A stretch of DNA of 63,158 bases, the filler included, from Hausera hauseri (taxonomy: Eukaryota): the NCBI GenBank assembly GCA_046269625.1. It is 11 parts of 11 records of this genome, joined end to end, with 100 filler letters (N's around TTAATTAATTAA, not from the genome) between each part and the next. Parts side by side here need not be neighbours in the genome. Positions count along the whole stretch, not along the records: positions 14,759 to 23,327 come from JBJURY010594333.1; 10 more parts are not named here. The stretch is one strand, 5' to 3'. The notes beneath the pieces were generated by a model. It was not told where the DNA came from. It searched no databases and worked only from the letters and a program-made list of their open reading frames with translations. A program made the position numbers and the translations under genes. Shown piece after piece: positions 1 to 63,158 of the stretch. Positions within the stretch are counted from its first letter, which is position 1. Every line of letters begins with the position of its first letter.

Positions 1-1463
1 ATGCATAAAATACTTGCAATTATTAAGAACTCAGAAACTTCTTGATATGAGTAAAAATTATTCGTATAAAATGTTATTTTACTATGCATAATTTTATCAA
101 CATCTGTAATTAACTAACAATACCAAGAAATAATTCAACTCAGCCGTATTGTCTACGAAGTTATAAAAATAGAAAAATAAAAAGATATTACGAATTAGTT
201 TTCTATAAATATATATATACTAAAACTGAATCGTGAGNNNNNNNNNNAAATCGTTAAAGTCAAACAAGCGGAAAGTTGATAATTATCATTCTTGTGTGAA
301 TAAATACAAATATATCAAGCATTCGCATAAAAAGAGATAAGTGAACATACAGCTATTCTTTGTAACCAAACCTTTGATGTTAATTAATTCCATTCACGAT
401 GATTGTAATTTCCTTCCATAATAAGATATTAGGCTTTTGTATTTTTCCAACCTTCCGCTATATGACTTGTATAAATGTTTAAAATCATACTTTGCAATCC
501 AGAAAAAAGTATGTATAATATTTTTCCCGAAAATTTTTTCATAAAAATTGATGGTGTTCATCTTCAAGGATAATAAAAATAAAATTCACTCTGAATTTAA
601 CATAACGTGTAAGAAAAATGAAATATTAACTTTGAATAATATAGGAATTTTTTATATTCATTGGCAAAACATAAATGAAGAGTGCGAGTATTGCGGTGAT
701 AATTATTTTTCTGTCAAATATTTGTCGTTTGGATACAAAAACAAATATATGCGTCGTAGAAAAACCGAAAATATCTCGATTTTGCCACGCCGAGTGTAAT
801 TGGGTTTTGATAAAGTTCACGAGTAGCCATGCTTACAATACTTTATCTCGGTATTTTGAACGTACATTAAGTCCTTCGCCCTTTGTCTCTTACAAATTCT
901 TTCTTGTTAATGATTTCAGTTNNNNNNNNNNNNNNNNNNNNNNNNNNNNNNNNNNNNNNNNNNNNNNNNNNNNNNNNNNNNNNNNNNNNNNNNNNNNNNN
1001 NNNNNNNNNNNNNNNNNNNNNNNNNNNNNNNNNNNNNNNNNNNNNNNNNNNNNNNNNNNNNNNNNNNNNNNNNNNNNNNNNNNNNTCATAAGCGTAGAAA
1101 CGAATGATGTGGAGCAATGTGACCAGTTGGATGCAAAGATAGGAAGAAGAGTGGGTTGCTTGCGTGTGATTGCTGTTATTTAATAAATGTTAGTGACAAA
1201 TATTATGAGTCTTTTGTTATATTGTAAGAAACATTTCCTGTACATAACATGTTAGTTGAAGTTATGTATGCATATTTAATTATCTTATGTTGTTAATTAC
1301 AGCGAATGTGTGCTCCTGTGAAATATAATAATATTATGTATCAAAACCCATTGACTATGTTATGTGGCTATTAAGCCAATATGTGTAATGAAATATATGT
1401 ATATTTATGAAAGTAGACAAATAAGACACAAAATTTGAAAAACATATAAATTTATTAACATAT

Positions 1464-1913
1464 TTACAAATCGTCCCAACTCTCTTCATCCGAACTGTCC
1501 TCCCATCTGTCATCTCCCATTTTCCTTAGGTTTTGAATGTTTGTAACTGATAACATGTTTCCATAGCCATTGTAAATAATCACTTTTTCATTTCTCGCAT
1601 TGCATTGAAAACATACATTACTGCCACGGTTGATGAAGCAGTTTAAGCACTGCTTATGACCATTGAAACAGGTGTATATTCGAACCCAATAAACTGTATT
1701 GCAGGTTTTATCCAAATGGTCAATTTCAATGGTTTTAATCAATGTTCCATTTTCATCGTAAACTGATGCAAATTGATCTTCTGTGCGACATAATGGGCAT
1801 GATTTAATCTGTTTTGTCCATTTTGTGAAACAGCTTACACAAAATCGATGTGTACAGCTCTTCATTCCGACTGTATTTGTATTTGTTTCAGAATAGCAAA
1901 TGGCGCAGAACAT
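1464..1913 (-). CDS. Small C3HC4 RING-finger protein (probable E3 ligase) with a second degenerate RING-like Cys/His cluster
   Basis: CAIC..CTHRFCVSC..W..CPLCR is a canonical RING-HC. Second cluster: C..GHKQCLNC..CFQC. TATA-like and CCAAT motifs upstream (about 1941-1973); AATAAA just after the stop. Confidence 0.85.
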   Translation of the reverse strand: MFCAICYSETNTNTVGMKSCTHRFCVSCFTKWTKQIKSCPLCRTEDQFASVYDENGTLIKTIEIDHLDKTCNTVYWVRIYTCFNGHKQCLNCFINRGSNVCFQCNARNEKVIIYNGYGNMLSVTNIQNLRKMGDDRWEDSSDEESWDDL

Positions 1914-2373
1914 ATTTTCACAAATTGTAAATCTGTTCTGTTTTATAATTTTTTGAAATAGATATCAACCAATAGAAAATAAGTGTGTGTAATAGAGCTC
2001 ATTATTACAATACAGTTATTTTAGACTGTATGCGTATAAGCATTTATATGAGAGCTGTGTGTATAAGTACATAAAATAGAAGTTTACAATCGTACGAGTA
2101 AATTTATAAGAAGACTGTGTGTGTGGTTTCAAACAAAAATCATAAGACTGGATTGATATGTTAAAGGTTAATTATATATTGTGTATATGATCAAAGAAGA
2201 ATTATCAATGGTCATTTTATTTAAATATATGTTATTTATTTTAACAAACAATAAGTTAAAAATGAAAACAGAATAATAAAGTTAAAACCTGGAATAAAAC
2301 ACAAAGTTTAAAGACATGAATAAATAACTATGTAAAAAGACAAATGAAACATTCAGTTGAAATCACAAATTGT

Positions 2374-2425
2374 GGCCCTAAAGAGGACCGATTTGTACAT
2401 TCCCTATTTGGTCCTAAAGAGGACC
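2374..2425 (-). promoter_or_regulatory. Two tandem histone-mRNA-type 3' stem-loops
   Basis: Minus strand reads taaac-GGTCCT-CTTT-AGGACC-aaata (2425-2410) and aaatc-GGTCCT-CTTT-AGGGCC-acaat (2389-2374). 6-bp stem, 4-nt loop, first copy 48 nt after the stop codon of the Q-rich gene. Confidence 0.75.
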
Positions 2426-2473
2426 GTTTAACATTAACTATACAAACTATTTACACAAAACTATTTACAAAAT

Positions 2474-3693
2474 TTAGTTACAAAAGTATACGGTGCAATT
2501 ATTGAATATATTTGCACCGATACCACTGCTGTACAATCCCTCTGTTTGTGTTCCAGCATCCTCATTTAAGCAATCGGTTTGGATTAATTGATGGTTGCGG
2601 CTCCTCCTTTCTGCATCTTTGCGCAGCTTAAAAATCAATGAGGACTGTTCCGCCACTTTATTCCTCCAATAAGTATTTTGGCGCTGCTGCTCATCCAATT
2701 GGCGCTGCTGCTCATCCAATTGACGTTCTAGATATTTAATTCTGTCCAATAAAGTGTTGTCCTGTTGTGCCTGCTGTTCTGTCTGCTGGTCTGATTGTTG
2801 AGGCTGATGATCTGTCTGCTGGTCTGATTGTTGAGGCTGTTGGTCTGAATGTTGAGGCTGCTGGTCTGTTTGTTCAGGCTGCTCTGGATGTTGTTCTCCT
2901 TGTTGTTGTTGTTGCTGCTGTATTTGTTGTGGATGCTGTGGCTGTTGCAGTTGTTCATCCACATGTTGTACCTGTTGCTGCTTTTGTTGCTGTTCTTTTT
3001 TGGACCGTATTTCGAAGCGCCGGTCTAAATTTTTGTGCCATTTGGGCTCAGCCACATTATCCAGCTTGATGGACTCCAGTGTCTCATCAAGCTGGAGTTT
3101 TTGCCGCATCCTGTTCCGCCTTCTTCGCTCAGTCACCTTCTGACACTGAGCGAAGAAATTTTCTCTTATGGCAATACGCTCCTGCGTATTGTTTGCCTCC
3201 TGTTCAGCAGTCGACAGCTTTTGGATGCGCTGCTTAGTCATGCGCACTTTATTATTGGACGGTGGCATGACTCGTTTCTTCTTTTTCTGAACTGACTCGA
3301 TGATGAAGTCATCATCTGAGTCAGTCAACTGAATGTCCTTGCGGACCTGATTTACTTCGGACTCCTGAACAAAATTAATAACATCATAAATAAATAGATT
3401 ATACTTACTGTTATACTTTTGTCCATATCCACCGGTAATTTCTTCTTCTTCTTTAGTGGCTGGACATTGACTGGCACTTTATCTGAAATGAAATGTAAAT
3501 GTATAATAAAATTAAAATAAAACATACCAATTTGATTTGCTATTTCTATCAACTCCTGTGTCAAGCATGGCTCATACACAGGAGCATCTTTCACAGCACT
3601 GGGCACATACTCCGTGCCCTCTTTCCTTTGCTGCTCCAGTGCAGCGATCACTAGCTTCTGTTTTGTCTCTGAACTGAATTTGATTTTGTGCAT
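2474..3693 (-). CDS. Three-exon gene, 376-aa Gln-rich coiled-coil protein of unknown function (exons 3693-3528, 3482-3409, 3364-2474)
   Basis: GT..AG introns of 45 nt (3527-3483, GTATGT..TTTCAG) and 44 nt (3408-3365, GTAAGT..GTTCAG) join ORFs 3352..3738 and 2474..3328 in frame (1131 nt total). Basic NLS-like runs (KKKKK, KKKKR, RRRRNR), Q/P-rich repeats, coiled coil. Confidence 0.8.
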
Positions 3694-3858
3694 TGTAAGA
3701 AATGACAAAATAATGAGAGACACTAGCTCATATAACAATTTTCAACCAATCAAATTTCGACCAATCAGAATTGAGACACACACAACTTTAGCTTAACTTA
3801 ACTATATAGTTTACTTTATATTTGTGTGAATGTATTTGTCTAAACAAACACACATACA

Positions 3859-4128
3859 TGAATTGTACAGTTACCTAGTGTCACTCACACAGACACATGA
3901 ATTGTACAGTTACCTAGTGTCACTCACTAATACTTGAATTGTACAGTTACCTAGTGTCACTCACACACACATGATTTGTACGTTATACAGTTACCTAGTG
4001 TCACTTACAGACACATGAATTGTACAGTTACCTAGTGTCACTCGCACACACATTAATTGTACGTTATATACTTAATTAGTGTCACTCGCACAGACACATG
4101 AATTGTACAGTTACCTAGTGTCACTCAC
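3859..4128. repeat. Tandem array of 7 copies of a ~30-bp core (period about 37-46 bp)
   Basis: Core TGAATTGTACAGTTACCTAGTGTCACTCAC at about 3859, 3898, 3935, 3972, 4016, 4053 and 4099, with short CA-rich linkers. Confidence 0.95.
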
Positions 4129-4773
4129 ACATAAGAGTGAAAAAGACTATATAGCTTTTGTCTAAACAACACACAAATTTGTCTGGACAGAAATATATTG
4201 TCACTGTATATTTGTCTGTACAAAAATATTGTCAAATTTATGTTTCATTGTAGTTATATCACAATTTGACTGCAGTTTTTGTCTCTGATCAGTCACAACT
4301 TGGTTTCGTCAAACTAATGAAACCATCCTGTCTTGTGTTTTTCACACTTTATGACTCACAGAATTTAAACTGAGAAAGGTTCCAGACGGGGTCCTTTCGC
4401 AAAGACGTCTCCAACACTCACCACCCATTGAGACATTGGCTCAATCTAGGTGTGAGCAATATATTATTTCACACATGCAAAATATTTGCTTGTGCTTTAT
4501 TTATTAAAAATGGCATTATTGTAGATTTCAGACCCTATGATCAGAAATACACTTCATGTGAACACCCGATCTTTAAAAGATTTGTGGATCCTTTCAGCTG
4601 CTGCTTTTTGGGGTCACCATGGCGAATTGTGGTCCACAATTATTTATTTGGCATAGTTTTTACATCGGATTCCCTTCCAGACTCAGACTTCCTATTTATC
4701 CACACTAGGGACCGAGAGACACTACACATCTGTGTGCTTGCTGAGGTAGAAACCTTAAAGCTTTACATAAATG

Positions 4774-4873
4774 NNNNNNNNNNNNNNNNNNNNNNNNNNN
4801 NNNNNNNNNNNNNNNNNTTAATTAATTAANNNNNNNNNNNNNNNNNNNNNNNNNNNNNNNNNNNNNNNNNNNN
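4774..4873. other. Artificial contig-joining spacer (first of ten)
   Basis: 44 N + TTAATTAATTAA (stops in all six frames) + 44 N. Same spacer at 9121-9220, 14659-14758, 23328-23427, 27917-28016, 33410-33509, 42075-42174, 48179-48278, 52397-52496, 57076-57175. Confidence 0.98.
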
Positions 4874-6050
4874 TTGCAAAATTAAAAAATGCAAGTAAGA
4901 TTGCACGTATATATCTGACCTCAGAATACTGGCAAATAGAACTAGACGAACCATCAAAGGAACTCTCAATCATCAGTACATCAAAAGACTACAAAATTAA
5001 TCGCCTCCAAATAAAAATGAAAAATGTATCAATATTCCAACGTACAATGGAAACGGTAATGGCAGATTTGAAAGGCTTATATACCAAGATGATGCCCTAG
5101 TATTCGCAGAGAACAATGAGTCATTAAAGAAGCTGCTGACGCAAGTTAGAACGAGAATGAAAGAAAAGCACAGAACCATAAACGAAGAGAAATACATTGA
5201 ATATTCTGAGGAAATCATATTTTTGTGATTTAAAGTATCCAATCGAGGAATCGAACAAGACTATCCAAAGTCGCAGATGTTAAAGAACCAGCCAATAGAA
5301 ATGAAGTGGAAAGCTTCTTGTGTCTAATCACCTACTTTGGGAGGATAATTCTAAATTTCTCACAAAAACGCTAAATCTCAACAAACTAAGGAATTCCAAG
5401 GAAGTGTTTAAATGGACCAAAGAATGCAATGAGGGATTTAGCAATCTAAAGGTAATATCAAACGGACCGTTAGTGAAACAATACGATCCTCAGAAAATGA
5501 TTACAATTACAACCGATACATCCGCGTCCGGTGTTGCGGCAGTAATGTCACAAGACAACCATCCAGTCATATTCGTATCGAAGGTATTATCAAAGGAACT
5601 ATACGAATTCTTACTGGGAAAGAATTCGTAGTCCTAACTGATCATAAACTGCTAAACATTTTTTTTCAAGAGTATCAGAAACTCTATAGATATATCACCA
5701 AGATTATGCAAATGGTGTCTTAAGTTGATGGCATATGACTTTGACATACATTATGTACCAGGAAAATCCATATCTCATGTGGATGCATGGTCGCCATTAA
5801 AATATCGAAACAAAATAAAACAGGATTCAGAAGAGTCGAGAATAATGACGTTATTTTACGCGGATCCAGTCCACTTTGAACTTTCCGTTTTAGATGAGAA
5901 GGAAGTGCAAGAGGAATTTCAGAGTCAAAATTCTAAAAAGCATAATCAGTCGTATTCGTCAATGAAAATGTGATGTGTTCTCAGGCGGAATTATCCTACA
6001 AGAGGATCGCGAGAAGGTTAACGATCAAAAATCACTTGTTGTATAATGGT
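4874..6050 (+). mobile_element. Decayed Ty3/Gypsy pol (RT, RNase H, start of integrase)
   Basis: Frameshifted remnants: YWQIELDE, IFQRTME, YQDD, TTDTSASGVAAVMSQDNHPV, YDFDIHYVPGKSISHVDA. Confidence 0.85.
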
Positions 6051-7130
6051 TAGGGTTACAATTATTTTTGTACATGTGAAATCACTTTCTCTAGGCTTAT
6101 AAATTTATTAGGTTTATTTTGACAATGCTTCCTATAAATTTTCAGGCAAATTGACAAACATTTAAATGTAACTCAACGACCTCGAAGAATATTGCAATTG
6201 ACGGCATTAGTATTGCATAACAATCGAATGAGTAAACCCATACATGTCACTAAAATTTCTACAATAATTTTCAAAATAATAAACCAACTTTGCAAACTCT
6301 TCTTACTTATTTTTAAATGGTTTAATTTAGCATTAATATTCTTTGTATGATAGACATGACGCTACGTTAATACAGTTGTTACTGTAAAAGTCAAATTATG
6401 TATATGTATTGATTTATAAAATTCAATACGTTAATTTACAAAGCAGTTTGAGTTTAACAGCTTTTAGCAATGACAACTGCACGCTGCAAAGATCTGGTGT
6501 ATTTAGAGGAAAATAAGACGTATGAAATCACGTTCGAAATTGCCATTAATCCGTCAGTGCCTAGGACTGTTTTTGCACCACCATTTCGATCTTAAGAAGA
6601 CAAGGCATCCGGTGTTGTAATTGACAAGGTTCAAGAGTTTTGAAATCGAGCAAGAATACCGACAAGAGCCGTTCAACACTGCCAGCAAAAAATTGAAGAC
6701 ATATTTGACCACTGGCGATCGCAGAAAAAAACAAAGCACATGAGACATCAGCACAGAAAAAGAACAAAACACAATTCTGTGATGTGCTTGAAGACCTCTT
6801 GGATAATACTCACTCCGACGCTTTGTCAATGATAAAAATTCCAGATGATCGAGAATTTCGGATAGCGCAGCGAGAGAAGGACGAATGAGGCAGCATGGCT
6901 GGTGTGGATGATAAGCTTTACAAACTGGAGAGAAGGCGTCTTGAAATGCAAATGGAGCAACAAGAAAGACGTATTCGCTGCCTCTCGAAGAATGAAATAT
7001 CCAGTACATCATTCACCATTACCACGTCAGGCTCTGATAGCGACACAGAGGAGTCACATGAAGAATATCAGCATAATTAACCAATCTCAACCCCACTTGA
7101 TAAGAGAGGTAGAAAGAGAGTAATTACTCC
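6051..7130 (+). mobile_element. 5' part of a hAT-like (hATm-type) DNA transposon, decayed
   Basis: Begins TAGGGTT exactly where the Gypsy reading stops. MAGVDDKL matches MAGIDKKL in the element at 48279-51699, which ends in AACCCTA. Confidence 0.5.
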
Positions 7131-7434
7131 GCAGTTGATTACACTAATTTTCTCTTATTTGTTGTTTTTTACTGGAGTGGAGTGTAGGTCTTATAGATCA
7201 AGAATAATTCTTACTGCACGGCGTACGCATTTCATAGACTCCTTGAATTCCGATAGCCGAGGATATCTAAACTTTGACCCCGTTGAGCTACCTACAATTT
7301 TGCATATGAATTTCATATACCAAATATAACATTTTGCGAGATGAGACCAATAAATTTTCATATATTGAAATTTGATGCCTATTAGTGGCCATCCTAAGTT
7401 GAAAAGTATGGAGATGGTCGATGCAAGCGATCTG

Positions 7435-8163
7435 CTTTCTTTCTTAAATTGACGCACAAGGATGGACTTGTGAGATGGCTCATTGTCGTGCAATAAGAAT
7501 CAATTTCCATTGTCCAACAATTCGGGCCTCACACGCCGCATTCTCTTTAAAAATCGTTCCAAAACATTTTTGTAGAATGTACTAGTCATAGTAGAACCTT
7601 GACGAAGAAATTCTCGATGAGTGATGCACCTACTATCGAAAAAAGTGATCAACATTGTTTTAGTTTTCGATTTGGAAGCGCGAACTTTCATCGGCCGGCC
7701 CTTTTTCGGACTTGTCCACTCAGCACTTTGACGCTTTGTCTCCGGATCATATTCGATACACCACGACTCGTCTCCTGTGACAATATTTTGCAAAAATGTG
7801 GATCCTCATCGGACATGGTAATCAAATTTTTGGAGGAAGAAATTCTGTTGTTTTTGCTTTGGAGTCAGTGCGGCACAAAGCGTGCACAGAGATACCTTTT
7901 TTTTCAAATCTTCCATCGTGATTGTAAAAACTGATCCCACACTCAAGTTTAACGACTCGGCAATGATTTCTATCGTCATTCGGCGGTCTGACCTTACCAA
8001 TGCTTGCACACGGTCAACATTCTCCTGATTTCGACTCGAACACGTATGACCCGATCTCATGATTTTCTGTCGATTTTCTTCCAGCTTTTTTGTAGGGTAG
8101 AGCTATCACTACTTGTACCGTTTTACGAGCGGCAGTCCTGGAACTTTTTGAATACAATGTGTA
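7435..8163 (-). mobile_element. Mariner transposase remnant (deleted, frameshifted)
   Basis: VRSDRRMTI..IAESLNLS (HTH), IVTGDESW..YDPETKRQS, FFDS, LHDN. TIR-like TTCAAAAAGTTCCAGGAC near 8135-8152. Confidence 0.9.
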
Positions 8164-9220
8164 TATTTGTTAAAGCTCCATTGGATAATACCGAATATTC
8201 TGAATTTTGGTACTTTGGAAAGTTTTGAGTGCATTCTAAAAGGTAGAAAAAAACTGTCATCAAAATCATGTTAACCACGTCAACAAATCACCATTGTTCA
8301 GTGTACTGGTTTTGGACATTATTTTACGAGTGTTTTTCGAGACAGTTTTTATTAGAATGCTAACCCAACTTTCCAAGAAAACTCAATGCACAACATATAG
8401 CGGGAATCATATTCTCCACAATTACAACTCGAGGATTTAAGAAATATACTCGTAAATAATGTTAATTTTGAAGTGCGCATGAAAGCTGCTTTGGTTACAG
8501 CTCGATCTCAAAGGTCGTCGCTGCAAAACTGTCTCCGAAAAGATCACATAAATAATTGGAATGATACTAGACAATCTATTGGTCTGTAATAAAAGAATTT
8601 AGAAAATCTCTCGTAGCAACATTCTAAATACCTTTGCTGCTAAATAGTATGTTCGACAGATACCGTCCTCTTCAGGATGTTGGGCAGAATTGTTATGGAA
8701 TGCCAATAAATACGGATATTGTTGCATCGACGCTTGAAAAATCGAAGAGTTAGTTATTTTGTAATGTTGTGAATCGCGAGCGTTCTGTTTTCTTAATATT
8801 AAACTTCAAGTACTTAACAACATCGCCAGTATAGAAACGAAGAGAAAATCGGGAGTGACAAGAAAAATAAAGGAATTTTTCACAAACACAACATCACCGT
8901 CATACCAACTGACAAAATCAGGCCACTGAGAAACGAACTGAAGCTAAAATTCCGATAAAATTACAAATGAAAATCATACCCAATGAAAGACAACAAATAT
9001 AACAGAAACATATAGTTCAGAAACGTCTTTACACAGTACACTCTATCGCCCACAAAGGTGGTATCAGTACCACGGTTGGAATTATTAGCAGCTGTAATAG
9101 GGATAAAAATGGGACAGAAGNNNNNNNNNNNNNNNNNNNNNNNNNNNNNNNNNNNNNNNNNNNNTTAATTAATTAANNNNNNNNNNNNNNNNNNNNNNNN
9201 NNNNNNNNNNNNNNNNNNNN

Positions 9221-10300
9221 CTGACACCGGTGAACATCCAGGGAGTGGACATTGAGATAGTGGACTCTTATAAGTACCTGGGTGTTCACCTGAACAATAA
9301 ACTGGACTGGACTCACAACACTCTTTACAGGAAGGGTCAGAGCAGACTCCACCTGCTGAGGAGGCTGAGGTCTTTTGGAGTGCAAAAAGCGCTCCTGGAG
9401 ACCTTCTTTGGCTCTGTGGTGGCATCAGCCATTTTCTACAGGTTAGCTGGAGTGGCAGCTTATCTACAGCTGAGAGGAAGCGATTAGATAAGCTCATGAA
9501 GAAGGCCAGCTCTGTGCTGAGATGCCCCCTGGACACAGTGGAGGTGGTGGGAGACAGAAGGATGCTGACTAAAATAACATCACTGACAGAGAACGTCTCC
9601 CACCCCATGCATGGAACTGTGGCAGATCTGCAGAGCTCTTTCAGTGACAGACTGCTTAATTTTAAATGTACAAAAGAACGCTATTGCAGATCATTCCTCC
9701 CATCAGCTGTTAAACTCTATAACAATCCCTGCTCACAACAATCTTGACAAACATCAATGTTTGTGTTTTACACATTAAACAAATCTATCTCAGTCACTAA
9801 AGAAACAGTAACCTGCTGCAATTGTACATTTCTTGTGTAAATCTGTGTTGCTATACTGAACAACAGGCTTAAAGACAGTGTTTAAATCAATTTTGCACTA
9901 CAAAGAGTCTGACTCAATTTGCAAAGACCAGAGTTCGTGTTCGACCCTTTTGGCACCCCCCTAGTTATGTATCTGTTACGACTGTTTCTTTCCCTAAAAT
10001 TTCATATACATAAATTTGTGTTTTTTTGCTGTACAGTATCTGTTTTTATTTTTTAATGTTCATCTAATTTCACTTTGGTTGTATAGTAAAGTGATTATTA
10101 ATATTTTTTTCTTTTGTTCTTTTTGTTCTATGCTTACTTTTTTATTCCCATTGTCTGTCTCTCTAATTCTATTAATATTACTATAGATGATAATGTCAAA
10201 TGGCAATATGGTGTCTTTCAGGATTGATCTATGTATCCGCTGCTGCCACTACACTGGAAATTCCCCATGTGGGACAATAAAGGCTTTATCTATTTTATCC
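9221..10300 (+). mobile_element. 3' end of Rex1/Babar-type non-LTR retrotransposon (teleost-like)
   Basis: IEIVDSYKYLGVHLNNKLDW..RKGQSRLHLLRRLRSF..RSFLPSAVKLYN. 3' end ..CCCATGTGGGACAATAAAG followed by a TATC-like tail. Confidence 0.85.
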
Positions 10301-10368
10301 TTCTACTATGTAACAGTAGCGCCCTCTGGTGACTAGGAGAAAATAACAGCAACCAAACAGAACTAATG

Positions 10369-10830
10369 CAGTCAAAAGTTTACATACAGTTCTTAGTATT
10401 TGGTATCACTGCCTTTGGAATGAATGACTTGAGTCTAAATTTTGGGTTTACTTTCACAAGTTTCTGTCAGTAGTTTGCTGGAATTTTGTCTCGTGACAAA
10501 ACTGGTGGAACTGACTCAGGTCATTTCAGTTTGGACTATTGACTTTGGCATTCATACACACCCAAGAATGAACCAGAGTTGTGCAGGTCAACAGTTTTCT
10601 TCCTGATATCAGGACGGATTTCTTTTGATTGTTCCTGGGGTCTCACACAAAGAAAGTGTTTAGGGTCAGCCTTAAAATGTGTCCACAGTTGTGTCTGTAA
10701 TCACTCCAGTGCTGTCAACTAACATATTAAAGTTTACAGATCCATGGCAGCAACACCATCATCATCAACATCATCTGGACTTTCCCAACTAATTAAAAAA
10801 GCAACATAATCTTAGTTTATTTGAAGTGTG
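10369..10830. mobile_element. Degenerate Tc1-like transposon remnant (fish type)
   Basis: CAGTCAAAAGTTTACATACA resembles the termini of fish Tc1-like elements. No intact ORF. Confidence 0.45.
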
Positions 10831-11974
10831 CTAACAAAATCCTGCAAAGCCCCACCCCCAGTTTACACAGGATGACACCTCCTGGGTCTAGGGATGGGCC
10901 AGAGCCCCCTGCTGGTTTGAGAGCGAGGCCTCAGTCTCTTCAAGCCACCAGGGGTGACCTGAGTGGCTTCTCCAACTGAGGAAGCCCTCCAGATGGCGGG
11001 GTATGGAGGTCCTGTAGCTCAGTCTTCTGACTCCCTCCAATCAACTGGTCGTAGCCCTCTTTACCTCCAAACGCTGGGTCAGTGCAGTAGCTCATGGGAC
11101 ACCTCCAGCTGTTCAATCACCAGTTTTAACGGCAGCCCCTCCCAAAATGGATCAGCACTTCTTACTGTGACTGAGAACTGGTCTAATGATTTGGACAACA
11201 AATCACTGGGATACTGTTTTTACGGAAAAGCACACTTCTCCTCAGACTAATAACCATTAAAGGTGAACTTTTATATCACTCGACTCTTAAAACCACATGG
11301 AGAAAGATTTCTTTATCTGCACAGATCAATGTCCAGTCAGTTTAATTTGTCTTTTGAATGCTGATAAGCGCTTTAATAGCAATTTTGCAGGGTATACAAG
11401 CCACACATTATAATTACTGATCATAAAAGAGGTTACATTTTAATAGCATTGATGGTGAATTAAAAATAAAGATAGATAATTCTATGATCTTAATTCAATG
11501 AAAGGTCAGGGTGTGGCTGGCTCTCAGTTTGGATTATAAGCAGAATTTTTTGGTGGGTTCAGAGCATGGTACTCAGGAAGGATTTAGTTTACCGCCATGA
11601 TGTCCCCAGTGAATAGACCTGTGAGTACATGTCCCAATGCATAGTAAGTCTGAAAACATGTGATAGAAAACATATCACTGGGGTAACGGGGCAAATAAAC
11701 ATATGTCATCTGAATTAATTTGGATTGAGCTGAATCGGATTAAAATAATCCAGATGGGGTGATTACATGACGCATTTCTATTCCGAATGGCAATTTAATC
11801 TGATTATTTATGCTATTGAGATGTATTGTTACATGTTATCAACATAACTGTGGAAGCTTTTTCCATGGCTCCTCATGACCCCACCAAGTGGACAAATTAA
11901 AAAGTAGGGGGCCTTGGGGGACGCTATAGTAAGCCTCATGAAAGTGCGAGGCACATGTATCCATATTTACCATA

Positions 11975-12235
11975 AAACTATCTGCAGATAGGACCTGAAC
12001 CACTGCAGAACAGTACCAGAAAGGCCAACCAAATGTTTAAATCTATTTAAAAAGAATTTGCTGATGAACTGTATCAAATGCTGAACTCAGATCCAATAAC
12101 ACAAGGACTGAGAGCTTTTGCGAATCCAGTTTACACCTTAAATCATTTACAGTTGTAAGTGGGGCTAAGGTTTGTCCTAAAACCAGATTGATACTTTTCT
12201 AAAATACCAGTGTCAATACAAAAAATATTTAGTTG
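11975..12235 (-). mobile_element. L2/CR1-type RT fragment
   Basis: Minus strand reads SVLVLLDLSSAFDTV and, after a frameshift, GLSGTVLQWFRSYL. Confidence 0.75.
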
Positions 12236-12884
12236 AATATATTTGCTGCTGGAATAAATCAATAAATCCCTCATGAAAAAGCTGCAGCGTGGACTGTTAG
12301 AACGTTGCGCAGCTTAGAAAAATAGTTCTGACATTTACCAGATTATAATGACCAACGTGCTGGATCTGTTTGGTGTGTGTGGTCTGCTCCAGAAGAGGAA
12401 CGGATGAAGAAGAGGAGGAGGAGGAGGAGGACAACGGGACGAAGAGGAGGGAGGAAGAGGAAGGAGGGAGGGAGGAAGGCACCTGATTATAGGGCTTACA
12501 TGACATCTGGACAGTTGTTTGGAGAAGGTGTGTGGGCTTCAGGGACACACCTGGAGTGAAGTTATATCATGTTCAAACTCAGGCTCATTTTAATCACCTG
12601 AGTTTTTCCTCCCCCTCCCCCAAAGCAAAGGAGCTGATAGGACCAGAAACACACAAGTCTTCTCGTGCTGACGGAGGAAACCATTAGATAATTGGAATAG
12701 TTCAACATTTGAAGAATTCATGAATTTACTCATGGAGAGTTGAAGCAAAATACTTTTTTAATTATATATTTGAAGCTCCAACCAGGAGATGTTGTAACAT
12801 CTGGAGCCATCTTGATCCAGGATAAAACACAACACCTTCCATATTTTAGACAGAGTTGAACAGGAACGGAGTGAGGCCTGCACT

Positions 12885-13040
12885 GAGGTGTGGTGGTCAG
12901 TGCTCATGTCAGCGCTCACGTCAGACAGCAAGACACTCTGTGTGGGTGTTTCTCCCACCACTGCAGTGTCTGCCCCACTTCAAAACCATGCATGTCTGGT
13001 TAACTGGAGGTTCAAAACTGACTGTAGGAGTGAGTGTTGT
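12885..13040 (+). mobile_element. Fish SINE remnant (V-SINE/Mermaid-like)
   Basis: GTGTGGGTGTTTCTCC..CAAAACCATGCATGTCTGGTTAACTGG..AAAACTGACTGTAGGAGTGAGTGT resembles the core of these SINEs. Confidence 0.55.
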
Positions 13041-14597
13041 GGCCTTTTTTTTAACTCTTTGATTGCTAAGCCTGGGTTTAGCGTTTGGCTGGAGGAATTC
13101 AAGGAGTTCAAAAACAAACTAATTAGTTAAATAAATAAAAATGCTGGCAAAAAATGTACACAATTCACAAAGAGGCACAAGCATGTTTACTTGCAGAAAA
13201 TACCAGGAAACCAGACTGTGACATAGAAACTACCTACCACAGTGCCACAGTGACCCATGTGGAGCAAAAGATGAGCAGGAGATTGACTGCAGCTGATTAA
13301 TGGGTAAAGAAGAACAGGTGAAGTGGGCGTGGCAAACTGCCTGGAAAACACACAGAGGAAGCTGACTGAGGGCGAACGAGAATCTGAACAGTTAACCAAA
13401 CATCATTACCCAAAAACTACTAAAACACATAGAAACACCAAGATATAACCAGACAATCACAACACATGAACCGAGAGCTATCAGAACATGTAAAACTATA
13501 AATGATACATTTCAGTAGGTTTCATCACTGTGCAAAAAATGTTACATTTGATGAAAGCTATGATTGAAATCTTCTCAATTTAGTGAATTTCTGCTATAAT
13601 TAAAGGGTTTTTGTGTGTGTTTTTAATCACTCCTCAGTCTGGTCCCTGCGTTGTCATTTACCATCATCATCCCACCTGCACTGTCAGTCATTATTGGCCC
13701 TCTGTCCTTTACTGATTCACTGCCTTGATAGTTTAATTATTAGATGTTCTTACCTATTCTAAATTTTGTTTGTTATTAAAACAAAGTACTTTAGCTTGTA
13801 CGACCTGCATTTGTGTCCTTGTTCCCCCTTCACCCTCCTGGAACCCTTTGTCACATTATTCAGAGGTCTTTTCCCTCAGCTTTTCTGACTGTTTTCTTCT
13901 CTTCTTACTTTTTAAGTTTATTGTAACTTTTAATTTAACATTTGTTGGCTCTGAAAGTGTTCGAAGGTGCAGTTTGAGGGCTGGTTCATCAGGTTTCTGA
14001 AGGAAACTTGTTCTGAGCGTCTCTTTGCTGCTTTATTACTAAATGAGGTTTTATGGTGCGGAGGACGTTCATTCAAGTATCATATAATGCAGTCAAGACT
14101 AACTATTGGTGGTTTTAATATATTTTAACTGTCGGACAAAACTATTTTATTTCATATGTGAAAATAAATTGGCATTGAGATTTTGAAAATCTGCTGGGGG
14201 GTAACCCCCAAGGTCAGATTCCAATAGCCCCTGTCCTGGACGAGTCATTAGTCAGATTCAAACTTTTACTCCAAATTGTGGTTGTTCAAAAGAGTAAGAT
14301 ATTCTCTGTTCATAATGTCTCCACAGAACCCCACTTCTAAAGACCTGAACTGTTGCTTTATTCTTATGTTCTTATTATTAGTAGAATATTTGGTTTATGT
14401 TGAAGAAATTCTTTGGATGGATGTTTATGATTTTATTAAATAAAATGGATAAAGCTGCTTTTGTCATTTAATAAAGAACAATTTCAGGTTTTTATTCAGC
14501 TGATTGATCGAACTTTTAATGCTGCGTCTTTGTGCCTTTAAAACCAAAGCTGGCCGTGCAGCAAAGCAGCCACCTGCTCCGAGCGCACAGAACCCAT

Positions 14598-14598
<1 letters not shown>

Positions 14599-14658
<60 letters not shown>
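14599..14658. repeat. (CA)n microsatellite running into the contig end
   Basis: About 30 CA units, seen directly. Confidence 0.99.
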
Positions 14659-14847
14659 NNNNNNNNNNNNNNNNNNNNNNNNNNNNNNNNNNNNNNNNNN
14701 NNTTAATTAATTAANNNNNNNNNNNNNNNNNNNNNNNNNNNNNNNNNNNNNNNNNNNNATATCGCGAAGAATCTATTATTATCGTTATATAGCGCCAGAC
14801 CTATATTAATAATTATAACGCGACAGACAGTTGGACAAAATAATATC

Positions 14848-17800
14848 ATGAAAAATAATCAACTGTTTGTTGAGAACTGCTCCCCGAAAAATAAATATAA
14901 AAATAAAGATTTAGAAAATTGGTTATCTTTACAAAGAAATAAAGTACCGTATCAACAAAATATTCTATTGGATTATAATAAATTATGTTCAAAAGAAAGA
15001 GATTGCTGGATAAATGACCGCTATTTAAAATTTAGGATAGATAAGGTCATCGAATACATCACCCTTTATAAAGGAAATGCCGTAGAAAATCTTAACGACA
15101 TTCATGAAGTGATTACTCTTTTCAAAGCAAACAAATTACAAATTGATGATAATCAAACAGTCATAAGAAAACCACATAGAAAAATTACCCGAGGTAGGAA
15201 AAAAGAAAACGGGCAAAAATTACAGAATAATAATCCAAATGACATGGAAATTGGAGATCTGAAAGAAATTGAAACTATAATAGATGATGTTATAAGTTGT
15301 AGTGATAGGTATAATAAAGAAAAGAAAAATGAGAAGGAAGAAGAGAAGACAACAAAAACCGTAAAACGAGAATTGAAACAAATTATTGTTAAAATAAACC
15401 AAAATTCACAAATTGTTATCGAGGTTGGAAAGATAAAAACTATCGCCATGTTGCTAAGGGAGATAGTAGCGAGACATCACATAAAGATAAAGAGCCACAT
15501 GATCATTTACAATGGTAAAAACTGGAAAAGCGAAGATATTATAGAAGAGATCCCTCACGGAGCAACAATCAACGTCATTTGCGGATTGAAAGGTGGGAGT
15601 TCTAACGAGAGTGAAGAATTCGAAAATCGATTACTGGCCAAGGATGAATTAAGATGTGAATTGACAGTCCAAAGAAAATCGCTCATAAACAGTCGATTAA
15701 CGGAGGACGAATTCCAATATCAAAGTAATAGATACGATGAACTTTTTAAGAAATTATCCATGGAGATCAGTACGTTGAAATTAGTTGCCAGAAAATTGAA
15801 AAGAAGAGAAGAATTAGCGGAATTAATCGATGAATCAAAGAACATCGAGATGCAAAATGAAGAAATAATAAGGATGATTCAAGCAAAAAATTTTAGAGTT
15901 TTAGAAGACAAATTAGATATAAAAGCTCAGAATAATTATTTAGCACCTAAGTTAAAAAGGGTGGAACTTCCAAAATTCGGGGGTAATGTTGCCGAATTTG
16001 AAAAATGGCGACAGATATTTAGAACGTGTGTGGATAATACTTCACTTTCCAGCATAGACAAACAGATTCAACTAGAGAACTGTTTATACGGTGAGGCGAA
16101 AAGACTAATTCAAAGCTATGATCTTTCTGAAAACTCTTATAAAGCGGCACTCGAAAAGTTGGAACGTTATTACGGAGGGAATCAGAGAAACTATGCTTCC
16201 CTCATGTCGGAAATTATGGAGTTTCCAAAAATCGGCGTACACAATATTAAAGATTTAGATGCCTTTGCTACATTATTAGATTCAGTCATTGTGAGATTAA
16301 AACATCTAGACCGAGAAATAGAGTTAGAAGGCGGATTGTTATACCAAAATTTAATCCAAAAACTACCTGAGATAATGGTATTGACATGGGAGAGGTATCG
16401 AGAAGATAAAGATAAGAAACGTAATGTACAAGAATTAAAAATATGGGTGGAAAAAGAGGCTGAATTGAAACGGATCGCTGCCGAAGGTGTTCACGGAATA
16501 AATGTTCTAATGCCAAATAAAATCAGAAATCCAGAACGACAAGTTAAAGGTTCATTCTTCACAAATAAAAAGCAAGGTATAGAAAAGTTAACGTACAAGA
16601 TTGGGAATGATGTTGAAAATAAGAGAAATGAAGAAAATAATAATCATTGGAATAAAAATAGAAGATTGTTAAATACTTGTAAATATTTTTTAAACGGTAA
16701 TTGCAAATTTGGTGATTCATGCAAGTTTAGTCATGAAATAAAGGATCCAAACAGTAATACGAATGTAAATCAAAAATATTGTGTTTATTTTCTAAATGGA
16801 AACTGTAAATATGGAAAAGGTTGCCGATTCAAACATGTAAATCCTTCAAANNNNNNNNNNNNNNNNNNNNNNNNNNNNNNNNNNNNNNNNNNNNNNNNNN
16901 NNNNNNNNNNNNNNNNNNNNNNNNNNNNNNNNNNNNNNNNNNNNNNNNNNAAATATTGTGTTTATTTTCTAAATGGAAACTGTAAATATGGAAAAGGTTG
17001 CCGATTCAAACATGTAAATCCTTCAAAAATATCAAAACGAGATAACAATTATTCAAAAAAATTCGATAAAAAAGTAGATATAAAAAATTTATCTGAAGCT
17101 CTCATTAAAGTTGACAATACAAAATCAGAACTAAATGATAACTCTTGTCAAACGTATAGTGATGGCTATTCAGAGAAACATTCGTATATGACGAACATGA
17201 AAAAAGAAAGGTCTAAAGGATCAGATAAAATAGCTCTAAGGACCGTCTCAGTGTATCTGATTAGTAGAAAAAAGAAGATCAAAGTGAACATGTTACTAGA
17301 CGATGCCAGCACGGACAGTTTTCTTGAAGAAGACATTGTCCAATCGTTAGAACTAAGTGGAAAAGTAGAAGATGTTACGGTGGCAGTAGTGGGAGGAACA
17401 CAAAAAAGACAAAAGGTGACCAGAGTTTGCATGACCTTACAAAGTTTAGATGGTAACGTTTGTGAGAAATTTGACGCGTTATCCATGAGAAGACCAACAG
17501 GGTCCATGAAAGCTATTAATTGGGCGGTAAAAAAAAGACAATGGCCATACTTACGAGACATTGAATTTGTGGGAACAGGACAAGGAGAACGTGTAGACGG
17601 AATTATAGGAGCCAATTACATACACCTCCACAAATCTATAAGGGAAGTCTCAGGAAAACGAGGAGAACCAGTGGCTCGACTGACTCCTCTTGGATGGACT
17701 TGTGTCGGAATCCTAAACGAAGGAGAAGATAATTTAATACGAAACAGTCTGGTAAGAACGTATTGGACGAGAGTTGATGAAGTAAATGAAGATATAAAAA

Positions 17801-20800
17801 GATTATGGGAGATAGAAAATTCGGTTGAAGAAAAAGAAAGTTGGTCGCATTTAGATAAAGAAATTCTTCGAGTCGCAAAAGACAAGATGAAGAAAACCGA
17901 AGATGGTAGGTACGAGGTTTCTCTGCCTTGGAAAACAGAAACGGAAAAAATACCAAATTCCAGAAATATGGCTGAAAAAAGGCTAGAATATTTAGAAAAG
18001 AAACTAAAATCAGACAAATCTGTAAAAGTAGCTTACGAACAAGTGATTGAAGATCACATAAAGAAAGGGTATGTGGAGCAAGTGGAAAGAGAAGAAAAGG
18101 GAGCTGATTATTGGATGTTACCGCACTTCCCAGTTGTGAAACCGGATAGATCTACCACAAAAATTAGAATTGTCTTTGATGCAGCAGCAAAAGTAAAAGG
18201 AACAAGTCTAAACGGATTGCTGCATTCGGGACCAAAATTGCAATTGGATTTAGTAGACATCCTGATACGAATGAGAAAAAATGAGATAGTTCTGATTTGT
18301 GACATAGCTGAAATGTTCCTGCAAATCAGCGTTTCACCTAATGACAGAAAATTCCTACAATTTCTGTGGAGAAGAAATGGTGAGATCGAAACATATCAAT
18401 TCACAAGGCTTGTATTTGGACTGAATGCCTCACCGTTCCTAGCACAACTTGTAAGTCAAGCGAATGCAGAATTGTTTGAAGAAAAGTACCCACGGGCGGT
18501 CGAAACGATTAAACAATCAACGTACATGGATGATTGCATAGATTCTGTCGAGACAGAAGATGAGGCTGTAAAGTTATACTATCAGTTGAAAGAGATATGG
18601 GGAACAGCGAAAATGAAGACACATAAATGGTTATCGAATTCAGAGCGATTATATCGCGAGATACCGGATAATGAAAGAGCAAAGGAATACGCTTTCAAAA
18701 GCGAAGTCAATTGCACCTCAAAAACTCTAGGACTTAAATGGGATGTCAAAGAAGACTGTTTGACTTTCGACGGAGGGGGGAGCCATGAAAGTGGATTGAC
18801 TAAAAGAAACGTGCTAAGTGCCTTGGCAAAAATATTTGACCCTCTAGGTCTAGTGAGTACCGTTACCATAGTAGGCAAATGTTTATTACAGGAAATGTGG
18901 TTGAATGGGATTGATTGGGATCAAATGATTCCTGAAGAACTAAGAAAACGTACTACAACATGGTTGAAACAACTATCCGAGTTAGATAAAGTAAAGACAA
19001 AGAGATGGTTAGGAATAAATAATATCAATGATAAGGAGATCCATGTATTTTGTGACGCATCTAGTATAGCTTATGGAGCGGTAGCTTACATTAGATGTGA
19101 AGATAACGGAGAGATACTAACGAATATAATTGCAGCGAAATCAAAAGTTGCTCCTATAAAATCTATATCAATTCCCAGATTGGAGCTGATGGCGGCATGT
19201 ATAGGAGTGAAGCTATGCATGAAGGTATCGAAAGTTCTACAAATAACAAATGAAAAAGTAACATACTGGAGTGATAGCATGAATGTCCTCTGTTGGGTCA
19301 AACAATACTCAAAATACTATAAACCATTTGTAGCGAACAGAATAGGTTTCATTCAGGAGAGAAGTGAAGGATCAAAATGGAAATATATTAACACCAAACA
19401 AAACCCAGCGGACTATCTCTCTCGAGGAACCACTGTGGAAGAAGTTATAAAACTGAATTTATGGTGGGAAGGACCTGCGTTTCTGAAATTAAAAGAAAAG
19501 ACCTGGCCAGAACAACCAAAAATCTTAGAAGAAACGGAGATGAAGGAGAAGAAAGTCATAAAAACGTTTTCAACTCAAACGTATGAAAACGTAAATACTA
19601 CATTAACAAACATTAAAGGTGATTCAGAATGGATTAAATATGTTGATGAACAGATACTAAAAGAAAATAATAAAGAATTATCGAGAGAAGATGTTATTAT
19701 AAACATTATAAAAGGTGAACAAGAAGAACACTTCAAAGAAGAAATTGGTCAATTAAAAAGTGGAAAGGAGGTGAGAAAAAATAGTAAAATTCAACAGGCT
19801 AACCCTATGTTGGATGATAACGGAATAATAAGGAGTAATAGTCGATTGTCATTAATAAGGTATCTTGATTGGTCCATCAAATATCCGATAATATTATCGG
19901 ATAAAATGAAAATTACTAAGTGGTTGATAGAACATTGTCACATACAACATAAGCATTGCGCTGGAATTAACCACATATACGCTATGATGAGTAAAGTTTA
20001 CTGGTGTCCCAAACTTAAAAAATTAATAAAGAAAGTCCAACATGATTGTAAAGTGTGTCGCAAAAACAGTGCTAAGGGAACTCAACAACCAATGGCACCA
20101 TTACCGGAGTTCCGCCTTCAAGAGCCACTTAAAGCGTTTAGCGTTGTGGGAATTGATTTTGCAGGTCCGATTTCGATCAAGAAAGGTAGAGGTGTGTCTA
20201 GAGAAAAGAGATATATATGCCTATTTACATGCTTGAAATGTAGGGCTGTTCATTTAGAATTAGCTGCGGATTTGTCTACAGATTCATTCATACGGGCTTT
20301 TTTAAGATTTATGAACCGTCGAGGAAAGCCGAACATCATATTGAGCGACAATGGGACAAACTTTGTAGGGGCAAACAAAGAGGTTTGTGAAATAAGAATC
20401 GACACGTATGCCGTCAAACAGCAATTAGAAAAAGATGAAATTAGATGGATATTTAACCCACCAGGAACACCACATTTTGGAGGAGTATTCGAAATCATGA
20501 TAAAGGCCACAAAGAAGGCTATGTACAAGATACTAGGAAGTGCCAATACAACAGAGGAAGAATTGTTAACAATATTAATCATTGTAGAAGGTATCATCAA
20601 CTCAAGACCCATCACTAGCACAGTAACTGATTCAAAAGACGATATTATATTGTCTCCAAATCACTTTATCATACCTGGCTATGATGGAAAAATTAACGCT
20701 GAGATTAACGGCACCAGAGAAAGTTCTTATGTCGCACGCTGGCGATATATACAAAAACTGTCAAATGATTATTGGACAAGGTGGAGAGAAGAAATAATAA

Positions 20801-21033
20801 TCGGGTACAGAAACCAACATAAGAAATATGAAACGGTGACAAAATTTAATATTGGAGATAAAGTTTGGTTACTAGAAGATAACTTAATGAGAAATCAATG
20901 GCAAATTGGGACCATCAGTCAAATATATCCAGGAAAGGACGGCATTACCAGAATTGTAGATATTGATATCGATGGAAAGATAATCATCCGACCAGTAAAA
21001 AAGATTTGTAAGGTCGAGAGAGATATATGTTAA
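14848..21033 (+). CDS. BEL/Pao LTR retrotransposon single-ORF polyprotein: leader - ubiquitin-like domain - Gag - CCCH fingers - protease - RT - RNase H - integrase
   Basis: 2061 codons with no stop (one 100-N gap). Gag LKRVELPKFGG..W..F; protease LLDDASTDSF; ARLTPLGW; RT LPHFPVVK..RIVFDA..YMDD; RNase H IHVFCDAS..IPRLEL; integrase H..H..CKVC, GIDFAGP, SDNGTNF, GGVFE. Confidence 0.97.
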   Translation: MKNNQLFVENCSPKNKYKNKDLENWLSLQRNKVPYQQNILLDYNKLCSKERDCWINDRYLKFRIDKVIEYITLYKGNAVENLNDIHEVITLFKANKLQIDDNQTVIRKPHRKITRGRKKENGQKLQNNNPNDMEIGDLKEIETIIDDVISCSDRYNKEKKNEKEEEKTTKTVKRELKQIIVKINQNSQIVIEVGKIKTIAMLLREIVARHHIKIKSHMIIYNGKNWKSEDIIEEIPHGATINVICGLKGGSSNESEEFENRLLAKDELRCELTVQRKSLINSRLTEDEFQYQSNRYDELFKKLSMEISTLKLVARKLKRREELAELIDESKNIEMQNEEIIRMIQAKNFRVLEDKLDIKAQNNYLAPKLKRVELPKFGGNVAEFEKWRQIFRTCVDNTSLSSIDKQIQLENCLYGEAKRLIQSYDLSENSYKAALEKLERYYGGNQRNYASLMSEIMEFPKIGVHNIKDLDAFATLLDSVIVRLKHLDREIELEGGLLYQNLIQKLPEIMVLTWERYREDKDKKRNVQELKIWVEKEAELKRIAAEGVHGINVLMPNKIRNPERQVKGSFFTNKKQGIEKLTYKIGNDVENKRNEENNNHWNKNRRLLNTCKYFLNGNCKFGDSCKFSHEIKDPNSNTNVNQKYCVYFLNGNCKYGKGCRFKHVNPSXXXXXXXXXXXXXXXXXXXXXXXXXXXXXXXXXXKYCVYFLNGNCKYGKGCRFKHVNPSKISKRDNNYSKKFDKKVDIKNLSEALIKVDNTKSELNDNSCQTYSDGYSEKHSYMTNMKKERSKGSDKIALRTVSVYLISRKKKIKVNMLLDDASTDSFLEEDIVQSLELSGKVEDVTVAVVGGTQKRQKVTRVCMTLQSLDGNVCEKFDALSMRRPTGSMKAINWAVKKRQWPYLRDIEFVGTGQGERVDGIIGANYIHLHKSIREVSGKRGEPVARLTPLGWTCVGILNEGEDNLIRNSLVRTYWTRVDEVNEDIKRLWEIENSVEEKESWSHLDKEILRVAKDKMKKTEDGRYEVSLPWKTETEKIPNSRNMAEKRLEYLEKKLKSDKSVKVAYEQVIEDHIKKGYVEQVEREEKGADYWMLPHFPVVKPDRSTTKIRIVFDAAAKVKGTSLNGLLHSGPKLQLDLVDILIRMRKNEIVLICDIAEMFLQISVSPNDRKFLQFLWRRNGEIETYQFTRLVFGLNASPFLAQLVSQANAELFEEKYPRAVETIKQSTYMDDCIDSVETEDEAVKLYYQLKEIWGTAKMKTHKWLSNSERLYREIPDNERAKEYAFKSEVNCTSKTLGLKWDVKEDCLTFDGGGSHESGLTKRNVLSALAKIFDPLGLVSTVTIVGKCLLQEMWLNGIDWDQMIPEELRKRTTTWLKQLSELDKVKTKRWLGINNINDKEIHVFCDASSIAYGAVAYIRCEDNGEILTNIIAAKSKVAPIKSISIPRLELMAACIGVKLCMKVSKVLQITNEKVTYWSDSMNVLCWVKQYSKYYKPFVANRIGFIQERSEGSKWKYINTKQNPADYLSRGTTVEEVIKLNLWWEGPAFLKLKEKTWPEQPKILEETEMKEKKVIKTFSTQTYENVNTTLTNIKGDSEWIKYVDEQILKENNKELSREDVIINIIKGEQEEHFKEEIGQLKSGKEVRKNSKIQQANPMLDDNGIIRSNSRLSLIRYLDWSIKYPIILSDKMKITKWLIEHCHIQHKHCAGINHIYAMMSKVYWCPKLKKLIKKVQHDCKVCRKNSAKGTQQPMAPLPEFRLQEPLKAFSVVGIDFAGPISIKKGRGVSREKRYICLFTCLKCRAVHLELAADLSTDSFIRAFLRFMNRRGKPNIILSDNGTNFVGANKEVCEIRIDTYAVKQQLEKDEIRWIFNPPGTPHFGGVFEIMIKATKKAMYKILGSANTTEEELLTILIIVEGIINSRPITSTVTDSKDDIILSPNHFIIPGYDGKINAEINGTRESSYVARWRYIQKLSNDYWTRWREEIIIGYRNQHKKYETVTKFNIGDKVWLLEDNLMRNQWQIGTISQIYPGKDGITRIVDIDIDGKIIIRPVKKICKVERDIC
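15376..15597 (+). other. Ubiquitin-like domain within the BEL polyprotein (aa 177-250)
   Basis: KQIIVK..IVIEV..TIAMLLREI..IIYNGK..ATINVICGLKGG aligns to ubiquitin by eye with one 2-residue gap and about 19 identities, ending in di-glycine. Confidence 0.85.
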
Positions 21034-21726
21034 AATTGATGATAATTAAGATAAATCTATATAAATATATATAATAAGTAAATATAGGGTTATATAGTTT
21101 GTAAATCATGATTAACTGATAATTGTCTTGTTGGTTAAAAGAATCGAGTGAACTAAAATTCTTAATGTGACATAAATATCGTTTCCTCCGAATGTCAGAA
21201 ATCTAAAGAAACTCTAACCTTCCCTTCAACCCTTCACTTAATTCCAACTGAGTAACACCAGCGATTGAAATAGCAGCTTTATTTAAGTTAAAATAAACCT
21301 TTATTTAATAGATCCATATCGGTATTTATTATTGATAAGACCTTAATTATCAACTACATTATCACCTTAAAACGTTAAAACGCCTTCGATTCTTAAATGA
21401 CTCCTTTATCTTGATCGATTCTTGGATTGTTAAAACAGATGACACTTATATGTTCTTTATTGCATTGGGAGATTTATACAGTCTTATCTTAAATTTCCCA
21501 AAACTCCACAAAAATGAGCCCTGAATCTTATAAAAATTGAGAAACTGATGAATCGCATAATCATTATTCGCTGTCTCGAGTGTCTCTAACCGTTGTTCAA
21601 AGAATTCATCGAATGTTCGCGTAAAAGCAAAAATACCCCCTTTTTTAATTGGTATTAGTTATAAATAAATTTAGCTTGTATATATCTGAGACCTCCTCTT
21701 TAACTGATTGAAGACTGAATAGCTTC

Positions 21727-21950
21727 AAGAAAGGGGGGGGGAAATGTGAACGTTAAAACAGACAACAAATGGGAGAAGCGACGGGGAGTCGAGACAGTGG
21801 ACGGTGGTGTGTGGCGATGTGGGTTATGGGCCGGTTAAACAACAAAAAGGACAGAAACTAATCACCCATATAAGAAATGTTGTCAAAATTTAGCACCTGA
21901 TTACCAAATTAAAAGAAGAGTGAAACTTGTGAATGATAAAGACAATAACA
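21727..21950 (+). repeat. Polypurine tract (21727-21744) and putative 3' LTR of the BEL element
   Basis: AAGAAAGGGGGGGGGAAA is followed immediately by TGTG at 21745, then TATA-like CATATAAG, ATTAAA and a possible ..AACA end at 21950. The 5' LTR is not in the contig, so the right boundary is tentative. Confidence 0.6.
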
Positions 21951-22239
21951 CTTATGAAAATTTTAGACAATTCATGTGATCGAATTTGTACATAAGCCGT
22001 ATGTAAAAAATATTGTTTTAATTGTTGCTAGATTGAGTTTGTAGTATATAGATACGAAATCAGAAATTAGATTCCGCGAAATAAATGATCAATTGTGTTT
22101 CTTTAAAAAATTGTTGTTGTATATATATTCCATAAGAAAATGTATTAAATGGAAATTGATTATAAAGGAAGAAAAATGAATGAAAAAGCTGAAGACGTTG
22201 TTTTGACCAGAACAACGGGAATTTTGTAGATTGAATTAG

Positions 22240-22679
22240 ATAACGGTAATTGATGGGTTTGATGAGAATTGGTCTGAGAAACTACGCAACGGTGACGTTA
22301 TTTTCATCGACGATTTATTTCAGGAAGCCGCGAAACAATCGGACTTCAACAACCTGTTCAAGAAGATTACACAACACCGTGGCGTAACGGTTATTTTCAT
22401 TATACAAAACACGTTTCATCACGGCGGATAGCATCTAACAAGTAATAAAATCGTACTCTTTTTGGTGTTGTTTAAAAATACCCGTGATCAGACTATCATT
22501 GATTATGTTGCACAACAAGTATTTCCACACAAGCGAGACTACTTGATAGATGCATATCATGATGCACGACCGAGCCACACGGATACTTGTTCATTAACTT
22601 TGCACAACAGTGTCCCGATGACATTCGTGTACGAACATATATTTTCAATCAGAAAGTGTATGTGTCTTTAACAAATTAG
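22240..22679 (+). pseudogene. Polinton/Maverick (adintovirus-like) packaging ATPase, C-terminal half, decayed
   Basis: VIFIDDL (Walker B), QHRGVTVIFIIQN, LVLFKNTRD, AYHDA, GYLFINF..PDDIRVRTYIF. One internal stop and one frameshift. Confidence 0.85.
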
Positions 22680-22926
22680 AAAATCGATGACATGATTGTG
22701 ATAAAATGAAGAATTTCCGAAAAACAATTGTTAAACCTAAACCTACTGCCAAGCGGGTGTCCGGCTGCAAGAAGCGTGTATTAAAACGAACCACCTCTAC
22801 AGTCAAGCGATTAATCAATTCTGTGCTTTGAACAACAAAAGCAGCAGCTAGAAGCCAATTACCATCACAGTTGCAACGGTTATAAACAACTACGTTTCAT
22901 CAGCATTAATACGCCCTCAAAAAAGC

Positions 22927-23255
22927 ATGCGATTCAAACGCAGTCAGCCGTACTTTATTGCTTTGCTCAAGACACCTACGAGGCATAAGCGAAACATGCT
23001 GCGATCATTTCCACAGTTTGTAGTAGACGATTTGATGGAAATTTTATACAATATCGTTGTGGATCACGTTGACATTGGTAATGGAAAGCGGAATTTTCTA
23101 AATTATCGAAAACGACTCATTGTTTTGCCAACGCCCGTAGTAAACGACTGAAACGGGAGGTCATGTACCAGCAATATGGCGGATTCCTTGGTACAATTCT
23201 ACCGATTGTCACGCCATTACTGGGTGGACTCATTGGTTCTGCAACAACATCATAG
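22927..23255 (+). pseudogene. Polinton/adintovirus small conserved protein with GG-hydrophobic tail (pX/'gasderminX'-like), frameshifted
   Basis: LMEILYNIV.. then, after a frameshift, KREVMYQQYGGFLGTILPIVTPLLGGLIG. Sits downstream of the ATPase. Confidence 0.7.
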
Positions 23256-23427
23256 TATAAACAATGACGGTAAGTATATGGTGATTCGGCGATATGGGTG
23301 CATGGTTTTCATCTTTCTGTCCCAGTTNNNNNNNNNNNNNNNNNNNNNNNNNNNNNNNNNNNNNNNNNNNNTTAATTAATTAANNNNNNNNNNNNNNNNN
23401 NNNNNNNNNNNNNNNNNNNNNNNNNNN

Positions 23428-23510
23428 AAAACATGGCAGATTTCAATTTTACAATAGAATATAGGAAGGGCGAACAACATGGAAATGCAGATGGATTGTC
23501 GCGGATCTTT
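23428..23510 (+). mobile_element. Ty3/Gypsy RNase H C-terminal fragment
   Basis: DFNFTIEYRKGEQHGNADGLSR. Confidence 0.8.
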
Positions 23511-24219
23511 ACTCTTCATTATCGTAAGACCATAGCATGCGACAAAATTCGTTCTAACAGAATCCCTCCTGAAGTCCGCAATTCGCAGCCAGCATTTCGC
23601 GGTGGTCCACTGCTATGCTTGAAATTTTGAGATAAAAAAGACGTTTTCATGCTAACAACAGAACACAATGAAACCATGCAAGATGTTCCTCGTAGAAAAA
23701 GGGAGTCTATCCACGACACTTGTTCGTCTGAAGCTACAGTGCATCAATGAATACAACATCAATATTGGTGCTGTCGATAGGCATGACCAGTTACTTGAAC
23801 CATATTCAGTAGCAAGAAAAACTGAAGTGATATAAGAAATTGTCTGGAGGTACACAAACATCTTTGCAGCTTCAGCATGACGTTATAGCAGATTATATTA
23901 TCACTGACGAACAAGTACGTTACGACAGAGTAGAATCGGTCATTAGACTTACTGAGCGTCACTTTCCATCCAAACTTGAGCCAAGTGCGACTTGGAGTAA
24001 GTCGCAAGCCCATTGTAGAATATGCAGTAAAAGTAGTCAACGTAAAAATGTGAAAACTTATTGTTCAAACTGTCCTAGCAAGCCAGGACTTTTTGCAACT
24101 CGTTTTAATAAATAATAATCATTAACATTTTGATACGTTTTGACTCTTAGTATTTCTAAAATTTTCTAAATTCCCGCCGATGTGCCAAATATTTAGCGTA
24201 TTGTCAGTCAAAGAATTAA
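23510..24219 (+). mobile_element. piggyBac transposase 3' remnant with terminus and TTAA
   Basis: DKKDVFMLTTEH, EYNINIGAVDRHDQ, RLTERHFP, CRIC..TYCSNCPSKPGL. Ends CAGTCAAAGAA-TTAA (TTAA at 24216-24219). Confidence 0.88.
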
Positions 24220-24540
24220 TTTATGGGCTTGATGAATATAAAAATCGTTGGATTCGAGCAGCAAAAGACTTGGGTGCTGAGTTTACGAACTTAACTGCTG
24301 ACATTTCACTCTCCACAGGATGGAATTTCGGGAATTGTTGAATAATATACGAGAAAAATATCCATTATTCGGGTGAATTCTCACTGATTTCGACGTCTGG
24401 GAACCCAGTTGGGATCAGAGAATGGAATACATTTAATACTCTAACTGATGTTTTTTCGACTGCGAATAGTATTATTGTTAGTAATGCACATCGATGGCCA
24501 ATATTAATCAATCTACAAGGTCCAGAAAATAAATATACGT
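24216..24540 (+). pseudogene. Axonemal dynein heavy chain fragment (stalk/AAA5 region)
   Basis: LIYGLDEYKNRW..NLTADISLSTG..FSLISTSGNPVGIREWN..NSIIVSNAHRWPILINLQG resembles the DNAH pattern LGDPV.IR.W..RWPLMIDPQGQ. Contains a deletion and a stop. Confidence 0.8.
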
Positions 24541-24559
24541 CAGAATTTTACTTCAAACT

Positions 24560-26060
24560 AATTGGTCCATAGATGAGGTCGAAACGTTTGCTGGTTACTT
24601 ACACTTTGAATATCTGTAACTAAAGCTTTTTTCAAACTGTAACCAGTGGTGTAGCCCGCTGAAGGTGAATAAAACCTACAAACCCCGAACATTACGTCAC
24701 CTTATTCAAACGATACACACCACACATTCAGCAAGTTCATTTCTTGCACGCCACACAGAACGCAAAAACAAGGTAAAGTTTCGGACAGTACATTGTTAAT
24801 GCGCGTAGTGATTTGAGCTCATTAATTAGTAAAACATCAATGAGGTCATAAAATTGGAAGTAAATCATAAACTGGCAAATGACATCCAGAAAGTCCTCAC
24901 AGAAAATTTTCAATCAACATTCAATTTCTAATACTTTATTATATTAAATTCTAGAAAAATTTAAGTACTCATTGAAATTCAATTTATAACAATCATGTCA
25001 AATTACAAACCTTAAAAAGAAGCCCGTCAACAAATTCCATGGTTTCTCTCATTGCATTTACACTATGTGACTCACTAAAATACGGTAATTGTACAAACAT
25101 CTGGTACAATGGAGGAACATCCAACAACCGTTTTCGAATATGCAACGGTAAATCGGTAAAACTATTTTTGTTAAGTCGTTTCTTAAATTCAATTTCTTCA
25201 AGGATATCGTGATATAGCGTTTTATTTTCATCAGCTGTCGTCTTCAACAACTAATTGAAATATATGAAGTAATTATTGTACATAAAGTTACTTTTAATCT
25301 AGGAATGTTAAGATAATTCATGGATAAAATTGGTGTCTGTTCAGAAAATGTCGTTTGAAAACAATTGTTTAAATGTTCGTACTCTTCTAATAGCTCAGCG
25401 GTAATAACCGGCCTAATGACAGTCAAAAATATTCATTAATATAGGAAGTACTTTTCAATATTATGACTATCACACAGACTTTTCTGAATATTTAAATCTA
25501 ATTTTTCGATCAACTCTGAATAGCTTCTCAGCTGTTCTGCTTGAAACACCGATTCAGTGACATAAACATCATAATTTAATATTTTATCAATGTTGTTAAA
25601 AAACATCTAGAGAACAACTTGTTCTGAACAATGACAAAATCAAATTACAAATCGAATTAGCGCCTAATATTAATATTAAAACAAAGATTTGGAGTTAAAT
25701 GTTGATTTTTTTAATACATGTTTAATGTCAATATTGAATAATAACTCCTTCTGGTATTTCAGAATGACTTTTTCGGAGAATTTAAGCAGCGTCCGTTTGG
25801 AAGTGTAATACAAAATACTGGAATTATTTAATTCGGTACAAAGATTATAGCCATATTCGATGAATATTTACAGTTGTCTATAACCATTGATTGGTTAATT
25901 TCTGTAAGCCTGAAAATGTGAAATAAACCTCGAGCATCATCTTTAATAGGAACAAGAAATTGATTGATGTTAATGAGATAAACATTTAATTGCTGTGACA
26001 AGGGTAAATGATTGCAAGGGGTGAAATTATATAAGTCATTAATTAAACAATGTCTGATCA
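24560..26060 (-). pseudogene. Decayed host-gene fragment, possibly UBR-family E3 ligase C-terminal region
   Basis: Several broken coding-like frames. PCFCVLCG..GVC..GYTTG only weakly recalls the UBR C-terminal Cys-rich region. Confidence 0.25.
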
Positions 26061-26204
26061 CCTAGTTACAATAAAGAAATTGCTTAAAAGTAATTAATTT
26101 ACAAAGCCTATTTACCCATTGAATTATGAAATTTTAAATCTACATAGCCGTCACACAAATTAAGCACACCTTTCATTTCAATCTAGTATAAAAAGTTTTG
26201 CATC

Positions 26205-26837
26205 ATGCAACAAAATTTTTCACGTTTTACAAAAGCACTTCATTTGCATAATTTTGACATTTTTCGAAGGTTTTTCGTTGAGGTGAAAGTGTTCAATGCC
26301 CTGAAGGATAATTATATGTATCTATTAATTGATAAATCGACGAAGGTTTACTTTTTCTTGACCTCATTTTTAACGGTTACATAGTCATGTGCAGCAGTTG
26401 ATCCGGTCGAGCCAGATGAAATCGTTGAGGAAATCACCAAAACGAATCTCAAATTAACTCATATTCTAACGACTCATCATCATGATGATCATGCCGGTGG
26501 AAACAAACTACTTCTTTCTCATTTTCCACTACAGTCAATTGCCGTTGTTGGTTTCGATGATCGAATTGACGGATTGACGTACAAAGTTAAAGTTAATGAA
26601 AAGTTAAAAGTCGGAAACACTTCTATAAAATGTTTATTCACGCCATGTCACACATCCGGTCATGCGTGTTATTTCGTTGAAGACGAACCTGACAATTTCA
26701 TTCTGTTTTCCGGTGATACGGTTTTCGTTGCCGGTTGTGTGAAGTTTTTCGAAGGTACTGCCAAAGACATGCACAAAAATTTACAAAATATCAAAAAATT
26801 ACCGTTGTCAACGAAAATTTATTGCGGACATACCTAA
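26205..26837 (+). pseudogene. HAGH: Glyoxalase II (hydroxyacylglutathione hydrolase), 3'-truncated copy with one 39-nt intron (26346-26384)
   Basis: DNYMYLLID|..AVDPVEP..ILTTHHHDDHAGGN..TPCHTSGH..FSGDTVFVAGC.KFFEG..YCGH then a stop. C-terminal helical domain absent. Arg/Phe-rich N-terminus suggests a mitochondrial presequence; TATAAAA upstream. Confidence 0.9.
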
Positions 26838-28016
26838 GAGATATGTTTAGTTGCAATATAACTATTGTCTGAATTGTTTGTTTTTAAATAATTGTCGAAC
26901 CATGGCATATTATATGCTGAAAATAATAAATGCCTTTTTGTTAATACATATTTTTGATTCGATCGGCCATGTTGTATAAGGTGATTATTAATTCTCGCCT
27001 GAAAGCTCATGCTTAATTTTTTCTGAACTGACATACTATTAACCAGTTAACGGAGAATAGATTAAGGAAAATACGGTGGTAAATACAGTAATTTAATTTT
27101 TTGGCGAGAAAAATTCCAAAATCTCACTTACGGAATGCGCAATTGTCCTTGATAAGTAGAGTATTTGGATTAAATAGACATGTCTTGACATAATATTTTA
27201 AGAATTCTAAGAAAATGTGTTGTATCCAGTTTGAAAATGTGAAATTCTGGATTTTGTTTTCAGAAATGACACAACACCTGGATAGATTGCATCCATGGAT
27301 TACTGACTTATATGTTACAGCGGGACAATTACCACTTAACCAGCCATATCCAGTGTCATTGTTAATTTTCAATAAAATTTAATACAGTAATAAACTTGTG
27401 AAGGATGGAAACTTTGGACACATTAGTGATTTTCTATTATGGTATATTTCATTAATTCTATCAGGCCCTTAATGACAACTTCTATAGTATATTGGGATCC
27501 AAATATGCTGTTAGTATTTCAAAATGAATTTATAAGGAATAGTTTTCAAATCAACTAAATTGAAAAAAATATATTGCTCGACTTGATTTGTCAACTTGTT
27601 GGTAATAAATGATTATTGAATTGTATGAATAAAATTTTTAAATATTGTCTTGTAGTGCTTTGAATATCGCCTTAAAAATATAATTTTTTAAATGTTTATC
27701 GCTTACACCTAACGAGGAATTTCAGTAAAATTTTGTTAGGTTTTCTTGAATTTATCAAGTATAATTTGGATGTAATACTGATAAATATGAGCACTCTGTG
27801 AGAAGAAAATGTAAAATATGGACAGATTGTATGAAATACAATTTATTCATGGAAGAAAGCCTATAAGGCATGGGAGTATGGATCAATACATGAAGATGAT
27901 GGAAACCAGAAGAAAANNNNNNNNNNNNNNNNNNNNNNNNNNNNNNNNNNNNNNNNNNNNTTAATTAATTAANNNNNNNNNNNNNNNNNNNNNNNNNNNN
28001 NNNNNNNNNNNNNNNN

Positions 28017-28857
28017 ACCCGGAACTGTTGTTTCACTGATACCGGTGGAAACTAACGATAGAAATTCTAAGTTTTTCACATTTTCAGTATCATTTTCAAA
28101 TATATTTTCAATGGGATTTTTGGCTAAAGATAAACGAACAAGATTTTTATTAATCGCCGAATTAAACTTCGGAAATTTTTTCAATATACAATTTTCAAGT
28201 CCGATAGTTTTCGGACTAAAATTCTGGAGACTTTCCGATTCCAATTGTTGAAGAATAGTTGTCGAATTTTGCAATCCTATTATATTGAAAGTAGCCAAAC
28301 TTCGAATATTAACGAATGTATCTTGCGAAATGGAACTTAATTTAGAACTTTTGATCGTTAATGAATCTAATGAAATGAGTGGTGTTAGCATACCGGATGT
28401 CAGTTGATGAATATTCAAATTACTAAGCTTTAAATCTTTCAAATTATTCATATTTTTGAAAACGTTGTCAAGTATAATAATGTGCTGAGTGGAATCTGCA
28501 AGACTGATGATTTCCATCGATAAAATATGTGTGCAACCTTGAAATGCTTTTGCATCTATGGATTTTACCACCATTGTTGATTGAATTTTGACATTCTGTA
28601 TATTGGTTGTAGCTCTAATAAAATATGGTGAAATTTCTGCTATAGGATAATTCAAAAGTTCTAATGTAAAAATACGTCCATTATTTGAAGCGGTAACTTG
28701 TATGCTTTTATAAATATCTGCGCTGGTCATCAACGAAGCGTTGCATGTTATTGTGAATTTTGAAAACATACAAGGAGAAAATGAGTTATTCTCGTTTATT
28801 TCTAGATAATCCGCCAAAGTCAAATATCTCATTGCAGTTATTAAAAGAATTGATACC
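28017..28857 (-). CDS. Extracellular-type leucine-rich repeat protein, partial (runs off the contig)
   Basis: Repeated LxxLxLxxNxI..F motifs (LKDLKLSNLNI, LVRLSLAKNPI), N-cap Cys pair, splice acceptor TTTTAG near 28857. Confidence 0.8.
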
Positions 28858-29659
28858 TAAAGTTAAATTTAAATAAAATATAGTCAATCAAAAAGTCATT
28901 TAATTAGTAATAGAAGTAAGTTAATCCAAATGTTTCTCTGCTGTTACCGAAAGCAAGGAGTATAATCTTGAATAAATTAGAGTACCATGTAATTTGAATT
29001 AATTTATTGTAAATATTTCTTAATGTAAATTTAATTAAATTCAGGAAGTAGTAGTTTTAAATTAAGGTTCCTCCAATGAATATATAATGGTATATTTTAT
29101 AGACGGATAATTTTCATTGAAATCACAATTTCGATATACATCACCTGGTGTCTTCGAGTATACCACAATATGGAAATTACCATTTCGTCAAACCAATACG
29201 AAAAATACGACAACGCAGATTTTGATGAAATTCTGTATAGGAAGGTAATGGTGAATTCAAATATGCAAATTATTTTTACTCTTAATAGGAAATTTCTGAG
29301 TTATGGATGTCAATTTTTATAGTTGGTACTATTGGCATAAGTTATATCCCGATTGGAAACCAAAAAATACACAAGATTATGATGTTTTATTTAATGAATA
29401 TTGGCTAACCGACTAAGGATCGTTTTTCAAAACATCAAAAAATAAGACGAATTTTGTCATTTGGAATTCGCTCTGGGATCACAATTTTCTATTAAAATTG
29501 TTAAAACCGTATACTTTTTGCTTATGTACACTAATAAGTAATTTAAACAAAGATACATTCTTTATCATAAGTAATAGGTATATTTACCGAAAAGTTCTCA
29601 AAATAAATTAAACAATAATGAAAAGAAAAATCGAAATTGTACTTACATTTTTTCGCAGT

Positions 29660-30330
29660 TAGTAAAAAGCAGGAATATAATATATGTAATACGTAATATT
29701 TAGGTAATATGTGAAAAATACGAGTAATATATCCAAAATATAGCCAACATATAAGTAATAAAGGTAATATGCAAGAAATATATGGGTAATATATGGGTCA
29801 AATATAGGTAATATGTAAGTGAAGTATGGAATGCATATGTAATATGGGTAAAATATCGGTAACATATATGTAGGTAATATATGTAATGTGCGGGGTAATG
29901 TAGGTGTGCATATATGTAATATGTTAGTAATTCAGGTAAACAGGTGTATATATGTAATATGTTGGTAATATAGGTAATTTTATGTAATATGCAGGTAAAA
30001 TATAGGTACATATATGTAATATAGGAAAAATATAGGTATATATGTATAATATACGGTAAAATATTGGCAATACATAATACATGGGGTAATGTACGTAAAT
30101 TTTAGGTACATATATAATATTCAGGTAATACATATATGTAACATCGGTAATATGTTGGAAATACAGGTAAAATATTAACATTGTATGTTATATGTGGGTA
30201 ATTTTAGATGATATATGAATAAGAGCAATATACATGTAATATAAGTAAAAATAGGTAATATAGGGAATGTTAATACAAGTAATATAGGAAATGTATATAA
30301 AATATATTGGCAAAATATATGTAGTGTTGG
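29660..30330. repeat. Degenerate AT-rich minisatellite
   Basis: Recurrent GTAATATATG and GGTAAAATATAGG units. Confidence 0.85.
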
Positions 30331-31239
30331 GAATATTGTTCAATCTACACTAATCCCACGTGGGAGAGACTATAATAATATACTTAATGTGGATTAATGG
30401 ATGAACAAGATTTTCGGGAGGGTAACAGAATTCTGAACCTTACCTAAGGCTATCCTATGTCTGTGTGTCGGGGTATAGTGGGCTGCGGGCCTGAAAATAA
30501 TCTTTACTTACTACTGTTGTAATTAGCTCTACTTTACTTTTGGTTTAGACGGGCTGCCGTCAGGTAGGTTCGACCTGGACGGCTGGTTCCAACGATTATT
30601 TAGACTTACTTAGTTACTTATTACGGAGCAAGAGCAAATAAATACAACGAATATAATATTCAAAAAGAAACCAAATAATATAAATGATAACAATCTCATA
30701 AAACTTACAGAATACTGCACAACACAGATGATGATCAATCAGAAGTAATATACCGTGTATAACAATCGACGATCAATTTCTTTATAAAAATCTTTACAAG
30801 CTACCAAGTATTTATACTTGGTTAATCAAACCATTTTCCATATTATAATTCATAGCAACAGTTTATTAAATGTTATATTAGTGTCAATAATTCATATAGC
30901 ACAAAACAATAATGTTGAAATATCACTGGAAACATGAATTAATCAGGGCTCAGCAACCATGCCCTTGATTTAAATGGAAATAATATTCTTAAATGTAAAT
31001 TATACATTCATGGTTGTCAAGTCAGTAAAATAAAATAATTTTGCCAATTTATATTCATAAACAATTATAAACGAAGATTAATCAAGTTATGAATGCCAGT
31101 AATATCATCAATTTGTCGACCTAATAAATATCCATTTAATATTTGACTAATTGTGTTTTGTCGATCTAATAAATATACATATAACATTTGACTAATTGTG
31201 GTGTGTTGATGTTTTGTAGACTTAATTAACATCCATCTA

Positions 31240-31860
31240 AACAAAAAAATTTTTGGCGCGAAATTCAAAATTTTACATCTACCGAAAATCCATGCAGTAC
31301 ATGTGCTTGTGTGTATCCACTTTGTGGCTGTGTGTCTCCTATCTCCGCCCTATTAACCGTGTATGTGTTTATCATTTTTCTACCCATGACTCATCCGCGA
31401 ACCATATTTTCTTCTTCCCGGGGGGTCTTTGAGATAGGAAATTTATATTGGGGCAGTGCACTCCCTTCTATCTACTGACGTAGTAAACAAGTTCTGCATT
31501 CCATGTAATCCTTGATGGATTTCTTGTTTCAACTTAATCACTGCTGAATAAACAGTCATTTTTGATTGAGATGAAGCCAAGATATTTGAACTAGTTGGTT
31601 GAGACATTTTCACAAGTGACACTTTCACACTAATATTTATAGCAAAATTAAAACAAAATATACCAATATTTAAAGAAAAAATTTGACGCGAAATTCAAAA
31701 TTTTAAGTCCATCTACAATCCATGCAGTATACGTGCTTGTGTTTATCATTTTTATAACTGTGTCTCCTATCTCCACCATATTAATCGTGCGTATATGTAT
31801 CATTTTTTCTACCCCATGACTCATCCGCGAACCACATCGATTTTTCTCCGCGGAAGGGTT
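31240..31860. repeat. Diverged ~190-bp direct repeat pair (about 31240-31425 and 31675-31860)
   Basis: Shared GCGAAATTCAAAATTTTA..ATCCATGCAGTA..TGTGTCTCCTATCTCC..CCATGACTCATCCGCGAACCA. Confidence 0.85.
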
Positions 31861-32342
31861 TGGTACCATGTGCTTCTTTCCCTCTACTACGAGGGAATAT
31901 GCTATTGTGAATTAAAACAATACGTTTTAAATTGACAGAACATCATAAAAACAAATCGAAAAATAAGAAATCATTAGCAAGAAAAAAGGAACGAAAATTT
32001 TCTCAAAGTTCAAAGTTCCTACACGTAGTGGGGGAGATTTGAACATGTGCAAAATGATGTTGCATTTAAAGGGTCCAAATGAGTTATTTTGGCATTCTGG
32101 GCAAAAATCTTTTTCATATTATTAATTAGCATTATATTTTGTACGTTTCTCAGACTGTTTGATATAAAAAACGAAGATTTACAGTATAAATCGTTTTTGT
32201 AAGTGATTATCTAGTGGCTATTTAACTAAATATTGATTGTGATCAGGATGGAAAACAAACGAACAAACTGAAATTAACCTTCTTTTATACTACTGTGCAT
32301 TAACTATTCCTATTAACCGCAGAAGTTGCAATATTACCAAGA

Positions 32343-32934
32343 AACAGCACCTTACTTCTAGTCGGAATTTTACAAGTTCTACAGGTTCGACAAGTACAAA
32401 ATCTCTCGATTAATAATATGAATTTTTTTGCAAAAAAGCTAAGATTATGCAATACGGACTTCTATATGGTACGTTATTTTGCACTTCTTTAATTTTCCCT
32501 CTGACATGGAAAGAAATTTTGAAATTTCACAACATTTTCGTTACTTTTTTCTACCAATATTTTACTAAGGCCGAATTTCCAGTTTGTCGTTTATGTTATA
32601 TCAAAATACAATGTATTCGTCTAATTATCAGTTATATCACTAATATTTATTCTCTTTGTGTAAATATTACCATTCCACATGAACAATGACATTTTATGAA
32701 CCAAACATCAAGAAAACATAATTAGTAAAATATTTGTAGTTGAGAAAAGGCAGAAAATTAGTAAACACAAAATTCTTCTGTATGTTAGGGGAAAATTAAA
32801 GAAGTGCGAAGTGACGTAACATTATTAGCTTTTGTTTACTAATTTTTTTTTCATATTATTAATCAACATAAAATTTTGTACTTGTAAAACCTATAGACTT
32901 AGTAAAACTCCGATTAGCAGTAAGGTGCTGTTCC
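32343..32934. mobile_element. MITE/foldback element with ~230-bp imperfect terminal inverted repeats
   Basis: AACAGCACCTTACT pairs with AGTAAGGTGCTGTT; GCACTTCTTTAATTTTCCC pairs with GGGAAAATTAAAGAAGTGC. Confidence 0.8.
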
Positions 32935-34460
32935 GCGTCAATATGCATTAATAGTTCATCGATTTGGATATTACCAACAGATATTAAAAATAATAAAACA
33001 GTAATTAGCAGTCATTTATCAATATTGTCATTTTAATTACGCATAAATGTTAAGCGATTGACATTTAAAACTTTGCAACGTGAATTGTGGTAACAATATT
33101 CAGTTGGTATTTTGATAGCTGGTATGTGTAAATTTATGCTTGCTACTTTATTGCGGATTTGTAATATTTTTTGTTGACTTTGACCCTGCAGATAATTAAT
33201 TATAGAGCTAATAGAAAATATAAACATAAATTTTATAAAAAGTAGTGAAACATAAGTTTGTTGCCTTACATAGATTAAAGTATAAACTACCATAGCAATC
33301 TGTCGTACGACATACATACACTGGCGTCGTGTTGAACATCAACTAACTGCTAATCATATTCTAAATCAACTATACAGCGATTTACTATTTGCACGCAACT
33401 CCGCTCCTGNNNNNNNNNNNNNNNNNNNNNNNNNNNNNNNNNNNNNNNNNNNNTTAATTAATTAANNNNNNNNNNNNNNNNNNNNNNNNNNNNNNNNNNN
33501 NNNNNNNNNTGTATACAAGTCTATTACAAGCTCTTTGCCAGGATCTTCAAGCGGGAGACAATGCTCATCTTGTTCACACTGAGATACGTTAGTTATCTAA
33601 AGGAAACGATACGGCCGGTTGTATAAGTGGAAGTAGGAAGAGCTGATTTTTCTCATAAACTCTACAATGCTTTCACTAACGACACGGTTTTTTCTGGGAG
33701 GCCGAGACCGAGATACGAAACGATCTTAATCAGGCTCAGGAGTAACTCACTGGTCAAGACCTTTCAGCTCTACCACGCAGTACGTTCTGGCAACAGAGGA
33801 AATTCTGGCTAATGCTGGGAGGATCGCCACAGACCTCATGCAGCAGTGGAGCCGTGATAATAACTGTACAGCCAACACCATGGCCCCGGTACGAAAGTAA
33901 AGCTTTGTGAATCCCCGTGATAGTGGGACGCTTGATCTTATATGAGGACCGGGATGCCTGAAAGCAATCGCAACGACGTGTTGATCTCAACTTGGAGATT
34001 GCGTCAATTGCACACGTACAGAAAGATGAAGGTCAAACCTACTACCACGATTTTCCACTCCCATTGACAGAAACAACAACAACAACAAACATCTGCTTCG
34101 TCCTTGGTTTGTGGGACCGATTTTTTTTGGTGTGAAGTTGTGAAAGACTTACTTGAAGCGTCAGGCAGAAATGTCAATGTTATTTTGCTTTACGATGCCT
34201 TTGAACGTTTCTGGAGAAAAGACTGTTATGTAACGGACAACTTGTATCCAACAACTTTTTATCCTTTCCTCCCCTTAGCCAACTATTGGATGAAAAGACT
34301 TGAAGTCAAAGTGAACTCTAGGATAAAATGCAGTCACATTTGGAGTCTCTCGTAGAACCATTCAGTCCTTACGTTATGGTTGTTCATCTAATGGCTCATT
34401 CTTGATGTTAAGAGAAATCTATTTCTTGTTGTTTTGGTGTGTTTAAGAATAAGCCATGAA

Positions 34461-34778
34461 GCGTATGTGGTCTCGAAGTAGGACGTACACCTAGTGTGCT
34501 AGAGGTACGGGGTTCGGCTCCCGGTGGAAGCACGGGATTTTTTTCTCCTCGATCCCTTAGTAAAAAATTCCCCTGATCTCTGGGTAGTGAGATCGGACGT
34601 CCGTGTACATTGTCGTGCACGTTAAAAATCCATTGGCAGTTGAAAATCGAAAAAGAGTAGGCCTAACGGCCGCTGTCCAAACAAAAATTATATGTAAAAT
34701 CTACCCCCGATGGCAGAAATATACATTGGCAATACTGTCTATTTCTCAGCCCTGGTTAAAGATCTTATCTTATCTTAT
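34461..34778 (+). mobile_element. tRNA-derived SINE with Meta-SINE-like core and (TCTTA)n tail
   Basis: A/B-box-like GTGGTC..GGTTCGGCTCCC and core CCGTGTACATTGTCGTGCACGTTAAAAATCC. A second copy lies inverted at 36085-36325. Confidence 0.75.
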
Positions 34779-34900
34779 ATAAATGACATTACAGAAAAAT
34801 CCCCTGGCAGCTCACATGTACGCAGATGACTTGGTCATCTGGACCTCAGAAGTAAACCACACCGTATGAAGCAATCGAATGCAACAAACTTTAACTTCAG
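34778..34900 (+). mobile_element. Non-LTR RT fragment
   Basis: YINDI..YADDLVIWTSE with a frameshift. Confidence 0.65.
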
Positions 34901-35044
34901 TAGCAAACCTTAAACACATACATAACATAATGAAAGACCTGTAGACTTTGCCCCTGTATGTTAGTTTAATACTGAGCACTGCGATAGTAGAAATGGTTAC
35001 TTAAATCTGGCTGTTAGAGACAGCCGTCGGTCGATTCTTTGGGA

Positions 35045-37335
35045 TCATGGCCAGTTAATTTTCATGTCAGCATCTTTCATTTTGACTTCCATTCATGTCG
35101 GTATGATTTCACATCGATAAGATTTATATCGGCATCTTTTCACGCTGGCAAGTTTTATGTTGACAACCTTCATGTTGACATCTTTCATGTTGACAACTTT
35201 CATGTCGACAATTTTAAGATCGGCAACTTTGTTATGTCGTCAACTTTGTTATGTTGGCGACTTCTCCTCATGTCGACAACTTTCTTGTCAACAACTTTAA
35301 TGTTGACAAGTTTCTATGTTGGCGGCTTTTCATATTGGTATTTTTTTCAATTCGGTGATTTTGGCAGGATGTAACTTTCATGTTGATACCTTTTCATGTT
35401 AGAATTTTTCAAGTCGGCAACGTTCATTCGACAATGTTTGTGTCGTCATGTTTCATGTCAGCGACTTTGTCATGTCGGCAACTTTTTATGTTGGTGAATT
35501 GTCATGACGACAATTTTAATGTCGGTGAATTGCATATCGTAAATGCTTTAGCACAAGGCTTTCTGTCGGGTAGGTTTCAACACAGAGGATAGTCATTTCT
35601 CTTTGCCGGCAGCCAAATCCGCACTATACGGTCATGAAGGCTGTTTTTTAACGACACCCAAACCCGTTCATTGTTGGCAATCAAAGACGTGCTCGACGAC
35701 CTGCTCGTTGTCGTCCTCGTCAACCACGCTTAGCGGTCGGGCAAGCCATACTTGCTGGCAATAAAAATATCTCCTCGATGGAATCAAACTCAGTTTGGTG
35801 TTGCTGTCGAAAGACGTGCTTGACAGCGCTTTCATTTGCTGGGCCCGCTGTCCATTAATGAGGGCCGAAGTCTGAAGACCTGTTTGACGGTACATTCAGT
35901 GTCAGAAATCAAAGACTGCTTGACAGCCGGGAAAACCACGCTTGCTGACAGTGAAAAGCCATTCATTTCTCGGTGTCATCTGCAGAAGTGCTTGATGACC
36001 ATGCAACTGTTCGTCCCCAATTGTAACACCTCTCGAGTTTTCCTGTACAACTGTCACTACAAGTCCAACTCTACCAAGATACATTAGATTAGATTAGATT
36101 AGATTAGAATAGAATAGATTAGATTAGATTAGATTAAATTAGATTAGATTAAATCCTTATTTAATCAGGGTTGAGCAATAGACAGTATTGCCTGTTTACA
36201 TTTCTGCCATGGGGGTAGATTTTTCCTAGAATTTTGCCCACATAGCGGCTGTTAGGTCTACTCTTTTTCGATTTCCAACTGACATGGGGTTTTTAACGTG
36301 CACGACAATGTACACGGACTGCCTATTTCTCATCTCTGGTTAAATAAGGATCTTATCTTATCTTATCTTATTTTTAGCAAGCGTGGTTTGCCCGGCTGTC
36401 AAGCAGTCTTTGATTTCCGACACTGAATGTACCATCACGCGGGTCTTCAGACTTCGACCCTCATTAATGGACAGTGGTATCAGGAAATGAAAGTGCTGTC
36501 AATCACGTCTTTGGACAGTGACACCGAACTGGGTTTGATTCCATCAAGGAGAAAATGAACGATTTTCATTGCCAGCAAATACTGCTTGCACGACCGTCAA
36601 GCGTAGTTGACAAGTACGACAACGAGCATGTTGTCGAGCACGTCTTCGATTGCTAACAACTAACGAGTTTGGCTGCCATTAACAAACGACATTCGTCACC
36701 GTATAGGAAACAACTATCCCTTTTGATTAAACCTACCCGACGGAAAGCCTTGTGCTAAAGCATTTACCGATATGAAAGTCGTCGACATGAAAGTTGTCGA
36801 CGTAAAAAGTCATCAACATAAAAAGTTGCTGACATGACAAGCCGCCGACATAAAAATTTACCGGCATTAAAGTTGTCGACCTGAAACTTGTCAAAACGAA
36901 AAGTTGCTGAAATGAAATGTCATTGACATTACTAAGTCGCCAACATGACGAAGTCGCCGACATGACAGTTGGCAACTCAAACGTTGTCGACATAAACGTT
37001 GCTGACTTGAAAAATCCTGACATGAAAAGATACCAATATGAAAAGTTAAAGACATGCCAAAGACATTGAATTGAAAAAAATTACAAATATGAAAAGCCAC
37101 CAAAATAGAAAACCTGTCAATATTAAAGTTGTTGACATGAAAGTTGTCGACATGAGGAGAAGTCTCCAACATAACGAAGTCAACGACATGACGACATTAA
37201 GGTTTTCGACATGAAAGATGTCAACATGAAGGCTGTCAACATAAAGCTTGCTGGCGTGAAACGGTGCCAACATAAAACTTACTGACGTGAAAAGAAGTCA
37301 AAATGAAAGTTACTGACACGAACATTTACCGGCCC
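35045..37335. repeat. Large inverted repeat: ~900-bp arms (about 35045-35950 and 36375-37335), each with a 15-bp minisatellite
   Basis: Unit TTTCATGTCGACAAC in the left arm and its reverse complement in the right. The unique parts also match, e.g. TCAAAGACTGCTTGACAGCCGGG versus CCCGGCTGTCAAGCAGTCTTTGA. Confidence 0.9.
36085..36325 (-). mobile_element. 5'-truncated inverted copy of the 34461 SINE with (TCTAA)n tail
   Basis: Reverse complement matches AAAAAGAGTAG, TCTACCCCC, GGCAATACTGTCTATT and GTGCACGTTAAAAA. Confidence 0.85.
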
Positions 37336-38350
37336 ATGCTTTCATAAGCATGCCTAAACACGAAGAAGATGACCTAAACCACCTTCAGCACCCTAAAGAA
37401 ACCGAACATGAACAGAAAATATGAACTTTCCAGGACACAACTTACTCCCACATGCAAAAAAAACATGAAGAAGACAACTTAAACCACTTCCAGCACCCTT
37501 ATGATACCTAACCTTGACAAAAAATATGACCGTTCCGTGACACAATATACCCCTAAACACTTGCCTAAGAGTTAAGAAGACGACCTAATCCACATCCAAT
37601 ACCCTTATGATACCAAACCTTGACAGAAAATATGCCCCTACTATGACACAACATACCCCTAAACACATACCCCTAAGAGTGAAGAAGACCTAATCCACAT
37701 CCAGTACCCTTATGATACCTAACCTTGACAAAATATATGACCCTTCCATGACACAGCTTGCCCTCATAAGCCTGAATAAATATGAAGAAGACGACTTAAA
37801 CTACCTCTAGCACCCTTATGATATCTAACCTTAACAGAAAATATGACCCTTCCATGACACAACTTGCTCCCACAAGCATGGATAACGATGAAGGAGACGA
37901 CCTTAACCACCCTCAGCACCTTATGATACCCAATCATAGCAGAAAACTTGCCGACATATGCTCTCATTAGCATGCACAAGAATAAAGAAGACGACCTAAA
38001 CCACCCCCTGGCCCCTTATGAACCCAACCTTAACAGTACATATGAACCCCACCGACATAAAAATTTGCTGACACATGCATAAACATGAGGAGGGTGACTT
38101 AAACCACCTCCAGCACCCTTATGATACCTAACATTAACAGACAATATGCCCTTCCATGACCCAACTTGCGCCCATACGCAATGGATAACGATGAAGAAAA
38201 CGACCTAAACTACCTCCAGGACCCTTAAGAAAACCAACCTTAACAGAAAATATGACCCTTCCGTGACCCAAAAGGCTCCTATACTCTAGTCTAAGAACGA
38301 AAAAGACGCCCTAAACCTTTTTCAGCATCCTTATAATACCCAACGTTCAG
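37335..38350. repeat. Tandem satellite, ~115-120-bp unit, about 8-9 diverged copies
   Basis: Recurrent GAAGACGACCTAAACCAC..CAGCACCCTTATGATACCTAACCTT..AAAATATGACCCTTCCATGACACAAC. Confidence 0.9.
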
Positions 38351-40707
38351 TGAAAATATAACCCCCCACCCCCTCCCCCAACAACATTACCCCTTATACA
38401 ACATGGCACATGACGATATCTAGACCTAACACGCCACCAAACACACCTCATCACCCCTCCTCCTGAGAAACAATAAGCTAAGCCTGGATGTGTCGGAAGG
38501 TCTTGGTCACTAATAACCCTAACAATTCTACCCCTTATACGACACAGCACCTGATGCTACCTACACATAACACCTCACCCCGCTCCATCACCCCTTACTC
38601 TACATAAGAAAAAGAAACTACAGAAATAATTATATTACGTCATCAAGACGATGACTTCACCAAAAAAGAATAATGATGATGGTGTATACATCATTAACTA
38701 CATATATAATGTCATCAACAACGATGACGGGGTATCTAACTACAGAAATATCTATATAAATATTTACTTACTTAAATATATCTAATGGGGGTGACGGTAG
38801 GTCTTGATCACTAAAAATAATAAAGCCTTATAAGGTACACGATAACACCACTACGCCTGTCCCATCGCTCCTACCATCACCCCGCCCTAGGGAAACTATA
38901 CTTAGAAAGGGCCCTATAAGGGGCAGCATGTCATAGCTCCATATAACCTTACTGTTGGTGATGATAATACTTCGCTATATGGGCCAATTTGCACCACCTA
39001 CAAATACTTTGCTCTATACGTCAATTGCACCAACTACGAAATGCGGCTCAAAGCGCGCACCTAAACTATTAACGTGTAAATAAGAATCATGAATAAAAAT
39101 CATGTTTTCATATCCTTTTAAAAACTGTTTTTCCGTTTAATTGTTTGCTTAATTTTGTGTTCATTTGTTCATGTGTATGTTTTTTTTTTTTCATTTTTAA
39201 TGTCAAAAATGCATGATTTAAGGTAATTACATTATTTCACAATCACAGTACATTCAAAGTTGTTAATAATATACATTAACTCGAACCACAGTTTTTTTTT
39301 AAAATCCAATACCATATACACACAACAAATAAACATACAGACATGCATAGTACACCTATTTCTGAGACCTGTTAATCAGCATCACTGTGAAACGTATGTC
39401 GTCATGTCGGCTGTTTACTCACTTCCAAGCCATTCACGCAAACCATCCAGGCACTTCATCCGCTGTCATTCACAACTACTATTTCCTGGAACTTTGCCTG
39501 TTGTAATCAAGTTCTTCAGACCTTTAAGAAGTGAACAAGGCCGATCAGAGATGTTTGTCTTTTTATGATCTTACTGATACGCGTTTTTTTTTTTTTTTGT
39601 GTGGATCAGCTTAATGTAAAACACCTTCATTTGTTCTCTTGATCTGTATTCACTTTTAATTCTGAATATGAATTGTGACAACAGTTATTGTGGTACAACT
39701 GAAGCTCTGTTGCTCTTTTATTGTGGCTTCCGCCAATCCAGTCTGTGCACCTCCGATTGCTTCCAATCTCAATAGATCTGACCTGGGTGCCTTCTCACTT
39801 TGTGACCACAATAGCCAACAACATAAACTACTCTACCACTGAAAAAAAACAGGAGCTGTAAGACAATCAACTTTAATACTAATACAGCATTACAAGCAAA
39901 CATGAATGCAATATCCATAACAACAATCCTTTATACGAAAGATACATGCACCATCACATTCATACTATATGCATCCATTCAGATCTTAAGTTCATTAATC
40001 TACGACAGTTCGTTCTACTCTTTTCTATTTCTCCAATCTCTACTCCCTTTGAAACTATCACTGTCTGTATGGCAACTAGCCAGGTGGAAAAGAAGACAGT
40101 CCCCAGAGTTCTAGCCACAGAGATCCGTACAGGGGTAACCTAGTCAATAACTGGTGGTTCTTCAGTTTATAACCATACTAGTTAGTCCATCAAGGTTAAA
40201 TATAGTTATCGTAAGAGTCCAGTGAGTACATCCACACAGTGTCAGTTTGTACGGTTCACACAGAATCAAATTGCTGTCCAATAATGTGAATATGTGTGAG
40301 TGTGTGTACGTGTGTGTACATGTGTGTATGTGACTGCAGCAGGATTAATGAACAATGCTAGCAACTGAATGATGTATTAATCTCAGGATATGCTCATTAA
40401 TATTGTATTGTTTGTCTTTCTAACTAGGTTAGGATTTGTCACTGATATTTGTTTACACGTGAATCTTTTTATGTCAATGTAATCAATTACGTATGGATGT
40501 GTGACATGTTGAAAGTGTGTAAGACAGGAAGGGCGCTATTTAAGACGGGCCTGCGTGCCCAATTCTCATCCCTTTGAAAATAAAGTTTATTATTATTATA
40601 TGCAAGTTACACACAGAGTAAAATGGTTGGCTTCCCAGCTTGTGGAAGCATCACTATAACATCAGCATACCAAGCTCACACAGAATTAGATAGCTAAAAT
40701 ATAATTC

Positions 40708-41380
40708 CATCATCATCATCACGTGACACGCTGTGAAGCGTAGGCCGTCATTGATCTCCATCTCTCACGATGCCTGGTGTCTCCAATCTCTGCTGTTGAA
40801 TCACTTCAAAGCCATTCACGCAAACCTCACAGACACTTCATTCTCTGTTGTCTACTACCGCTATTTCCTGGTATTTCCTGATACGCGTTCTTTCTGTGTT
40901 TGCTTCGTGTAAAACCTTATCGTTTGTTCTCTTTGCTGTCCACGGGATTTTCAATATTCTTCTGAGAAACCACATCCCCGTTGACTTCAAAGAATTTTCC
41001 AGTTTCTTACTCAATGTCCATGTAAATCTCCATAACAAACTTAGGAATTACAGACAGTAGTTTCCAGTTGCCTTCCGTCTGATCATCTATGCACTTCTGC
41101 TAGGGCAGCAGGGGTTTGGAATCGGAGTTTTCCTTTTCCTGGAGGAGTAGCCTCTGGTGGCTAATGAGCGTCATCGACCCGAAGCATCTGATTTTAAGGC
41201 GTCAGAGATTCGCCATTTGCCCCTTCTCCTGTCAGTGTAAACAGTTCCGCGTGAAGGCCAGGAGTTGGACTTGGTTGTTTTGATGCTACAACTTGCACCG
41301 ACCATATGAGAGTATTTAGTGAGTAACTACTGAGAGCTTATCCTCAGTACCCGCTCCCGACCATGAGAACCCTTTCGAAA
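40708..41380 (-). mobile_element. RTE-clade LINE remnant (internally deleted)
   Basis: WTLSKKLE..MWFLRRILKIPWTAKRTNDKVL and a (TGA)n tail near 40708-40720. Confidence 0.75.
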
Positions 41381-42174
41381 CACCTTAATGTATGTATATG
41401 TATAATGCCAACATACAATGGTTCACACAGAGGTAACATGGTTGGCTCCCCAGCTTTTGGAAGCATTAATATAACATCAGCATAAAATGTCCACACAGAG
41501 ATCAAATTGCTGGAATATAATGTCAGACTTCTCTTACAATTAAATTATTTAGTGATAATTCTAAATTGGCTGCCTTGTTTACGAGTCATTTCTTCCGAGT
41601 GATGGACAATTATTCATTTTATTAAACTGTTAACTGGGCATGGAAACACTAGTTTTGTTCTGCTTGAATTGTCACCATGTCTATACCACAGGATGCCATT
41701 TTGCCGCCCTCTGACTTTTTGCAACCGCTGACAAGCCTGCTCAGCTTGGGCGATTTAAATCTGATGGCGGGAGGGGATACGTTGTGATTTGGGGCGGGGG
41801 AAGTTCTACGACATTATGTCAGTTTATTTCTGTGAATGGAGGCGAAAAAAATAAGGGCTATATAGTAAACCGGAACTAGCATCACCACATCGAATTATTT
41901 TCGATGACTTTTGTAACATAACACAAGATGGCGTCTATAATCCCGTCAAATATAGAAGGCTTAGAATTTAATGTATGAATCTGTGAGCTGGAGAGGGGTG
42001 AATGTGGAGTGGTTGTGGATTGGTTATCGTTAGAAAACCGGGGTAACAAAAAAAAAAACCCCGACCGCACGCCANNNNNNNNNNNNNNNNNNNNNNNNNN
42101 NNNNNNNNNNNNNNNNNNTTAATTAATTAANNNNNNNNNNNNNNNNNNNNNNNNNNNNNNNNNNNNNNNNNNNN

Positions 42175-45097
42175 TTTGGCTTTGGAAAGGCCAAGATTTC
42201 CACAGTTTTCAGACCTTCACGAAGGCGATCAAATTGGTTTACTAGATCGGGCGTCCAATGGATTAATTGTCTTTTCGTCCCGGATGAGAGGTGTGCGAAG
42301 GGTGCCGTTAGTTTGGAGCAGTATGACACGTATTTGTGTATTAAATACAATGCCCCTAGACAACTCCTCATATCGGTAGTAGTAATTGGCAACGTCACAT
42401 TTTTTAATTGTTGTAAGCGATCAGGCTGGGGCAAATGCCCTTCGAGAGTAATTATGTGGCCTAAGAAGTTGACGCGTTTCTGGAAGAAATTGCATTTGAC
42501 GAAATTAATTTGCAGGTTGCTTTGATGCAATCTGTGGAAGATAATTCTAAGGTGCTGATGATGTTTTTTGATGGAGCTGAAAGCGACTAATATGTCATCT
42601 ATGTATTGCTGAGCAAAATCAAGACCAGAAAGAACGGTGTCAATGTGGCGCTGATAGGTCTGGTATGCACTACGTAGGCCAAAAGGCATGAAGATGTATT
42701 TATGAAGACCAAATGACGTGATGACAGAAGTTTTTGGAATGTCATCAGGGGCAACAGTAATTTGATAGTAGGCTTTGTGCAATAGGTATTGGTGTTGTTG
42801 AGGCTATGAAAAATATCTTTAATGAGTGGCAGTGGATAGGCATCTGTAATAGTTAGATTGTTTAATTGTCGATAGTCGCCACATGGCCTATAGGTACCAT
42901 TTTTCTTTACCACTACATGAAGAGAAGCCCACGGTGAATTCGATCTCCGAATGATGCCAGACATTTCCAGTTTATTAAATTCCTGTTCCACAGTTTTACG
43001 TCGGCGTGGCGACAAAGGTCTGACCTTTTGTTTGATGGGCCTCTGATGCTCTGTTACTATGTGACAATAAGTTGTTGATGGAGGCTTGAAGTTGACGTCC
43101 CTTTTAACTATGCGAAAGCAAGACGTGACGTATGATTTAAGATTGGAGTCTAGAGACAAGAATGAATGAGGTATATCATTAGAGAGAACAGCTCCAGTGA
43201 TTGACGAAAAGCAACTGGTATCGCTACTATCGGTGCCTAATTTGGATTTTTGTTTTAGAATAGATTTATAATTGTCGTTCATAACTGAAATATTACCGAC
43301 TTTGTCGGAAGTTTTTTTTATAGTTGACGAAGCATTCAACATGTTCACAGATAAATGCAACGAATTGCTCGCTAAGTTGTCTACGAGACATGTTTGGAGT
43401 TCCAATCGAGTTCCTGCTTAAAAGACAGCTGTATTTGAAATCGGCCAATAGATCATATGCGGCAAGAAAATTTGAGCCTATTAGGGGAGGTTTAATGTTG
43501 GCCACGTGAAACTTCCAGACAAACTTATCTGGCAAGTTGGCGAAAGTGAAAGTCTGTTCCGTGGTTCCTGTAATATCCAACGGTTGACCACTGGCAGTGA
43601 AAAGCGGTGGACAGGAAATCGTAGTCGATGTAGGAACGAAGGACAAGTGAAAGAGCGAAAAGGCAGCTCCTGAGTCTATAAAGAAGTCAATATGTGAAGT
43701 ATCTCTGCATAACAGTACAACTTTCAACAGAAAGACTGCAGAGGCGGTGTTGAAACGGCTTGAAGATTGAGCGATATTGCCTGTGCCAGAATGTGCCTTA
43801 AAATCTGGCGGCATTATTAGTTTTTGAAGGTTTTGGAGAAAAGGAAGAAGAGGAAGAAAAGCGAGGAGATTTATCGTTGTAATGTTTACAACCAGGCACG
43901 CATGATCTAACCTGTGACTGGAAATTATTATGGTAGACACAAATAGGGTTGTCCACAGCGTACCGTTCGCTGTAGAACCGACAACCCAAAAAGCACTTCC
44001 TAGTATCCCTTCGAAATCGCATGTGATAGAAACAAGTCATGCGTCCGCCAGGTGAAATGGATCAGGCAGTGTCTGGAAATGCTTCTCTCCATTGAAGGTC
44101 TGGTTTCACTTCGTCGAGGCCCATTAAGATTATTGAGTTGGGTAGTAATGGCCGAAATTGACTGCTGTAACTTTTCAAACTGTTGCTGCATCATTTGCAA
44201 TTGTTCAGTAAAAATGTTGTGTCTGTAGTTGGAGCACAAGTGGTTGCAGCCGCAATAGGAAGAGAACTGTTGGTATGAAGAATCTCAAAGGATTTGTCAG
44301 CCATTATTGCCAGTTTTTCCATAGCAGTGGACTCGTCGACAACGGTAAGTAAAGCTCTGTTTGAGGTGGGCAAATACGATGAGAAATAACGGCGAATTAA
44401 ATCCGCGTTATTCGTAGGTGTCACTCCTAGCGCGCTGAGCCTCATAATGGCCGTTTGGAGAAAGTCGGATGGCTTTTGGCTTCCTATCGTGTGGTCATTA
44501 AAGTACTTTTGTATTATATTGTCAATCGAAGGATCCGTGATATGCAGTACAGCTTCACAGAGTGTCTCGTAAGGTGTCGAGGATTGTAGCAGCTCGGAGA
44601 TATTATTAATCTGCTGCTTGACGTTGGCAGGGAGAATTAAGAGGCTATTGGCTCGCACAAAAGAATCAGTAATGTTGTTCGATTTTAGCCACTGTTGGTG
44701 GAATTGGAGCCATGGTTTGCTGGAGTTGTTTCTGTCGAAGAAAAGTTCCACACAAGGTAAATTTAATGACCCGCGTGACTGTTGGGAATGTGGCAAACGA
44801 TAGACGTTGTGTATTTGTGGATTTATCATCCGAGAAGGATGGGTTTGAGTCCGATCCACCCCGAAGTCGAAAATGGAGCACCAGGTGAATGATGGGACGT
44901 TCATGGCATGTGAAAAGCAAAAGGGAGTCGGAAGGATGTATTATAAGTTCTTGATATGTGAAATAGAAATCAGAAGTGTTATATGATGAGGACAAAGCGT
45001 TATGTAAGAACTGTGATGTCTTGTTGAGTAGAGCTTTTAAGGTTGTAATGTGTTTATTGTAGCTAAAGACCAGGAAAGATAAATGTAATGAGGTCAT
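42175..45097 (-). mobile_element. Decayed CsRN1-like Ty3/Gypsy element: ubiquitin-like domain - Gag - protease - RT (truncated by contig end)
   Basis: Gag KLP..PYETL..IGSQKPSDFL..LP..LAIMADK; two C-x2-H-x9-C-x3-C motifs; protease FFIDSGA; [31 protein letters not shown]. Several frameshifts. Confidence 0.93.
44855..45097 (-). other. Ubiquitin-like domain upstream of the Gypsy Gag
   Basis: 81 aa from ATG 45097: SFLVFSY..ITTLKA..TSQFLHNAL..DFYFTYQ..HPSDSL..IIHLVLHFRLRGG. Compare the ubiquitin tail LHLVLRLRGG. Confidence 0.8.
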
Positions 45098-45583
45098 CCC
45101 AGTGGAACGATGAAATGCACTGAAGGCTTGGGCGGTTACCTTTTTGGTCAAGAAGCGGTTTGAGCGTACAGCCGGGATAGCGGTGGCAAGTATTGATTGT
45201 GATGAAAGAATATCCAAGGTTTTTGAGCTTAAAAGGTTTTCAAAATTGACATTGGTGTTGGCTATCAAAGATTTGTGAGAGCGCAAAAAATGGCCGCACT
45301 GGTGGGCGCAAACAAGTGAAAAAAACTTTACCCACCTGTGTCCGAATGTGGTTTCGTGGAACGCAGTGACAACATCTTTATTGTGACCAACATGGAATGA
45401 TTGCGCTAAACTGAAATGGGCACCGTGTGAACTGATCTGTCTTTGCGGTAAAAGGATATCAGTGTCGGCAATGTCGGAAGATATTGGTTGATCCAGGCCT
45501 TTCTGACATCCTCCATCGTTAGTCATTCTGCCTTGAACATCGAAAACTGGAGTAGGTCTTTAACTCATAGCTTCTGTGCTTAA

Positions 45584-46565
45584 TTATTGTACAATTCGAA
45601 TAAGACTTAGTGACATAAGATTCAATAGATCAAAGGACGAAGGACAAATTTCGATAAACCGATTAATATATGCGTCTTGAGGCATCAACAATGATCGATC
45701 AATCATTTCTAAAATTGGTCTTACAGTGCCGAAAACTCGAGGATCTAGCAGAACTGTAGCATCGTCTGAGGTTTTATCAAGGATTTTAAGCCATGCCTTA
45801 TTGGGCTGTTCAAAATACCTCATAATTAATTCCTCTTGGTACTGATCGTTTTCAATGTCCGCCAAAATTTCCGAGACTTGCTTATAGAACGTCACAATTA
45901 GGGACGAATTGAGGTTCGTTAGTCGAGAATCGATATTATTAAAGAGTTCCATAAATGCTGCTTTTGTAGTTTTATGCCTTTGATGTCGGTTTATGGCTTC
46001 GAGCATCAGAGAATGTCTATGTACATATATTTCCCTGCATTCCAAACCACCATAAAACGCAGGAGATATGGGGGAATTCCGGTGAGTAATAGGTATAACG
46101 ATGTGTTCTTTCGATAAAAATTGTTGAACTATGTCCGGAAGCTTATGAGACGAAGATTTTGAATAATCACACACATAAGATATGTTAAGCCATGGTGAGT
46201 TCTTTGGCGGAGGATGCGAGCTTTTACTGTCGGACTCATTAAATAATCCAAGTTTTTTATTCGTTATAGGACTACTGTTATTAATAGTTTCGGGAGTAGG
46301 ACATGCACTCAATTGAAATGACACAATCGTCTCATTCGTGCTGTTGGTTAGTGAATTTGTTGTTGATTCGCCCTTAATACTTGGTAAAACATTTTTGTCA
46401 CTGTCTATTTTGGACTTCGTTATTCGATCATTCTCGACTTCACTCTATTTTTTAACGTCACTTATAACCTGTGAATTCTTTTTCGGCCTACCTCTGGGCG
46501 TTTTTGTATGTACAGTTTTAGTATTTAAATGCTTCGGTGCTTTGGATAAGGACTCGGGTTCTATC
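45584..46565 (-). pseudogene. Fragment of an unidentified nuclear-protein gene with an AT-hook
   Basis: TPRGRPKK near 46480-46500 is in frame, across one TAG, with ORF 45584..46324. Confidence 0.45.
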
Positions 46566-46689
46566 TTTTTATATTACAAGCTTTATCAGTAAAATCCGCT
46601 TTTGAGCATTTCAATCTTGTTGAAAAGCTATCACTTTCTTTCAATTTGCAGCACCTCAACTTTGGTCCATAAGTAACGTTGTTTAAGGC

Positions 46690-48178
46690 TTCTGTGACTT
46701 GGCAAAATCCTTCTTCAATAATATTGACAACAGTTTTGAAAAAGGGCGACTCGGTGAGCAGTTGTGTTATTATAAAGAAACCAGTATCGTATTGACACCA
46801 AGTCAATTTCCCTTTGGTACCCTTGCTGCTGCCGGCTTGTACAAGAAACAAATCGACACTTTTGTAACACAATTTCAAAAATAATTCAGCAATCTCGAAT
46901 TTTTCCTCTGTTTCTATAGGTTCTCAGGGAATGTTTTAGAAAACAGACTCCATCACCATTTGGATGACCTCAGTCAGACTGTCGACAGACGGATGCATTG
47001 ATGGTAAAGAGACCATTGACGTATTGAATTGGTCACCGGGTTGACCATGCAAATCCACGTGTATTATGTCACGAACAAGATGTGGAGTAACGGACAAGAG
47101 GAAGTTAATAAATGCTCTGGTAATTGAGTACTCTTCAGACCGCGGTTCCACAACTTCACGTTCTATCTGAGTACTTGAATTCGAATATTCAGATGAATTG
47201 GCGATGAATTTGCAGGACTACAGAGCATTCCAAATAAATCTTACATCCTCAGGTTGCTAACAGAACACAGACAGACAATTCAACAGTTCAGCTTTCAGAA
47301 TTTCAGGCACTCAATATAATAACAACAGAATCATATTAGATGAGAGCATCAAAGAGTCATTGTTCATCATCGATGAGCAAACATCAGGATTTATCTTCGT
47401 AACTTGACGTATTAACTTCAACACGGCCAGAAGGCCATTTAATTCGGCTGCAGGCATTGTTTTATGAGGAGATTGCCAGTAATACGAAGACATTAGGAAA
47501 TTGGCATGTTTTTGAATGTTAGATGAGAACCAATCTCATGTAATCATTTTCGTAGTTCGAGAACGCATGTGATTATTGTTCAATAGACAATAAATGATAC
47601 GAGCAATTGACGCATTGCAACATAACCCCCGAAGCATCGATACGTAATTAACAAATATCTCAGGATTCTCCACAAGATCTTCCGAGTCCCAAATGAATTT
47701 GAAAAGCAGTGCATTCTTATATGATGTCCGACGATTAACGTTCCAATCACCAAAATTCTCGTAAATCGGATAGAGTCCTAATGATTCTGATGCAGACACA
47801 TCTGATGTTTACCAGTATTCCATTGCCAATGACGATATAAATGGCGACATATTCATACAGTTAAATGCCTCTGTGTCACAATACAGATGCTCGATGACCT
47901 ATAACAAGGATGTAAAATAAGATCCATTCATTTTCCCTCGAAATTACTCAGCTCGCAGTTCTTGCATAAATTTCGGCATATAGACGATAAAATCTGTCAC
48001 AAGATTATGAACACATGTCAATCACATGTTTATTTCATAAAATTTGTCCACCGTCGCAATTTCAATTAGAAACTGAAAACATTCGAACAGATTCTGAACA
48101 TCAAGACTGGCAATATCGTAGTCATTGAAATCGTCATAATCTCCGAAACTCAATGAACGCTGATAACCGAAACTTATG
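46690..48178 (-). pseudogene. NUP205: Nucleoporin NUP205 internal fragment with stops and frameshifts
   Basis: HNLVTDFIVYMP, YVSMLRGL, ELNGLLAVLKL, LKAELLNCL, EPRSEEYSITRAF and QLLTESPFF match NUP205 blocks in the expected order. Confidence 0.82.
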
Positions 48179-48278
48179 NNNNNNNNNNNNNNNNNNNNNN
48201 NNNNNNNNNNNNNNNNNNNNNNTTAATTAATTAANNNNNNNNNNNNNNNNNNNNNNNNNNNNNNNNNNNNNNNNNNNN

Positions 48279-51200
48279 AGTGCCTTCTACTGTGTACTAT
48301 ACTGGCTAATTGTTTGCAAGTTTATTTTTTGAAATTATGTACCTGGATATGCTACCTAAAGTGTTCTTTATATACTTTTCAGAATATGTTCATTATATTG
48401 ATAATAGTTTAATAATTGGCTACTTGTACAAGGAAGAAAGAAGAGTTATATTTGCTTGGTAAGCCTCTCAAACAATCACACACTGGAAATAAACTGCCAT
48501 CAAATGGTGAAGTTCGGTGTCGCTTTGTGCACCTTCACCACAATGAAGAGATGCCAGTTCATAATCAGAAACGGCTGTTGTGAGAGAAGTCATATCTTTC
48601 TGTGAAAGAGCACGTATTCCAACAACACAGGAGTACAACACTATCAGTAAGTTGCATGTCATGTTTGAAGAAAATCCGTAAGAGAATCACGGATACTCAT
48701 AAGACAAATGAAGCAAAATTTAAAGGATGAAACAACGTCCTCTTCAATATCTCACATGCAAACGCCATTGACGTAATTAAGTTGGAAGAGTTTAGAGAAT
48801 TTCTACGAGAACAGAGAGAACTTGTCATCGTGGGTTCATGGCTGGGATTGACAAGAAACTGACAGCAAAAGAAGCTAGAGCTGCTTGCAAAAAGCTACGG
48901 CTAGAGCAATTAAAACTCAAATGTACAACGAATATCCCAACAAGGGGTGCAACAACATCTTCTGTGTCTATCACCATGACTTCCACTTCAAATAATTATA
49001 CTGATACTTCGGACTGTGAAACACGATCAGTGGTGCCATGCAACCGAAGACTTAAGAAATCAAAATCACTCATTATAGTCAGTTGTGGAACAACTGCCGC
49101 CCTTAATAAAACAAGGACTTCAGATCGTAAAGCCGCATATGTATTCAGTGCTTTTGCATCCGACATAGGTCAGAAAGTTCAAAATCTTTCTATTTGTCGA
49201 TATTCTATACAACTGTCTAGAATACATCATCGACGCGATATAGCTCAAGAAATTCGGCGTAACTTCTCGCTCGATGTGGTGTTGACATTCCATTTGGATG
49301 GCAAATTATTAGGTTGTTAAAAAGTTTCCGGCCCTTGCAAACTTATGGATCTAAATATTTATTTTCAAGCCACGGTTTTGGCTTCATTTGAAAGCCCATT
49401 GTCTTGCACGTATTTTGATATAGTATTACTATTATTCATATACTATATTATTGGTCTATAGTTGTTTAGAATGGAGGGTACTTGCGAGCAAAATCGCTTA
49501 CTATTGAATTTTTAATGAATGCGTCAAAAAGCGCCGAAAAGATCAATGAAGCCTATGGAAAAAGAACAATTGGTCGATCTGCAGCTAAGGAATAGTTTGC
49601 AAGTTCAGAAACGGCAACGAGACATTGGATGATCAGCCATGCCCAGTTCGATCGGCAAAGTGTGACGATGGAAATTTACAAGCCTAATTGGATATTGAAC
49701 CTTCGTCAGGCACGCGTGATTTGGCAGAAGAACATGGTGCCTCAACCTCATTGTCTGGAATCATTTGAAGAAACTTGATTTTTTATATAAAACGTCCCGA
49801 CAAGATCCGCACGAACTTACCCAAACTCAAGGTGCCAGACGAGCTAAAATTTGACGTCAGTTGCTGAACACTCCTGTCAAACTCCAGCCTTTTCCGGTCA
49901 ACGCAACACTTTCTGAACGGTTGCCTATTCAATTCATTTGATGAAGTCGAGCGAGCGTGTCAAGAGTTCTTCGATTCAAAGGAGCCCGCCTTGTACTTCG
50001 AGCAGATATGAAATCTCGCAGATCGATGGCAGAAAGTTGTAGATAATGATGGCATCTATTTTGGGAAGAATTGTTCTTGTTTTAAATATGTTCGAATAAC
50101 ATTTGAGTTTTTTGAAAGACGGAAACCTTTTTAAGAATCTAGTAATCGAAGATATTGCAAAAATACTGAATGATTTGCTTAGCTGCTAAAGTGCCCGAAA
50201 ATGGGGTATCTCAGCTATTAGGTGTTCCAAGAATTCCAACAGGGACTGGAGAATGTCAGGCATAAACAGTGTATAAGTTTGTAGAAAAGTGGGTTATAAA
50301 GAATCGCATAAAGTCTTTGGTATTTGACACAACTGCAAGCAACATTTGGGAAAAGAAAGGAGCCTGCGCTATGCTGCAGCAGAAATTAGATTTCCACCTC
50401 CTTCACGTCGCTTGCAGGCATCATATATTTGAAATCGTAGTTGAAGTAGTTTTTCAAGAATATATGCAGCTGAAGTCATCTGGACCCGGAATTGATTCCA
50501 GGAGCAGTTTTTTGCTTTCCGACATGACAATTTTCGGACAGTACTGGATGATAAGGGTTTGATTCAAAAACTTAAACCATGAAAAGAAGAAATTGCATCG
50601 TTCTGTATGGAACAGTTACAGCTAGCACAGCCAAGAGATGACTTCAGGTAGATGTTGGAATTGTCTCTTATTATTCTTGACAAGTCGCCAAGCCGTGGCA
50701 TAAGGATAATCAAGGCAGCTGCTATACATCACACAAGATGGATGGCAAGAGTGATTTATTCCATGAAGCTGCTTTTGTTTCGACAAAAATTCAAGCTGAA
50801 ACTGACTGAAGAAACAGGCATACCACGATTTGCACTGTTTGCTCTAATTATATACCTCAGGGCGTGGTATCTGGAACCAGGTTTTGTGGCTTCTCTAAGA
50901 CACGACGTTGAGATCTGGGTGTTCAAGTCAGTAGACGAAGGTGTGTCACATGTCACAATACAAGCGTTCTTGAGACATCTGTGGTACATCAGAGATGAAC
51001 TGGTTGGTGCGGTCGTCTTTGATGAACAATTCCATTTGAACAGAAGTATCTGATGGTCAACGCAATGGAGCATATACCAGGTACACTCAGTGTACACAAA
51101 CGGCTCAAATGAGAGATTGATGAAAGCATCGAAACAAAATCCATGTCTGGCTTTATGACATGAAGCACTAGACGTTTCTTTGAGATTCCTGAACTGTCGA

Positions 51201-51699
51201 TGTCGTTCCTAGAAGACATTATTCCACGTAGTACAATGAAGCTGATTTTTTTCGAGGCATAAAAGTAGTCCGAAGTATTTCACCAGTAAATGATTTTGCA
51301 GAGCGAGGTATTGCTTTGACTCAAGAGTTCTGCATAGCATTAGCAAGTTCCAAAAAGCAGAAAGAATTCCTGCTGCAGGTTGTCGCACAGCATCGTTCAT
51401 AATATCCGAATAAAAACAAGACCACCATTATGGGAGCTCACTCGAGCAAGAAGTAATGCTAAAGTAATCATTGTATGTCAGTCGTAATCTCCTAAACATG
51501 CCCTATACAATTTATTGTACATGCACATTGCTAATGATTGTGACTCATACCTTTGAACGCTCTGTTCTACAAGTACATCTGTTTATATAGGTTAGATATT
51601 TTGCCATGTTGAACATTTCAGATAAGGGAACAAATTAAATTGGTAAGTCCCAACATAAACCGTTTTTCCTTTTTTCGCATGTTATGGTAAACAACCCTA
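48279..51699 (+). mobile_element. hAT-like (hATm-type) transposase pseudogene interrupted by a mariner
   Basis: HLDGKL, LVFDTTASN..GAC..ACRHH, RDDF, HHTRWMAR, RHLWY, VNDFAE. 3' end ..AACAACCCTA. Confidence 0.75.
49309..50142 (+). mobile_element. Internally deleted mariner element with TIRs and TA duplication
   Basis: TA-TTAGGTTGTTAAAAAGTTTCCG..CGGAAACCTTTTTAAGAATCTAG-TA. Remnants PHELT and RWQKVVDNDGIYF. Removing it restores GKL-IEDI in the hAT frame. Confidence 0.88.
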
Positions 51700-52584
51700 A
51701 GGTGAAATATTAAATAAAGTTACTAAATTTCTAATTCAAACATCCATAATAATAGAAACATATTTCATCAAGTGTAGTGATAAGATGTTAATTTTCATAA
51801 TAGACTACATTAAAATTAAGATAATTCTCGATGTAGAAAAAAGGACAAGACAAACAACAAATCAAATATTTACATATCCTATTTTGTCACTGTCATCAGT
51901 AATGACAAATAAGTTCCATTCAGTTTCTAAATTTTGCATATATATATTTACTTCATTTAACGTGTTTTAGTTAGAGATTTGTTAACGTAGATTTTGTAGT
52001 TTTTATGCGTGAATCGTCGGCTGCCGACATTCAATAACTTTTATTGTAATCACAGAATGTCCTTGAACTGTTACATCGAAATCAAGTATATAATAATAAT
52101 TGTTAAGTTATCTTACAAGGGACATGCACGAACTGTTGTACACGAAATATTAGTAAAATTTTGAAAATTATTAAGGCTTTGATGAAAATTGTAGCAAAAT
52201 TATAGCTCTGGTTATTCATTGGTGTGAGGAAGAATTTAAACGAATATTGATGTGTGAATTTAATTCAAAGTCAATTAAATAAATAGCCAGTATAAAGTCG
52301 AGAAATTCCAAAAAGGATAAAAACAAGACTCATTTAATGAGTGAATGAGCTAATTGTTATACCAACTTTTATAATAAATTTCTAATGCTTAATTCANNNN
52401 NNNNNNNNNNNNNNNNNNNNNNNNNNNNNNNNNNNNNNNNTTAATTAATTAANNNNNNNNNNNNNNNNNNNNNNNNNNNNNNNNNNNNNNNNNNNNGCTG
52501 AGTGTCAAATAGAAACCAGCAAAACAGTTAAAAATGACATCGTCCGTCTTCACACGTGAATCAAGGCGGAACACCAGAGCCCGC

Positions 52585-55500
52585 CTATGCGCCCGTCGCG
52601 CCGGCGGCGAAAAACCCGACCGTGCTTAACCAAATGGGCCGGAGTGCAACAGTCGACACCGGCACCACACTTGCAGAGGTTGAATTTTGGGAAAAATTGT
52701 CAGATTTTGTTATAAATGTTGCGTCGTGCAAAGACGAGTCAAAAGGAAGAGAACAAGAAGGTGGAGGAGGGAAAGAGATTGTTGGAGACGGATGGTTAAA
52801 GGTATTCAAGAGAGTGTTAGAAGACGAAGGAGTGACAAAAGGTAAAGTGGTGGATGAAGGAGGAGAGACGAAAATTGAAGTAGATGTTGTAATTGTATTA
52901 GGTGAAAAAGTAGGAGTAGAAAATGGGATAGAGGGAGTGGTAGTGAAAGGAAGAGAGAGAGGAATAGAAGTAGAAGGTGTCGAAAGTGATGAAGCAGAAC
53001 TAGGAGCAGAAGGCGGAGGTGAAACTGGTGTAACAATAGATAAAGGAACAGCAGGAAGTGCAGGAGTAAGAAAAGAGGTTGACGTGTTGATTGGTGAAAT
53101 ATCGTCTACAGAGAAGGCGGGCTTTAGGTTGGTGACATGTACCGTAAGTTCTTTGCCGTCTTTATAGATAATAGCATTATGTGAATGCAGCTGTATCAGC
53201 TTATAGGGCCCCAGATACCGCGGCTGAAAGCCGCACGGTTACTGATTTCTTTGCCATACACATTTTGCCGAATACAAGTTTTCGGGTAAATATGTTTTGT
53301 CTTTGTAAAGTATCCTACAGAACGAATCTTTTCTGACCGTAACAAAGTGATTTTGCGCGGCCCGTTTCGTTTTATCTGTCGTCCAGGGCAGTTAGTTCGA
53401 ACAATGATAGTAAGGGAGCTCCGAATAAGGCTTAAGTAGATGAGCATACCGTAGAAGTAGACGGAGTGTTTCGCCAGCCAAGCAGAAAAAACGAAAGAAG
53501 ATTCGTCCAACTATTGTTGGACTCTGCAAGGATTCTTAGTTACGTTTTCAATGTTCGGTGAAAGCGTTCTAGGAGGACATTTGATTGGGGATGGTAAGGC
53601 GTAGTATGTGTGTGATCGATCCCCAATCAGTTAAGAAGGGATTTGAACATGTTGGATTCAAACTGTGGATCCTGTTGCGTGATGATGAAACGAGATGATC
53701 CAAACCTGCTAATCCATGTACGAATGAAAACGTCAGCTATAGTGTCTGTATTTGTGCTCCTCAGAGGCATGGCTTCTGGCCGTCGCGATGAACGGTCAAT
53801 CATGGTGAGAATGAATTGATGACCGTTATCTAGAGTAAGAGGGCCAACGATATCAATATGTACGGATTCGAAACGCGATATGCAGGGAAAGTGGAACAGT
53901 GGTAGCTTTAAATGCTTACTTGTTTTGTATTTTCGGCAAGCCACACACTCCTTAACCCATGCCTGCACATCAAAACGCATTAACGGCCAAATTACTTGTC
54001 GGTGGAGTAAACAAAAAATGGTTTAACACTAGGATGGTGTAGCGAATGTATACTGTTTAATGCTTGCCTTTGCAATGATGGTGCAAGAATTATTACGGAA
54101 TGAGCTGGTTTGGAAGTGTCTAAAGCCACGCAGTCAACGATTGTGCAAGACTTGAAAAAATTAAGCATGTCCTGAGGTAAATGGTTCTGTTGAAGTTGAG
54201 CTTTCATAAAATTCGGTGAAAAATTAATCGAACTAACCGACCTAGATAAAAAGTCGGCAACAACATTATTAACCCCATTAATATGTTTTATGTCGAAGTT
54301 AAATGTCGACAAGTATGATATATGTCGTTTTTGGCGTGTGGAAGGATGTTTCATAGCCATGATGTTAAGTAAGGATTTGTGATCGGTGTGTATAATAAAA
54401 TGGCAAGCGACAAGTAGGCGGGAGAAATGCGTTAGAGCAAGGACGATGGCCAATACCTCTCGATCAAACGTTGAATATCTAGTTTCAGGGGAAGTTAGCT
54501 TGCGAGAGAAATATTGTAGCGGTTAGTCTTTTCCCTTATGGATTTGGTGAAGGACAACACCCACTGCAGTGGTTGAAGCGTATGTGGTAAGGATGAGTTT
54601 CGCATCAGGCTTTGGGAAAGCGAGAATGTCGACGGTCTTAATTCCTTCGCTTAACTTATCAAATTTGTCTACCAACTCAGGTGTCCACTGGATTGGTTGA
54701 TGTTTTTTGCCACCGCTTAAGTGTGCAAATGGTTCTGTCAATTCAGAGCAATATGGTACATATTTATGTACAAAGTGTAGTGTACCAAGGAAGCTGCTCA
54801 TTTTGGTTGTCGTACGTGGTAACTTGATATTTTTAAGGACTTCAACTCGGTCTGATTGAGGGGAGTGGCCGTCTGGTGAAATAACGTGGCCTAAAAAGTT
54901 CATGCGCTTTTTGAAGAAATGGCGTTTGTCGAAATTGACTTGGAGATTATGGTGGTGAAGGCGTTGGAATGTTGCGCAAAGATGTTACTCGTTTTGTTTG
55001 TCCGAAGACGAAACGATCCGAATATCATCAATGTAGGGGTGCTCAAACAGAAAATCTGAGAGAGTCAAATTAATATGTAGCTGAAAGGCCTGTGCGGCAT
55101 TTTGCAAACCGAAAGGCATAAACAGGTACTCATAGAGGCCAAAAGGAGTAGTGACAGCAATTTTTTCTGTCTTCGAGTGCCACTGGTATTTGGTGGTATG
55201 CTTTGGCCGAATCGATGGTCGAATAAATGGTAGTTGAATTAAGGCGATGCAGAATGTCCTTGACGAGTGGCAAGAGGTACGCATCTATGATTGTCAAGTT
55301 GTTCAACTGGTGGCAGTCACCGCATGGTCTAAAAGTACCGTACTTTTTTGTACAACATGTAAATTGACGACCAAGGTGATTTGGTACGGCGTACAATGCC
55401 GGAGCGTTCTAGTTCGAGAAATTCGGCTTCTACGGCCTGTCTACGACAAGGTGACGGTGTTCGTACCTTTTGATATATTGGTCGTTGATAATGTTTAATT

Positions 55501-57075
55501 ATGTGATGTACAATGCTGTTTGCAGAAGTAAACGAACGATCTTTTTTAAGTACGCGTGGATATAATGTGGTAATGAATTGCTGTAAAGTTGTAGGCAACT
55601 GTGGTAGATTCGATGATGATTGTGAAACAGCTTTAGTAGTAGCGGATGCGATTTGTGAATTGTTTTGTGATGTGCAGTCACGTGGTATTTGGTGTAAGAT
55701 GGTCAAATTGAAAGTGGTGTTGGATGAAATGATTTCTTCAAGTAAATGAACATTGGTAACAGTACCACAATTAACGATATCGAACCTCGATCGAATATCA
55801 ATATTATTATTTAAAAATTTACGAATTGAATTATCGTTATGGAAATTCGAATTATTTATTAATTTTCCCACAATTGACCTTTGTGTCTTGATCGACTGCA
55901 CGGTAGTCGAAATGCTATTGACATGTTCAGCAATGCCGCCAGTGATGCCGCTGCTCAGACATCGTTGACTTCAGTCAACCAATAAATTATAATGTAATAG
56001 AAAATCGGACCCTAGAATTGCAGTCTGGACGTTAGCAACTGCAAACGTCCACTGGAAAGGGGAAGGAAATTTTGGTAAGATGAGGGATAATTTAACCGTA
56101 CCAGAAACATGCAGCGGTTGACCTGAAGCGGTGTACAAGGGTTTAATTCTGAATGATGAATTTTGCACAGGAAAAGATTGTGGTAATAAAGAAATTTCTG
56201 CACCTGTATCGATGAGGAAATCAATAAATTGCATTGTAGGAGCGGTGATTGCAGCCTTTAGAGTAAAGACAGCAAAAGAGGCGTGCCGGCATGAAGAAAG
56301 TGAAGTTGTGCCTTTTCCAGAGTTTGCCGTGACTTCTGGCGGCAACTTTAATTTTCTTGACAAGGGGAACTAGGACGACTATTAAAAAAAGGGTAGTACG
56401 TCCGTCATTCGTATCTGGTTTGAAAGTGCAGCCTGGAATGCATTTACTGGCTTGATTTTTAAACTTTGCGTGGTAAATACAAACAACGGTGTCTGAAGAA
56501 AAACTTTTGTTGTAAAATTTGCACCCTAGGCAGCATTTTTGGCATTCTTATTGAATCTGCTGTGATAATGGTAGATCGACGACCGCACAGGCGATGGTGA
56601 CCCGTTTCTAGATGCAGACGAGGCGTGGTTAGCAGCAAAATCCCTTCGCCGGTACAGGGAGAGCTCGTTTAGTTTGTTATTTATGTTGTTAATTGTTGCT
56701 TGTAGTGCTGTATTTTCGGCACGTAACTGATTTAGTTGTTGATCTATTGATGTGTTGTTGTTTTTGATACTGCTAGTGGCAACTGCCGCCGAAACGACTG
56801 GTAGGGAATTTACGTGTAGAAGGTCGTGTGTTTTATCGGCTAATTCGGCCAATTTCTCAAGAGCCATGAAGTCCTCCACCACGGTAAGTAGAGCCTGATT
56901 CTGGGTGGGTAAAGCATTGAGAAAGTAGTGACGCAGTAGTTCGGGATTGTGTTTTTTAGTGAGGCCGAAAGTGTGCAGATGAGCCAAAGACGTGCGTAAA
57001 AATTCTGATAGTCGTTGTGTGCCTGCAGCATTGTCGTGGAAGAAGCGTTGTATAATCGTGTCCATTGAGGGTTCT
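52585..57075 (-). mobile_element. Decayed CsRN1-like Ty3/Gypsy element (Gag partial, protease, RT, RNase H, integrase), related to 42175-45097
   Basis: Gag similar to the other copy (EKLAELADK); FLIDTGA; TTPFGLYE..YIDD; IHTDHKSL..NVVADFLSR; H..HHP..CVAC; VHIDIVGPL..IDRSSRRPEA. Many frameshifts. Confidence 0.93.
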
Positions 57076-57489
57076 NNNNNNNNNNNNNNNNNNNNNNNNN
57101 NNNNNNNNNNNNNNNNNNNTTAATTAATTAANNNNNNNNNNNNNNNNNNNNNNNNNNNNNNNNNNNNNNNNNNNNGGATGACATCCTTAAAGAACTCTAC
57201 ACAGCACCATGGTTGGTTTTATTTACTTGTTTCAGCACAAGAAATTGTTGATCAGTTCATGTACCACAGATGTATTCAATTTCTGCTACGAAATTCTGTT
57301 CTTAACTTAACTACATTTAATGATTTTGGATATTGCCGTGTTTCTGCCTTTAATTAAAATTTGTTAACTTAGAATGCATATTGATAATTGATAAAGAAAC
57401 GTTTGAATAAACTTTGCATTTACTGCTTTTAATTTTGGGATTTTCTCAGATTATCGTTGATTATCGCTTTGGAATTTATTTTTCAAGCA

Positions 57490-60400
57490 TTAAAGTGCCA
57501 ACTTAGCAAAGTCCTCACAAATGTTCTCAGTATAGATCTGATAAATGAAACTATCAGTATCCATATACATCAGCTGTATGGACTTGAATATGGGGATCAT
57601 AATATCATAGTGGAATTTGTACATCAAGATCTTCGACACGTGCAGTATTGCCATACTCACATATGGGGTTGTTGAACTCAAGCGATGTTTTCAGCATATG
57701 GATGCTGACCACATTCTCAGCATATATAATGCTGCTGTGGAAGTTGGGCTTGGCAATGAGCATCTTTGCCCGCTTCCACACAAAAATCAGTTCAATGTTG
57801 ATCCTGTTGCGGATATTCTCCAATGTCTTGCCAAAAACGCTGTTGCTGTAAAGCTTAAACTGGTCCTTCTCAAAATCGTTCTTGGCATTTGTCCGCAGCT
57901 TCGTATTGATGTCTATATAGGGTTGCAGTCACATGGACTGACTGAACTGCAGGGCTCTATGGATCTTAGTAATTCGGAGTCCATGTCTAACAGCTTGCAG
58001 GAGATTTATGTAGTTGACTAAATATCTCTCCCTACTATCCAGATGCAGTGCAGCTTTCTGTGCTTTCAATGGGGCGGATGCTTGCTTTCAGGGAGAAAAG
58101 GCAGCTGTCGATGTCTTGTGTGGATACAAGCCGGATATTCCATATCTACCTCCAGTATGTATCCCGTGTCTCCACTGGGATCCAGGTCCAGTATAGGGAT
58201 GTTTTCAGGATGCTCGACCCACTTGAAGTTATTATATGGCAATGGGGCGCTCATTGCCCATACATACAATTTGTTGGCATTCAGGTATGATATATATATG
58301 ACGATTCCTTGGATGGATCATACTGGACTATACACTTGTCGTTGGCCTCGCTATACTGCTGAATGGCCTGTCATATTTTGCCTCTAATGCCTCATCCATC
58401 ATAAGGATCATATCGTAATCCTTCATAATCTGCGGCCTAATACCTGTATAGCGCAGCATAGCTGCCCAACTCATCCATGTAGCTGTAAAGAAGTGAGCCG
58501 CATCCAATGCATGACTTTTCATCGAAACATCCCTAAAACTCTGAAAGACATCCATCAGCAGCAGCACGTCCGTCTTGAGGTATATGTCACTATATTCTCC
58601 TAATGTTCGGTATTGGAATGCATCCCAGACGTTCTGAGCATGCTGGTAATCAGAATCGCTGATATCGCAATCAGAGAGGATATTGTAAAATTCCTTCTTG
58701 GTCGGCAATGAAGTCTCATCCAGTATTCTCCATGAGGTTATGTAGTCATAGGGAAACACGCCTTTCTTCTTAACGAGGTCAAATGCAGCGGGAAAGAACC
58801 GCTTGGTCTCCTTGAGTTCTTCTGCAGGGAAGTTCTTCACTAAACTATCAAGTGAAGACGACATGAAACGGAAACTGTCTATGAAGCGAAGCCTGATTTT
58901 CCCAACGTGCTTCGTAAAGGTGGTGTACTTCTCCTCACTATTAGGGATCACCTAAATGTTTCCTTCAATGTTGTCCAGTTCCCGAACAATGAAGTGGGAA
59001 TCATAGCCTCTGAAATTATGGAACACTACAGGCACATATGTACGTTTTGCAATGCAGATTGCAGTTGTTGCATGCCGCGCCCCAATATTTGCTTGTAAAA
59101 TGGCAATGATCCCTGACTTTATGATTCTCCTTAGTGAATGATTTGGAGAACAAGTAATATGCAGTTGCCTTGCGCCATTCTTCTTCTTGCTTCTTCGAAA
59201 TACTCATTGTATCCTTATGCTACCGCTGCATATCGCCAAGCCTATGAGCCATATCTTCAAGTCGTTTCATAAAGTGTGCTGCTGCGCCTAGACCCCTGAA
59301 TAGATATGGTTCACTGTCCAGTCCTTTGGCATACATGCAATATGGTGAGAGCTTATGATATTGGTTTGCCGTTGTGCTGCTGTGTTGGGGATTAGGACTG
59401 TAACTCTGAACTGGGTGCATGATCGCTTCAAAGTTGCAATAGATAACTATTGGGACCTTGAGCTTCTTCTCGAACTCCTTGAATTCAATGTAGTCCTCCT
59501 TTGGGAAATCAGGCCTAATACAATAATTGTTATTGCAGTACATCTTGTGCTCTTTCAGCTTCAATACAGCTACATCGCCGCTGAAATGAGACAAGCATCG
59601 TTTACATATTTCTATTTGTCCATGATGTTTCGTAATTTGTGATCTGACTAGCCGCTCAAAGTCTTTGATCCAAACCTAATGTTTCTTTTCTCCATCGTCT
59701 AGTAGGAGTAGATTCCTATGATCTTCCAATTCAGTATCTCATATGTGCAGGGATAGAATTTATCATCCTTATCCAATTCCAAGATATTGATGGACATGTT
59801 GACTTTTCCTAATTTCTTGGCTTCATCTGTGGATGGAGGGAACTTGATACTTTGGAAGTCACAGTTGTGCTGCGAAGCATGATTTTGATCCGTTACGAGT
59901 TTTGATAGAATAGCATACATGAAACACATGTTATCGTTATTATGGATCTTGACACTCTTTTTTTTGAATGCCCTATTGGATTCTTCGCCATCAACATTGA
60001 TGTATGTGGCCTCCAGTTTCATATTCACCTTAAGGGAATTGAGTTCAGCCATGTTGTCCTTAAGAATTCCCTCTGTCTCGTCCTTTGTGTATAAAAGGAA
60101 GTCTTGGAGGGTTGCTTGGCCAGTTGTCTCAATAACATATCTGCGGCATTCCTCTTTAATGCTGCCGCATCAACTGGCTGCACTTTGGCTTTTTGATGGA
60201 GCCGCTGCGTCTGATGTGGCTGCGCCTGATTCCTCTGCGCCTGATACTGCTGCGCATGATGCTGCTGAACGTTTCAATTCTCTACTATGCTTCACAGCTG
60301 CTGCACCAGATCCAGCAGCATAATGCGAAGCAGAATACTGCGAAGCATCATACTGCGAAGCAGATGCATCAAAATTATGTTTCTCATTAAAGATGGCCTT

Positions 60401-60862
60401 CTTTGACTTTGATGCGAAGTGACTCAAATGATGTTTGTGATCATAATAGAACTGCATGTAATCTGCACCGCATACCGTCGCACATCCTGGGCATATATAA
60501 TAGAGGATCCTATTGGATTTGTATCCATAATAGCTCCTCATGGTATTATGACAGTTCTGAGGGTTGTCTATCGCACATGTGCAAAACACGTATGAACTGC
60601 ATCTTTGATTTTGCTTAGGCATGGAAGTCATTATTGGCATAGTGGTATTGAATATTTGTTTCTTCGACTTGGTGAAGGGAATCATGTGTTGTTTATGGGC
60701 ATTGTAAAAGTCTTCATATTTGGTCTGGCACACTATCTCACATGTAGGGCATATATAATACTCAGTCCTGTTGCATAGATGGCAGAATTATTTCTGCATA
60801 ATATTGTGGCAATTTTCAGGCTCGTGGATTTGAGCCAAGCACTGTTTGTATAGATTGCACAT
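57490..60862 (-). pseudogene. Polinton/Maverick-type protein-primed family B DNA polymerase with endonuclease-VII-like motif, decayed
   Basis: VRDHCHFT..GAACNNCNL; LRFIDSFRFMSSSL; KGVFPYDY; YLKTDVLLL; YLNANKLYVWAM; KLYSNSVFGKT; YMDTDSF. The upstream Cys/His-rich ORF is in frame across one TGA. Confidence 0.9.
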
Positions 60863-61792
60863 CTAAGAATCAACCAATTATTTGAGGAGCACAAATAAAA
60901 ATCTCACCATTCGTGAAAGTGATTTTGGAAATAATGAAACATACAGCCATATCAATGCATACTGCTTCATTTATTGATTTTTTCGAACATTCTAGAATAC
61001 TTTGGTTTTAATGCTTCAAATAAATTAAATGCACTTGGGCGCCAAATTTAAGAGGTTGCAGACATGGGGAATCGATTAAAGCCATCAGATTCTTCAAATA
61101 ATGCATGCTTGACCGAATATTATCGAATTTTTCAATGTTTTATTCATTTCGAGACTGTTCCAAACACTTTGCCCACAATATTTTTGGTCTACAAAGGTTT
61201 TCGGACATGGGGAATCCGATGGTGCTATTCGAATTCGATCGAAAAATCGGCTTTTTTATTTAAGCCTCTTTTCGAATATCTGACGTCATATTCGGATTCT
61301 GCGTATAAGGCTTTCTATCCCTCTACGCTTTTGGATTTTTGCTTATATTCGAATAGAAAATCAATTATTCGAAAATTGATTATTCGAGTTTCCGAATATC
61401 TCACATCACATTCGGATACAGCACATGTTAGTTTCTGTGTGTACGCTTTTACATTTTTCGATTTTCACTTGCTTATGTGCTGAAATCAACTTCAAAGGTT
61501 TTATCGGAAAACCGTTATTATTGATTAAAGCACACTTGCACATATGCGACACGTCTGCAAAGTATTATATAGATGCACTAAGACATGGGAAATCGACTGG
61601 CTCTCTCAGATTTCTCAAAAAATTTATGAGTGTCAAGATAATCGATACTATTCGGTGAAAATCGACATTTATTCGAGTTGTGCATCGAATTTCAGAATTG
61701 TGAGATGGAAGACCCGAGTTACAATGTGGCACTTCCTATCTGTCTCCGCTTGATGTTGTATCGAATTTTGACTCCTTAGGACCTAAAAAACT

Positions 61793-62249
61793 ATGGGAAG
61801 TCTGCACCACTTGCACTTTGGATCGATATTATTCGAAATCCACTCGATCGATTTAAATTCTAATTGCACATTCGCATAGTGCACCGGATTTCCAATCGAT
61901 TGCACCCGGTTCCATGTGCTAATCATCAATATCGGCAATATCGGAAATCCGATATTATTGATTTTTGCACACTTACACATGTGCTGCGCACCTGCACAGT
62001 GTATACCAAGATGCATCTTGATGTGCACTATGGATTGGCACACTATCCGGATCGATTCGATCAATTATGTAATGTGTAGCTATCGATTTGTGAAATGTGC
62101 AAAAATGTTCATAGCAACGGTACTTAAGGGCATCGTCGCCTAGCACAGTACTGATCGATAGTGTTCCATGTACACTATCGATTGGCACATGTGCTATATT
62201 GATTTCATTGATTCTCACACCCCCATCCGGGGTGGTGCAGACTTCCCAT
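61793..62249. mobile_element. MITE with perfect 18-bp terminal inverted repeats
   Basis: ATGGGAAGTCTGCACCAC (61793-61810) and GTGGTGCAGACTTCCCAT (62232-62249); interior is non-coding and repetitive. Confidence 0.8.
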
Positions 62250-63158
62250 TTTCATACTACTCACGACACATTTGATCGAAGATGAAGATATCCAAACAGC
62301 AATGGATATTGTCAACAGAAACAACAAAGTTGACAATACAGAAGACACTGAAAAGTCAAAAGGCTGTTCAACTGTCGATTTGGACGAGACAAAAGTAATC
62401 TGGAAAATGCAAAATGCAAATCAGATGGAAATTCCAAGTGCAGTATAAAAAGCAATGAAATTAAAAGATTTCTTCAAAATATTGCATTTGTCGAACACAA
62501 GTTCAACAATAGTCAAAAAGGAGGTTGCAAAGGACGTATATGCCAAGATACAGCAGCACAAACCAACTGTACCGATGGAGCACAAAATATCGTTCAGTCA
62601 AATATAATCAAAAGAACACTAATACAAGAAAATGGCTAGCCACGGACAAGAAAACGCGGACTGGAACAATTGGCGAAGGCCGTTAAAGAGGCAAACAGTA
62701 CGCAGGAACGTTTTGTCACTACGGACAATGTAAAGATGAAGTGGCAACAAGAATATAACCGAGGGAAAAAGTCGGTTGAATCTGAAGCTGGAAACCAGAA
62801 CAACTGTTTAAATGATATAGTTGCACAATCCACGATATCCTGAATTCCGTGTGAATCTCGACAAAAGATGGGAAATTCAACCCAAGGAAAAGCCAAAGGA
62901 AAATTCGAATGAGGTCCATCAGTCAAAGCAACAGTTGGCCGAAGTTAAAAGGAAGTTGAAAGAATTTTTTGATTCATTGTGTTGAATTTTTTTGAAAATA
63001 TTATAAGATAGACTTTGCTTATATATCTGCTTCTTTAATTAATGTTTATGTAGTGACGATAACCCCTCTCTCCTATTCCCAACCTCGACATATATAAATA
63101 AGCCATTTTTATAATACTTTGTGAACCGTAATTCTAACAAACATCAATTACAAAGGAT

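Follow-up and report, generated by a model that had tools for sequence, protein, structure and literature searches.

Tandem histone-type stem-loops behind a predicted intron-containing, non-histone gene of Hausera hauseri

Replication-dependent histone mRNAs are described in PMC4604434 as the sole known cellular mRNAs without poly(A), and CLIP of human SLBP is reported there to have yielded no real non-histone target. The genes encoding these mRNAs are without introns according to PMC5706932. A survey of 2,281 species (bioRxiv 10.64898/2026.10.14.759114) characterizes the hairpin by a G-C at pair 2, a U at loop position 3 and a folding energy of -7 to -10 kcal/mol, with a metazoan median stop-to-hairpin distance of 30 nt, and PMC12803260 gives a distance of 31-57 nt for C. 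elegans. H2A.X is described as having a dual 3′ end, with the stem-loop used in S phase and a longer poly(A) form otherwise (PMC5100578). Our literature search, which covered titles and the starts of abstracts and had most subscription papers outside its reach, returned no report of such stem-loops on a transposon gene, a viral gene or any other gene that does not encode a histone. Pandey is said to have reported in 1990 that introns favor poly(A) ends.

Here we describe two histone-type hairpins behind a non-histone gene in a 63,158-nt stretch of the H. hauseri assembly GCA_046269625.1 (hereafter the window). The window consists of short contigs joined by N spacers, so sequences on either side of a gap cannot be taken as linked; the finding is located on a single gap-free contig of 3.7 kb (1086-4773).

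Two hairpins and the gene upstream of them

Both hairpins are located on the sense strand of a gene for a 376-aa protein (stop codon at 2476-2474), with a period of 36 nt:

2410..2425, minus strand: hairpin 1, AAAC-GGTCCT-CTTT-AGGACC-AAATA, 48 nt past the stop
2374..2389, minus strand: hairpin 2, AATC-GGTCCT-CTTT-AGGGCC-ACAAT, 84 nt past the stop
2235..2240, minus strand, with a second copy at 2216-2221: AATAAA, which may serve as an alternative poly(A) end, about 135 nt past hairpin 2

The first-pass annotation had described two tandem sense-strand hairpins with a 48-nt gap and a 36-nt period, and their exact sequences and positions were recovered. Each 16-nt hairpin has a 6-bp stem with G-C at pair 2, a U-A closing pair and U at loop position 3; the stem of hairpin 2 contains a U-G wobble at pair 3. 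Both stems fold in the 244-nt downstream region with pair probabilities of 0.81-1.0, and the folding energy of the hairpins is -8.6 to -9.2 kcal/mol. The CUUU loop had been named as the variant used in C. elegans, and PMC1924863 confirms CTTT.

Chance is excluded as the source of these hairpins. At up to two mismatches, hairpins of the GGTCCT type match only twice in the window, against 0.04 expected, and none of 100 shuffles reached two. The paired class GGYYYT-YTYN-ARRRCC, with a chance rate of about 1e-5 per 100 nt on one strand and 0.013 expected per window, has these two as its only members, and no further histone hairpin was found elsewhere in the 63,158 nt. The Rfam Histone3 model (RF00032), the check that had been suggested, matched hairpin 2 with 23.3 bits (E = 0.0045) and hairpin 1 with 16.1 bits (E = 2.1), both short of the 34 bits of its gathering score. 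This shortfall does not settle the matter, since a true histone H1 gene, locus L027 of the metagenome scan described below, also falls under the cut-off at only 22.7 bits.

The gene upstream of the hairpins was modeled as three exons:

3528..3693, minus strand: exon 1, from the ATG (spliced model)
3483..3527, minus strand: predicted intron 1, 45 nt, GTATGT...TTTCAG
3409..3482, minus strand: exon 2 (spliced model)
3365..3408, minus strand: predicted intron 2, 44 nt, GTAAGT...GTTCAG
2474..3364, minus strand: exon 3, to the stop (family alignment, structure prediction)

The two predicted GT-AG introns (45 + 44 nt) are needed for the frame, which holds across them to give a product of 376 aa, in agreement with the intron-containing gene first proposed. 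The spliced model aligns with the intronless homologue P0004 from residue 44, across both junctions. Exon 3 comprises an acidic patch, a basic stretch, a conserved helix-helix-strand region of ~90 aa, Q-rich repeats, a predicted long helix and a C-terminal NCT motif. When 125 residues of this exon were used for an HMMER search, seven matches were returned, six of which are unnamed members of one family (34-43% identity, E = 2e-10 to 2e-5); the seventh, a TniQ-domain protein, was rejected as spurious and outside the family. The six homologues share the acidic patch and the ~90-aa conserved region, and they end in the NCT motif where complete.

Pfam contained no family above the cut-off for the 376-aa protein, and PHROGs contained none. 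Word-based homologue searches gave no match for exon 3, for the neighboring RING ORF or for a host-like ORF at 45587-46444; the Atlas gave no usable match, and PDB sequences and phage records gave none. Among viral contigs there was no relative of the 376-aa family, the RING ORF or the polymerase described below. Structure prediction produced helices, with a pTM of 0.28 for the whole exon 3 and a pLDDT of 74 and pTM of 0.51 for the conserved region; compared with viral and PDB libraries, the predicted fold had no match at E ≤ 0.001 (best Z 4.9), which proves neither a new fold nor a function. No Pfam histone family was found in exon 3, in the frame of exons 1 and 2 or in the six homologues, and the same scan detects H1 in L027. 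The gene is real and its product is no histone, as had been claimed.

The surroundings of the gene on the same contig are as follows:

3746..3765, minus strand: two ATTGG (reverse CCAAT) boxes, at 3765 and 3750, upstream of the ATG; weak
3714-3740, unstranded: a 27-nt inverted copy related to the 39-nt unit, just ahead of the ATG
3848..4131, unstranded: a 39-nt unit repeated in tandem about seven times, upstream of the gene
4374..4772, plus strand: a divergent open frame of 133 codons that runs into a gap, with no family match and of uncertain coding status
1464..1922, minus strand: the neighboring intronless RING-finger ORF, 152 aa (zf-RING_2, E = 1e-8)

Tandem CCAAT boxes had been named as a mark of this promoter. 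Two ATTGG are indeed present, but they do not set the gene apart from the RING gene, and the evidence is weak because ATTGG is also found at the latter (1973) and occurs at a background of 0.24 per 100 nt. The plain AATAAA ascribed to the RING neighbor was located at 1456, without a hairpin; this ORF is likewise found in many variants. The 39-nt tandem units could be binding sites or replication-origin repeats.

Variants of the locus and a putative mobile element

Words of the hairpin contig are contained in 13 public runs, none of which is recorded as RNA. Four of them (X1-X4) were placed, over region 1090-3840 only, and X5-X13 (shares 0.05-0.09) were left unused. In X1, a run whose type is not recorded, 6,124 contigs match 1090-3840 at 80-100% identity: 1,194 at 99+%, 1,788 at 95-99%, 1,969 at 90-95% and 1,173 under 90%. 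These contigs cover both genes and their flanks and contain many indels and internal deletions (e.g. 3193-3629). As judged from these sequences, the RING gene and the 376-aa gene are spanned by a large diverged family, and dispersed genomic copies are the likely source of the X1 variants. Three joints in other variants, each seen in a single contig, carry purine-rich inserts.

The differences among copies were tabulated in 442 rows, of which the best-supported 40 were used as the variation set, a selection that cannot speak for stem invariance among copies. Fifteen of the best 40 rows fall in exons of the 376-aa gene, ten of them synonymous against an expected fraction of 0.19 (p = 9e-5), and eight fall in the RING gene, five of them synonymous (p = 0.007); the rows are non-independent and the expectation ignores transition bias. 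When both genes are pooled, 15/23 rows are at third codon positions (p = 0.002). The protein appears, at the sequence level, to be under purifying selection.

A variant of hairpin 2 with the loop CTTC, changed at position 4 only and retaining the stem and the ACAA flank, was found in one contig of X2, two of X3 and two of X4; one X2 contig spans 2364-2531, that is, the ORF end together with both hairpins. The profiles of X2-X4 correlate with that of X1 (Spearman 0.92-0.97) at 1/51, 1/790 and 1/827 of its depth. Because they track X1 and may be carry-over, these runs are not independent species and provide no between-species conservation; the idea that they represent other species was dropped, as the profiles resemble dilutions of X1. 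The higher contig depth at the hairpins than at the AATAAA was also left unused, since contig depth does not allow one part of a gene to be compared with another.

A second member of the family is located near the end of the window, on another gap-free contig (57176-63158), together with a polymerase oriented away from it:

62595..62982, plus strand: broken (frameshifted, truncated) second family member (tblastn E down to 5e-17 with P0009)
57606..58951, minus strand: broken protein-primed type B DNA polymerase (Pfam DNA_pol_B_2, E = 5.8e-6 and E = 0.0048)

No hairpin was found at this truncated paralogue in the 176 nt left before the window end. Neither contig, both being shorter than a whole element, contains a recognized integrase, packaging ATPase, protease or capsid gene, and no terminal inverted repeats or target-site duplication were found within 1086-4773 or 57176-63158, both of which are bounded by gaps or by the edge of the window. 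The 376-aa gene is likely, if unproven, to belong to a mobile and perhaps Polinton-like element, to judge from its sequence context. A Polinton/Maverick-like class is our leading guess, suggested by one broken copy on the other contig. The earlier guess of a selfish or viral gene gains support from the many diverged variants and from the broken paralogue beside a protein-primed polymerase.

The contig 57176-63158 also carries a cysteine-rich repeat ORF (60170-60787), upstream in the polymerase region, and an 18-nt perfect inverted repeat (61793-61810 / 62232-62249) between the polymerase and the paralogue. Elsewhere in the window, a long polyprotein frame with repeated CCCH-type motifs (14759-21033) is presumably a Pao/BEL-like retrotransposon. 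We take the fragment at 9221-9747 to resemble the end of a fish LINE ORF; it may be host or contaminant DNA among the parts. An intronless ORF of metallo-beta-lactamase fold (26385-26837; Pfam Lactamase_B, E = 8e-13) presumably resembles glyoxalase II.

The same layout in metagenome loci

Metagenome contigs were scanned for two histone-type hairpins 10-40 nt apart, which gave 19 loci. Four of these (L019, L021, L022 and L029), with a GC of 0.53-0.65 and without histone-type flanks, were dropped before any count, and 15 AT-rich loci with 17 hairpin clusters were kept. The scan says nothing on the frequency of true histone genes because single hairpins are invisible to the tandem pattern. Fifteen of the 17 clusters are located behind a same-strand ORF (≥75 codons, no more than 250 nt away) and none behind an opposite-strand ORF. 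In Pfam, these 15 ORFs comprise one linker histone (L027), one DDE_Tnp_1_7 transposase (L015) and 13 without a family above the cut-off. The Rfam cut-off was passed by five metagenome loci, with 36-44 bits.

The L027 gene (388-1101), a histone H1 gene, itself has two tandem hairpins, which contradicts the earlier statement that such hairpins are normally single. That non-histone genes can carry them gains independent support from 12 metagenome loci in about five unrelated groups; the loci are not all independent, six of them belonging to a single gene family and another three having a sample or the hairpin region in common. Only L015 among the metagenome loci is shown to be a transposon gene: its intact-looking 601-aa DDE_Tnp_1_7 ORF (1478-3280, minus strand) is followed after 76 nt by seven canonical hairpins with a 24-nt period (1239-1398, minus strand) and then by a purine-rich tract. 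We take this transposase to be of the piggyBac type. Of the 71 repeat pairs at L015, the 25 listed include no terminal inverted repeat.

Six further loci (L017, L018, L025, L026, L028 and L030) form a family of cassettes whose small, cysteine-rich genes match no known family. Several of these carry one or two histone hairpins at their ends, and a shared TCTAC motif then stands where a purine-rich element would be expected; a tRNA-Met(CAT) gene is located near the contig end in four of the six. In L020, a 78-codon basic ORF (1835-2068, minus strand) may encode a small basic chromatin protein; it comes with a purine-rich tract and two hairpins, which reach 44 bits in Rfam. The two ends of this contig repeat, as for a tandem unit of ~3.3 kb. 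Hairpin arrays without an upstream ORF are present in L014 (983-1252, six hairpins) and L016 (1779-2172, nine hairpins). None of the metagenome loci showed homology to the proteins of the window. Hairpin patterns in viral contigs gave 0, 11, 1 and 1 loci, none of which had histone-type flanks on inspection.

All tandem clusters in the 15 AT-rich loci have U first in the loop, and the C-first loop of the window would therefore work only if the host SLBP accepts C. The 3′ flank lay outside the search pattern. With the window included, it reads AC after the last hairpin in 13/16 tandems and after the first in 2/16, which makes the distal hairpin the likely end-forming one and the upstream ones probable extra protein-binding sites. 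Pair counts on 15 hairpins were left unused, since the hairpins had been picked by a paired pattern and the count is circular.

A possible histone-type 3′ end and comparison with known systems

By analogy with known histone messages, we propose, with a probability of roughly 0.45, that the message of the 376-aa gene would be bound by SLBP at both hairpins, be cut a few nucleotides past hairpin 2, use the AATAAA as a fallback and be expressed in S-phase, dividing or germ cells. Judging from the asymmetry of the flanks, the distal hairpin with its ACAA flank would set the 3′ end, and the proximal hairpin 1 would be an extra, internal SLBP site. The RNA end is predicted at ~2369-2371, by analogy with PMC1924863, and the AATAAA at 2240 would give a fallback polyadenylated form, as with H2A.X. 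The protein of the element might then be made when and where histones are made, in S phase and in dividing or germline cells, and S phase would be the best time for a DNA element to copy itself. From these sequence features it is likely that a selfish gene has borrowed the SLBP pathway.

The message may instead be polyadenylated near the AATAAA at 2240, with SLBP bound to the internal hairpins and controlling translation, storage or decay rather than cutting. The two introns favor such a message, as does the missing downstream element: in the 40 nt past hairpin 2 there is no purine-rich element (at most 6/9 purines), and the AATCC core seen in C. elegans is absent. The distal hairpin, however, has the AC flank typical of a cut site, likewise found in 13/16 tandems, and C. 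elegans histone genes with a downstream AATAAA mostly end after the hairpin according to PMC1924863. We consider this closest alternative unlikely, though worth taking seriously; whether the end is cut or polyadenylated, the hairpins are probably a working SLBP site.

Mobile elements capture host fragments, as is generally known, and the element could have captured a piece of a histone-gene 3′ region and duplicated it, leaving a passive relic with no function now. Over 21 nt the hairpins share 90% identity, a level to be expected after a recent duplication, and hairpin arrays without any ORF are present in L014 and L016. Nevertheless, the spacer and flanks are unlike between the two hairpins, yet the stems pair in both, and the sole variant seen alters a free loop position alone. 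The sense-strand placement 48 nt past the stop also argues against a relic, as does the recurrence of this layout in about five unrelated groups of non-histone genes, with 0/17 clusters on the wrong strand; we regard a relic as a poor explanation.

It is improbable that the gene is one member of an expanded multigene family of the host (e.g. germline or proliferation genes) that uses a histone 3′ end for cell-cycle timing with no mobile element involved. The introns, compact promoter and synonymous bias would fit such a family, and the 3.7-kb contig has no transposase, integrase, capsid, terminal repeat or target duplication, but contigs in their thousands match both genes and the flanks at 80-100% identity and show internal deletions there; this and the broken paralogue beside a broken protein-primed polymerase speak for an element.

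Tandem sites, many variants and the arrays of six to nine hairpins in L014, L015 and L016 would suit an abundant decoy RNA that mainly titrates SLBP and lowers the host histone supply; two sites per message, at a normal 3′-end position behind a protein under apparent purifying selection, make this very improbable. A chance match or assembly artefact can be dismissed, even in a window pieced from short contigs whose repeats are prone to mis-assembly, given 0.013 expected per window and independent public-run contigs that cover the hairpins, one of them linking the ORF end.

Returning to a histone-type end formed at hairpin 2, a wider idea can be put forward tentatively, at somewhat less than even odds: several unrelated kinds of mobile DNA element in animals, among them the probably Polinton-like gene of the window, a piggyBac-type transposase and other cassettes of several genes, may on repeated occasions have recruited the histone stem-loop/SLBP pathway, often through tandem hairpins, to give non-polyadenylated S-phase or germline messages. 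L015 is its clearest test case. If this were true, histone mRNAs would no longer be the sole animal mRNAs ending in a stem-loop, and the gene in the window would show that a spliced message can end in a histone stem-loop. Mobile elements would have a simple route to couple expression to DNA replication, and their messages would be hidden from poly(A)-selected RNA-seq, so that their activity would be undercounted. Such genes would be natural substrates for two questions: can a gene with introns form a histone-type 3′ end, and what is the role of a second hairpin?

Among known systems, Polinton/Maverick elements differ in that no integrase, ATPase, protease, capsid, terminal repeat or target duplication was seen on the contigs. 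They are alike in the protein-primed type B polymerase on the contig of the paralogue, a link made by one broken copy located 59 kb away in the window and on another contig, and the small separately promoted genes, the RING gene and the short tandem array would fit them. H2A.X is a single-gene histone, whereas the gene in the window is non-histone and multi-variant; the two share a hairpin and a downstream poly(A) signal within one gene.

From the metazoan histone 3′ end the locus differs in its non-histone protein, two predicted introns, two hairpins, C at loop position 1, lack of a purine-rich element past the distal hairpin and many diverged gene variants. It is like that 3′ end in the 6-bp stem, the 4-nt loop, G-C at pair 2, U at loop position 3 and the U-A closing pair, and further in the A-rich 5′ flank, the AC 3′ flank of the distal hairpin, the short distance from the stop and the energy of -8.6 to -9.2 kcal/mol. 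The host is AT-rich and most likely an invertebrate animal with very short introns; intron lengths of 44-45 nt, the TTTCAG acceptor and the C-first loop are reminiscent of nematodes. The C. elegans histone 3′ end has a CTTT loop, CDL-1, AATCC and AATAAA (PMC1924863). Unlike in C. elegans, AATCC is absent and the AATAAA is located ~135 nt away rather than directly after the element, but the CTTT loop and the downstream AATAAA are shared, and the 48 nt from stop to hairpin lie within the 31-57 nt given in PMC12803260.

What the first reader, a model, noticed from the sequence alone, without database searches (positions are those of the whole stretch)
14848..15700. BEL/Pao polyprotein with a di-glycine ubiquitin-like domain in front of Gag
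Seen: in an otherwise intact ORF, aa 177-250 form a full ubiquitin-like unit ending LKGG|SSNESEE, between a 176-aa unknown leader and Gag. Known: ubiquitin/UBL fusions are cut after GG by host DUB/ULP proteases, and ubiquitin insertions act as processing signals in pestivirus polyproteins. BEL elements usually have a PHD finger or nothing here. Inference: the element may use a host protease to release Gag-Pol with a defined Ser N-terminus, and free a leader-UBL with a C-terminal GG that could be conjugated or act as a decoy.
Basis: partly seen in the sequence, partly recalled or inferred. Interest (0 to 1): 0.85.

Follow-up and report, generated by a model that had tools for sequence, protein, structure and literature searches.

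The report
Ubiquitin domain before retrotransposon Gag
A BEL/Pao retrotransposon carries a diverged copy of host ubiquitin, still ending in Leu-x-Gly-Gly, just in front of its capsid protein. Nine related elements have the same feature, so this lineage probably relies on host ubiquitin-cutting enzymes to trim its polyprotein.

Summary
Residues 177-250 of the ORF (nt 15376-15597) form a diverged ubiquitin domain ending L-K-G-G.

- **Direct matches are weak:** Pfam ubiquitin scores 16.8 bits, below its cut-off. The only PDB sequence hits are ubiquitin, ISG15 and OAS-UBL.
- **Family profile is clear:** a profile built only from seven related elements hits this segment end to end at 25.6 bits. The best score in 110 control polyproteins is 2.7 bits.
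- **Fold:** an AlphaFold model superposes on ubiquitin (TM 0.76-0.81).
- **Clade trait:** seven relatives carry a full ubiquitin domain 127-153 aa upstream of the DUF1759 Gag domain, and two more start inside its tail. All lie in one RT clade, next to the window element.
- **Conservation:** the domains are only 16-59% identical, yet L-x-G-G is invariant in 10 of 10. The next residue is never Pro.
- **Origin:** one relative keeps a polyubiquitin unit junction, which points to a host polyubiquitin source.
- **Leaders:** the upstream leaders share no homology but are kept free of stop codons.

Best reading: host deubiquitinases cut after GG, discarding whatever was translated upstream and defining the Gag N-terminus. 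Cleavage is inferred, not shown. Conjugation of the freed UBL is not favoured, because ubiquitin Arg72 is not conserved.

The parts
14761..15375 (+). Leader reading frame upstream of the UBL. The first ATG is at 14848, and the frame is open to the piece's 5' edge.
   Evidence: No stop in 205 codons, against 18.8 expected from composition (0 of 20000 shuffles); the other five frames have 7-32 stops. No Pfam family. No homologue in 1.84 billion representative proteins, in the word-index search or in the ESM Atlas. Not homologous to the leaders of related elements.
15376..15597 (+). Diverged ubiquitin domain (UBL), ORF residues 177-250.
   Evidence: Clade-profile HMM 25.6 bits over profile positions 2-76. 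Pfam ubiquitin 16.8 bits, below cut-off. PDB sequence hits are ubiquitin only. AlphaFold beta-grasp and Foldseek TM 0.76-0.81 to ubiquitin.
15586..15597 (+). L247-K248-G249-G250, the proposed cleavage site. Ser251 would become the new N-terminus.
   Evidence: L, G and G are the only invariant columns among 10 related UBLs. The tail is disordered in the model.
15598..15975 (+). Gag N-terminal region after GG: an acidic stretch, then a basic/helical segment.
   Evidence: It aligns with the post-GG segments of the relatives, which share a basic run and an L-T motif. The distance from GG to DUF1759 is 127 aa here and 127-153 aa across the clade.
15976..16410 (+). Gag capsid-like domain, DUF1759 (residues 377-521).
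   Evidence: Pfam PF03564, E 1.1e-17.
16678..17013 (+). CCCH (C-x8-C-x5-C-x3-H) zinc fingers in the nucleocapsid position, at residues 611, 645 and 704. The third is the duplicate beyond the gap.
   Evidence: Pfam zf-CCCH families, E 1e-11; regex scan.
16851..16950 (.). 100-N assembly gap inside the ORF, flanked by identical 77-nt copies (16774-16850 and 16951-17027).
   Evidence: The copy spacing of 177 nt is a multiple of 3, so the frame holds across the gap. The gap was not filled.
17173..17622 (+). Aspartic protease region with the L-L-D-D-A-S motif at residues 816-821.
   Evidence: D-D-A-S is the commonest form of this motif among the relatives (59 of 114 aligned rows).
18247..19278 (+). 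Reverse transcriptase (RVT_1) and the Pao-specific Peptidase_A17 region.
   Evidence: Pfam E 1.1e-10; E 1.5e-16 and 1.2e-26.
19915..21012 (+). Integrase: H2C2 zinc domain, rve core and DUF5641.
   Evidence: Pfam E 1.3e-4, 8.5e-7 and 1.6e-20.
21727..21752 (+). Polypurine-tract-like run followed by TGTGAACG, possibly the start of the 3' LTR.
   Evidence: Read directly from the sequence. No matching 5' LTR lies in the piece, so this is unconfirmed.

Best explanation
The window holds a BEL/Pao LTR retrotransposon whose Gag-Pol polyprotein carries a ubiquitin domain 127 residues upstream of its capsid-like Gag domain. An ancestor of this BEL/Pao lineage took the domain from host polyubiquitin mRNA.

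Proposed mechanism:
1. Translation starts somewhere in a variable 5' leader that is not conserved but is kept in frame.
2. Host deubiquitinating enzymes, the ones that process natural ubiquitin-fusion precursors, cut after the invariant L-x-G-G.
3. The cut removes leader plus UBL and leaves Gag-Pol with a defined N-terminus (Ser251 here) just before a conserved acidic/basic helix.

The ubiquitin fold and the LxGG tail are what selection keeps. Ubiquitin's signalling surfaces are not kept.

Shown: homology, fold, position, clade-wide conservation, polyubiquitin origin and open leader frames. Inferred: the cleavage and the enzyme.
For: - **Element type:** DUF1759, Peptidase_A17, RVT_1, rve and DUF5641.
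- **UBL homology and fold:**
- **Clade trait:** among the 120 closest RT relatives, seven carry Pfam ubiquitin above cut-off (36-112 bits), always 128-153 aa before DUF1759. Two more ORF calls start inside the UBL tail, with ...L-K-G-G. All nine, plus one Gag-less fragment, form one clade (SH-aLRT 95). The window joins that clade in the best tree (support 71.6).
- **Conservation:** UBLs are 16-59% identical, but L73, G75 and G76 (ubiquitin numbering) are invariant in 10 of 10. The next residue is S, S, S, M, M, M, M, G, G or Q, never P.
- **Origin:** P0017 residues 124-225 align across a polyubiquitin unit junction.
- **Leaders:** no detectable similarity between them, yet stop-free. The window has 0 stops in 205 codons against 18.8 expected. 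L001 has 0 in 147 codons between the PBS and the UBL against 9.8 expected, and is open even through the LTR part.
- **No own protease for this job:** no DUB or ULP domain in the element.
- **Established knowledge:** ubiquitin-X fusions (polyubiquitin, UBA52, RPS27A) are cut by DUBs unless X is Pro. UBL domains that are not processed generally lack the terminal GG. Ubiquitin insertions in cytopathic pestiviruses are cut by host enzymes to free NS3.
Against: - No cleavage data.
- The window's UBL is the most diverged of the set: 22-31% identity to the others, and Pfam below cut-off.
- Ubiquitin surface residues that many USP and UCH enzymes contact are changed (L8 to N, H68 to N, R72 to G, R74 to K), so efficient recognition by a DUB is not assured.
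- The true start codon, the 5' LTR and the transcription start are outside the piece.
- Only one copy from this genome could be examined.
- L001 has out-of-frame ATGs between the PBS and the UBL, so where translation starts is unclear.
- The window's attachment to the UBL clade is weakly supported (71.6).
Confidence: 0.6

Rival explanations
1. The UBL stays attached and works as a domain of the Gag precursor. It might recruit ubiquitin-binding host machinery (ESCRT-type budding or sorting factors, proteasome shuttles), or act as a folding and solubility aid. On this reading GG would be an inherited remnant.
For: The fold is conserved across the clade. From established knowledge, ubiquitin fused to retroviral Gag can substitute for a late domain, and ubiquitin moieties raise the yield of fused ribosomal proteins.
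Against: The positions through which ubiquitin-binding domains act (L8, I44, H68, V70) are not conserved, whereas L-x-G-G, which an uncut domain does not need, is the only invariant part. From established knowledge, uncleaved ubiquitin fusions are degraded by the UFD pathway.
Confidence: 0.17
2. In this copy the UBL is a decaying passenger with no present function. The open frame and the GG only reflect a young insertion of an element whose ancestors used the domain.
For: This is the most diverged UBL of the set, below the Pfam cut-off. No other copies or expression data could be obtained.
Against: The hydrophobic core positions and L-x-G-G are intact. The whole 2061-codon frame is open apart from the N gap. 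A neutral segment in DNA of about 30% GC would gain stops quickly; the other frames of the UBL have 10 and 2 stops.
Confidence: 0.1
3. After cleavage, the leader-UBL with its free C-terminal GG is the functional product: a modifier conjugated to targets, or a decoy that ties up host ubiquitin or UBL enzymes.
For: A free GG end would be produced if cleavage occurs. K48 is kept in the window's UBL.
Against: Position 72, which from established knowledge is the Arg that the ubiquitin E1 needs, is G in the window and varies across the clade. Positions 74, 8, 44, 68 and the lysines also vary. The leaders share no homology, and part of one is translated LTR and PBS.
Confidence: 0.08
4. The junction is cut by the element's own aspartic protease, and the UBL is only a spacer.
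For: The element encodes a protease with the usual motif, and retroelement proteases do process Gag.
Against: From established knowledge, retropepsin sites are hydrophobic and not G-G/S. That does not explain why a ubiquitin fold plus LxGG is kept in ten elements whose flanks differ.
Confidence: 0.05

Closest known systems
Ubiquitin insertions in cytopathic pestiviruses (BVDV), cut by host ubiquitin C-terminal hydrolases to free NS3
   Same: A host ubiquitin sequence captured by RNA recombination sits directly upstream of a protein that needs a free N-terminus. The cut after GG would be made by host enzymes, not by the element's own protease.
   Different: In pestiviruses the insertions are recent, sporadic, near-identical to ubiquitin and linked to a disease phenotype. 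Here the domain is an old, diverged trait fixed in a whole retrotransposon clade, at the very front of Gag. Cleavage has not been shown.
Cellular ubiquitin-fusion precursors (polyubiquitin, UBA52, RPS27A, FAU)
   Same: The layout is ubiquitin or UBL, then GG, then a partner protein with a non-Pro first residue. One relative (P0017) still holds a polyubiquitin unit junction.
   Different: The UBL here is internal, preceded by a translated leader of 176 or more residues. It is only about 25% identical to ubiquitin, with R72 and R74 replaced.
BEL/Pao LTR retrotransposons (Belpaoviridae) as surveyed in PMC3118150
   Same: Same domain set and order: DUF1759 Gag, protease, RT, Pao-specific region, integrase, DUF5641. 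RT is 43-52% identical to BEL/Pao elements of molluscs, cnidarians, echinoderms and a sponge.
   Different: A ubiquitin domain upstream of Gag. The word 'ubiquitin' does not occur in that survey, and no paper found describes such a domain. The window element also has CCCH fingers where its ten clade relatives have two CCHC knuckles.
2A 'StopGo' peptides at the N-terminus of non-LTR retrotransposon ORFs (recalled from the literature, not checked here)
   Same: A short, host-independent or host-assisted device separates an upstream translated segment from the functional retroelement protein.
   Different: 2A acts by ribosomal skipping, with no protease and no fold. Here a folded host-derived domain and a host protease would be used.
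Giant planarian Gypsy-like Burro elements with host-type domains (PMC6431247)
   Same: LTR-retrotransposon polyproteins that carry host-derived domains such as MATH/TRAF. Relative P0012 has a TRAF-type zinc finger in its leader.
   Different: A different superfamily, and no ubiquitin-GG module is reported for Burro.

Membership tests
BEL/Pao LTR retrotransposon | Gag with DUF1759, then aspartic protease, RT, Pao-specific Peptidase_A17 region, integrase and DUF5641, in that order in one ORF | tested here: met
   Pfam hits in that order. Protease motif as in the relatives.
BEL/Pao LTR retrotransposon | RT groups with BEL/Pao elements | tested here: met
   2118 relatives at E<=1e-20. The best 120 all carry PF05380. 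Tree.
BEL/Pao LTR retrotransposon | Flanking long terminal repeats, with PBS and PPT | tested here: inconclusive
   A PPT-like run followed by TGT lies at 21727-21747. No 5' LTR or PBS lies within the piece. The related locus L001 has LTR ends, a PBS and a PPT.
Ubiquitin family (Pfam PF00240, beta-grasp) | Score at or above the Pfam gathering cut-off | tested here: not met
   16.8 bits against 25.4. The seven relatives score 36-112 bits.
Ubiquitin family (Pfam PF00240, beta-grasp) | Detectable homology to bona fide ubiquitin domains through intermediates | tested here: met
   A profile of the relatives' domains, built without the window, scores 25.6 bits over positions 2-76, against 2.7 bits or less in controls.
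Ubiquitin family (Pfam PF00240, beta-grasp) | Beta-grasp fold | tested here: met
   AlphaFold models. Foldseek TM 0.76-0.81 and rmsd 2.1-2.6 A to ubiquitin. The second model used an alignment that contains ubiquitin-like relatives.
Processed ubiquitin-fusion precursor | Domain ends in GG, directly followed by the partner protein with a non-Pro residue | tested here: met
   L-K-G-G then S in the window. 10 of 10 relatives end in LxGG followed by S, M, G or Q.
Processed ubiquitin-fusion precursor | Cleavage after GG by a deubiquitinase | not testable with these tools
   Needs an expression or in-vitro cleavage assay.
Conjugatable ubiquitin-like modifier (type I UBL) | Tail and surface residues needed for E1 activation (Arg72 in ubiquitin) | tested here: not met
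   Position 72 is G in the window and G,R,G,R,R,K,Q,G,S,G across the clade. The role of R72 comes from established knowledge.
Conjugatable ubiquitin-like modifier (type I UBL) | Formation of conjugates | not testable with these tools
   Needs cell-based assays.

The most novel reading that the evidence does not exclude
In this BEL/Pao clade the ubiquitin-GG module works as an 'N-terminal reset'. Because host DUBs cut it off, anything translated upstream is tolerated. The 5' leader is then free to evolve and becomes a landing pad for captured host mRNA fragments: kinesin plus Sec23 in P0003, a TRAF-type finger in P0012, an HSP90 piece in P0051. These would be expressed in equal amount with Gag-Pol and released as separate polypeptides, in effect a cargo slot in a retrotransposon.
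Probability: 0.2. Interest if true: 0.85.

Novelty: new variant of a known kind. Interest (0 to 1): 0.7.

Why it matters
LTR retrotransposons and retroviruses are thought to process their polyproteins with their own aspartic protease. A whole lineage that has fixed a host ubiquitin as a cis-acting cut site, with only the fold and LxGG kept under selection, would be a different solution: outsourcing a maturation step to host deubiquitinases.

- **Precedent:** the closest one is sporadic and pathogenic (pestiviruses).
- **Natural experiment:** it shows the minimal ubiquitin features that host DUBs need.
- **Unexplained leaders:** it may explain why these elements tolerate long, unrelated 5' coding leaders, some of which contain host-gene fragments.
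- **Testability:** a short reporter fragment is enough to test it.
- **Annotation:** 'ubiquitin' hits inside BEL/Pao ORFs should not be masked or split off as host genes.

Tried and rejected
- **Searches with the window's own N-terminus found nothing:**
  - residues 1-300 against 1.84 billion representative proteins;
  - residues 1-300 and 251-667 in the word-index search;
  - the window's UBL by phmmer against the 120 relatives;
  - the UBL-Gag segment in JGI metagenome contigs;
  - ESM Atlas for the leader (low recognition, no lead) and for UBL+Gag (only DUF1759 clusters).
- **Leaders are unrelated:** all-against-all BLASTP gave no significant match. The one shared peptide (G-S-R-A-W) turned out to be a translated primer-binding site.
  
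  As a result there are no other genomic copies, no host identification and no expression data.
- **No 5' LTR in the piece:**. A tRNA-iMet-type PBS like that of L001 is absent from the window.
- **Other checks came back empty:** no Rfam family, and no Pfam family for the minus-strand ORF 15153-15449 or the ORFs downstream of the stop codon.
- **Apparent protease defect rejected:** D-D-A-S in place of D-[ST]-G is the majority form in this group.
- **Complex prediction not used:** no eukaryotic DUB reference is available in it.
Full report
**What is in the piece**

The piece (14759-23327) holds one long + strand ORF, 14848..21033, of 2061 codons.

Pfam places the following along it, in order:
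- DUF1759, the BEL/Pao Gag domain, at residues 377-521;
- CCCH zinc fingers;
- an aspartic protease region;
- RVT_1;
- the Pao-specific Peptidase_A17 region;
- Integrase_H2C2, rve and DUF5641.

This is a BEL/Pao LTR retrotransposon.

Two qualifications apply to the description 'intact ORF with a 176-aa leader':
- The ORF crosses a 100-N gap (16851-16950) flanked by identical 77-nt copies. Their spacing of 177 nt is a multiple of three, so the frame holds across the gap.
- The frame has no stop between the piece's 5' edge and the first ATG, so the true start lies at or upstream of 14848 and is unknown.

No 5' LTR or primer-binding site lies in the piece. A polypurine-like run followed by TGT at 21727-21747 may mark the 3' LTR.

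**Is the ubiquitin-like unit real?**

Residues 177-250 (nt 15376-15597) end L-K-G-G and are followed by S-S-N-E-S-E-E.

Direct searches give weak but consistent results:
- Pfam ubiquitin scores 16.8 bits (E 0.0059), below the 25.4-bit cut-off, yet covers profile positions 1-67 of 72.
- The only PDB chains found at E<10 are ubiquitin, viral ubiquitin, ISG15 and the OAS UBL. They align end to end with GG on GG.

The decisive evidence came from relatives. A search with the RT region (residues 1050-1500) found 2118 BEL/Pao proteins. Among the best 120, seven carry Pfam ubiquitin. Rescanning them gave 36-112 bits for ubiquitin, always 128-153 residues upstream of DUF1759. That is the same layout as the window, where the distance is 127 residues.

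An HMM built from those seven domains alone hits the window ORF at residues 178-250 over profile positions 2-76, at 25.6 bits (E 4.3e-10 for the single target). Its best score in the roughly 110 other polyproteins is 2.7 bits.

AlphaFold2 gives the strand-strand-helix-strand-strand-(3-10)-strand order of ubiquitin with a disordered tail from L247:
- single sequence, mean pLDDT 64;
- with a 10-row alignment, mean pLDDT 73.5 and 76-86 in the core.

Foldseek against the PDB returns only ubiquitin, NEDD8 and SUMO at the top for both models. The second gives TM 0.76-0.81, rmsd 2.1-2.6 A and E 2e-5. That model's alignment contains ubiquitin-like relatives, so it is not independent of the homology argument.

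**A clade trait with an invariant L-x-G-G**

In an RT tree of 121 sequences, the seven UBL carriers fall in one clade of ten (SH-aLRT 95). The window joins it in the best tree, with weak support of 71.6.

The three other members of that clade are informative too:
- P0005 and P0008 are ORF calls that begin inside the UBL tail, at ...L-S-L-K-G-G and M-L-I-G-L-K-G-G.
- P0024 lacks Gag altogether.

Every member that can be assessed therefore has the module. None of the 110 proteins outside the clade does.

The UBLs are only 16-59% identical to each other, and the window's is 22-31% identical to the rest. In the alignment the only invariant columns are L, G and G of the tail, which are ubiquitin positions 73, 75 and 76.

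Other positions vary:
- Position 72 is G,R,G,R,R,K,Q,G,S,G.
- Position 74 is K,L,L,F,Q,R,F,Q,K,K.
- The Ile44-patch positions and the lysines vary.

The residue after GG is S, S, S, M, M, M, M, G, G or Q, and never Pro. In most members (not P0012 and P0036) it is followed by an acidic run and a shared basic segment.

So selection has kept a fold plus a tail, not ubiquitin's interaction surfaces.

**Origin**

P0017 residues 124-225 align across a head-to-tail polyubiquitin junction: the last 25 residues of one unit, then a full unit. The source was therefore a polyubiquitin transcript.

In P0017 and P0012 the N-terminal two thirds of the unit are about 87-90% identical to ubiquitin, while the last 22-35 residues are much more diverged (read from the printed alignments). 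Their sister elements P0030 and P0036 are diverged throughout.

This mosaic suggests later exchange with host ubiquitin mRNA within an already resident domain. That is an inference.

**The leader**

The window's leader has no detectable relative anywhere and is unrelated to the leaders of the other clade members. It is nevertheless stop-free: 0 stops in 205 codons against 18.8 expected, in 0 of 20000 shuffles. The other five frames carry 7-32 stops.

For one relative the DNA could be fetched: L001, the contig of P0036. It shows the following:
- The 5' LTR part ends in ...CCGCAACA, which mirrors the TGTTGCGG that opens the 3' LTR after a polypurine tract.
- Two bases later comes TGGTAGCAGAGCG. 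From memory, this is complementary to the 3' end of metazoan initiator tRNA-Met.
- The UBL has its own Met about 430 nt further on.
- The ORF frame is stop-free through the LTR part, the PBS and the whole 147-codon stretch up to the UBL. For that stretch 9.8 stops are expected, and only 1 of 20000 shuffles had none.

All eight elements with a complete UBL have at least 69 open codons upstream of it. Frames upstream of the UBL are therefore kept open although their sequences are not conserved.

Some leaders contain host-type domains:
- kinesin motor plus Sec23 trunk and beta-sandwich in P0003 (E down to 6e-68);
- a TRAF-type zinc finger in P0012;
- an HSP90 piece in P0051.

I could not inspect their DNA, so gene-model or assembly artefacts are not excluded.

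**Mechanism**

The most economical reading has three steps. Translation begins in the variable leader. Host deubiquitinases cut after L-x-G-G, as they do in polyubiquitin, UBA52 and RPS27A. Gag-Pol is released with a defined N-terminus, Ser251 in the window.

Supporting points:
- The invariance of exactly the tail that a protease needs.
- The absence of Pro after GG.
- No DUB- or ULP-type domain in the element.
- From established knowledge, unprocessed UBL domains generally lack GG, and uncleaved ubiquitin fusions are degraded.

Cautions:
- Nothing shows cleavage.
- The window's UBL has lost L8, H68, R72 and R74, which many DUBs contact.
- Only one copy of this genome could be seen.

I put this reading at 0.6. 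The rivals are:
- an uncut functional domain, 0.17;
- a decaying passenger in this copy, 0.10;
- a conjugatable or decoy leader-UBL, 0.08, disfavoured by the variable position 72 and the unrelated leaders;
- cleavage by the element's own protease, 0.05.

**Comparison with known systems and novelty**

The closest functional analogue is the ubiquitin insertion of cytopathic pestiviruses, where host hydrolases free NS3. The closest structural analogue is the family of cellular ubiquitin-fusion precursors. As a device that separates an upstream segment from a retroelement protein, it also resembles the 2A peptides of some non-LTR retrotransposons (recalled, not checked).

Full-text searches found no paper describing ubiquitin upstream of Gag in BEL/Pao or other LTR retrotransposons. 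The BEL/Pao survey PMC3118150 does not contain the word. Host-type domains in LTR-retrotransposon polyproteins are known, for example in the planarian Burro elements (PMC6431247). The library does not cover Repbase reports or subscription journals, so an earlier mention cannot be excluded.

I rate this a new variant of a known kind, with interest 0.7.

**Limits**

The host organism, the copy number, conservation of GG among genomic copies, and expression therefore remain unknown.

Noticed in passing
window 16678-17013: The nucleocapsid position holds tandem CCCH (C-x8-C-x5-C-x3-H) fingers of the TIS11/ZAP type. All ten clade relatives have two CCHC knuckles there. Only two other proteins of the 120 (P0019 and P0045, from oyster) match the CCCH pattern upstream of the protease. 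This looks like a swap of the RNA-binding module.
   Followed up: partly
window 16774-17027: The 100-N gap lies between two identical 77-nt copies that encode one of the CCCH fingers, so the number of fingers (two or three) cannot be read from this assembly.
   Followed up: partly
window 14761-14847: The ORF frame is open from the first ATG back to the 5' edge of the piece, so the polyprotein may start further upstream than the piece shows.
   Followed up: yes
window 21034-21752: About 700 nt of non-coding, AT-rich sequence separate the stop codon from a polypurine-like run (21727-21744) followed by TGTGAACG, a candidate start of the 3' LTR. No ORF with a Pfam family lies downstream.
   Followed up: partly
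L001:1-860: In the related element, the ORF call runs without a stop through the 5' LTR part (which holds 30-nt tandem repeats), a PBS-like TGGTAGCAGAGCG at 409-421 and 54-nt tandem repeats (574-735), up to the UBL's own Met at 850. The peptide G-S-R-A-W shared by the P0007 and P0036 leaders is this translated PBS.
   Followed up: yes
P0017 residues 119-225; P0012 residues 636-710: P0017 keeps a polyubiquitin unit junction. In both proteins the front of the unit is near-identical to ubiquitin and the last third is diverged, which suggests later recombination with host ubiquitin mRNA.
   Followed up: partly
P0003 residues 17-506; P0012 residues 202-256; P0051 residues 22-62: The leaders upstream of the UBL contain host-type domains: kinesin motor plus Sec23 trunk and beta-sandwich, a TRAF-type zinc finger, and an HSP90 fragment. 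Their DNA could not be fetched, so artefacts are not excluded.
   Followed up: no
window 15153-15449 (minus strand): A 98-codon ORF lies antisense to the leader/UBL junction. It has no Pfam family and is probably chance.
   Followed up: partly
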